Assembly: GCA_002269645.1 (NCBI GenBank) | Contig: NIVC01001641.1 | Span: 1-64,000 of the forward strand | Direction: 5' to 3' | DNA: 64,000 nt | Source: Macrostomum lignano | Lineage: Eukaryota | Part shown: piece after piece, positions 1 to 64,000 of the stretch | Numbering within the stretch: position 1 is the first letter of the stretch | Layout of the letters: every line of letters starts with the position of its first letter | Translations under genes and position numbers: made by a program | Notes under the pieces: model-generated | The model's database searches: none | Told to the model about the DNA's origin: nothing | Seen by the model: the letters and a program-made list of their open reading frames with translations, nothing else

Positions 1-54
1 CTGACTGACTGACTGGCTGACTGACTGACTGACTGACTGACTGACTGACTGACT

Positions 55-85
<31 letters not shown>

Positions 86-303
86 GACTGACTGACTGAC
101 TTACTGACTGACTGCTGCTGACTGACTGACTGACTGACTGACTGACTGACTGACTGACTGACTGACTGACTGACTGGCTGACTGACTGACTGACTGACTG
201 ACTGACTGACTGACTGACTGACTGACTGACTGACTGACTGACTGACTGACTGGCTGAGCGACTGACTGACTGACTTGAGTGAGTGGGTGACTGACTGACT
301 GAC
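1..303. repeat. (CTGA)n microsatellite, runs off the window start; intronic to liprin-alpha
   Basis: Near-pure CTGA tetramers with a few variants (ggct, ttgagtgagtgggtga at 275-290). Confidence 0.97.
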
Positions 304-682
304 AAGAGTTGTTGCTCCAGATCCCTGCTAAGGTACACCTTGACCTGGCGGCACCAGAACGGAACATGCGGCAGCCATGTGCGGAGAGGGAGGCTGCGCT
401 TTCCCATCAATTCCAGAGGGTGCTGGGGGACTTGACTGCCGGGCTGACTGAACCGCTGCGTAAGGCTAATAGCGAGTTATCAAGACTGTGGATAAATGGA
501 TGGACGCTGTATAAACCAATCCAGTTTGGTTGCTGTGTGCCTTTCCTTTATTATGATTCATGTTGTAGTTTTTAGGCTAAGGAATGATAAGCGTTACATA
601 AGAGCTTAGTCAAAAATGGAAATAAAACATTGGACAACTTTTATAATTTATACCCTTGAATTGGTTGTCTCTATTAGTATAG

Positions 683-1358
683 GCCATTTCTACTCTACAA
701 TCTGCCACTTCTACTCTACAGTCTGCCATTTCTACTCTACAATCTGCCATTTCTACTCTACAATCTGCCATTTCTACTCTACAATCTGCCACTTCTACTC
801 TACAGTCTGCCATTTCTACTCTACAATCTGCCACTTCTACTCTAAAATCTGCCATTCTACTGTACAATCTGTCATTTCTATTCTGCAACATGCCACTTCT
901 ACTCTACAATCTGCCATATCTATTTTACAATCTGCCACTTAGACTTTACAATCTGCGATTTAACTTTACAATCTGCCATTTTTACTTTACAATCTGCCCC
1001 TTCTACTTTACAATCTGCCGTATCTATTTTACAATCTGCCATTTTTACTCTACAATCTGCCAGTTCTATTTTACAATCTGCCATATCTACTCGACAATTC
1101 GCCACTTCTACTCTACAATCTGCCAAATCTATTTTACAATCTGCCACTTAGACTTTACAATCTGCGATTTGACTTTACAATCTGCCATTTTTACTTTACA
1201 ATCTGCCACTTCTACTTTACAATCTGCCGTATCTATTTTACAATCTGCCATTTTTACTCTACAATCTGCCACTTACAACTTTACAATCTGCCATATCTAC
1301 TCGACAATTCGCCACTTCTACTTCAAAATCTGCCGTATCTATTTTACAATCTGCCATT
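683..1358. repeat. ~21-bp minisatellite (acaatctgccatttctactct) in liprin-alpha intron
   Basis: About 30 diverged tandem copies; produces the repetitive ORFs 610-891, 616-942 and 890-1411. Confidence 0.93.
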
Positions 1359-1386
1359 TGATTTCTTCGCATCCAATAAGACAAAC

Positions 1387-1686
1387 CTTAGGCATGCTGG
1401 AGTCCAGCTGACGCTGCAGCTGGTCCCTCTCCCGCTGCAGGTCCTCCGCGCGCCGGTGCGACAGACCCAGCTGCTCCTGCGCGTCTCGAAGTGCCTCCGT
1501 CAGCCTGTCGCGCTCATCTAACATGCTGATCATCAGCTGCTCGACGTTGCCAGCTGCCGATAGCTCCTCCTGGGAGAAGTCGCGCTCTCCGCTGCCACCG
1601 CCGCCGCCTTCGCCGTTGCCACCGTCTCCTCCACCAGTAGGCCCGACAATGCCATCCTCAACTATGGTGGGCATCACATCGCACAT
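1387..1686 (-). CDS. PPFIA1: Liprin-alpha (PPFIA/SYD-2) first coding exon; gene continues beyond the window start
   Basis: MCDVMPTIVED...EQLMISMLDERDRLTEALRDAQEQL...ERDQLQRQLDSSMPK matches the liprin-alpha N-terminus (MCEVMPTI...EQLMVSMLEERDRL...LQRQLNTALPQ); 300 nt, ends at AAG|GTTTGT donor (1386). Confidence 0.93.
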
Positions 1687-4346
1687 GGCTTTCAGGCTGT
1701 TTCTATTTCTCACTCTATTTATATGTTTATATCTGTTTGTTTCAACTAGCCTATGTACAGTTTGCTAGTGAGGCCATCCACTTCAGTGTTGCAGAATCTG
1801 CAGTGGCCAACTGCTTGCAATTTGAAGTTGGGCCAGGAATTTTCAGACAGACTGCAGGGCTTAGGCATGCAATAAATTGAGAATTCGAGCCATGGAATAA
1901 AAAAACCAGGGACATATCCAATGTCTTTCAAACAAAATAGTACATATAAGATTTTCTATGTGTATTCATTATTCAACATAATAATTGGACTAATGCGAGT
2001 TTTTCAGAAAAAAAGATAAAAAAAATAATGCCTTAAAAATTATGAAATTTATTTATGTGAATTACTAGCTTTTGTGAACTATTTATTCATTTTTAAACTT
2101 TGCTCCTTTCTAAATCAACAAAAAATTTGCAAAAAAACATCATATATCATTAAATTTAAATCAAATAAGACAATTATTTCATAAATTTAGCATGTCTGAC
2201 AATATAGAGACATTAGCAACATGCTGCAACAGTAAGAAAGAATTTTTGAAGAAAATCAAGCAAGTGTTATAACTTTATTTTCTATTTACTAAGATATTAA
2301 TTAAAATCAAGAATAAATCAATAGAGTTTTAAAATTTAAACAAGAACATCATAATTTCATAGAAAGGGTAAAACAACATAGATTCTGCTCAGTAATAAAA
2401 CTCGCTTGTAGAATTAATAAAAGAGAACACAGATTCATATATATTGTCATTTTTAAAAGCAACAATATCATTTATCATATGTATCAGTTCTATCTATCCA
2501 CTATGACTTTCAACTATAAACTGCCATTGGCATTTGTTTGCAGAAAAACAAATCAATGAATATTATAAGCGATGCTTTATAAGCTGCACTGCAGAAGACT
2601 TTGATATATTCCAAATTATATTTTCTGTTATGTAGCATAGTACTCTTCATAGAATTAGTTGGAATAAATTGTAGGGCCTAAAACTTAATTGATTAAATTC
2701 ACAATAAATAAGCTTGATAAACTCATACAAATTATTTAAATACTTAATAAACATACCTATAATTGAACAAATCAAGCAATGTACAAGGGAATTTCATTTT
2801 TGATACACCCTAAAGGCAATTATTCGGTTTTTTAGATTTTGCAACAAAAAGGGCAATGTTAAAAATAAAACGCACTAAAAAACTCACAAAAATTTTCTAT
2901 CAAAACTAAATTATAGACCCAAGCATTATATATAGATCTAATCTCTAGAGAATGATAAACTCAGCTCACATAAATAAGCCTTGAAATTTCGAAAGATCTA
3001 AATTAAAAAACTATTTTCAGTAATTTTGAATTTTCGCAAATAATTTATTACCGTTTCGAGAATGAACTTTCTGAAGTTTAAACTATTGTTTAATAAAAGT
3101 GAATTGGTTAACAGTCAGAGGTCAGAGCGGTAATGTAGAAAGAAGCATTATTTTTTTTTTCTGACATCTAATTAGGGCAATTGTTTTCTTTAACTTTGCT
3201 TTTTGTATAATCTAGCAACTCACGGTGTTGCAATTCTTACAACGGCAGCAGCTATTAAAACTAATACTGTTTATATTTTTGACTAATAGATAATAAGAAA
3301 CTGTAAAAATAGCTATTTTTTTGTTGTTAAAAATAACTTTACAATAAAAAAGCAAAATAAGTGCACACTATTTGTGTCAGAGAATAAATTTAATTGCAAG
3401 TTTATATCCGTAGTTAATTACAATTAAGTTTTCAATTTCAATATACAATTGTCTATATATATATTTCAGGAACTAATCATGGCATGGTGTATTACTTTTA
3501 GCTCGTTTTTTATTCAGTTATCAAAGATATTCAGAAAATGTTTGAATGTTTCCGAAATATTTAACTAGCTACATTATAACTACAATGCCAAGAAGCAGGA
3601 AGTGACCTTTTTAAATTTGTACTTATAAGTTTGAATAAGTCAAGACAATGACATGCCTTTTAGTTTGTGGAAAGTTTTCAGCCCCCCCCCATTACTAAAA
3701 ATTTAGTTATAATCTTCTTCCTGAATAGGTTGCCAAAATTATCAGTGATAAAAGTGTTTAAATAAATGAAATTCAAAGCTCTTAAATTTTTTTCTAATAT
3801 TATCATTGATAGAGATTTGGTTTTGATAGAGACTTAAGGGCTAGAACCTAGAACTAAGGGACTGATAATTGGCTTTAGTTCTTCTAGCTTTTTAGAAGAG
3901 TTAGGTACTGCAACTGGATTCTTAATTGGTATTAATCATAATATATTTTGCTTTTTTATTGCTAAAATCTTGCATGTACACAATCCTAAATGCAATGAAA
4001 ATTAGGATTGTGTTTATAAAAATAATTTTCTTAAACTAATTTCTGCAGGAAAGTAATTTTTTATCTTAATCAAATCATTAAATATTAAAATGTTTTAAAT
4101 GAATCAGATAAAACAAATTATTGCTTATCTATCTTGTTTATTGTTTATTAGCTTAATATTTAATATTTTTTGTTTTAGTTTTTAAATATTTTTTCAGATT
4201 AGGCCTAGCTTTCATATAATGAATAGTAGTAATAGCAAATAATTTTTATGATTGTAATTTTTACATTTGCAATATTTGCCTATTCTAATTGCATGATATT
4301 GTGCTAAATATTGTCACAAAAATTGTGACTTAGCCATCCTTCAGCC

Positions 4347-7300
4347 ATGTATAGTGAAGGAACTCCACAGCCAATGTATGAAGAGGATGTGCAGCAAAAG
4401 AAGCTAAAGTAAGTGGTTTAAAATACTTTATTATTGATGAAATTCATAAAATAATTAAGTTATAAAATAATTATTTCAGACCAATTCTGCTGCAAAACAG
4501 GCCTCTCTATGCTAAGATGATCATGTTCCTAGTGGCTATGTTTGCATTTGTAAGTTGAATTCAAATATTTGCATTTTCTCTATTTCTAATTATACCAAAC
4601 ATTGCTTCGTAATGCTCTGCAGTGCCTCGGCGGCTCCCTAGTGGCCATCGGGGTGTACATTCAGCTGGACCGCGGCTTCATCTCCGAGATCATTGGCAGT
4701 GTGGTGGCCCTGGCCGCTGCTTACCTGTGCATTGTTGCCGGCTTTCTTATTGCTTTCGTCGGCCTGCTGGGCGCCTACGGAGCTCACAAGCTGAACAAGG
4801 CCTGTCTGATCGCCTTTCTGGTCATCGTGCTGGTGCTCACCCTGGTCACCTTTGTTGGCAGCCTGCTGGCTGTGATATTCAGGGCCACGGTGATCCAGAC
4901 TGCCAAGGACACCATGAGCTACTCGCTCACCATTCACTATGGCAAGACGCGGCTCATCACGGAATCTTGGGATGCCATCCAGGTTGGTCTAGTGATCCTT
5001 TATGCTTGAGTAGTGCTGCTTTTAACTCTGTCACACTGAGTGTCTGATAAGTTAGATTTGAGAGTCTAATCTATCAGATTTGAGAGTCTGTTCTATCAGG
5101 TTTGAGAGTCTGACCTATCAGATTGAGATTCTGATCTATCAGATTTGAGAGTCTGATCTATCACATTTGAGAGTCCGGTCTATCAGATTGAGTCTGATCT
5201 ATCAGATTTGAGAGTCTGACCTATCAGATTTGAGAGTCTGACCTATCAGATTTGAGAGTCTGACCTATCAGATTGAGTCTGATCTATCAGATTTGAGATT
5301 CTGACCTATCAGATTGAGTCTGATCTATCAGATTTGAGATTCTGACCTATCAGATTGAGTCTGATCTATCAGATTTGAGATTCTGACCTATCAGATTGAG
5401 TCTGATCTATCAGATTTGAGATTCTGACCTATCAGATTGAGTCTGATCTATCAGATTTGAGATTCTGACCTATCAGATTGAGTCTGATCTATCAGATTTG
5501 AGATTCTGACCTATCAGATTTGAGAGTCTGACCTATCAGATTTGAGATTCTGATCTATCAGATTGAGTCTGATCTATCAGATTTGAGATTCTGATCTATC
5601 AGATTGAGTCTGATCTATCAGATTTGAGATTCTGACCTATCAGATTTGAGATTCTGATCTATCAGATTGAGTCTGATCTATCAGATTTGAGATTCTGACC
5701 TATCAGATTGAGTCTGATCTATCAGATTTGAGATTCTGACCTATCAGATTGAGTCTGATCTATCAGATTTGAGATTCTGACCTATCAGATTTGAGAGTCT
5801 GACCTATCAGATTTGAGATTCTGACCTATCAGATTTGAGAGTCTGACCTATCAGATTTGAGATTCTGATCTATCAGATTGAGTCTGATCTATCAGATTTG
5901 AGATTCTGATCTATCACATTTGAGAGTCCGGTCTATCAGATTGAGTCTGATCTATCAGATTTGAGAGTCTGACCTATCAGATTTGAGAGTCTGACCTATC
6001 AGATTTGAGAGTCTGACCTATCAGATTTGAGATTCTGATCTATCAGATTGAGTCTGATCTATCACATTTGAGAGTCCGGTCTATCAGATTGAGTCTGATC
6101 TATCAGATTTGAGAGTCTGACCTATCAGATTTGAGAGTCAGATCTATCAGATTTGAGAGTCAGATCTATCAGATTTGAGAGTCTGACCTATCAGATTTGA
6201 GAGTCCGGTCTATCAGATTTGAGAGTCTGATCTATCAGATTTGAGATTCTGACCTATCAGATTTGAGAGTCTGATCTATCAGATTTGAGAGTCTGATCTA
6301 TCAGATTTGAGAGTCTGATCTATCAGATTTGAGAGTCTGGTCTATCAGACTTGAGAGTCTGGTCTATCAGATTTGAGAGTCTGATCTATCAGATTTGAGA
6401 GTCTGGTCTATCAGATTTGAGAGTCCGGTCTATCAGATTTGAGAGTCTGGTCTATTAAATTTGAGATTCCGATCTACCAGACTTTGAAGTCCAACCTATC
6501 ACGCTCATATTATGCATTCAAAACAATCCCGAGAGTCCAGCTCAGTGGTTGAGCAATTCCCAAGTGCCCCCTCGCAACCATCGCAGACGCACCTTCGCTG
6601 CTGCGCGGTGGACAGCAACGGCTGGCAGCTGTACATCGGCAGCCAGTGGGACCTGATGGTCAACGCCGATGCGCGCAACCTCGGCTCCAGAATTCCTCAA
6701 TGGTCGCCGCTGTACAAATTCGTGCCCGAGTCCTGCTGCCTCAGCCTCATCGACCCGCGCACCCTGTGGCCCAGCGGCAAAGTCAGGAACAAGGAGCAGT
6801 GCCAGTACTTCCCCTATGGCCCGCCCAACAAGCTTAGCGGAGCGTTCAACGATGCCGTTAACTATAAGGTGAGTACCCCGGTTTCGGAAAATCCTATATT
6901 TCTACTGACAGTAGTTTGTTTTTATTCCTGTATTTCTACTGACAGTAGTTTGTAGCAGTTTTATCACAACTTTCTACCCCTTTTCACGCACACGTGCAGG
7001 GCTGCTTCCAAGCCGGAGCGGAGGTGATGGGCTTTTACAGCAACTTCCTGGGCTACATTGGATTCTCTCTGTTCATCATAATGGTGAGAATTTGAGCTCA
7101 CAATTATTAAACATAGTTGTTTTATATTAATTCGATATTATCTATTTAAGATTTAAGATTTTTTAAAGTTCCATGCGTCAAATTTTTGCATTGAAACTTT
7201 ACTCACAACATTGCTGATTCACATATTCTGATTTATAGCCTCTGTAGTGCCAGACTATATGTTCACACATTTATTAGCTCACAGACCTAGCGTTCACATA

Positions 7301-8007
7301 TTTTCCATTCACAGATTCTTTATTCACCAAATGAGCATTCACTGAATCCGGATTCACATATTTCTCATTCACAGACGTCTGTCTGACAGATTCTGCATTC
7401 ACTGATTACACATTCACAGATTCTGATTTACAGGTTTCACAGTCACAAACTCCACATTTACATATTCTGCCATTCACAGATCCTGTATTCACTGATTACA
7501 CATTCACAGATTCTGATTTACAGGTTTCACAGTCACAAACTCCACATTTACATATTCCGCCGTTCACATATCCTGTATTCACTGATTACACATTCACAGA
7601 TTCTGATTTAAAGTTTTAGCTACCACAGGTTCTGTGTATTAACAAATATCACATTCACAGACCCGCTCTGTAGTCCCAGCGTCCTTATTAACATGTGCCG
7701 CACTTACAGATTCCATATTCATAGATTTCTATTTCGTGAATGAAGATTCACTGGTACATTAAAGCTATAATCCTTCTCCTCAAAGAAGTTTCAAATTTGA
7801 AATTTCAACAGCTTCACTAATAAACACTGGAATTGTCTGATGAGAATATCAGATGGTGAAAATAAGCCTTTGACATTTCCCTATGCCCTCCAGATAATTG
7901 GCATCATCAGCAGTTTGGCCCTGATCGTCACTATTAACAAGGACATGAAGATGGTACGTAAGCAGGCGGGCAAGGACTATCGGATGCCCGGAGGCGGCGG
8001 CTATTGA
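4347..8007 (+). CDS. Tetraspanin, 323 aa, 6 exons
   Basis: Exons 4347-4408, 4480-4549, 4623-4982, 6587-6868, 7000-7083, 7894-8007, all GT-AG and phase-consistent; four TM segments, EC2 with CCA (CCG variant), PESCC and GC motifs. Confidence 0.93.
5055..6490. repeat. ~20-22-bp minisatellite (ctatcagatttgagagtctgac) filling tetraspanin intron 3
   Basis: More than 60 tandem copies; units contain the near-palindrome tctgat-ct-atcaga. Confidence 0.96.
7320..7615. repeat. Degenerate tandem repeat with a ~90-bp duplication in tetraspanin intron 5
   Basis: cattcactgattacacattcacagattctgattta recurs at ~7396, ~7487 and ~7577. Confidence 0.7.
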
Positions 8008-9603
8008 GCTCGAATGATAGACCTTTGTTTTTCCTGACAAAATAATTACCTTCTTTGTGCGTGCGCTCCTGTCAGTCCTATTATTACTATTATTGCTTAA
8101 ATTAAAATAATTGCAGCCCTGTAAAACTTTGACCTTAATGTCTTATTTAAGCTTGTTTTACCGTTAGCAGTGAGATAGTGCATCTAATCGAGTGTGTTTG
8201 ACTTCAGCTGCTTACACTGTATGTGGAATTTAAGCATAGGATTATTTGTTTGAATGCAAAATTAGACTTAAATTAGATTAATAGTCTATGGCCACAAGAC
8301 TACTCGTATATATTGATTTTCCTGCGCATAGCCAGCGGGCACGGGACCACCAGCTTCACGCCCGCCCAGACTGTTGTCTATGGCAAATCCTCACTGGGTG
8401 CTGCGCGAACAGAAACTATGCTTGGCCATAGACAGTTAGGGACCCTCAGGTCTCTCCAGCACCCCCTCTGTTTCAGCAGTGTAATTGAAATCAAGTAGTG
8501 AGGTTGTGAAATCAAATGGAAGATCATGTTTCATAACAAATTTTTGTCGACATCGTATTTGTCGATGCAATGCTGATTCACGATCGTGTCTAATGCCATA
8601 AGTCCCAAGGGGTTGAAGAGAAATAGCCATACCTGATAATTGACCTATAGAGGCTTTAGTGCTGATTTCTTCTATCTGAGTGTAATTTACGAGTAATTCT
8701 GCCCAATGCGAAACATTCCAATGTTTTTTAATGTGTGTTTTTCATTCCTAAGCTCGTTTCCCGTGTATATAATGGTACGTCTAAAAAAAGTAAAATTTTC
8801 TGCTTATAATCATCCGTTGTAGCCTGCAAACAACACGACCAACTGCAAGCAGTGTTTTTGTCTACCCATTAATACTATTTGCTCGGTTCTAGCATATAGC
8901 AAATACATTTTACCAAGGCTGGAATGAAAGCTTCTTGTAATACGCTTCATTAGCATGATTCTTGCTATTATACCTACATTTTTAGTCATCAAGTATTTAC
9001 TCTCTTTTTTCGAAAAGAAGATACGAAATAGTTCGTTTAGGATTGCAGATTATTTTTTATCGTTTGAAGCAAGGAATTCATTTCTAGCTTAGTGTATGGG
9101 TACTCGAACTTATTTATATGGCACATATGGAATATAATTTTTAGTATAGAGGACTAGCATTTTGCACCCTCGTGTGGGGCGCGAGCGGGGACACAGGCTC
9201 ACACGAACGATGCTGGCGAGCCAAGCGTTGTACGAGCTATTGTTTTACTGCTTGATGGCTCAGCCTATTGCATTATGCTAATGACAATGCCTTGTGTTGG
9301 CTAATAAACTTGATACTAGCTAATTGCCCTTCATAGTTTATACGATTTCAACAAATTGCGACAAAGGCCATGCCGCCGGACCTAATCCGGCGTTCGCCAG
9401 CAGGCAGTCGACGAAACGCCGAGTGCCCGATTGTCTCCGGCGGTAGGGCGCCTGCAGTGTCAGCAGCAGCGCCTCTTGCACCTGGTACGGAGTACGGACA
9501 GTAGGGACTCGGCGCGGTAAAATGATAAAATGACATCACAGCTTAGGATGAGCACTAGCTTTGCCAGAGCCCCTCTAAGCCAGGTTGCCTTGAGAGTGCG
9601 ACC

Positions 9604-9996
9604 CTAAGTGTGTTCTTTGGTACGGCTGGGGCTGGACCGCTCGATGTTCCCCTCACGGTCCCTGGCGCCACCCAGAAGATCCGCATGGGCCGGCGCAGCA
9701 GCGGCTCGGCGGGCAGCACCACATCTCCGACCGCGCCCATTTCTCTCACGCCAGCGCTCAATACGTTCGCTGCCGCTTGGTCTTGCCTCTGCTGGACGCC
9801 GCAGCAGTGAAACGCGGCTCATTCCTGGATTCCGTTTAGGCGTCCATAGAAATTGGTTTACAGTCTCCAGCACATCTTGACCAGCAATTAAAGCATTCCA
9901 GGAAAGCTCTTTCGTCTCTGCATCTATCGAATTTGGGCTATTCAGCTCACCGAATTCGTCGTCTGACATGAACGCCTCTTTGTCATTGGACGCCAT
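9604..9996 (-). CDS. Hypothetical 130-aa ORF in a GC-rich island; function unknown
   Basis: ATG-started ORF with acidic N-terminus (MASNDKEAFMSDDEFGEL); no recognisable domain. Confidence 0.25.
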   Translation of the reverse strand: MASNDKEAFMSDDEFGELNSPNSIDAETKELSWNALIAGQDVLETVNQFLWTPKRNPGMSRVSLLRRPAEARPSGSERIERWRERNGRGRRCGAARRAAAAPAHADLLGGARDREGNIERSSPSRTKEHT

Positions 9997-10596
9997 TATC
10001 CCAGAAATTACTTGTTGCTTTTACTATAAGATACTTAAGAATGATTTAACTCAGTCGTAACTCGTAAAAATACAGTATATCTATATATGTTAGTGTTCTT
10101 AGGCTATGCATTTTCATCCGACTGGAATAGTGATAGACATGGAAAGTCGTCACTCCTAAGAAAATAGTCTATGGTATGAGCGTTAAGCTTTTAAACTTAA
10201 ACTTACCATCCGACCGAAAAGGAGATGAACGGTTCATTTGGCTCAGTTAGAAAGAGATTATTTTGCAGGCTCTTCGAAAATCACGCCAATTTTTATACAG
10301 TTCATTTGAAGCATTATTACGACTTTTTATTAAAAATGTGCTATGCATCATCAACTGGAATTATTTAAGCGTTGAATGATACTTTTATTTGGCAATATTA
10401 TCGAGAAGTTTCAAAAAAACAAATTGATGAAAAAATTAGCAGTTCACATTACAATAATGTAAAATCGTACAAAAAAGTATTATATTAAATGAATTAAAAT
10501 TTTAATCATTAAATGAGCACCGATCTTTTCATCATGAACAATTGTTAAAAAATTAATGAATGACGTGGCCATGGAGTGCATGTACGGCAGCTATCT

Positions 10597-13311
10597 TTAA
10601 ATAGACCTGGGTGCCACCAGCTTGCAAATACCAACTGTGGACAGTAACGCCATAATTACCAGAGCAAAGACCAACACGGCTGTCTGAGTTCCGAAATCCA
10701 GTCTTCCTTCAGCATCCTCGATGTCTTTCTTATCTTTCCTCTGCTCGGCAGAGAGTGTGACAGGTACAGAAACTGTGGTAGAGGTGCTCTCTGATTGTTG
10801 TGACGCTGATGAAGCCTCTGTAGTTGTAGTTGGTGTAGTTGTGGTTGTAGTTGATGTACTTGTTGAAGTTGTTGTGGTCATCGGCGTAGTTGTCGTCGTG
10901 CTTGTTGACGTGGTTGTCGTGGTTGTTGACGTGGTCGTCGTGGTTGTTGGCATGGTAGTCGTGGTTGTTGGTGTAGTCGTCGTCGTTGTAGTCGTTGAAG
11001 TAGCTGACGGAGTCGTTGATGATGGTGCAGATGTCGAAGCAGCAGTGGTTTCTACCGCTGTTGGAGGTTGAGTAGGCGGTGGAGTGCTGGAGAGTTCACT
11101 TTCAAAGCTGCAGTTTGCATAGAGGTTGATTTTTTTACTACTGTTTTCACCGCTCTGAATCTCGATAAGCATGAAGCTCCCAGTCGAGGGGTTTAAAAGC
11201 TGGCAAACAACTGGCCAGTAAGAGGTACTAACTGATTGGAACACCTGGACCAGTCGGTCGGCATTGTCCCCAGTTGAAATTCCGTTCACTAGAACGTTGC
11301 CCCATTGCAGCACCATGTTGCTGGCGTCCCCGAGTATCCGAAAGGACACGCTGGCAGCCGACGGCTCGACCAGGCTAGTGGTGTCTCGGTTGGTCCACAT
11401 CAGCTCTGAATCGGACGAGTTCAAAGCCAGAATGCACCAGGCCAGCTTTGCAGCAGATTCCTCTGCTGTGGCATTGGCTGCCGGGCACGGGTTGAACCGC
11501 AATGCGGTTCTGTTGACCAAGTTCACAGTGACAGTCGGGTTGGCGGAGTCCGCGCAAACCTCCGTCCAATTCGCGTCGCCCTGGAGGAAAACTTTTAAAA
11601 AGGCGTCTCCCAGTGCCAGGCTGGAACTGCTGTCGCAGGGTGCCACGTAAAGGTCAAGGGTAGCTCTGACTACGGTAGGTGTAGTGGCGCCGGAGTCCAA
11701 CCCGATCACGATTTCGTCGACCGCATTCACGAGGACAGCCCCGTCAGCTTTGGATGCGTTGCAGAAGTTAAGGCCCCCAAACGTCTGCTCAGTCAGAAGT
11801 CGCTGCAGTGTGGGGCCCCAGTAGCCACCGGAGGAGCTTTGGACGGCCGGGACTGGGAGAGTTTCGTTGGAACTGTTGGCTGGAGCACCCAGCACCAGGG
11901 TAGGCTGTACAAGACTCCCACAGTCCATATGCATATCCACGGTTTCATTGTTGTCAGAGATTGTCACTAGCAAGTCCTCCGTAGCATTGAGAACACTGCA
12001 GATAAGCAGCCACCATCTTTGCCCCGGAGCCGTTGAAATGGACGTCAAAAACCGCCTGTACGCGTTGATTTGGCGACATGGAATCTTCGAGCAGGCCAGA
12101 GTTCACTTGAACGCGATACCAAGTGGCATTCGACAGTGAATCCGTGCTGCTACTGAGCATTACAGATGCTGTGGTGTTGCTGTCTCTGGGCTCTGGTAGA
12201 GTTCGATTGACCCACACGGGGTCCCAGTTGGCTGTGTAGGTCACCAGCACCCACGCGGTCACCTGCTGCTCAGTGATTCCAGAATGCTGTACTTCATAGT
12301 TCCTGGGCTGCAAAGTGTTCTGTAACTCTGGTGTAACTGACGACTGCAGGTAAATAGCCAGGTTGATCGTGTTGTCGCAGATGTCTCGCCATTGAATCAC
12401 AGTCGGCATTCCCGCTACTAAATAAGTTTGAGTGGCATCTACTGAACTTCCACTGCAGAAGATGACGTATAGTTTAATGCTTGACTTCACCGAGTAGACT
12501 AAACCTGGCGTGTTCGCGTCCGTGATGTTGTAAGCGTCTACCGCCTCTAACACAACGCTCTTCGATGGAGGCGCGTTGCACAGCCGAAAACCAAAGAATT
12601 GGCGAGTGGCCAACTCCGAGCTGAAGGCCTGCGTCCAAACCAGGGCCTGGGACGGCTGCTGATGCAACGCGCAGATGGTCAGCAGGGCCAGAAGCGGCGC
12701 AGCTGTGGCAGCGGCGTTGGCTGCAATGAGTTAAAATATCAGAAACTTCTCAAACCCAATTTGCATGTCCGTTAGTCTTTTAATTACCCTAAATCTTTGT
12801 CTCAGTCTATATCCTAGAGTAGCACCAAAACGAATCTACGTATCGAATCTACGCACTCCTTCAGAGTCACAACCCCAAATCAATGTACTTTTAATGCCTT
12901 GAGAATCTCTTCAGTTTAGATTGGTTTTGAGTGTAAAGAAATGACACAGGTGAACGAAAATTCCCAGCCATCTAAACGTAAATCGAGAGTCTTGCAGTTC
13001 AAACGAAATGTTCTAGAATGCCGCTTCATTTGAAAACGTTTCAAGCAGCTACTGCAGTACTTTCCGGCGATTTTTTGCTATCTAATTGGCCGCTAATGAT
13101 TTCAAGTGAAAAAATACTTTGAAGCAGGTTCTCTGTCTCGGTAACTTGAAGCAAAGTTCATTAGTTATTTTTTTGCTGAGATTCTGCCGCAGGAAACGTG
13201 CCACTGCTTGATTTGATTTTAGTTCAAGTGACTCGGTTGCAGCTAGTTATGTTACACAGATGCAAACTGTGAAAATTAAGCCATAAATTATTATCTATGA
13301 CACTTACGCAT
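10597..13311 (-). CDS. Uncharacterised type I membrane glycoprotein (~708 aa): signal peptide, two homologous Cys-containing ectodomains, Thr-rich mucin stalk, TM, short tail; one +1 frameshift
   Basis: Micro-exon ATGC 13308-13311 (GTAAGT donor) joins an acceptor at 12720 giving MPNAAATAAPLLALLTICALHQ. ORFs 11954-12667 and 10597-12048 overlap in different frames; total 2128 nt = 3n+1. TM segment AVLVFALVIMALLSTVGIC; many NxS/T sites. Confidence 0.75.
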
Positions 13312-13819
13312 GGCTGCTGAGTCTCACCGGGGCGAATACCTTATAGCAGTGGCTGCAAGACGCTTCTAGTCAGCTCAGAGTTGAGGCCCGTCATTGATGG
13401 ACCGAGCCAGAGCTCTCACTGCGTGAGCTTTTTATTCCGGCCTTCTGCGCGCACAAGTGTTGAGCTGGGGTTGTCATTCTTCGGGTGCAATTGGAATTCG
13501 CGTGGACAGACGCACGCAGGGGTCACCTGAGCATTCGTGGTTAAGTGTTTGCCATGGGTGGCTAAGGGTAGGTTAGTCCCTGTCTTTTATTGTCTCAGAA
13601 ACAAACAGAGCCCATCTCCATCTTCTGAGCTATACGCTACTCAAATACTTGAACGCCCTCGCACAACAGCAGATTGAAGACAACTGCCGCTTGTTTTTGC
13701 CTCTCTGCGTCGACTTTTTGCCGGCCTCTCTCTACCCTAGCCGAGACAGAAGATGATAGTTAAAGCAATGGAAGGGGCTTAGGCAGAAATACAACCGAAG
13801 ATGCCGCTGAACTCCCTCC

Positions 13820-14102
13820 ACACAGCTATCCATTCATAATAGCTATCCATCCATATAGCTATCCATCCACACAGCTATCCATCCACATAGCTATCCATCC
13901 ATATAGCTATCCATCCACACAGCTATCCATCCACACAGCTATCCATTCATAATAGCTATCCATCCACACAGCTATCCATCCAAATAGCTATCCATCCACA
14001 CAGCTATCCATCCACATAGCTATCCATCCACACAGCTATCCATCCACATAGCTATCCATCCACACAGCTATCCATCCATATACATGTAGCTATCCATCCA
14101 CA
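13820..14102. repeat. ~17-bp minisatellite (agctatccatccacac)
   Basis: About 15 tandem copies. Confidence 0.92.
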
Positions 14103-14987
14103 TAACGATCCCCTTAAATTAACGATACCTCAGCAACTCGTTAATTAGTCCCGGAAAATACGCATATAGCTGCCTGGTTATTGAAATTCAGAGGTTCAGA
14201 AGGCTTCTTTTTCGTTAAATGTTCCTCAAATTAGTGCAGCTGCTTTCTGCTTCAGTTCAGTTGTCAATTGAAAGGCTAGCGTGCCTTTGCCTTTGCTTGC
14301 CAACCATCCACTGTTTCAATTCAGCCTCTCGTGACTTCCCCCAGGGTTGGGTATTCAGTTATTCAGAGTGGTCCTTCTTATTCAGTCCAAGAGCAACTGA
14401 TTTTTCGTGCAAAGCATCAGGTATCCAGTGTATTTCCACAAAAACAGATAGACTCGATAAATCTATTCAAACGCAGAGGTTTCTAAAAGTCTAAAAGTGC
14501 CACAACAGAATGACTGCAATGCACTTTGCAGTGACGCAATACAACAGAATAGCGTAGCCAGGTTTTGCTTGCGTGTTAAATAAGCGCGAATCTTTGACGA
14601 GCCTGAGCTGTCACGATCTCAATCTGGAAGGAGTCTTCTGAAAAGCGCATCCCTAATCCTCCTAATCCAGAGTAGGATAGGGATTAGCGTTTAATCCACA
14701 CTAATTCCAATGGATTTGGATTTCACATAGTCCAAAAGCTTTGACTCGACGACTGAATTCAAGAAAAGTTCGAATTGTAATTTCTTAAATCGTCATCGCG
14801 TGTTGAAGCGGCTGTTGACTTGACCGACTGAATCTGCTAAGGAGTCTTCTTATACAGGACTTTTCTGGGTTTAGAAAAATGCCAATCCAATTTCTTGTCT
14901 GAGTTGGGAGTTTCCATTCGGTAAAATATCATGAATTAACCATTTTCAGCTTAAAGTAAGACATACGTCTTATAATGACTGAGGGAT

Positions 14988-15472
14988 TGGAGAGGCAGAC
15001 TCAGGGACTGATCAGGGAGCTGAGAGGCAGACTCAGGGACTGATCAGGGAGCTGAGAGGCAGACTCAGGGACTGATCAGGGAGCTGAGAGGCAGACTCAG
15101 GGACTGATCAGGGAGCTGAGAGGCAGACTCAGGGACTGATCAGGGAGCTGAGAGGCAGACTCAGGGACTGATCAGGGAGCTGAGAGGCAGACTCATGGAC
15201 TGATCAGGGAGCTGAGAGGCAGACTCAGGGACTGATCAGGAAGCTGATAGGCAGACTCATGGACTGATCAGGGAGCTGAGAGGCAGACTCAGGGACTGAT
15301 CAGGGAGCGGAGAGGCAGACTCAGGGACTGATCAGGAAGCTGAGAGGCAGACTCAGGGACTGATCAGGGAGCTGAGAGGCAGACTCAGGGACTGATCAGG
15401 GAGCGGAGAGGCAGACTCAGGGACTGATCAGGGAGCTGATAGGCAGACTCAGGGACTGATCAGGGAGCGGAG
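14988..15472. repeat. 32-bp minisatellite (agaggcagactcagggactgatcagggagctg)
   Basis: About 15 highly similar copies, period 32; ends ~45 bp past the GPCR stop codon. Confidence 0.96.
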
Positions 15473-15514
15473 GTTCCCTCAGTTTGTCAGCAGTTGACTG
15501 AAAGTCGGCAATTT

Positions 15515-22909
<7,395 letters not shown>

Positions 22910-24011
22910 GATGCTGACTATGCGTAGCTCTGGATATTGCCGACCGAGGAGCCCCCTTTCAAAACGAGCGCTTTTACCGCTCCATCACTGCGTTAGTTTA
23001 TAAAAAGCGAGCGCAGAGTCTCAGCAGTGCCTCCCCCCTAAGCCACTGCGTCCCTCTGCCAGGAGAAAGTGGCTCCGGACAGCCAATCAGAGCTCGGCGC
23101 ATGGGCAAACAATCTGCAAGGGGATCCGCCTCGCAAAGGCTTGAGAGAGAGACACAGGGAGGGATAAGAACCCGGGGGCAGGAGTATACATCATCATCAT
23201 TGTCATGGTCTGCAGCGAAACAGCTTATGGTTGTTGTTTTTTAGTTTCTACCTCTGGACGCGGCCAAATCTCTCTAAATCCTGTACTTTTTGACAGCGAC
23301 TGTGAGGGGCACTTCAAGCGGGAAAGACTGTTGAGAGAGGCCTTGAACTGAAGGAATTCTGGGAAGAGAGGCGCGCAGAAAGCAGCTGTAGTAGGAATTT
23401 CTCCGTTTCGTCGGACTGCCCTGTCAAACTCACTGCATTCAGGCGCACCTCAGCTACACTGCGGTACTCATTACTGGCTGTACTGCCAATCCAGGTGTGG
23501 AAATTTGCCAAACTAATCGCTGCCGTACAGTTGCCAACTCAGTAGGAATCCGGAAGAGAAATATTTAAAAGTATGTGAACACAGCGGAATTGATTAAGTT
23601 GATGAAATTTCAAGTTGCATGAGAAACTTAGTCAAATATATTACTATTAGTAGAAGTGATTTCTGCTAAATGAAATATCGAAGTGATCTAAAAATGAACT
23701 TAAACTCGTTCTTTTTCTTCTTATCTGTTCATCGGAAGACTATAAGCTTAGCAAATTGGTAAAAGTACAAACGAATACACAATCGTAAACAAAAATCTGG
23801 TTATACCCAATATTCTTTAGGGCGAAGTTGGGCCATAGAAATAAATAAAAAACAGGGTTTCGACTGAACACAATCGTTTTGAAAAATACTCTGGCAGAGA
23901 GTGGTTTGTAATTGCTTGGAGACAGCTGTTTGCTTATTGAATATAACAAAAGTTCAACTATTCTTTCCTCCAGTCTTTGCTTAAATCAGAGGATTAAGAG
24001 AGAAAGTTCCA

Positions 24012-27000
24012 ATGCAGTCGTTTCTGACGCCGCTCGTTCTGCTTCTTCTGGTTGTTCATTTGGCAATTGGCCTGCAGGCGAAGCCCGGACAAGGTGACTT
24101 GGGCGATGCTCCAGGTAAGCCATGAGGAGCTCTTCTTAATTTGAATCTCTGCTTTTATAACGTAATAATTGTAAAAAGGAAAGATCCTTTCCACCCTGCA
24201 AGTCGGAGGCGAGGTACTGTCACCTGTGTCTGCGAGACCCAATTAGTTGTCAGAGGTATTGTCACCTGTGTCTGCGAGACCCAATTAATTGTCAGAGGTA
24301 CTGTCACCTGTTCCTGAGTGACCCTAAAAGGCAGGAATGTTCCCACCTGTGTATTTAATGACCCTGATTGTCAAGGGCACTGTCACCTGTGTATTTAATG
24401 ACCCGGATTGTCGGGGGTATTGTCATCTGTGTATTTAATAACCCTGATTGTCGGGGGTATTGTCACCTGTGTATTTAATAACCCTGATAGTCAAGGGCAC
24501 TGTCACCTGTGTATTTAATGACCCTGAATGTCAGGGGTATTGTCGCCTGTGTATTTATTGATCTTAAAAGTGGGGGTATTGTCACCTGTGTATTTTAGCT
24601 CGTATGACTCTGACTGCAAGTGGTTTTCTAAAACCCGCCCGCACCTCCTTTCCAGCAGGAGTCGCCGATCACAGAAAGCCCCCGCGCATCCTGGACTTCA
24701 AAGTCTACGGCCTGTACAAGTGGCTGAGCTGGTCGGCGCCGCTCAGGGAACTCACCGGGGAGCAGGTGGTGTCGGGGAATTTCTACCTCGAACTGTTGTA
24801 CAACGGAGAGGATCTGGGTTCGAAGCCCGACCCGGCTGGAAACGGTGAGTTAATGAACTCTTGTTAAAACTTCATTGGGCTTTGCTTAAATTGTCACCGA
24901 CTATAGTCACAGTGTCAATTGATTTCAGTGACAATTGACTGCCAGTGACAATTGACTGTCAGTGACAATTGACTGTCAGTGACAATTGACTGTCAGTGAC
25001 TATTGACTGCCAGTGACAATTGACTGCCAGTGACAATTGACTGTCAGTGACAATTGACTGTCAGTGACAATTGACTGCCAGTGACAATTGACTGCCAGTG
25101 ACAATTGACTGTCAGTGACAATTGACTGTCAGTGACAATTGAATGTCAGTAACATTCAAAGTTCATATTTTTGCTTTAAACTCGTCCTCACGCAGACCAG
25201 CTATCCATCAAACTGCCCGACCTCGGGTCCAACTTGCTGGATGTCACCGACGTGTTGATCCTGTTCAAAAGCGAACACCTCGGCAACAAGTCCCTGACTT
25301 GTTCGTTTCCGCTGGCTAGAATGGGAAAAAATCTGTGCAACTTCACCACTGTCAACAAGTACATTGCCTTGGTGGTTAGAGGTAAGATTCGAAAGTTTTA
25401 TGCCGAAGATTTTAAAACAATACTTTTCAAGCCTTTTGCAGCGTTCAGAGTGCCTTCCTCTATCAGTAATATTGATATTCCTATTGAACTTCAAATTGTT
25501 GACCTTTTTAAGTGCAATTTTTGCTCACTCTAAAGTGGCGCCAAGACGCCTTTATCTGCCTCGCTTATGATTTGGAATAAAGACTGAGGCTTGCATACCG
25601 AGCGGAATTTCGGGTGCTACTGTTAACGCACGTCACCGCATGGTAATATTAGTGAACGCTTAAAGAGGATGTGAACTCAAGAGTCAAAATGGAGCCCGAA
25701 ACATTGGGTCCCGATTTCTCTACGCCAAGTCTTTTCATTTGGAGCCAAACCCTCGTAGCTCCCGTTATGCCTAAAACCGACCACTTTAGTATTTGGGAAT
25801 CTCTATGGGGAGAAATGGGATAAATGGGGTTTTCATGTGAACTTAAAGCTCTATAGAACGGAGCCTGAAGCATTGGGTCTCGGTTTCTCTAAGCCAATCC
25901 CTTCATTTGGAGATTCAAATGCTTAAATGACGAGATGACCATGATAAACGCTCTTCTTAATACTTTTTTATGTTATCCCCCCACCCCAGCTCTCATTGTG
26001 TTTCCCCACCTTGATGGAGACGTAAATAACGTCAAAGGGTTTGTATCACACATTTTAGACAGACAATTTCTACCTCGACGAAGTGGACGTTAAGCCGACG
26101 TTTCGAGACGAAGGGTGGTAAACATCATTTTCGCACATTTATATCGTGAAATCCCCATTTCTCCCCATAGAGATCCCCAAATTCTAAAGTGGTCGGTTTT
26201 AGGCACGGCGGGAGCTATTTAGCTCCAAATGAATAGAGAAATCGGAACCAAATGTTTCGGGCTCCATTTTGACTCTTAAGTTCACATCCTCTTTCAATTT
26301 GCATCGCTTTGACTTTGCTTGGACAGAGGACAGAGGCTCGTCTGGTGGCCCGGAGAAACCGGATGAGCCGTGGGAAGTTCTCTGGCCGGCAAGCGTCGTC
26401 CAGGGGACGGGTCCAGGGGACGCGAGTCACTCCCGAAGTGGTGGAGCCGGTCTCGTTTGAACACCCGGCAGTGGCAGACGAAGTGCTTAACTTCCTCGTT
26501 CTCGAGGTTGCAAAAGGGGCAGAGTTTGCTCCGGCGGTCGCTTTGTGGAAATTGCCTGACAAAGCAACCGTGACCTGTGAAGGTCATAGTGAGAGCACGG
26601 GTATCCCTTCGATTTTTGGTTCAGAAGAATTTCCCGCAGCTTAGAAGAGGAGATTGGCGGCAGTTGGGGATTTCGTCCCGAATTTCATCACTATTTGATC
26701 CAACAATCAAGGCGCTGCATGCATTTTAACCAGAGCGAATCCGACTGCACAGCTGTCGCCAGTCCAGCAACCTGAGAGGTGCCGATGGTACATTCTCGTG
26801 CAGCCTGGCCTACGACGAAGAGTGCTCTGTATCAACTAGCCCGAATGTGTCCTTGAGCAGCTGCGCGATGACCAGTGCGAGTCATCGGCCCTGGTGGATG
26901 GCGCAGACTGACAGGAGCTTCCAGTTCGAGCGGATCGAGCTGCACTCGGCTGCCGAGTTCAACCAGTGGACTAAAAACTTCCAACTGTCCGTTGAGAATT

Positions 27001-29023
27001 CTATCTGCGTCAATGGGAAAAACGGAAACTTGTTCGTCAGGAAGTCGTTCAACTGCGAAGCTACCGGCAGCTGGGTCATGGTGACGGCGCTGGACAGCGA
27101 CGTCAGACTCACTATCTGCCAACTGGTGGCTCACGGATCTCCCGGAGGTGAGCAAAGTTTATGGTTATTGCTGAAATATGGCTCATGGGTGGGGTTTTGA
27201 GATGCCAATTGATGTCAGTGTCAATGTCTTTGACTTACTTGCGAGACTTGACTTAGCTTCAGGGGATTCCAGGCATCCGGATACAGCGAGGAGGTGTCGC
27301 CACCCATTCTGCTAAGCCCTGGCAACCACGGGCAGCTGGTGCTGCGGTGTCGCACAGGGAGATCTAGGGTGCCGGTGTCCGCAGCTCGGTCCCCCTCCGG
27401 AGAGCCCGGTAGTCCACAGGTAGCGGACGAGCTGGTAGAGGGTGTCGGGTCTGAAAACGTTAGAGAGGTCCGGGTTTGGGCCGAGTTAGGTGAGCCTGTC
27501 CTGAGTACTCCAAACTCCATGGCACTGCAGGATGTGGCGAAATTTCGAAACCGCAAGCCGACAGCGACGACGACAAGGACGACTCAACTGCCGGCAGCAA
27601 TGGCCAAGCGTGCCAGCGAACCCTGCGAAGCCACCTTGGCCAGGGCAGGGCGGCCTACCCGGGCGGTCTGAACTGCCAGTGGACTCTGGCGCCGCCGCAC
27701 CGGTCAGCCAAGCTGCTGCTCCAGTTCCCGGAGTTCAGCACGGCCGGGCCGCAGGACTATGTGGCCGTGTACGAGGGCGCGAGCGTTGGCGGCAAACTGC
27801 TGGGCAAATTCTACGGCAAGGCGGGCGGCAAAACGGCGCCACCAAGCTACAGCGAGCCGAGCGTCTTCGGCGCCAAGAACTACCTGATGTCTGGCAGCAC
27901 TAGCAACGCTGTGACGGTGCAGTTCGTCACAGCGCGAGTCGCCAACGGAAAGAAGCCGTTGCCTCGCAGTGCGGATAAGTACGGTGGATTTCTGATTAAG
28001 TTCACCATTGTTAAAGGTGAGTTGTTGTCTGCAAAAGACAGTTAAAAAATTGACTAAATTTGCCACACATCTGCTTTAAATTGTGTTACAGACGACGAAT
28101 ATCTCGACAATGGGAAGAGAAGCGACTTTAGTGTAAGACACGGTTTGAAACAAAATTAACAATTGTGTCAACTCGATTCGATGCAAATACTTTCGATGGA
28201 ACGTCTCCTCCACTGTAGGATCCACTTCGAAAGTGCAACCTGCCGTCCTACGCTGAGAAGCTCTACACTCTGTGCTATAATCGAGGCAGAATCAACCCCA
28301 TCTATCTCTATGGAAACAAAACTGGAGGTGAGAGAATGCAAAGTTGACTTCTGGGACAACATTGCCTCAATTTAGAAAAAAGACTCGTTTAGAATTAGGT
28401 GGAAACCTGCAAAGCAAGCTTAACTGATTCGAGATTAATGCGACTCACTGAAAACAAACAAAAGTTACTTGTCATGGAATAGGGTGTCTTCTTTAGGACA
28501 GTATTGATCAATTTAGATAACTGTACCTTCTTCCGATTAATTGGTGACTCATTCATTTTAAAGATGACTCATTGATTTTAAAGATGACTCATTGAGATTA
28601 AAAGTGAATCATTGGAATCAAAGGTGACTCGTTGAGATAAAAGGTGACTCATTCAAATCAAGGTAAGCAAGGTTACTAAGCAATGCTCTATCTCATGGTG
28701 CAGGTAAAATGCTGCAAGCCTACGTTTCAAGCAACGGTAAAATTCCGCTGCCACCAATCAACATTGAGCTGATGGGGGAGAAGCTGGGAGTCACTCTGTT
28801 CCGCGTCCCGGAGATCGAAGCGGACCTGACTGACGCAAAGGTGGGCAGCTGGTGCCGGGCCTACAAAAAGCCGGAGGTGCCGCCGAGGTACTTCAGAGAG
28901 TGTTGCTGCCGATACTGCTCTCTGAGGTACCTGTCCAGGTACTGCATGTGGGACTACAGCAGCACCAGCGATTGCGCGCTGACAACCAACAGGACTGGGC
29001 TGGTGTTTTCGCCACCGCACTGA
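24012..29023 (+). CDS. Secreted multidomain protein (~577 aa): signal peptide, FN3-like domain, insulin B-chain-like motif, F-type lectin (FTP/F5-8C-like) domain, CUB domain, insulin A-chain-like C-terminus
   Basis: Exons 24012-24114 (MQSFLTPLVLLLLVVHLAIGLQA), 24659-24844, 25196-25381, 26734-27147, 27531-28016, 28092-28130, 28704-29023; all phase-1 joins, total 1734 nt in frame. FTP: CRQSS...CAMT...PWWMAQ...LTICQLVAHG. CUB: CQRTL...YPGGLNCQWTL...DYVAVYEG...GFLIKF. The exon 6-7 junction is the least certain. Confidence 0.75.
24195..24600. repeat. ~40-bp degenerate minisatellite (gtattgtcacctgtgtatttaatgaccctg...) in intron 1
   Basis: About 10 diverging copies. Confidence 0.85.
24925..25150. 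repeat. 17-bp minisatellite (cagtgacaattgactgt) in intron 2
   Basis: About 13 copies, each with a CAATTG palindrome. Confidence 0.93.
25664..26292. mobile_element. Non-autonomous DNA transposon (MITE) with ~160-bp imperfect TIRs and a TTAA target site (Kolobok/piggyBac-type)
   Basis: Left agaggatgtgaactcaagagtcaaaatggagcccgaaacatt... is the reverse complement of right ...aatgtttcgggctccattttgactcttaagttcacatcctct; flanks TTAA (25660-63) and TTCA (26293-96). Confidence 0.8.
26300..26640 (-). mobile_element. Non-LTR retrotransposon ORF2 3' fragment (post-RT CCHC zinc knuckle)
   Basis: ORF 26294-26587: TGHGCF...CPFCNLENEEVKHFVCHCRVFKRDR is the typical LINE C-terminal C-X2-C-X8-H-X4-C motif. 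Confidence 0.75.
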
Positions 29024-29790
29024 GCGAACCGAAGGACAAACTAAAAGTACAATCTAATTGATTTTGTAGCAACTATATATGCACCCTAAACAACGACAAA
29101 AAAATAACAAAAAATTCTTCAATGCGAAAAAATTCTCACAAAGCGCGCTTCTTACTACTTGCCTCGATGTATCGTTTAGAAAAATGCTTAAAATATGACA
29201 ATATCTGCTGATTGCACCCTTTGATTCAGAATTCAATAGCTATAGAAATTGTACACAAATTTGCTACCAATCAATCACATTGTTTGAAATCAAAACATTC
29301 TTGCTTTGTCCCGCAAAAACACTCAAAAGCCCAAATTGTCTGAACAGACAAATTTTTCGTATGCTCTACTATTAGTAGCATCAGCCAGACTTTTCTTTTA
29401 TCTCGAACTTCATGCGTTTTAAGTCATAATCCAACACAAACACTATATAATTCATAAGCAGAATAAATATTAATAAATCTTTAGTATTATTAAACTCTTC
29501 TTACTGGCGATTATTTCATCTATTTTATGGAAGTCCGGTCTGGGGTGGTCTGGGCTTGAAGACAGATTGGGCAGCCAGAGTCTGGGCTGGTCCAATCACA
29601 GGGCACACAGGGGGGGGGGAGAAGATTGGCTTACAAGGGGTCGTAAGCCAATCAGTGCGAGCGCGAGAGAGTAAGAGGGTCAGAGAGATGTCAGCTGATT
29701 AGTCCGAACGCTCCGGTTTGCCAGACCAGAAAGATTGCCGAGACGATGGCAGACACCCCACCTAGGGAAAATGGGGTGTCAATGTTGGCC

Positions 29791-30240
29791 GCACAGATAC
29801 TAAATTAACTAGATGGGCCACTCGCGCATATATACTTAGTAAAGCAGCTTTCTACTTTCATTTCAGTAGCAAAGAAGAATACATAAGCTAATTTATAAAA
29901 ATAAAGGCAGCTGAAATGACTTCGATAAGTTTAGAAGCAGGCGTAAACAACTTGCTAATTGGTTCAGCAGTAATGTACATAGGCCAGTCCGCTCAAATGT
30001 ACATGGCTGCTTTTGTCTGGAATTCCGAGAGAGGCAATAAAAATTGGAGCGGGGCAAGCGTAGAAAGCCGTAGTGTGGAAAGGCGCGGTTGAAGGGTTTA
30101 AGCTGGGGGTAAGAGCCAATTAATGAGTCTTGGCTTTAAACATTTAAATTAAAATGCTTCTGTTAAACTTACTACTGAACTGAAGTAGCTTACACGCAAA
30201 TGTGCTAAGTAGCCCATCTAGTTATTCTAGTATTTGTGCT
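29791..30240. mobile_element. Degenerate inverted-repeat (MITE-like) element
   Basis: gcacagatactaaattaactagatgggc (29791) vs gcccatctagttattctagtatttgtgc (~30211-30239), with weaker similarity over ~85 bp. Confidence 0.5.
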
Positions 30241-30494
30241 GTTTTCTTCAACCGCAAATCTACAACAAACAAATTCATTTAAAAATACGATATTGCAGCT
30301 GACAGCCTTTGCGAGCATGCAGAACTAGCTGTGTATCCATGGAAACGCGTCATTGGGACGAGATTTAATACAGAGTGGTGGCACTGTTAATCTCCTGCGA
30401 ATAGAGAATACGACTGCCTACTGGTCATTGCAATCTGCAGTGTCGTAAGTTTTGTCGAGTTCAAAGGTGCCGCAGCCTCTAGCGGGACGTTATC

Positions 30495-31258
30495 TTATCT
30501 TACACTGTAGATGCATGTCTGTTGGTAAAGTTTGCTCATTATTAGCTGCAGCGCTAAACTCTTCAGCAGGGAGAACTGAAATCTTGCTAAAGATTCTTTG
30601 AAATTTTGTGCTGACGTTTGGACCCTTTCCCATAGAATTCTGGACCATTTCCCATAGAATCTTGGACCCTTTTCCCATGGAATACTGGACCCTTTCCCAT
30701 AGAATCCTGGACCCTTTCCCATGGAATACTGGACCCTTTCCCATAGAATCCTGGACCCTTTCCCATGGAATCCTGGACCCTTTCACATAGAATCCTGGAC
30801 CCTTTCCCATGGAATCCTGGACCCTTTCACATAAAATCCTGGACCCTTTCCCATGGAATCCTGGACCCTTTTCCAATGGAATCCTGGACCCTTTTCCCAT
30901 GGAATCCTGGACCCTTTTCCAATGAAATCCTGGACCCTTTCCCGTAGAATCCTGGACCCTTTTCCCATGGAATCCTGGACCCTTTTCCCATAGAATCCTG
31001 GACCCTTTCCCATAGAATCCGAAACCCTTTCCCATAGAATTCCCTTTCAAACAGAGCAACATTGATGGGGTGACCATTTTCCTTCAGGTCTCGGAAGAAT
31101 TCACAAGCTGACTTAGCAGCTCCCCAAAGCTGCTCATAGTCCAAGCTGGTATAGGGCGCTACGTACATAAGCGAGAACTCAGGCTGCACAGGGCATCGAT
31201 ACACCATGACATTCAGCAGCAGCAGCAGGAGCAGTTGAACTGGATGCAGTCGGCACAA
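30495..31258 (-). CDS. Possible small secreted protein split by a minisatellite intron
   Basis: Hydrophobic stretch LLLLLLLNVMV followed by ...ACEFFRDLKEN (31073-31258), possible next exon ...LLKSLALQLIMSKLYQQTC (30495-30598); no in-frame ATG and weak donor. Confidence 0.25.
30620..31045. repeat. 22-bp minisatellite (ggaccctttcccatagaatcct)
   Basis: About 19 copies. Confidence 0.94.
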
Positions 31259-31306
31259 CTTGAGACATCTTCATGAAATTCTGTCTGGTAGGAACGAGGC
31301 GCACTT

Positions 31307-31664
31307 GAGGTGACGGTTGATTGGTTTGTGAGTTGGGTAACTGTGGAGGGCTTTGTTTGCTTAACTTCGCTTAGTCACTTTGTTTGCCACTGCGATCTGC
31401 GTGTACTCACTAAATCATTGTGTACTCTATGCGTACTCTACTCTGTTCAATGTGCATCACTGCACTAGCCATTGCCCCGCCCGTTAAGTCTCTACCATTT
31501 TTACCCTCTCCACTTACAGTGCCAGTGCATAAGTTAAATTCAATATTTACAATATTTAAGCTATTTCACGCAGATCGCAAGTTGCAAACAAAGTGACCAA
31601 GCGAAGTTAAGCAAACAACCCCCCCCACAGTTACCCAGCTCACAAACCAATCAACCGTCACCTC
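31307..31664. mobile_element. Foldback/MITE-like element with ~97-bp inverted arms and ~160-bp spacer
   Basis: gaggtgacggttgattggtttgtgag...gatctgcgtg (31307-31403) is the near-perfect reverse complement of cacgcagatc...aaccgtcacctc (31567-31664); no clear TSD. Confidence 0.75.
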
Positions 31665-32243
31665 ACAACTGACGCCAATATGGCTGTCTAGCTAATGCTA
31701 AATGAGTGCTCACCGATTCATTCACTGACAAGCTGCACTGCTCTTCAGCCAGCCATTCGACGCTATGAGAAAATCCTATAAAATCCTATCAGAATTGATT
31801 AAATACGAGGTACAGTCGCAGTTTCAGTTTGCCAATCTGTCAGATTGGATGACAGAGACAGGAAGATGCAGTGCCAGAGATGACAGGTATAGAATTGATG
31901 CTGCCACGGTTTCGGTTTCGGATGCAGGTTTGCCAATACAGCGATTAGAAATGTCCACAATTAATTTGCCCCGCAGCTAGCCCAGTGTTTGAATTACACT
32001 AGACTCAGGTTGAATTTGTCCAAGAGTAGCAACTGTCCGGAGCATACTTAGCTGTGCCCCGGGTAAACGGAAATGCGACCGTCCATACCTGGCTCATATC
32101 AATGCAGGTAGATTACAGGTAGGCTGAGCAAACACCCTCTTGTCAGTATTTAATCTAAGCTCAATCCGACTGGCTATCAAGTCGCAGAGCTTTTTCAGAA
32201 TCGAATCGCAGCTCATACGGAACAGCGGATTACAGAACAGCAG

Positions 32244-34163
32244 ATGAAGCTAAAAAAACTGATTCCCCGGTGCGGCCCCGGTGCCGCTGATGGCGAGCAG
32301 AAACAATTGGAAGATGCGCACGAGTCGGATTCAGCCCGCACCGCACGCAAAGCCATGGGGCTGCTCTACGCGGGGCAGTTCTCCCGTTTTGCCGACGCGC
32401 TGCAGCAAAATGCTGAGCTGCTCCGCCACAGTGGATGCAAGTTCTGTGACTACCTGGTCGCCGATGGCAACGCAAACGACTGTCCAAAGCTGTCGCCGTT
32501 CTGCCTCGTGCTGCTCAGTCGGGACGACGAGCTGGCCAGCCGAGCCGTCGAGCTGGTCGACAGCCTCGGTCTGTGGGACCGCGTCCGCTGCGCCCTGTTC
32601 CTCCTGGTGGACTTTTGCTGCTCGAGTCAGGCCTGCTCCGCTGACGAGGCGCAGCTCGCTCGGTTCTTCGTCAGACTGTCGCGCCGGCATCCGGACCCGT
32701 GCGCTCGGCTGCTGAGCGAGGAGCCGACGGCCGACTGCCTGACACCGCTGGAGTACGCGGCGGCCAGGGACTGCTTTCACCTGGCGACAGCGTTCGCCAA
32801 TGCGCCCGGATACCTGATCAGAGAGCGGGAGCATCCGACCGACCCGAGCCTGCTGGTCGAGGAGGTCGACCTCAGCCTCTACTCCAGCGACGGGGACCGC
32901 TTTCTCAAGTCACCGTTCCTGCAGTTTCTGAAGTCTTCGCAGACTGCGGTTGGGGGAGTTATTCCAGCGAAGTTGATCTGTTTCTATCACAGCCCGGTTG
33001 CGCAGGCCTATTTTCTCAGCGTTGCCCACCTGAAACAGACCTTGCCGGTGGCCTTCATAAGTCTGTTCATCTACATTTTGATTTACTTTTCACTGTTGAG
33101 CACGATGACAGTTCGAATTTTCACGGCGGGCACATTCAACTCCAGCGTGCAGGTGTTCATTCCGAGCGGCGGGAACTCGAACCAGTCCTACCTGCAGGGC
33201 ATCTCACCGTCTGTTGTCGCCGCTTTCAAATACGTGTTCTACGTGCGAGTCGCGTTCCAAATCTTCTTCTTGCTAATCTGGCTCTCTTGGATCGTAGCCC
33301 GCGTTGTTGATGCGCACTTTCAGCTCCAGGTAATGCGAACTCGGTCCAAGTTTCTAACCTGGCTTGCAGATGCCGTCTCGATGCGAGGTTGTCTGGTGAT
33401 GGAATTCTTTGGGATTCTGTTCAACATGCTGCAGGTTTGTATGATTTTCATGGAGCTTTACATCTTCAGCGATTCCGGCAGCTACTTTAAGCAAGATGGA
33501 CGCCTGTTTGTCGAAGCGACTCGTCTTCAAGTCGCAGTAGCCTTGAACTACTACTTTACTTGCATGTTGGAACTTTTCTTTGTATCCAACATGGCCGGTC
33601 ACTACCAAGTGTTCCTAAACTTACTTTTTTGCATGAGTGTGTCCATGAAGCTGGTGCTCTTAACTGTTGTGCCAGTAACTCTGGTTTGCTCAACGTTGCT
33701 TCTCAGCCAGCCTTTTATCGAGTGCTCCAACTACTCACTGGTCTGCGTCATAGAGTACCTTGGCCGGTCTTTCCGCTACGCATTCAGCTTTGCTAGCTTT
33801 CCCGGCATCGGCGACTACGTTGCGCTGTGGCCGCAGGTCATAGTGTTCCTGCTCGTGGCCGTGTTCATCCTGAACTTCGGCATCGCCCTACTGACCCAGC
33901 AGATCAGCGTGCTGCACGAGAACTTCGAACTCCGCCGAGACATAGTGGGAACTGTGTGGTCGCAGCAGTACGCCACGCTGGGCTTTCTGCTGCGCAGACG
34001 CTTTCGGACTAGGAGGCAGAAGCCTGTGCTGCTGAGCAGAGCGCTGCCCCGGTTCGGGACCGAGTGCGGCAAAACCGATGGTCACTGCGGTGCCACCACC
34101 TGTTGCATACAGAACTGTTTGAGGCACGCGTTTAAAAAAGTTGCTACCAACTGTGAACTTTGA
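32244..34163 (+). CDS. Intronless divergent TRP-family (TRPV-like) cation channel, 639 aa
   Basis: Ankyrin-like LTPLEYAAARDCFHLA, TRPV-like linker EEVDLSLYS, about 6 hydrophobic helices, pore-like FRYAFSFASFPG, S6 VFILNFGIALL followed by W-x-x-Q (TRP box-like). Confidence 0.68.
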   Translation: MKLKKLIPRCGPGAADGEQKQLEDAHESDSARTARKAMGLLYAGQFSRFADALQQNAELLRHSGCKFCDYLVADGNANDCPKLSPFCLVLLSRDDELASRAVELVDSLGLWDRVRCALFLLVDFCCSSQACSADEAQLARFFVRLSRRHPDPCARLLSEEPTADCLTPLEYAAARDCFHLATAFANAPGYLIREREHPTDPSLLVEEVDLSLYSSDGDRFLKSPFLQFLKSSQTAVGGVIPAKLICFYHSPVAQAYFLSVAHLKQTLPVAFISLFIYILIYFSLLSTMTVRIFTAGTFNSSVQVFIPSGGNSNQSYLQGISPSVVAAFKYVFYVRVAFQIFFLLIWLSWIVARVVDAHFQLQVMRTRSKFLTWLADAVSMRGCLVMEFFGILFNMLQVCMIFMELYIFSDSGSYFKQDGRLFVEATRLQVAVALNYYFTCMLELFFVSNMAGHYQVFLNLLFCMSVSMKLVLLTVVPVTLVCSTLLLSQPFIECSNYSLVCVIEYLGRSFRYAFSFASFPGIGDYVALWPQVIVFLLVAVFILNFGIALLTQQISVLHENFELRRDIVGTVWSQQYATLGFLLRRRFRTRRQKPVLLSRALPRFGTECGKTDGHCGATTCCIQNCLRHAFKKVATNCEL

Positions 34164-34462
34164 GCTAGACTTTTGACTAGAACCATCGGGATATTCCAGC
34201 ATGAGAATATGTACTCCCACTCCCGTTGGGTCCTAGAGTAAACGCCGTGGTAAAATTCACACAAGGCGACGCCAAAGATGGTTCCCGTTGACGAGGTCGT
34301 CGTAGGCACGAAAGTTGTTTTGGGTGGTTGTCGTTGCTGGTGAACTTGTCGGCTTGATTGTTTGTTTGATTGCTGGTTGTTGGTTGTTGGCGCAGTCGTT
34401 GTTACGTCATTGAAACCAGTCTTTGCTTGATCTAGCAACACGCAAATAGTACAAGTTATCAA
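34082..34462 (-). CDS. Possible small secreted Thr-rich protein exon, antisense overlap with the TRP 3' end
   Basis: Open frame LITCTICVLLDQAKTG-Thr/Gln-rich-CEFYHG...LVKSLAQ...C..C; start exon not identified. Confidence 0.25.
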   Translation of the reverse strand: MITCTICVLLDQAKTGFNDVTTTAPTTNNQQSNKQSSRQVHQQRQPPKTTFVPTTTSSTGTIFGVALCEFYHGVYSRTQREWEYIFSCWNIPMVLVKSLAQSSQLVATFLNACLKQFCMQQVVAPQ

Positions 34463-34993
34463 TACTTTGTAATTTATTTTACATCAGTCGCATGATTCGA
34501 TGGCTCAATCGATGGCGGTACATAAAATTAAATTGTATATAAAATTTAATGAGCCCACACATTTGATTTTAATCTCATGATCTATTTACAAATTTACTGT
34601 TTAAAACTTCGGTAACGTCTTGAGTAAACCACTAATTAGAGCCGTGTTTGGGCAATTTAAAACAAATAAATATTGAAGTGTTTATACTTTATTTAAATTT
34701 TTTCCGACGATTTCACCTGCTACATAGTATCAATAACAGACCGTTTAAGGAAGTATAAATTAATTTGAAAAGTCTCGAGCTGTACAAACGGTTCACTCTG
34801 TCCTCATGATGCTGAACAACAAATAAAAAACATAATGAGCAATGGAACAAGTCCCTCAATTAAGGCAGCATCTCTTCATCAAATTGTCCACCAAGGCAAG
34901 ACACGCAGTTGAAATTTAAAAAAATGATATAAATTTTGACAGTTATCGCAAAATATACATGTTGATACATGTTTGAAAAAACGAAGCAACGCT

Positions 34994-37900
34994 TTATGAA
35001 AAACAAGCTGCTAGCAGTACAGTGAGTGAAGGCAACAGCAGGGACAGCGCTAGGCTACATCTGCGTTGGGAAGCTTCTCGAGGCCAGATGACGTTGTTCG
35101 TTGTTGTTGTCAGAGTTGTTGGCGTCGTTATCGTCGGAGTGGTTGTCGTTGGAGTGGTTGTTGTTGGAGTGGTTGTTGTTGGAGTGGTTGTTGTTGGAGT
35201 GGTTGTTGTTGGAGTGGTTGTTGTGGGGGTGGTTGTTGTTGGAGTGGTCGTTGTTGGAGTGGTTTTTGTCGGAGCGAGCGTTGTTGGAGTGGTTGTTGTT
35301 GGAGTGGTTGTTGTTGGAGTGGTTGTTGTTGGAGTGGTCGTTGTTGGAGTGGTTTTTGTCGGAGCGAGCGTTGTTGGAGTGGTTGTTGTTGGCGTGGTTG
35401 TTGTTGGCGTGGTTGTTGTTGGCGTGGTTGTTGTTGGAGTGGTTGTTGTTGGAGTGGTTGTTGTTGGCGTGGTTGTTGTTGGAGTGGTTGTTGTTGGAGT
35501 GGTCGTTGTTGGAGTGGTTTTTGTCAGAGCGAGCGTTGTTGGAGTGGTTGTTGTAGGCGTGGTTGTTGTTGGCGTGGTTGTTGTTGGCGTGGTTGTTGTT
35601 GGCGTGGTTGTTGTTGGCGTGGTTGTTGTTGGCGTGGTTGTTGTTGGCGCGGTTGTTGTTGGCGTGGTTGTTGTTGGCGTGGTTGTTGTTGGCGCGGTTG
35701 TTGTTGGCGTGGTTGTTGTTGGCGTGGTTGTTGTTGTTGATGTCGAAGTCGCAGGAACTGCAATTAAAACAATTTTCAAACCCGCCGCTGTTGAGTAAAC
35801 TCGCGGCAGAGAACAAATATCCAGTCAATACACTAGCAGGTAAAAAACTCACAAGGCGGATGGTTGGTCATGGAGCCGCCCGTTCCAGCCTGCAGGCAGT
35901 TCGGCGGAGCGAAGCCCGGACTGCAGAAGCACTGGCCGCTCTGTGTGCACCAGCCGTTGCCATTGCAGTTCGGGCAGCGCGTGGTGTTGATGGCCACGCA
36001 CTGGGAGTCGACGCACATCTGGAAAATAGTTGCGAGTTGGGAATTGAAATATCAGAACTCAGTCAAGCCCTTCCCGCTGACCCCCCCCCCCCGAGAAAGG
36101 GCACGAAAATCGGTCCTGGGGCTCATGTGATTCACGCCTGAAATATTTCAGCCCCGAAGCAACCCGGCTAAGTGCGAATAATTTAATAAGTGCACTCTAT
36201 TAAATACCGGAGCACCCACCCGTCCGGTTCCGCATTCGGCGCCATTGGGAACGAGCCCAGGGTCCCGGTAGCCGGAGCTGCGCAAGTCCAGCTGCATAAA
36301 AGCGGCGATCACGTTAGTGGAGTTCACGCTGCCCTCGAACACCTTGGCGTCGGCGAGGTTGGCGCCTTGCCACACCGGAATTGGGTCGCCTGAGGCGATA
36401 TTTGACGTGCAATACAGCAATCCGCAGCGTTGGTTTCTGGGTGGACGGAGCAGTTTGAGTTGGTCATTTCACGGAGAAGTTGAATTAAGGATTAATAAAA
36501 TGGGATTTAGGATAGACGAATAGGATTAATAAATATAATATACCAATTGCGATCGATGATTCTGGCGTTTGGGATTGATGATTCTGGTGTTTGGGATTGA
36601 TGATTTTGGGGTTTAGGATTGATGACTCTGGGGTTTGGGATTGATGATTCTGGCGTTTGGGATTGATGATTCTGGGGTTTGGGATTGATGATTCTGGCGT
36701 TTGGGATTGATGATTCTGGGGTTTGGGATTGATGATTCTGGGGTTTGGGATTGATGATTCTGGGATTTGGGATTGATGATTCTGGGGTTTGGGATTGATG
36801 ATTCTGGGATTTGGGATTGATGATTCTGGGGTCTGGGATTGATGATTCTGGCGTTTGGGATTGATGATTCTGGGGTTTGGGATTGATGATTCTGGGGTTT
36901 GGGATTGATGATTCTGGGATTTGGGATTGATGATTCTGGGATTTGGGATTGATGATTCTGGGGTTTGGGATTGATGATTCTGGGATTTGGGATTGATGAT
37001 TCTGGGGTTTGGGATTGATGATTCTGGGGTTTGGGATTGATGATTCTGTGGTTTGGGATTGATGATTCTGGGGTTTGGGATTGATGATTCTGGGGTTTGG
37101 GATTGATGATTCTGGGGTTTGGGATTGATGATTCTGGGGTTTGGGATTGATGATTCTAGGGGTTTGGGATTGATGATTCTGTGGTTTAGGATGGATGATT
37201 TTGGGATTTTGAACTGATGAATTTGGGATTTGCCACCTCCCCATCTCGATCCCTAGCTCACTCGGGACTGCAGCCGGTGTAGTTGTACGCGAGCGGGCTG
37301 ATCCCGGTCATGCTGTAGTCGCAGTAGCCCAGCTGCGATGCCTGAGTGGTGGCCTCGGAATAAAAGGCCGGGGCGGCCCGAAAATCCGAGGCGTTGAACA
37401 TCACGGAGCAGCGGGTGTTGCGGTCCGAGCACCGGCCGTTGAAGCAGTAGGCCTTGAGGGTCAGTGAGTCAACTGCGGTTCTTGAGTCAAAGGCCCATGA
37501 TTCAGAGGGTCACAGATTTGTTTACTGATTAACCATAGGGTTAAGGAATGATTGAGTCAATGGGTCATTAGATCAACAGGCCAATGAGTCAATGGGTTAG
37601 TGGGTCAATGGGTCATTGGGTCAATAAGTCATTGGTTCAGTAAGTGATTGGGTCATTGGGTCAATAAGTAATTGGGTCAATAAGTCATCGGTTCATTTGG
37701 TCAATGGGTCATTGGGTCATTGGGTCAATGGTTAATTGGGTCATTGGATCATTTCGTCAATGGGTCAATGGGTCAGTGGGTCATTGGGTCATTGGGTCAT
37801 TGGTCAATGGGTCAATGGGTCAATGGGTCATTGGATAATTGGATCAGTGGGTCATTGGGTCAATAAGTCATTGGGTCAATGGGTCATTGGGTCATTGGGT

Positions 37901-40900
37901 CATTGGTTCAATAAGTCATTGGGTCATTGGGTCATTGGGTCAATGGGTCAGTGGGTCAATGGGTCAATGGGTCATTGGATAATTGGGTCATTGGTTCAAT
38001 AAGTCATTGGGTCATAGGGTCAATAAGTCATTGGGTCATTGGGTCAATGGGTCAGTGGGTCATTGGGTCATTTGGTCAATGGGTCAGTGGGTCATTGGGT
38101 TAGTGGTCCCAATATCTCCTCACCTGTCCGCTGAGGCACTCTGATCCGTCAATCATGAAGTCATCAAATTCCGGGCACCATTCGCTGGTCCCGTTACAGT
38201 ACTCCTCAAGGTCGCAGGCTCGCTTCCTTGGCCGACATACGACGCCCTGCGACTTCAGGCTGCAGGTGGTGAGGTTGCAGCACTGGCCTGAGGCGCAGGC
38301 GGCCCCGCTGGCCAATTTGCAGGTGCTGGGGTTGCAACAGGTGTTGTTGCACCACTGCGGAGCGAGAGATGAGCTATAAAATTTCATCATACGCATACAA
38401 TATCCCCATCCTACGATATCCCATTCCTATAATATCCCTATCCTACGATATCCCATTCCTGTAATATCCCTACCCACAATATCCCTACCCTACAATATCC
38501 CTACCCTACAATATCCCTACCCTACAATATCCATATTCTACGATATCCCATTCCTATAGTATCCCTATCCTACAATATCCCTATCCTACAATATCCCTAT
38601 TCTACAATATCTCTATTCTACAATATATCTATCCTACAATATCTCTATCCTACAATATCTCTATCCTACAATATCTCTACCCTACAGTATCCCTACCCTA
38701 CAATATCCCTATCCTACAATATCCCTATCCTACAGTATCCCTACCCTACAATATCCCTATCCTACAATATCCCTATCCTACAATATCCCTATTCTACAAT
38801 ATCTCTATTCTACAATATCTCTATCCTACAATATCTCTATCCTACAATATCCCTATCCTACAGTATCCCTACCCTACAATATCCCTATCCTACAATATCC
38901 CTATCCTACAGTATCCCTACCCTACAATATCCCTACCTACCCTTTAATATTCCTACCCGACAATATAACATACCTTACCCTACAATATCCTTATACACCC
39001 TGATTCCCACCCGCTGCACCTGAGGCGGTCCGCAGTCGCAGTCCTCCCCGGGCTCGACAATCCGGTTGCCGCACGCGCTCCTGGTGGCGGCCAGGTTCGC
39101 CACCGAAGGCGGGTCGGACATGCAGTATCCGAGCCCGTTGTCCACGCTGAAGTCCTGGTAGCGGAACACGGAGCAGTTGGAGAATCGCATCGGGTTAATC
39201 CTGGGATTTGATTGGACAGGCGACACGCGAGTTAAATCTGCGTTCGTGTACTGAATCGTGTGCTGGGTCAAGGGGTGCTGGGTCAAGGGGTGCTGGGTCA
39301 AAGGAGTGCTGGGTCAAGGGGTGCTGGGTCAAGGGGTTCTGGGTCAAAGGAGTGCTGGGTTAAGGGGTGCTGGGTCAAGAGTTGCTGGGTCAAGGGGTGC
39401 TGGGTCAAGGAGTGCTGGGTCAAGGGTCGCTGTGTCAAGGGGTGCTGGGTCAAGGGGTGCTGGGTCAAGGGGTGCTGGGTCAAGGGGTGCTGGGTCAAGG
39501 GGTGCTGGGTCAAGGGGTCGCTAGGTCAATAATCAAAGATAAAAATGTTGGGTCAAGGGGTCGCTGGGTCAATAATCCTAGATAAAGGTGCTGGTTCAAT
39601 AATCCTAGATGAAGATGCTGGGTCAAGGGGTCGCTAGGTCAAGGGGTCGCTGGATCAATAATCCTAGATGAAGATGCTGGGTCAAGGGGCTGCTGGGTCA
39701 ATAATCCTAGATGAAGATGCTGGGTCAAGGGGCTGCTGGGTCAATAATCCTAGATGAAGATGCTGAGTCAGGATGTTGAATCGCAGGGCTACTCATGACT
39801 GCGGCTCACTCGGTGCCCACAGCGGCCATGATGCAGCCCTGTCTGTCCGGGCAGTGGCAGCCTCTTTCGTCCTCGTCGTGGTTCATGCCGAGGTTGTGCC
39901 CGAGTTCGTGGGCCACCGTGATGGCCACCCCGATTGCGTTGGCGTCCCGGTCCTGCGAGGAGGGAATTTGGCCGTTTTGATTTCGGTTTTCAAAATATTA
40001 ACAGTTTATGAGATTAATCATGAGATGTCTATGAGATTTGTCTTATATCTATGAGACTTGCCTATATGTATTGAGACTCGGGAAGCTATGAGATTCGCCT
40101 AAAAACGAGAACGTCTCACCGAATTGACTCCGCCACCGAAAGCGGAGCTGCACAGCTTGCCCAGGTGCGCCAAGCCGACATCCGAGCCGGTCATTTTCAG
40201 TCCGCTGAAAGTTTTTTTGCGTTTAAACAAACTTTCTTGATGAAGGCTGGGTGTCATCTTTAGGATACAATTGACAGAATGGGACAGTATTGAGCATTTA
40301 TTTTTAGGGCGCCTTGTATTTAAATGAAGGGCGCCGTTTCTACTGTAAGGATGGCGCTAAAGCTACTGTAAGGATGGCGCCAAAGATACTGTAAGGATGG
40401 CGCCAAAGCTACTGTAAGGGTGGCGCTAAAGCTACTGTAAGGGTGGCGCCAAAGCTACTGTAAGGATGGCGCCAAAGCTACTGCAAGGTGGCGCCAAAGC
40501 TACTGTAAGGGTGGCGCCAAAGCTACTGTAAGGGTGGCGCCAAAGCTACTGTAAGGATGGCGCTAAAGCTACTGTAAGGGTGGCGCCAAAGCTAGTGTAA
40601 GGATAGCGCCAAAGCTACTGTAAGGATGGCGCCAAAGCTACTGTAAGAATGGCGCCAAAGCTACTGTAAGGTGGCGCTAAAGCTACTGTAAGGATGGCGC
40701 CAAAGCTACTGTAAGGATGGCGCCAAAGATACTGTAAGGATGGCGCCAAAGCTAGTGTAAGGATGGCGCCAAAGCTACTGTAAGGATGGCGCCAAAGCTA
40801 CTGTAAGGTGGCGCTAAAGCTACTGTAAGGATGGCGCCAAAGCTACTGTAAGGATGGCGCCAAAGCTACTGTAAGGATGGCGCCAAAGCTACTGTAAGGT

Positions 40901-43631
40901 GGCGCTAAAGCTACTGTAAGGATGGCGCCAAAGCTACTGTAAGGATGGCGCCAAAGCTACTGTAAGGTGGCGCTAAAGCTACTGTAAGGATGGCGCTAAA
41001 GCTACTGTAAGGGTGGCGCTAAAGCTACTGTAAGGTTGGCGCCAAAGCTACTGTAAGGGTGGCGCCAAAGCTACTGTAAGGATGGCGCCAAAGCTACTGT
41101 AAGGATGGCGCCAAAGATACTGTAAGGATGGCGCCAAAGCTACTGTAAGGATGGCGCCAAAGCTACTGTAAGGTGGCGCTAAAGCTACTGTAAGGATGGC
41201 GCCAAAGCTACTGTAAGGATGGCGCCAAAGATACTGTAAGGATGGCGCCAAACTAGTGTAAGGATGGCGCCAAAGCTACTATAAGGATGGCGCCAAAGCT
41301 ACTGTAAGGTGGCGCTAAAGCTACTGTAAGGATGGCGCTAAAGCTACTGTAAGGATGGCGCTAAAGTTACTGCCTTTCTACCTGACAAGATGAGCGGCGC
41401 TGTGCGGCCGCGAGTTCAGATGGTGCATCTTGTAGTTCATGAAGTTGTCCAGCATCTCGGTGGAGTTCACCCCGGCAGGACTGCTGGCCGTGCTGGTGAC
41501 ATACGGGTCCGTCCGCCACACCTCAGTGTACACCGTGACGACGTTCACGCCGATTTGCTTGTAGAACTGCGCGAGTGGTGCGAGGGTTTGGGTAAGATTT
41601 TTTGGGGAAGACAGAGGGGGAGACAGAGGGGGAGACAGAGCGGGAGACAGAGAGGGAGACAGAGGGGGAGACAGAGAGGGAGACAGAGGGGGAGACAGAG
41701 AGGAGACAGAGGGGAGACAGAGGGGGAGACAGAGCGGGAGACAGAGGGGGAGACAGAGGGGGAGACAGAGCGGGAGACAGAGAGGGAGACAGAGGGGGAG
41801 ACAAAGGGGGAGACGGAGGGGGAGACAGAGGGGGAGACAAAGGGGGAGACAGAGGGGAGACAGAGGGGGAGACAAAGGGGGAGACAGAGGGGGAGACAGA
41901 GGGGGAGACAGAGGGGGAGACAGAGGGGAAGACAGAGGGGAAGACAGAGGGGAAGACAGAGCGGGAGACAGAGGGGAGACAGAGGGGGAGACAAAGGGGG
42001 AGACAGAGGTGAGACAGAGGGGGAGACAAAGGGGGAGACAGAGGGGAGACAGAGGGGGAGACAGAGCGGGAGACAGAGGGGAGACAGAGGGGAGACAGAG
42101 GGGGAGACAGAGGGGGAGACAGAGGGGAGACAGAGGGGAGACAGAGGGGAGACAGAGGGGAGACAGAGGGGAGACAGAGGGGAGACAGAGGGGGAGACAA
42201 AGGGGGAGACAGAGGGGGAGACAGAGGGGGAGACAGAGGGGAGACAGAGGGGGAGACAGAGGGGGAGACAGAGGGAGACAGAGGGGAGACAGAGGGGGAG
42301 ACAGAGGGGGAGACAAGGGGGAGAGAGAGGGGAGACAGAGGGGAGACAGAGGGGGAGACAGAGGGGAGACAGAGGGGAGACAGAGGGGAGACAGAGGGGG
42401 AGACAGAGGGGGGACAGAGGGGGAGACAGAGGGGGAGACAGAGAGGGAGACAGAGGGGAGACAGAGGGGAGACAGAGGGGAGACAGAGGGAGAGACAGAG
42501 GGGGAGACAGAGGTAGGCAAAAGAGAGGAAGCCAGAAGAAGGGATTAGAAGCAAAAGCCGTAAATCAAAGGCTCACGCGGATGCTTACGCAGACACACAC
42601 ACACACACACTTGCTAGGGTGTACAGCGGCATTGACTTTCACATCGATAAGCAGTGGGCGCACTCTGAACTCCAAGAATCCAGGGAAAGACAATTTGCTC
42701 ACAGCATTGACATAGTTGCCGATCTCCCACAGCCGGCTCACAGCGGCGGCCGAATCGTTGCCCTGCTGCGAGTACTGAAATCGGCAGGTTGATTTCATAA
42801 CTACCCCCTTGCCAACTAAAACTCAAAAAATGAAAAAGTGCAAGTACTCATAAATGCATCGATCCGCTTACAAAGTACTGATCTCCAACCAGGATAAGTC
42901 TGATGTACTTTCGATCCGTCTCCGCGGCGCCGGAGTTCGTGTCCAGCAGCACCGCCCGCCGCAGTCTGGATTGCGGCGACGGCCACAGCGGCGAGGAGGC
43001 GACGTCCGGGTGTCCAGAGCCGGAGGCGAGGCCGCACTTCCGAGGCTGCGACGGGATGACGGAGGCTGAGAACAGACTCGAGCTGGTTGGCTGGGGCTGC
43101 ATCTCGTACATCCGGCTGCCGTACTGGAAGCTGCCGCTGAAATTCACATCCCGATTGGAGTTTGGCTTCAGTTTTGAATCCCAGAGTGACATCTGCATAG
43201 CAACAACGCCTCGCTTACCTGAGTGAGTTGCCCCTCTGCACTGCCGCTGCCATCTGCGACTCGTCAGTGCTGAGGCTGCCCTGGTAGAAGCAGATCTCAG
43301 TGTCCGGCTTCGCGTCTTCGTGCAGAAACTCTCTGAAAATTTTTGAGACCAGTCAGTCAGTCAGTCAGTCAGTCAGTCAGTCAGTCAGTCAGTCAGTCAG
43401 TCAGTCAGTCAGTCAGTCAGTCAGTCAGTCAGTCAGTCAGTCAGTCAGTCAGTCAGTCAGTCAGTCAGTCAGTCAGTCAGTCAGTCAGTCAGTCAGTCAG
43501 TCAGTCAGTCAGTCAGTCAGTCAGTCAGTCAGTCAGTCAGTCAGTCAGTCAGTCAGTCAGTCAGTCAGTCAGTCAGTCAGTCAGTCAGTCAGTCAGTCAG
43601 TCAGTCAGTCAGTCAGTCAGTCAGTCAGTCA

Positions 43632-43674
<43 letters not shown>

Positions 43675-44153
43675 AGTCAGTCAGTCAGTCAGTCAGTCAG
43701 TCAGTCAGTCAGTCAGTCAGTCAGTCAGTCAGTCAGTCAGTCAGTCAGTCAGTCAGTCAGTCAGTCAGTCAGTCAGTCAGTCAGTCAGTCAGTCAGTCAG
43801 TCAGTCAGTCAGTCAGTCAGTCAGTCAGTCAGTCAGTCAGTCAGTCAGTCAGTCAGTCAGTCAGTCAGTCAGTCAGTCAGTCAGTCAGTCAGTCAGTCAG
43901 TCAGTCAGTCAGTCAGTCAGTCAGTCAGTCAGTCAGTCAGTCAGTCAGTCAGTCAGTCAGTCAGTCAGTCAGCCAGTCAGTCAGTCAGTCAGCCAGTCAG
44001 TCAGTCACCCACTCACTCAAGTCAGTCAGTCAGTCAGTCAGTCAGTCAGTCAGTCAGTCAGTCAGTCAGTCAGTCAGTCAGTCACCCACTCACTCAAGTC
44101 AGTCAGTCAGTCAGTCAGTCAGTCAGTCAGTCAGTCAGTCAGTCAGTCAGTCA

Positions 44154-44196
<43 letters not shown>

Positions 44197-44465
44197 AGTC
44201 AGTCAGTCAGTCAGTCAGTCAGTCAGTCAGTCAGTCAGTCAGTCAGTCAGTCAGTCAGTCAGTCAGTCAGTCAGTCAGTCAGTCAGTCAGTCAGTCAGTC
44301 AGTCAGTCAGTCAGTCAGTCAGTCAGTCAGTCAGTCAGTCAGTCAGTCAGTCAGTCAGTCAGTCAGTCAGTCAGTCAGTCAGTCAGTCAGTCAGTCAGTC
44401 AGTCAGTCAGTCAGTCAGTCAGTCAGTCAGTCAGTCAGTCAGTCAGTCAGTCAGTCAGTCAGTCA

Positions 44466-44508
<43 letters not shown>

Positions 44509-45041
44509 AGTCAGTCAGTCAGTCAGTCAGTCAGTCAGTCAGTCAGTCAGTCAGTCAGTCAGTCAGTCAGTCAGTCAGTCAGTCAGTCAGTCAGTCAGTC
44601 AGTCATCCACTCACTCAAGTCAGTCAGTCAGTCAGTCAGTCAGTCAGTCAGTCAGTCAGTCAGTCAGTCAGTCAGTCAGTCAGTCAGTCAGTCAGTCAGT
44701 CAGTCAGTCAGTCAGTCAGTCAGTCAGTCACCTGGATGACTCAGTCAGAGTCAGCTCCACAGGCGACTCCTCCCCAGCAACTGAGACGCGCAGCTGTCGC
44801 CGCTCCGGACACGGGGCTCTTAGCTGACTGGGTTGGAATTTCAACGAGTCTAAAAATTGCGATGCAGTTTAACAGTGGAAAATTCCGTACAAAACAAATT
44901 GCTTGAGTCTGACAAAATTCAAAAATAGTTTTCATCACTCTTACAGTCAGCTGTTGGCCTGGATGCAGCTTGAAGATGTTGCTGGGACAGCAGCACCAGC
45001 AGCTGAAGCAGAAACAGTCGCCAACAGTTCCTGTGGCGCAT
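34994..45041 (-). CDS. ADAM (reprolysin) metalloprotease-disintegrin, ~942 aa, 14 exons, catalytically intact, with mucin stalk and C-terminal hydrophobic end
   Basis: Exons 44945-45041, 44732-44849, 43219-43332, 42872-43136, 42703-42774, 41382-41566, 40120-40204, 39810-39952, 39020-39200, 38124-38354, 37262-37452, 36220-36436, 35853-36018, 34994-35757, all in phase. Signal peptide, prodomain CFYQG, Cys switch PRKCG, furin site [16 protein letters not shown] (39875-39910) plus CIM Met-turn, disintegrin [15 protein letters not shown], Cys-rich and EGF domains. Confidence 0.93.
35095..35740 (-). repeat. Coding 15-bp repeat (PTTTT)n forming the ADAM mucin stalk
   Basis: About 40 [10 protein letters not shown] units in the last ADAM exon. 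Confidence 0.9.
36550..37210. repeat. 22-bp minisatellite (tgggattgatgattctggggtt), ADAM intron
   Basis: About 29 copies. Confidence 0.95.
37550..38100. repeat. Degenerate 9-bp-based repeat (tgggtcatt/tgggtcaat), ADAM intron
   Basis: Irregular tandem array. Confidence 0.88.
38400..39000. repeat. 17-bp minisatellite (cctacaatatccctat), ADAM intron
   Basis: About 33 copies. Confidence 0.93.
39260..39770. repeat. ~16-bp minisatellite (gggtgctgggtcaagg) grading into a longer composite unit, ADAM intron
   Basis: Tandem copies; the distal part adds aataatcctagatgaagat. Confidence 0.92.
40340..41372. repeat. 23-bp minisatellite (gtaaggatggcgccaaagctact), ADAM intron
   Basis: About 44 copies. Confidence 0.96.
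41610..42512. repeat. Purine-rich 11-12-bp repeat (gagacagagggg), ADAM intron
   Basis: About 900 bp, almost T-free on the + strand. Confidence 0.96.
43351..44730. repeat. (GTCA)n microsatellite occupying nearly all of ADAM intron 2
   Basis: About 340 units with rare variants (tcacccactcactcaa at 44005-44020 and ~44082). Confidence 0.98.
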
Positions 45042-45465
45042 TTCTTCGACTTTGCTTTGCAGAGTGCAGGTGAGAAAAAAGTAGACACTGAACGCTCTCT
45101 GCAGTTTTCCTACCCGTCTAGCTCGTAAGTTTGTTTTTCCATCTTATTTTTATATTCTATTTAGCATTTCGAAAGCCTTCATGAAAAAAACCTGTTCTGC
45201 TTAGCTGAGGCAGCAGCTTCGCCATTGTTCGCAATTAATCCATCGCGTTCCGCCCGACCCTCTCTCTCCTTTCTTCTTACTAGTCCGAAGCGAGTTCCGG
45301 TTGTAGCTGGTGATGGCGCAGGCCAAGGAGTCCCTGAACAGAATCTGGGATTGCCAAAATCCTAGTCTCTTCTCAGCTCTCCTCTCTCTAATCTCCCTAG
45401 CTTCTCTCTTATCTGTTCTTTCCTTTAATATCTTATCTAATATCTATTCTCCCCGGCTCTCTAAA

Positions 45466-45711
45466 GGTCGGGGGCTCGATTCTCGAGCCAATCGGAACAA
45501 TTTGTGTCCTTGAGCAAGACATTTAACTCAGCATTGCTTCAGTTCACCCAGCTGTAAATTGAGGATGCGTGGCGACCCCCCCCCCAGTCCTTGGTACTGA
45601 ATAGCTGTACGCAGCCTTCAGATTCGCCGCGTACATGCAATAGCTGCGGCTGAGCTGTCGGTTGCACATCAGGCTGGTGCAATCAATTATTATCAAAATG
45701 ATTATTATTAA
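45466..45711 (+). mobile_element. CORE-like SINE copy 2 (5'-truncated, internal deletion)
   Basis: ggtcgggggctcgattctcg...tgtgtccttgagcaagacatttaactc...gctgagctgtcggttgcacatc...attattatt matches copy 1. Confidence 0.88.
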
Positions 45712-46324
45712 TCCCATCACTCTCGCCTCTCCATACCTCCTTTTCAGTTTGGCAACCCGGTCACAGTCATTAAATGACTGACACGTTGAACCAAGTCCGA
45801 GTTTATGATAACTTCAAAAATCCAGATTCCGGTTCCGGTCTCCATGTGCTATACGCATTATGCAGAATAAGGTACAGAGTTGGCCCCTTGCCGACGCACG
45901 CAATCTGCACTTTGCGAAAGGCAGCCACCCAGCGAGCAAATTGCTTTCTCTCTGCTCTTCTCTCCAGCACATCAAGCAGAGCCGAAAGATGAGCTTGAAA
46001 GTTCTCCAAACACTTTTAACTGTGTGTAGGGTGCGGCTGGCTCTGAGCACAGGCTCTATTTATAAACCAGTCTGTTGGCAAAGCAGCCAGTATACTTTTC
46101 TGCAAACAAAAACACAATACCTAGTTTAATAGCTCCACTGAGCAGTGGCTTTGTTTCAAGTAACAAACCTCACATCAGTATTGATAAGTGTAAATGCATG
46201 CCTCTACTGAAGGTCCATTCCTTTGAATTAATGCATTCTGCAGCATTCGAGCATTTTAAATTGAATTTAAATTTAAACATTGCATTGGCCTCCGTTCTAA
46301 CCAGATTCTTGTAAGTCACGACTC

Positions 46325-47745
46325 ACTGATGCAGTGGGTGGGGAGACAGGGGTCACTGATGCATCTGGGGATGGGAAGGCATGGGTCACTGATGCATCTG
46401 GGGATGGGAAGGCAGGGGTCACTGATGCAACTGGGGAGGGGAAGGCAGGGTTCACTGATGCATCTGAGGATGGGGAGACAGGGGTCACTGGTGCATCTGG
46501 GAAGGGGGAGACAGGGGTCACTGATGCAACTGGGGAAGGGAAGGCAGGGGTCACTGATGCATCTGGGGAAGGGAAGGCAGGGGTCACTGGTGCAACTGGG
46601 AAGGGAAGGCAGGGGTCACTGATGCATGTGGGGATGGGGAGGCAGGGGTCACTGGTGCAACTGGGAAGGGGGAGGCAGGGGTCACTGATGCATGTGGGGA
46701 TGGGGAGGCAGGGGTCACTGGTGCAACTGGGAAGGGCAGGCAGGGGTCACAGTGAAGTATCTGGGGAGGGGAAGGCAGGGGTCACTAGTGCAACTGAGAA
46801 GGGGGAGACAGGGGTCTCTGGTGCATCTGGGAAGGGGGAGGCAGGGGTCACTGATGCATCTGGGGATGGGGAGACAGGGGTCACAGTGAAGTATCTGGGG
46901 AGGGGAAGGCAGGGGTCACTGGTGCAACTGAGAAGGGGGAGACAGGGGTCTCTGGTGCATCTGGGAAGGGGGAGACAGGGGTCACTGGTGCAACTGGGAA
47001 GGGGGAGGCAGGGGTCACAGTGAAGTAACTGGGGAGGGGAAGGCAGGGGTAGGGGTCACTGGTGCAACTGGGAAGGGGGAGACAGGGGTCACTGGTGCAA
47101 CTGGGAAGGGGGAGACAGGGGTCACTGGTGCAACTGGGAAGGGGGAGGCAGGGGTCACTGATGCATCTGGGAAGGGGGAGGCAGGGATCACTGATGCATG
47201 TGGGGATGGGGAGGCAGGGGTCACAGTGAAGTATCTGGGGAGGGGAAGGCAGGGGTCACTGGTGCAACTGAGAAGGGGGAGACAGGGGTCTCTGGTGCAT
47301 CTGGGAAGGGGGAGACAGGGGTCACTGGTGCAACTGGGAAGGGGGAGGCAGGGGTCACAGTGAAGTAACTGGGGAGGGGAAGGCAGGGGTAGGGGTCACT
47401 GGTGCAACTGGGAAGGGGGAGACAGGGGTCACTGGTGCAACTGGGAAGGGGGAGACAGGGGTCACTGGTGCAACTGGGAAGGGGGAGGCAGGGGTCACTG
47501 ATGCATCTGGGAAGGGGGAGGCAGGGATCACTGATGCATGTGGGGATGGGGAGGCAGGGGTCACTGGTGCAACTGGGAAGGGGGAGGCAGGGGTCACAGT
47601 GAAGGATCTGGGGAGGGGAAGGCAGGGGTCACTGGTGCAACTGGGAAGGGGGAGACAGGGGTCACTGGTGCAACTGGGAAGGGGGAGGCAGGGGTCACTG
47701 ATGCATCTGGGGATGGGGAGGCAGGGGTCACAGTGAAGTATCTGG
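46325..47745. repeat. ~33-bp G-rich minisatellite (ggggtcactggtgcaactgggaagggggaggca) with a 340-bp higher-order duplication
   Basis: About 42 copies; the block starting at 46881 recurs at 47221. Confidence 0.94.
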
Positions 47746-47810
47746 ATACCGCCGGTGTAAAAAATAAAAAAATGTACAAATATCAATGCATTTTTGTTGT
47801 AATATAAAAG

Positions 47811-50029
47811 TGATGTAACCGCCCTTGTCGCCTGTCCGCTCCGTAGAGAGACGAACGCATGGCTAGAGGGGGCAATGACCGTAGGCTGCCTATGACCGGG
47901 CAATGACCTGACGGACCTCCAGCACCAGACTGTCCCGCCCACATGATTAGTAGCTTTGGTAGCGCTTCGTGACCAGAGGGCCAAGGACCCACATGGACCC
48001 CACCTGTAGCCAAGGTGCAATAGTTGGTCACTCGGTCATGGTATGACCGAGTGGCTGCCACCACTCTATGTGACCTGGCGCACCTGGATCTTTCTACCAG
48101 ACCTCTCGAGGCTAGAGCCCCGCCTGGATTGGTTACCAGGGGATTTAGGCTAACAGGGGAGACGCATGCAGCCGAGTACAGGGACTCTGCTTGGGGCATG
48201 ATCGGGAACTCTGGGCTCAATCCTGGAGGATTTCTCAGCAGGGGATCCTTTGTGGCTGTGAGCGAGGCTGGCTTGCGACTTTGATTACTAAGAGTAGTAT
48301 GAGGCGAACATGTACTGTCTATAGTTTAGATTGCTCAGGGCGAAGGGACGCGTTAGCATGGGGTTGCAACCTTCCTACTGCCATTCTGTGCCAAGACTCG
48401 CTAATCCCTCTACTGCACGCACACGCGGCCCCGCAGCACGCACTCACAGGCGGGCTTTGCACGGGGAGAGGCCATTAGCTTACCCAAACTTCCTTATGCT
48501 TTGCCACCCCGGGAGAAAGGCTTAGCAAGCCATGAGTGAAATGATGGTGAAAGATTGAATAATGATGAAGTTAGTTAATAGTTAATAATTAGGCCCTTAG
48601 GCAAATAAGCAGGCAATTAGGCGGCTTCACTATTGAGTAAAATACAGCAAAAGATACGGTATCACAATTGGCTCAGCTCTCTAATCAGACAATGGAAAAT
48701 AGGCAAACCCCGGATAAGCAAAGGCAATTAGAGCACAAATTAGTAGTAGGAACTTACCGGCAGCTGCACAGAGGGAGAGAGAGGCGGAGTGACCGAGGGC
48801 GGCTGTAGGCTGCAGTCAGGCAGACGGTGAAGCGGCGATGCGCTGGAGCGACGAGGCGCTGATGTAGATCAGGCGATGCTGATGATGCTGGGCGGTATCA
48901 GACCGCTGGCCGATAGGCGAGCTCACTTGGGGAGCTAAGGATAACTTGGCGGTAACAGACCGCGGACCGGCAGGGATTCGTCTTATAGACGAATGGGTCA
49001 GAACTCAATCTGACAGCAAGTCCAAAGAAGGACGAGGAGAGGAACAGAGATAAACTCAGTTGAGTATTCTCATGCCGAAATCGCTTCCTTTTATAGACCT
49101 CACAGCCGCCTCCTCAAGGTCGTTACCATGGCTCCCTCTCTCTGATTGGCTGCCGGCAGAATGACGTCAGAATGAGTCATGATGAGAAGCATGAGACCGG
49201 CATAGCAACATGAGAAATCGGGAAATTGCGCAATCCGGAGGTGGGGTGGGGGGATAATTGGCGCAGCGGGTGGTCGCGAAAGTGTTGCGCAAGCAAACAT
49301 TGAGAACAATAGGGCTGGGGTCGAGAACAAAGGAATTGGAAATCGGGGATAATTGGGGAAAACTGAGAACAATGGAAAAGTAAACATTGGAGAAAAGGTG
49401 ATAATTAGGTGCGAAAACGAGAACAAAAGAAAGAGAAAATCGGAGAAAATGTGATAATTGGTGGGGGTCGAGAGAACAAAAGAAGCAAAAACGAGAACAA
49501 TAGAAGCGGAGGTGGGGTGGGTGTCACATGAGAAATTTGGGAAGGAGAACAATAGCGTGAGAAAAGGTTGCGCAAGAGAGGGGGATGAGTCATCGATGAG
49601 TCACCGAGGGGGAGAAGGGGTCACACGACTTGCGTCACCGTTTGGGAGTTTGAGAGGGGATGGGGAGACGGTGAGCACACAAAGTACTGTAAGTAGACAC
49701 AGGGAAAGAGGGGACAGCGCAGGAAAAGAGTGCAGAGGGAGACAAAAAAAAAGGAGGAGGTAGAGAAAGTACAGGAAGAATAGGGCGGGAACAGAAGAGA
49801 TAGGGTAGAGGGGGAGGTACAGAAAGGGGTAGGGGCTCCGGAAAGGCAGGTGTGGCGGCAGGAGAGACGGGACCAAGGCAGCAGGAGGGGTGCAGCAGAG
49901 CGGGAGTCTCCAGGCCCGGTCGGAGACCTGGCCGAGTCTCGACAGCTCTGTGCAGAGGGTGCACGGGATAGGAGGCACTTTCGAAAAAGTTCCCATGCCC
50001 TATCCCGCGACCAGAGCGTGGTTACATCA
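47811..50029 (-). mobile_element. Solo LTR (2219 bp), probably Gypsy-type
   Basis: Termini TGATGTAACC...GGTTACATCA (10-bp inverted repeat, TG..CA) and a perfect 4-bp TSD AAAG (47807-47810, 50030-50033); no coding remnants; strand inferred from promoter motifs. Confidence 0.8.
49089..49169 (-). promoter_or_regulatory. Putative LTR U3 promoter: CRE, CCAAT box, TATA box
   Basis: TGACGTCA 49162-49169, CCAAT (minus) 49145-49149 and TATAAAA (minus) 49089-49095 in canonical order and spacing. Confidence 0.55.
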
Positions 50030-50152
50030 AAAGCTTCAAAATCGATTGCGATAAATTGGAAACAAAATTATTTATGTTTTTAATCGAATTAGTATTGAGC
50101 ACGATTGATAATGAGAGTTCTAAAAATAGTCTACATGCATCTTAAGATGATT

Positions 50153-50770
50153 TCAATCAGTGACGATGTCATCAAGCGGCTGGTCAGAGTCGCCGGTGGG
50201 CACGGAGTCGACCAGCTGGTCGCTGAAGGCGATGGCCACGGCGGCGCAGGCGGGGTTGGCGGCGCGGGCCCTGGCCAGGTAGCGGTCATAGTAGCCCATG
50301 CCCCGGCCCAGCCGCGCCCCGTCAGCTTGGCAGAATGCCAGGCCTGGTACTATAATGAGATCCAGCCCGCCGTTCTCCAGGCCCTCCTCCCTGGCGGGCG
50401 ACCCGGGTTCGAGTCCCGGCTGCCGGATGCCCCACTTGGTGACTGGCAGCGAGGCCAGGTCCTCTCGGCCGGACACAGCCAGCATCTCCATGCCGCCGCC
50501 GCGGCTGTACCTCGGCACGAACAGCCGGCGGCCGCTATTGAAAATGTCGGCCACAATGCCGGCCGTGTCGACCTCCTCCGGCATGCTCAGGTAGACGCTG
50601 ATCCGCTTAGCCGAGCGGTACCGATCGCTGGCCAGCAGCTTCTGGACAATGATGCCGGATTTTGAGCTGCGCTGCTCAGCTGATAGGGCGGCCAGGCGCG
50701 ACTTGATGAGGCTGCGAAGCTGCGATTTGGCAGCTTTCACTGCGGCGGCAGCTGTTGGGCTGGAGGACAT
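50153..50770 (-). CDS. MTHFS: 5-formyltetrahydrofolate cyclo-ligase (methenyltetrahydrofolate synthetase), 205 aa, intronless CDS
   Basis: AKSQLRSLIKSRL...RISVYLSMPEEVDT...FVPRY...TKWGIRQP...LDLIIVPGLAF...RLGRGMGYYDRYL...D..LD. Confidence 0.95.
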   Translation of the reverse strand: MSSSPTAAAAVKAAKSQLRSLIKSRLAALSAEQRSSKSGIIVQKLLASDRYRSAKRISVYLSMPEEVDTAGIVADIFNSGRRLFVPRYSRGGGMEMLAVSGREDLASLPVTKWGIRQPGLEPGSPAREEGLENGGLDLIIVPGLAFCQADGARLGRGMGYYDRYLARARAANPACAAVAIAFSDQLVDSVPTGDSDQPLDDIVTD

Positions 50771-50889
50771 TGGTTGGCTGCGGAGGGGTTGCGCAACTCT
50801 AGTGGAAATTCCGTGGGCTGCCCGGAAGATTTTGAAGGGTGAGAATTCAAAAATCCTGCAGTTTCCTAAATACCTGCCTCTGAGAAGGC

Positions 50890-51900
50890 GCCACTGTCTC
50901 TTAAGTGAGCACCCCTTGTTTCTTAGGCGAGCACCCCCTGTCTCTTAGGCGAGCACCCCCTGTCTCTTAAGTGAGCCTCAACTGTCTCTTAGGTGAGCAC
51001 CACTTGTCTCTTAGGTGAGCCTCTCAACTGTCTCTTAGGTGAGCACCACTTGTCTTTTAGGTGAGCCTCAACTGTCTCTTAGGTGAGCACCACTTGTCTT
51101 TTAGGTGAGCCTCAACTGTCTCTTAGGTGAGCACCACTTGTCTTTTAGGTGAGCCTCAACTGTCTCTTAGGTGAGCACCACTTGTCTTTTAGGTGAGCCT
51201 CAACTGTTTCTTAGGTGAGCACCCCTGTCTCATAGGTGAGCTTCAACTGTCTCTTAAGTGAGCACCACTTGTCTTTTAGGTGAGCACCACTTGTCTTTTA
51301 GGTGAGCACCACTTGTCTTTTAGGTGAGCCTCAACTGTTTCTTAGGTGAGCACCCCTGTCTCTTAGGCGAGCACCCCTTGTTTCTTAGGTGAGCACCCCT
51401 TGTTTCTTAGGTTAGCACCCCTTGTTTCTTAGGCGAGCACCCCTTGTTTCTTAGGTGAGCACCCCTTGTTTCTTAGGTGAGCACCCCTTGTTTCTTAGGT
51501 GAGCACCCCTTGTTTCTTAGGTGAGCACCTCTTGTTTCTTAGTTGAGCACCCCTTGTTTCTTAGGCGAGCACCCCTTGTTTCTTAGGTGAGCACCCCTGT
51601 CTCATAGGTGAGCCTCAACTGTCTCTTAGGTGAGCCCCCTGTCTCTTTGGCGAGCCCCACTTGTCTCTTAGGTGAGCCCCCTGTCTCTTAGGCGAGCCCC
51701 ACTTGTCTCTTAGGTGAGCCTCAACTGTCTCTTAGGTGAGCCCCCCTGTCTCTTAGGCGAGCTCCACTTGTCTCTTAGGTGAGCCTCAACTGTCTCTTAG
51801 GTGAGCCTCAACTGTCTCTTAGGTGAGCCTCAACTGTCTCTTAGGCGAGCCCCACTTGTCTCTTAGGTGAGCCTCAACTGTCTCTTAGGTGAGCACCCCC
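50890..51900. repeat. ~22-bp minisatellite (tgtctcttaggtgagcacccc) upstream of the MTHFS CDS
   Basis: About 45 variant copies. Confidence 0.95.
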
Positions 51901-52621
51901 GGTCCCTCGGTATGCATCGGGTGATGCAGAATCCCGCATGAAAAAACCAGGTCTCTTCCTGTTGTTCTGGCAGGGTACGAGAAGTATCGAATCAGCCGAT
52001 TTGAAGACTGCTTCGAGATTCGCTCTCTACCGTCTCTTCAAACTAGATGGCATTAAGCGTAAAATACTACTTTGAGTGTACCAGTAATATCAAGCGTGTA
52101 TAGCTTGAACAAAAGAATTATTACATAAACAGGTGCACCCTCGGGATACTTTCAATTTCTGAAGTAACCTAATCGCAAAGGAACCTATGCACAAAATAAT
52201 GCTACTAATTTGTAAGTAGTTTAATAACAATTGTATTAAATAATTTAAACTTTTATCAATTTAGTTCAATTATTAGTCCTCCAGGAAACAAAGAAAATTG
52301 AAAGTTGCAGCATTTCTGTATTAGATTATTTAGTGCATTAATCATTAATTCCAATTCCAACATCAATTTTCTTTATTTACATTTTATTAAAATCAAATTT
52401 CTGAAGTGCGCGCATTTAAATGCAAACAAACAAGACTCGCATTAAAAAACCTTTAACTTATATTTGCCTGTTCTCATTGGGTTAATGGATGCAGACACAG
52501 GCACTACAGGCGCGTCTTGACAATCAGCGGAATCGAACTTAGTACCCCTCGGAGACGGGAGTTGAACGCGTGCTAACTCCCATTGCTACATTCTGATTTT
52601 CTTTAAAATTTCATAAAAGAG

Positions 52622-53160
52622 GTGCTGCTGCTGCTGACGGTGCAGGAGGTGATGCTGACGGTGCAGGTGATGCCGACAGTGCAGGAGGTGATGCTGACGG
52701 TGCAGGTGATGCTGACGGTGCAGGTGATGCCGACAGTGCAGGAGGTGATGCTGACGGTGCAGGTGATGCTGACGGTGCAGGTGATGCTGACGGTGCAGGT
52801 GATGCTGACGGTGCAGGTGATGCCGACAGTGCAGGAGGTGATGCTGACGGTGCAGGTGATGCTGACGGTGCAGGTGATGCTGACGGTGCAGGTGATGCTG
52901 ACGGTGCAGGTGATGCCGACGGTGCAGGAGGTGATGCTGACGGTGCAGGAGGTGATGCTGACGGTGCAGGAGGTGATGCCGACAGTGCAGGAGGTGATGC
53001 CGACAGTGCGTGAGGTGATGCCGACAGTGCAGGAGGTGATGCCGACGGTGCAGGAGGTGATGCCGACGGTGCAGGAGGTGATGCCGACAGTGCAGGAGGT
53101 GATGCCGACGGTGCAGGAGGTGATGCCGACAGTGCAGGAGGTGATGCTGACAGTGCAGGA
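52622..53160. repeat. 18/21-bp repeat (gtgatgctgacggtgcag[gag]) downstream of the ARMC5 stop
   Basis: About 27 copies; generates the His-rich and Thr/Val-rich ORFs 52586-53626. Confidence 0.93.
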
Positions 53161-53364
53161 ACCCTGCCAGCAAGGACAGGCGCACACTCGGCATTTCGAC
53201 TGCCTGCTGGCTTTTATAAGGCCTAACAGCAGCAGCCCAGTGTCTTTCTTGCTTTCTTTCATTTCTTTCGGCGCACTGTTTTATCGGTGTTGTCGATTAA
53301 CAAAAGACTTCCTCACAGAACCTCTTTCGGATGGTCTGAATCTACTGAGACTGATAGAAGTCGC

Positions 53365-56300
53365 TCACAGAGCCGCCAGTGCGGCATCGCAGAAGCTGTA
53401 CAGGAAGTCGTGCAGCCAGCGGCCCCGATCCTCGCACATGCCGGCCAGCCGGCTGTCAGGCGTCAGAACGTCGGCCAGTTCAACGCCGAGGCGGCCGCTG
53501 GCCAGCAGGCGGGCCAGACAGAGCCTGGCTAGCTCGGAGTCCCTGAACACGCTGGCAGCGGTTAGCAGGCGACTCAACGGCGACTCAACAGTGGATGAAG
53601 AAGACGCCGGAGATGCTGAGAAATAAACAAACGATGCCCGCATCAGCACCGCCTCGGCAGCCGACGGCAAGTCCAGCAGGAACCGGCGCCTGCAGGCGAC
53701 AAGTCGCAGATAGTCGGCGAGCCGACGGAACGGCCCCGACTGGAGGTGCAGACAGGCGGAGCCCGAGTTCGCGCAGCCGTAGGCCAGGTGCAGCACGGAC
53801 TCAACAGTAGGCGGGTCAACATCGCGCAGCTGGATCCTGGTCGAGCCGGACTCGGCGAAGCTGCCAGCCAGGAGGGCTCGGAAATAATCCGACCGGGCGG
53901 TGAGGGCGGCCCGGTGACAGGACAGGCCGCTGGGCAGCGGTGAGTCCGCATCACCGTCCAGCGATGACGGAAAAGTCAGCAACAGGTCGGCTGGCTCAGA
54001 GGCGATTCGAGCGCCGAACTGGCAGGTCGGGGAGCTCAGCTTGTCCTGTTGAATCTGGCGCTGCAAGCTGCCCCGCTGGAGTAGAAGAGTCCAGGCAATG
54101 TCGGCGGCGGAGCAGCTGGTGCTGCTGCTCAGGCGCAGGCTGGAGCTGACCACATCGGACAGTCGCTGGCCGGGGGGACCCAGCCGGCTCAGGCACAGGT
54201 GCAGCAGGCGCCTCAGGCCCAGCCCAGCCAGTTCAGCGTCTGGCGACTCGGCATTGTCAGCAGCGGCGTCTTCGGGTTCGTCGGATCGCCGCAGCAGACG
54301 GAATAGCCGGGCTACGAAGCCTGTGGCCCGGTGAGCTCGGCAGATTGTCGATGACTCAACCGTTGCTATGGTGACGGTGGGGTCAGTCCGATGGTCGCTC
54401 GGCCGGCCCGGCCTGAGCAGTAGACAGGGCAGGCTGAGGGCGCACAGGCGGGCGAGCCCGGGCCGCCGGCCAGAGGAGGCGAACCTGGACAGCGAGCGCA
54501 GGGTCTCCAGACCGAAGTGACTGCCAGCAGTGATGGCCGCTCTGTCCAGCACCTGCGGTTTTATTGCCAAATATCATATTATCTGTGCCATTTTTATCTT
54601 ATCTCTGGCTTTCCAATCTAATCTCTGGCCTTCCAATCCAATTTCTGACGTTGTTATCTAATCTCTAGCTGTCTCAAACAATCTATGCCATTCTTATTTA
54701 ATCTCTGGCCGACTCATCCTATGTCTGGCCGTCCCATCCAATCTCTGGCCGTCTCATCTAATCTCTGGCTGTCTTATCCAATCTCTGGCTGGCTCATCTG
54801 CCCTTCTTATCTAATCTCTGGCCGTCTAATCTAATCTCTGGCTTGCTAATCCAATCTCTGCTCTTCTTATCTAATATATGGCCATCCGATCCAATCTCTG
54901 GCCGTCCCGTCTCATCCAATCTCTAGCAGTCTCATTCAATCTCTGCCCTTCTTATCTTATTTCTGGCCGTCTCATCCAATCTCTGGCTGCCTCATCCAAT
55001 CTCTGGCTGTCTCATCCAATATCTGGCCGTCTCATTAATATATGGCTGTCTCATCCAATCTCGACTGCCCTTCTCATTCAATCTCTGCCCTTCTTATCTC
55101 TAATTTCTCTTCTGTCCTTCTCTCTTGACCTTGACCTCCAATTCTACAAGTAACCGAACTTGCTAACCCTCACCTGATCGAGCTCGTAGCAGCTGCCCGA
55201 GCACCTTGCGGACGCTGTCTCCGCCCTGAGGCTACCGCTAGTAGCGCCAGCAGCCCTGCAGTCGGGGTCGAACCGCCTGGCCAAGGCCAGCACGCATCCG
55301 CCAGAGATGAGCGGCTCCAGCGCGAATTGGCAGCCGGCCAGCTGCCTCATGAGCAGCCAGCAGCGCAGGTGAGGCCTGGCAATCAGGTAGTCAACAAGCA
55401 GGCGCAGCGTGGCCGCGGGTTCCAGCAATGCCGGCCGCAGGCGAGAGTCGCTGGCCAGCTGGGTCAGGCAATGCAGAGCCGCGCCTTCCACATCGCCGAG
55501 AGTCACCGGCTCGCCGTCGGGCTCAGCTGCTTCATCGGCCTCATCAACGCCAAGCGCCTCCTCTTCGGGCACCACCTCTGAGAATAGCGAGGCAGCGTCG
55601 TCGTCATAAAAGTCGTCGTCGTCATTGTCGTCCCTGACGACGCCGTGGAAGTCTTCAGGATCGTCAGCAAAATCATCGTCGCAGTCTGAGGAGGCTGACG
55701 AAGCCGCTGAAGAAGAATCACCGGACGAAGCGGCCGAGGAGGAGCCGGAAGACGCAGACGAGGCAGCGGGCGAATACGGCGGAGTCGGGTAGATGGGACT
55801 TGCACAGGTAGAGATTGCTGTTGTTGCTTTCGGCGCTGCTGCAGATTTTGTTGCAGATTTTGCAGCGGCAGTTTTTGAGCTGGCCAAGTTCGACGCCGAG
55901 GACAGACTCTCGGCCTCGGCTTGTGAGCTCGCTGCAGATGTCGAAGCAGCAGCTTCGTCGGTGAGGGTGGCGACCAGGGCTGAGGCGAGGCCCCAGCGGG
56001 CCAGCTCGGCCAGGCCCCGCCTGTCGTAGGCAAAGCAGGCGATGCACCGCATGGCCGTCAGGCGGACCACCTGCCAGCTGAAGCGACAGCGCAGCGCTAC
56101 GATCAGCACTCGATGACAGTCGGACTCGGCCGGGAGTCGAACTCGCGACCACGGATCGGCGCACAGCCGGTGATAGGCGGCCAGAGATCGGCGAACAAGT
56201 CGGCGCCGCCCGCGACGCTGCTGGCTGGCGGGCTGGTCGGCCTGGAGTTGCAGCAGCAGCAGGCGGGCCAGGCAGGCGGGGAAGCCGGCCCGAAGGCAGG

Positions 56301-57609
56301 CCTGGCGACCCGGGGCGGAGCAGCGGCACAGCGCGGCCAGGCAGTTGAAGGCCAGGCGGCTGTCATCGCCGCCCAGCAGGCCGGCAGAAGCGACGGTCAC
56401 CAGCGGGCTGCAGTCGAGATCGTCGGCCGTCAGGTGCTCAGGTGAGCAGGCTGGCAGCAGGTGGCCGAGCAGCCGGATAATAGCGGTGGTGATCACCGAG
56501 GCCGAGGACTTGGCGGGCTTTGACGCCTGCGCTGCTGACTGTTGCTGCCGCTTCGGAGGCTGGGACTGCGGCTGCTGGCCTGGAGATCTGCAGGGTGGGG
56601 AATCGTAAATGCATGGTTTGCATGAGGATCTGGGAGGCTGGCCCAGCAACTGAGGATCTGGGAGCCTAGCCCAGCAACTGAGGATCTGGGAGCCTGGCCC
56701 AGCAACTGGGGATCTGGGAGGCTGGCCCAGCAACTGGGGATCTGGGAGGCTGACCCAGCAACTGAGGATCTGGTAGCCTGGCCCAGCAACTGGGGATCTG
56801 GGAGGCTGGCCCAGAGACTGAGGATCTGGGAGGCTGGCCCAGCAACTGAGGATTTGGGAGGCTGGCCCAGCAACTGAGGATCTGGGAGGCTGGCCCAGAG
56901 ACTGAGGATCTGGGAGGCTGGTCCAGCAACTGGGGATCTGGGAGGCTAGCCCAGCAACTGGGGATCTGGGAGGCTGGCCCAGAGACTGAGGATCTGGGAG
57001 GCTGGCCCAGCAACTGAGGATCTGGGAGGCTGGCCCAGCAACTGGGGATCTGGGAGGCTGGCCCAGAGACTGAGGATCTGGGAGGCTGGCCCAGCAACTG
57101 AGGATTTGGGAGGCTGGCCCAGCAACTGAGGATTTGGGAGGCTGGCCCAGCAACTGAGGATTTGGGAGGCTGGCCCAGCAACTGAGGATCTGGAAGGCTG
57201 GCCCAGCAACTGAGGATCTGGAAGGCTGGCCCAGCAACTGAGGATCTGGAAGGCTGGCCCAGCAACTGAGGATCTGTGTGTCCGGGAGGCCTCACCTGGA
57301 GAGTCTGGCAGCCAGTTTATTCAGCAGGTGCGGACAGGCGCCAGCCGCCGCCAGCCGCTGCGGCCCGCCAGGCAGGCGAGTCACCAGGCGTAGACATCGA
57401 ACCGACAGATAGACTTCAACATCGTCGGTGTCTTCCGCATCAGCATTCGCCATGGCAACCAATTGTTCGCTGGCCTCCATAGCAACGGGCGGAGCGGCCG
57501 ATCGCAGCAGGTCGTGAATGCGTCGCTTAGCAACCAGAGAAGCGCCGGGGCCGCCGGAGGATTTGAGCAGGGAGTAGCTGGACAGCAGCGAGTCCAGCTG
57601 GCCGGCCAT
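53365..57609 (-). CDS. ARMC5: Armadillo repeat-containing protein 5 (ARM repeats plus C-terminal BTB), 971 aa, 3 exons
   Basis: Exons 57296-57609, 55174-56587, 53365-54552 in phase. FAYDRRGLAELARWGLASALVATL resembles ARMC5 [29 protein letters not shown] resembles CALTLPFIC; BTB HRAALTARSDYFRALLAGSFAES. Confidence 0.85.
54600..55110. repeat. Degenerate ~20-bp repeat (atccaatctctggccgtctc) in ARMC5 intron 2
   Basis: Irregular tandem copies. Confidence 0.85.
56625..57275. repeat. ~29-30-bp minisatellite (ggatctgggaggctggcccagcaactga) in ARMC5 intron 1
   Basis: About 22 copies; extends ORF 55144-57237 artificially. Confidence 0.94.
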
Positions 57610-58369
57610 GGCATCTCAGTGGCGAGGCATCAAATCAAATTTTCGTCTAACCGGATGAAGAGCAAGCCGCTAGTCTTTGTATACTAAGAAGGCAATAAAA
57701 GAACAAAGAGGAAACGCTGAAAAAGTGTTCTGTTTATAATTCATAACTGCTTGCATAGTTTAATGGAAGGTTTAAATACGAAGTAGGTTTATTTGTGTTT
57801 GTAATAATATAGTATATAACAATTTACAGTATACGAAATGAGAGCTTCGATATCAGTACAGAAGTATAAGTACCATAGTGTAAGAGTCTTGTACCGGAAA
57901 GTAGTGTAATGCGAGCATATTGGGTAGGGCCAGAGTAACTCTACCGAATCCCAACTCAGGGTGAAATTCTCTCTAACACGGGGTAGCCAGATTCAAACAA
58001 AACAAAACAAATTGGCAAAAATATAAAAAAACGATTTGAAAGATTTCTGGGCTACCCCGCTAAATCTCCGGTTTCTTAAATTTGGTAAAACAATATGCAA
58101 AACAGCTACTTACCAAAGTAAGTAGTATTGGGTCTTGGTGAGTCAGAGAGTCGGCGGAGCAGCAGGCAGGGCAAAAATAAGCTTTGTACAAACAAGATAA
58201 AGAAAAATACATCTCCGTAAAACAATGGTAAGCGTACAGATGAATAAAACACTTTGTTTAACAGAAGCCATTATTGATTGGTGAAATCCCAGGTACAGGT
58301 TTTCTATAAAATCATCCTAAGGTTGCACTTGACCCGAGGATCAGACCAGTTCAAGGCGATTCTTGAGGT

Positions 58370-58800
58370 GGATTTAGGGGGCGATTCTCACGGTAATTTA
58401 TGGGGCGATTCTCATGGTGGATTATGGGGCAATTCTCAGGGTGGATTATGAGGCGATTCTCAGGGTGGATTTTGGGGCGATTCTCATGGTGGATTATGGG
58501 GCGAATCTAAGTGGCGATTCTCAGGGTGGATTATGAGGCGATTGTCAGGGTGATTTTGGGGCGATTTTCATGGTGGATTATGGGGCGAATCTAAGTGGCG
58601 ATTCTCAGGGTGGATTATGAGGCGATTGTCAGGGTGATTTTGGGGCGATTTTCATGGTGGATTATGGGGCGAATCTAAGTGGCAATTCTCATGGTAGATT
58701 ATGGGGCGATTCTCATGGTGGATTATGGGGCGATTCTCAGGGTGGATTATGGAGCGAATGTAAGGGGCGATTCTCAGAGTGGTTTATGGGGCGAATTTTA
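58370..58800. repeat. ~24-bp minisatellite (ggggcgattctcagggtggattat) between ARMC5 and JADE
   Basis: About 17 diverged copies. Confidence 0.9.
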
Positions 58801-58956
58801 TATCGTTTACTACGGGGGCTGGACAATTCTGGGAAAGAAATCTAAAAATATCAGATATCGCAAGGCCATTTTCAGAACGTGTTCGAAAACCCCAAGCCGC
58901 AAAATCCCGTAGACAACTTGACAATTTGAATTACTTATCATTTATAACAAACAAAA

Positions 58957-63000
<4,044 letters not shown>

Positions 63001-63214
63001 CTGAGGAATGCGGGTGAGATTGGGGCAGTCCAATCTGGTCAAGTCTGCTATTATGCTGGAAACTTTACTCGTGTCAATACAAAAAGTGACGATTTACTGA
63101 AAAACATCACGCTTACTCGTAAAAGAGCCATTTCTAGGAAATACTGATTTGGCAGAAGCTTCCACTTTGCAATGGACAGTTCTTTAAAATCGTAGTTAGA
63201 CAGACCTGAGAAGA

Positions 63215-63955
63215 CAAACAGACAGACAAACACACAAACAAGGCAAGCAGACAGTCAGACACACAAACAAGGCAAGCAGACAGTCAGACACACAAACAAG
63301 TCAAGCAGACAGTCAGACACACAAACAAGGCAAGCAGACAGTCAGACACACAAACAAGGCAAGCAGACAGTCAGACACACAAACAAGGCAAGCAGACAGT
63401 CAGACACACAAACAAGGCAAGCAGACAGTCAGACACACAAACAAGGCAAGCAGACAGTCAGACACACAAACAAGGCAAGCAGACAGTCAGACACACAAAC
63501 AAGGCAAGCAGACAGTCAGACACACAAACAAGGCAAGCAGACAGTCAGACACACAAACAAGGCAAGCAGACAGTCAGACACACAAACAAGGCAAGCAGAC
63601 AGTCAGACACACAAACAAGGCAAGCAGACAGTCAGACACACAAACAAGGCAAGCAGACAGTCAGACACACAAACAAGGCAAGCAGACAGTCAGACACACA
63701 AACAAGGCAAGCAGACAGTCAGACACACAAACAAGGCAAGCAGACAGTCAGACACACAAACAAGGCAAGCAGACAGTCAGACACACAAACAAGGCAAGCA
63801 GACAGACAGACAAACAGGCCAGAACAGACAGACAGACACACAAACAAGGCAAGCAGACAGACAGACAAACAGGCCAGAACAGACAGACAGACAGTCAAAC
63901 AGGCCAGAACAGACAGGCACGGGAGACAGACAGACAGACAGTCAAACAGGTCAGA

Positions 63956-63991
<36 letters not shown>

Positions 63992-64000
63992 TCAAACAGG
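63215..64000. repeat. 29-bp minisatellite (cagacagtcagacacacaaacaaggcaag), runs off the window end
   Basis: About 20 near-identical copies degenerating into GACA repeats. Confidence 0.96.

Follow-up and report, generated by a model that had tools for sequence, protein, structure and literature searches.

The region 24012-29023 on the forward strand of the 64,000-nucleotide stretch of DNA analyzed here (the window) contains a single gene of eight exons, in which every intron follows the GT-AG rule and all joins are in phase. The spliced product is identical to GenBank entry PAA65528.1 (Mlig028076.g2, 614 aa) of Macrostomum lignano, which is publicly labeled only as 'hypothetical' or "CUB domain-containing protein". 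Exon 1 (24012..24114, +) provides the start codon and a hydrophobic, signal-peptide-like start (MQSFLTPLVLLLLVVHLAIGLQA, 24012-24080), in agreement with the preliminary description of this DNA, and ends in a phase 1 donor; the signal peptide is the sole confident helix of the AlphaFold (AF2) model. The acceptor of exon 2 is a NAGNAG site, with position 24656 leading to a 615-aa form and position 24659 to the 614-aa form. Exon 7 (28219..28327, +) had been overlooked in the preliminary description. Once it is included all junctions are canonical GT-AG in phase, and the weak donor or 19-nt micro-exon formerly invoked becomes unnecessary; the micro-exon falls within a 20-bp tandem repeat of the intron. 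Introns 5 and 6 are short (75 and 86 nt, respectively). A cluster of AATAAA/ATTAAA poly(A) signals (29462..29494, +) defines a 3' UTR of ~470 nt, in agreement with the published 2423-nt transcript.

This transcript, RNA815_3228, has been assigned to the positional class Testis and to germline_FACS, with 'testes' as the ISH result (PMC7336406, Tables S6 and S11; PMC4490696). The published ISH primers map to exons 4 and 6 (reverse primer site at 28106-28125), their predicted product is exactly the reported 646 nt, and the length of the transcript agrees with eight exons plus UTRs. Based on these published expression data, the product of Mlig028076.g2 is a testis-specific secreted protein.

Exons 2 (24659..24844, +) and 3 (25196..25381, +) encode the first and second halves of a β-rich N-terminal domain, the family of which is unassigned; its β-strands are predicted at low confidence by AF2. 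Residues 35-159 match no Pfam family at E values up to 10, fn3 models included, and the earlier 'FN3-like' label is therefore not sustained. Exon 3 contains a C-X11-C pair, CSFPLARMGKNLC, at 25300-25338, and the sequence encoded there, TCSFPLARMGKNLC, had been taken as an insulin B chain. The sequence is indeed present, but this identity is rejected, because the window, translated in six frames, contains C-X11-C 204 times and a paralogue of the gene, presented below, has C-X10-C with dissimilar residues at the same place. The exon-3 cysteines are read instead as a disulfide pair of the N-terminal domain.

Exon 4 (26734..27147, +) encodes the F-type-lectin-like (FTP) domain, residues 160-297, a member of an M. 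lignano family of at least 117 copies. A profile of nine members of this family, including the window domain, matches the solved F-type lectins 3CQO (FBP32 of striped bass, E 1.7e-22), 4GWI, 2J22 and 1K12 (eel agglutinin, E 2.3e-6). The likeness to the FTP fold, recognized previously, is thereby supported at the family level; the window sequence alone reaches 13.6 bits with PF22633, against a cut-off of 27.8. The alignment places Met, Ser and Trp in the window protein, and Gln, Ser and Trp in the paralogue, at the His/Arg/Arg positions that we take, from the eel agglutinin literature, to be the fucose-binding motif. Judged from its sequence, the domain appears to be lectin-like and devoid of the canonical fucose-binding residues. 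Exon 5 (27531..28016, +) encodes an acidic linker (27533-27610) followed by the CUB domain (27611-28015). The latter was correctly assigned at the outset, residues 338-396 scoring 25.6 bits with PF00431 against a Pfam cut-off of 21.4. Of the usual two cysteine pairs, this CUB domain retains the first and lacks the second.

The remaining exons encode a linker and a cysteine-rich module. Exon 6 (28092..28132, +) is a 41-nt linker exon, DDEYLDNGKRSDFS, with a dibasic KR at 28115-28120. Exon 7 encodes a B-chain-like segment, DPLRKCNLPSYAEKLYTLCYNRGRINPIYLYGNKTG, with C-X12-C at 28234-28275 and a phase 1 donor; it contains no ATG, and no signal peptide is encoded by exons 7 and 8. Exon 8 (28704..29023, +) comprises a long C-region, an extra cysteine (28853-28855), the A-chain-like sequence CCCRYCSLRYLSRYC (28901-28945), and a 25-residue tail with a ninth cysteine that ends at the stop codon (29021-29023). 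The A-chain motif RECCCRYCSLRYLSRYC, noted previously, is confirmed at 28901-28945; its spacing, CC-X3-C-X8-C, occurs only three times in ~128,000 translated residues, one of them within a simple repeat. The A-like part also carries CCC-X2-C-X8-C, the A-chain signature stated for schistosome insulin-like peptides (ILPs) (PMC5391603). The same signature is found in M. lignano ILPa and ILPa2, in those ILPs of the worm itself that score above the Pfam cut-off, and in the paralogue.

The module thus spans ~140 residues, namely the B-like C-X12-C, a 67-residue C-region, the A-like C-X15-CCC-X2-C-X8-C and the tail, with nine cysteines, an odd number. In the B-like segment the spacing is X12 and not X11, and the first cysteine is followed by Asn in the window protein or Ser in the paralogue, and not by Gly. 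This segment, CNLPSYAEKLYTLCYNRG, immediately precedes the A exon, which places all of B-C-A after the lectin-like and CUB domains; these domains consequently represent an extension at the N-terminus rather than a C-region. From its N-terminus, the protein is made up of a signal peptide, a β-rich domain, an F-type-lectin-like domain, a CUB domain and B-C-A; about 450 residues of other domains separate the signal peptide from the B-like segment, a layout distinct from SP-B-C-A. The central point of the preliminary description, that one secreted protein combines F-type-lectin-like and CUB domains with a cysteine module of insulin-like type, is upheld.

Conservation was compared within M. lignano, where a paralogue (on C1813, C819 and C816) is 33% identical to the window protein. 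Its lectin-like, CUB, B-like and A-like exons follow in the same order and in frame, with two in-frame solutions possible at the CUB-to-B junction. All nine module cysteines are retained, and the A-like sequence, CCCGSCSRLFFIVQC, conforms to CC-X3-C-X8-C. No transcript or annotation evidence was found for the paralogue. Near-identical sister copies of the window gene diverge by 1.0% in exons versus 3.5% in introns. The 41-nt KR exon is kept in all three copies of the window gene and is missing from the paralogue, whose C-region contains RRKR; RYFR of the window protein is RYFS in the sister copies. The KR and RYFR sites are not conserved, and hence there is no conserved processing site.

The relationship of the module to the insulin family was analyzed against the ILPs of the same worm. 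Using hand-cut B+A constructs and a canonical set of only three sequences, hhalign aligned the module profile to the canonical M. lignano ILP profile with a probability of 92% and an E value of 6.4e-7, spanning all cysteines. None of 200 column shuffles and none of 200 cysteine-fixed shuffles reached this score, and the latter result indicates that residues other than cysteine contribute to the similarity. BLASTP yielded an E value of 3e-4 with the ILPa A chain, and collinear A and B matches with ILPb. An HMM built from canonical ILPs ranked the exon-8 ORF at the top of 1904 window ORFs (E 0.0017; 0.34 for the runner-up). Taken alone, the B-like segment of exon 7 resembles canonical B chains only weakly (E 0.039 in one comparison). 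In a search of the PDB with the module profile, six of the nine matches with E below 10 were A domains of IGF-I or IGF-II. Taken together, the sequence comparisons point to an insulin-like domain, divergent in sequence, that is joined to lectin-like and CUB modules.

An unrelated or convergent cysteine-rich domain that shares the CC(C)-X-C-X8-C spacing, without insulin fold or ancestry, would agree with several other results. The Pfam insulin HMM (PF00049), previously recommended as a check on the spliced protein, gives 8.5-11.8 bits for the A part alone of the window module, short of the cut-off of 23, and no match in the paralogue; ILPa (30.4 bits) and ILPb (28.3 bits) served as controls. 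The B spacing of X12, the missing Gly B8, and the non-significant E value of 3.6 for the exon-7 ORF with the canonical ILP HMM point in the same direction, as does the phmmer search of 1.84 billion representatives, in which no ILP relative was found. AF2 models have a pLDDT of 34 for the full length and 37 for the module with a nine-row alignment, and Foldseek found no match. These models nevertheless place helices, at low confidence, at the B, A1 and A2 positions. Moreover, a likeness to the worm's own ILPs that exceeds all cysteine-fixed shuffles, the collinearity of the B and A matches, the CCC and the extra upstream cysteine common to canonical flatworm ILPs, and the predominance of IGF A domains among the weak PDB matches argue against convergence, which we regard as unlikely. 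Judged by curated standards, namely the Pfam cut-off, C-X11-C and a Gly after the first B cysteine, insulin-family membership is not supported; the A motif and the similarity to the worm's ILPs stand.

Two further arrangements of the locus were considered. In the earlier topology, exon 3 supplied B, the last exon supplied A, and a giant C-peptide was made up of the intervening lectin and CUB domains. A C-X11-C does exist in exon 3; however, its frequency by chance, the unrelated X10 pair of the paralogue, its position inside the β-rich domain (AF2, low confidence) and the far better B-like segment adjoining the A exon make this topology practically untenable. Alternatively, the lectin-CUB gene would end after exon 6, and an ILP cistron would begin at exon 7 by spliced-leader (SL) trans-splicing. 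Trans-splicing affects ~30% of genes, and the SL of M. lignano has ATG as its last three nucleotides (PMC8629364). The terminal ATG would be in frame with exon 7, whose acceptor is in phase 0 (ATG + GAT CCA, M-DPLRKC), and reading through the exon 6 donor leads to a stop after seven codons. Yet the separate product would lack a signal peptide while requiring disulfide formation, the fused mRNA agrees with the 2423-nt transcript, and the paralogue conserves the same order and frame. In addition, GenBank models for this assembly were built on RNA-seq and split at SL and poly(A) evidence (PMC5730564), and the model of this gene joins the last exon to those upstream, as had been proposed. A two-gene arrangement is accordingly very improbable.

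We consider it probable, with moderate confidence, that the gene encodes a 614-aa secreted, testis-expressed protein in which a lectin-like/CUB scaffold carries a C-terminal divergent insulin-like module, with a putative origin by fusion and a putative tethering function. An ILP gene minus its own signal-peptide exon may have been fused downstream of a lectin-CUB gene, prior to the duplication that gave rise to the second, 33%-identical paralogue. Within the secretory pathway, the module would adopt a single-chain, IGF-like fold, possibly with four disulfides, and would be displayed at the C-terminus of a scaffold produced by spermatids. Binding of glycan or protein partners by the scaffold could then localize the insulin-like domain. 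In the window clade only, a KR ten residues before the first B cysteine might allow a prohormone convertase to free a peptide of ~146 aa.

If such release were the rule, the protein would be a classical prohormone, with the lectin-like and CUB domains as a large pro-region and cleavage at KR (residues 467-468), perhaps also at KK, yielding a free insulin/IGF-like hormone, which would act in the male germ line by way of the insulin receptor. The location of the KR in an exon of its own that all three copies conserve, the KK in the C-region, the RRKR in that of the paralogue and the expression in testis are consistent with this account. By comparison with human insulin, the window protein also keeps Tyr at the B16-like and A19-like positions. 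The lack of the KR linker exon in the paralogue, the positional variability of the basic sites and the change of RYFR to RYFS in the sister copies weigh against it, and we view a prohormone as possible but doubtful. More speculative still is a 'tethered insulin', a functional insulin/IGF-like ligand made by spermatids and covalently held on the lectin-like/CUB scaffold. Carried on or alongside sperm, or released by cleavage at KR, it would act on insulin-receptor signaling, either within the male germ line or, as an allohormone-like factor of the ejaculate, within the mating partner. This seems rather improbable to us; if true, it would be the first insulin-superfamily ligand within a multidomain adhesion-type protein.

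A comparison of the scaffold-borne module with flatworm ILPs (schistosome SjILP/SmILP and the M. lignano ILP genes on C1195/C1935 and C1059/C225/C1097) reveals several common traits: the CCC-X2-C-X8-C signature, preceded at a distance of 10-15 residues by an additional cysteine, a B helix that terminates in ...LY..C..RG, and a long C-region. By contrast, the flatworm ILP precursors have ~120-190 aa, a signal peptide directly before B, C-X11-C and Cys-Gly, and of three M. lignano types tested, two (ILPa and ILPb) exceed the Pfam Insulin cut-off. The window module has C-X12-C with Cys-Asn and a ninth cysteine, is preceded by about 470 residues of other domains and scores below that cut-off. IGF-I and IGF-II share with it a single-chain B-C-A, a C-terminal extension and a C-region without conserved dibasic processing. 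They are the best PDB sequence matches of the module profile, albeit weak (E 0.5-0.8) and confined to the A domain, and differ in their 12-residue C-domain and in the absence of lectin or CUB modules at the N-terminus. F-type lectins differ from the window protein at the fucose-binding positions and in the absence of the CUB and insulin-like fusion. Oyster sperm bindin, a sperm protein composed of F-lectin repeats, shares male germ-line expression with the window protein. Spermadhesins, which like the window protein are CUB-containing secreted proteins of male reproduction, are single CUB domains from accessory glands of the male tract; the CUB domain of the window protein is one module of five and has the first cysteine pair only.

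To our knowledge, insulin-superfamily ligands are all small stand-alone precursors consisting of signal peptide, B, C and A. In limited literature searches, the architecture reported here appeared undescribed, and no paper noting the insulin-like part was found. Long-term retention of an insulin-like module as the C-terminal part of a lectin-like/CUB protein would mean that the insulin fold can be recruited into larger extracellular proteins. M. lignano is a model hermaphrodite for sexual selection and germ-line stem cells. Miller and Newmark are said to have tied insulin signaling to spermatogenesis in planarians in 2012; together with the testis-specific expression in M. lignano, this makes the gene an RNAi-testable candidate that may link insulin-like signaling to sperm biology. 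Retention of the module is seen in two paralogues of 33% identity.

The window, contig C1641 of the 764-Mb M. lignano assembly, carries on its forward strand an eight-exon gene, Mlig028076.g2, that spans 24012–29023, with all introns of the GT-AG type and all junctions in phase. Exons 1 to 8 lie at 24012–24114, 24659–24844, 25196–25381, 26734–27147, 27531–28016, 28092–28132, 28219–28327 and 28704–29023. The acceptor of exon 2 is a NAGNAG site (cagCAG), which accounts for the two public forms of the protein: use of 24659 yields a product letter-for-letter identical to the 614-residue GenBank entry PAA65528.1 (BOX15_Mlig028076g2), and with 24656 the product matches, in length and exon structure, the 615-residue UniProt/WormBase form A0A1I8J8X4, a C1640-type copy with 99% identity. 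Both entries are named just "hypothetical" or "CUB domain-containing protein". The GenBank models for this assembly were built from RNA-seq data assembled with the genome as guide and split wherever spliced-leader or poly(A) evidence occurs (PMC5730564). Three near-identical copies of the gene are found in the genome (C1641, C1776 and C1640), and the window gene differs from the C1640 copy by 1.0% in the exons and by about 3.5%, plus indels, in the introns.

The C-terminal part encoded by exons 7 and 8, referred to here as the module, comprises a B-like segment, a C-region and an A-like part. The A-chain motif CCCRYCSLRYLSRYC is located at 28901–28945, exactly as in the preliminary description, which had taken exon 3 as the source of the B chain. 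The exon-3 motif CSFPLARMGKNLC is indeed present at 25300–25338, but its reading as an insulin B chain does not hold: C-X11-C turns up 204 times when the window is translated in all six frames (about 128,000 residues), and the counterpart of this cysteine pair in a paralogous gene has X10 spacing and unrelated residues. CC-X3-C-X8-C occurs three times in the same translation, one of them in a simple repeat at 35102, and the evidential weights of the two motifs thus differ greatly. The change of the exon-3 pair in the paralogue fits a disulfide with a structural role in the N-terminal domain. Exon 7, which had been overlooked, has strong splice sites and is present in the public models, so that the formerly invoked weak donor and micro-exon (19 nt) are no longer needed; the micro-exon falls within a 20-bp intronic tandem repeat. 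Exon 7 sits directly before the A exon and encodes the B-chain-like segment DPLRKCNLPSYAEKLYTLCYNRGRINPIYLYGNKTG, in which EKLYTLCYNRG is comparable to RKLYEVCKDRG of a canonical M. lignano insulin-like peptide (ILP) and to EALYLVCGERG of human insulin.

Upstream of the module, the CUB domain is confirmed by Pfam (25.6 bits against a cut-off of 21.4). Residues 160–297 are one member of a family that numbers at least 117 single-exon copies in the genome. The window sequence by itself stays under the Pfam cut-off for the lectin-like domain; a profile of nine family members matches the solved F-type lectins Sm-hPAF, fucolectin-related protein, FBP32 (3CQO, E 1.7e-22) and eel agglutinin (1K12, E 2.3e-6). 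The earlier assignment to the F-type lectins (FTP) is therefore correct at the fold level. At the positions where F-type lectins bind fucose through His/Arg/Arg, the window protein has Met/Ser/Trp. The region formerly termed FN3-like (residues 35–159) yields no Pfam match. Many of the lectin-like copies lie in dense tandem arrays, about 1–2 kb apart, in a large lineage-specific expansion, and the contigs that carry them include C2473, C2334, C2722, C34 and C3074.

The cysteine arrangement of the module was compared with that of flatworm ILPs, for which an A-chain signature CCC-X2-C-X8-C has been described in schistosomes (PMC5391603). A Pfam Insulin search locates the ILP genes of M. lignano on C1195/C1935, C1059/C225/C1097 and C2227/C2226, giving at least three canonical gene types. 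ILPa (C1195/C1935, with a further A exon on C1935) displays CCC-X2-C-X8-C and ILPb (C1059/C225/C1097) CC-X-C-X2-C-X8-C, and these two types have an extra cysteine 10–14 residues upstream of the A chain; the pattern of the window protein is C-X15-CCC-X2-C-X8-C. The C1059-group ILP has a long C-region of SAHPSLHHQCSPQPPSSVLTPASII repeats whose number varies between copies. By BLASTP, the A chains of the module and ILPa align with E 3e-4, and ILPb gives collinear matches to both the A (E 0.009) and B (E 0.039) parts. Alignment by hhalign of a module profile (window, sister copy and paralogue) with a profile of three canonical ILPs, both from hand-cut B+A constructs, gives a probability of 92% (E 6.4e-7, score 37.1) and spans all cysteines. 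This score was reached by none of 200 column shuffles (mean 10.6, maximum 23.2) and by none of 200 shuffles with the cysteines fixed (mean 19.8, maximum 33.9). When the 1904 window ORFs are ranked by an HMM of the canonical constructs, that of exon 8 comes out on top (E 0.0017; next 0.34), and six of the nine PDB matches of the module profile at E <10 are A domains of IGF-I or IGF-II, each weak (E 0.5–0.8).

Other results count against an insulin-like module. The module scores 8.5–11.8 bits against Pfam Insulin (cut-off 23), in the A part only, and the paralogue gives nothing, whereas the controls ILPa and ILPb reach 30.4 and 28.3 bits. The B-like segment has X12 spacing with Asn after the first cysteine; deletion of one residue to force C-X11-C still produces no Pfam B-chain match, and the exon-7 ORF alone is not significant against the canonical ILP HMM (E 3.6). 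A phmmer search of 1.84 billion representatives with the module returns no ILP, its matches being the window protein itself and two long repeat proteins, which align with the C-region by adding up weak repeats and were judged spurious. AlphaFold2 yields no confident fold for the full protein from a single sequence (pLDDT 34) or for the module from a nine-row alignment of paralogue and canonical ILP exons (pLDDT 37). Low-confidence helices appear at the expected B, A1 and A2 positions, and a Foldseek search of the PDB with this module model returns only noise. A phase-1 intron in the C-region is a conserved feature (c.187/188 in human INS); it carries little weight as evidence here, because B-C-A lies within a single ORF in both ILPb and ILPc, and the junction in ILPa is ambiguous. 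On the two bodies of evidence taken together, the module is called a divergent insulin-like domain, its family membership not being demonstrated.

The part of the C-region matching the two repeat proteins, GGKMLQAYVSSNGKIPLPP..., covers module residues ~39–96 (28320–28327 joined to 28704–28870). One of these proteins is Gram-positive and LPXTG/MucBP-like (E 2e-10, 8 stretches) and the other is eukaryotic; both matches are probably repeat-summed chance. AlphaFold2 predicts β-strands in the C-region with low confidence.

In M. lignano, the last three nucleotides of the spliced leader are ATG (PMC8629364), and in-frame trans-splicing of this leader onto exon 7, which lacks an ATG, would give a separate product, M-DPLRKC.... 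Such a product would not enter secretion. No signal peptide is encoded by exon 7 or by exon 8, and introns 5 and 6 measure only 75 and 86 nt. The fused organization recurs in the paralogue group on C1813 (88279–97546), C819 and C816, which is 33% identical overall to the window protein and has the same exon order: two N-domain exons, lectin-like, CUB, B-like and A-like. In this group, the modelled junctions keep phase within an open frame and the full set of nine module cysteines is retained, including C-X12-C; the KR linker exon is absent. Two in-frame solutions are possible for the paralogue's CUB-to-B junction. A filtered scan for a mini-exon resembling exon 6 found just an 11-nt candidate with a weak donor, and a 20-nt candidate seen by eye in the intron (~C1813:96423–96442; acceptor ttgcag, donor gtaagc) renders the junction ambiguous. 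Word-indexed protein searches with the window protein, the paralogue, and the paralogue plus upstream exons retrieved no orthologue and no annotated paralogue, and an exact look-up of the encoding contigs gave no match. Upstream of the paralogue, C1813:84400–88160 contains exons that, by eye from the translated sequence, encode two WSC domains, a C-type lectin and another galactose-binding-like domain; a duplicate of roughly 60 bp from the beginning of the paralogue's CUB exon lies at C1813:88100–88160.

Mlig028076.g2 is assigned to the positional class Testis and to germline_FACS, with the in situ hybridization (ISH) pattern "testes", via probe RNA815_3228 (PMC7336406, Table S6). This transcript was a testis-region candidate with a log2 fold change of 4.50, for which ISH was performed (Arbore et al. 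2015, PMC4490696). The ISH primers map to 27022 (exon 4) and 28106–28125 (exon 6), and the product predicted under the eight-exon splicing is 646 nt, exactly the size in Table S11. The 2423-nt transcript is consistent with a coding sequence of 1845 nt plus UTRs reaching the AATAAA cluster at 29462–29494.

In the mechanism proposed here, spermatids would pass the protein into the secretory pathway, where the module would take up an IGF-like, single-chain insulin fold with four disulfides. The extra cysteine upstream of the A motif would pair with the third cysteine of the CCC, a pairing inferred likewise for canonical flatworm ILPs, and a partner for the ninth cysteine may be Cys298, which lies between the lectin-like domain and CUB. 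The paralogues have no processing site in common: KR is confined to the window clade and RRKR to the paralogue, and RYFR of the window protein is RYFS in the sister copies. We therefore lean, by a modest preference, to a module that, if real, acts while attached to the lectin-like/CUB scaffold. Release of a real module has a little less than an even chance, and cleavage at KR467–468, which would free a C-terminal fragment of about 16 kDa beginning at Ser469 from a protein of about 65 kDa, would be a clade-specific option.

Among known relatives, the flatworm ILPs come closest, together with the IGFs as regards layout. The window protein differs from both in its N-terminal extension of about 450 residues of folded modules, and the module in its X12 B spacing, its lack of the Gly and its score below the curated threshold. 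A limited literature search found no description of a fusion between an insulin-like module and lectin or CUB domains. The gene and its testis expression were already public; the reading of the C-terminus is new.

Introns 1, 2 and 7 consist mostly of tandem repeats, at 24211–24595 (40/120-bp units), 24910–25154 (17-bp unit, 14.5 copies) and 28543–28653 (20-bp unit, 5.6 copies), the last containing the former micro-exon. Intron 3 holds two nested inverted-repeat pairs, at 25662–25819 and 26154–26294 (61 and 64 nt, 92–95% complementary), like a foldback or MITE element. Adjoining them on the minus strand, a 108-residue ORF (26294–26620) with a CPFC...HFVCHC cysteine/histidine motif has no Pfam match and is possibly a retroelement remnant. 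A GGTTGTTGTTGGAGTG-type tandem repeat with several open frames and strong GC skew occupies 34977–36141, and the second CCC-X2-C-X8-C, at 35102, was discarded as part of it. On the minus strand at 53368–57291, long ORFs with a BTB/POZ domain (E 1.2e-9) and a weak ARMC5-type armadillo match probably represent an ARMC5-like neighbouring gene.
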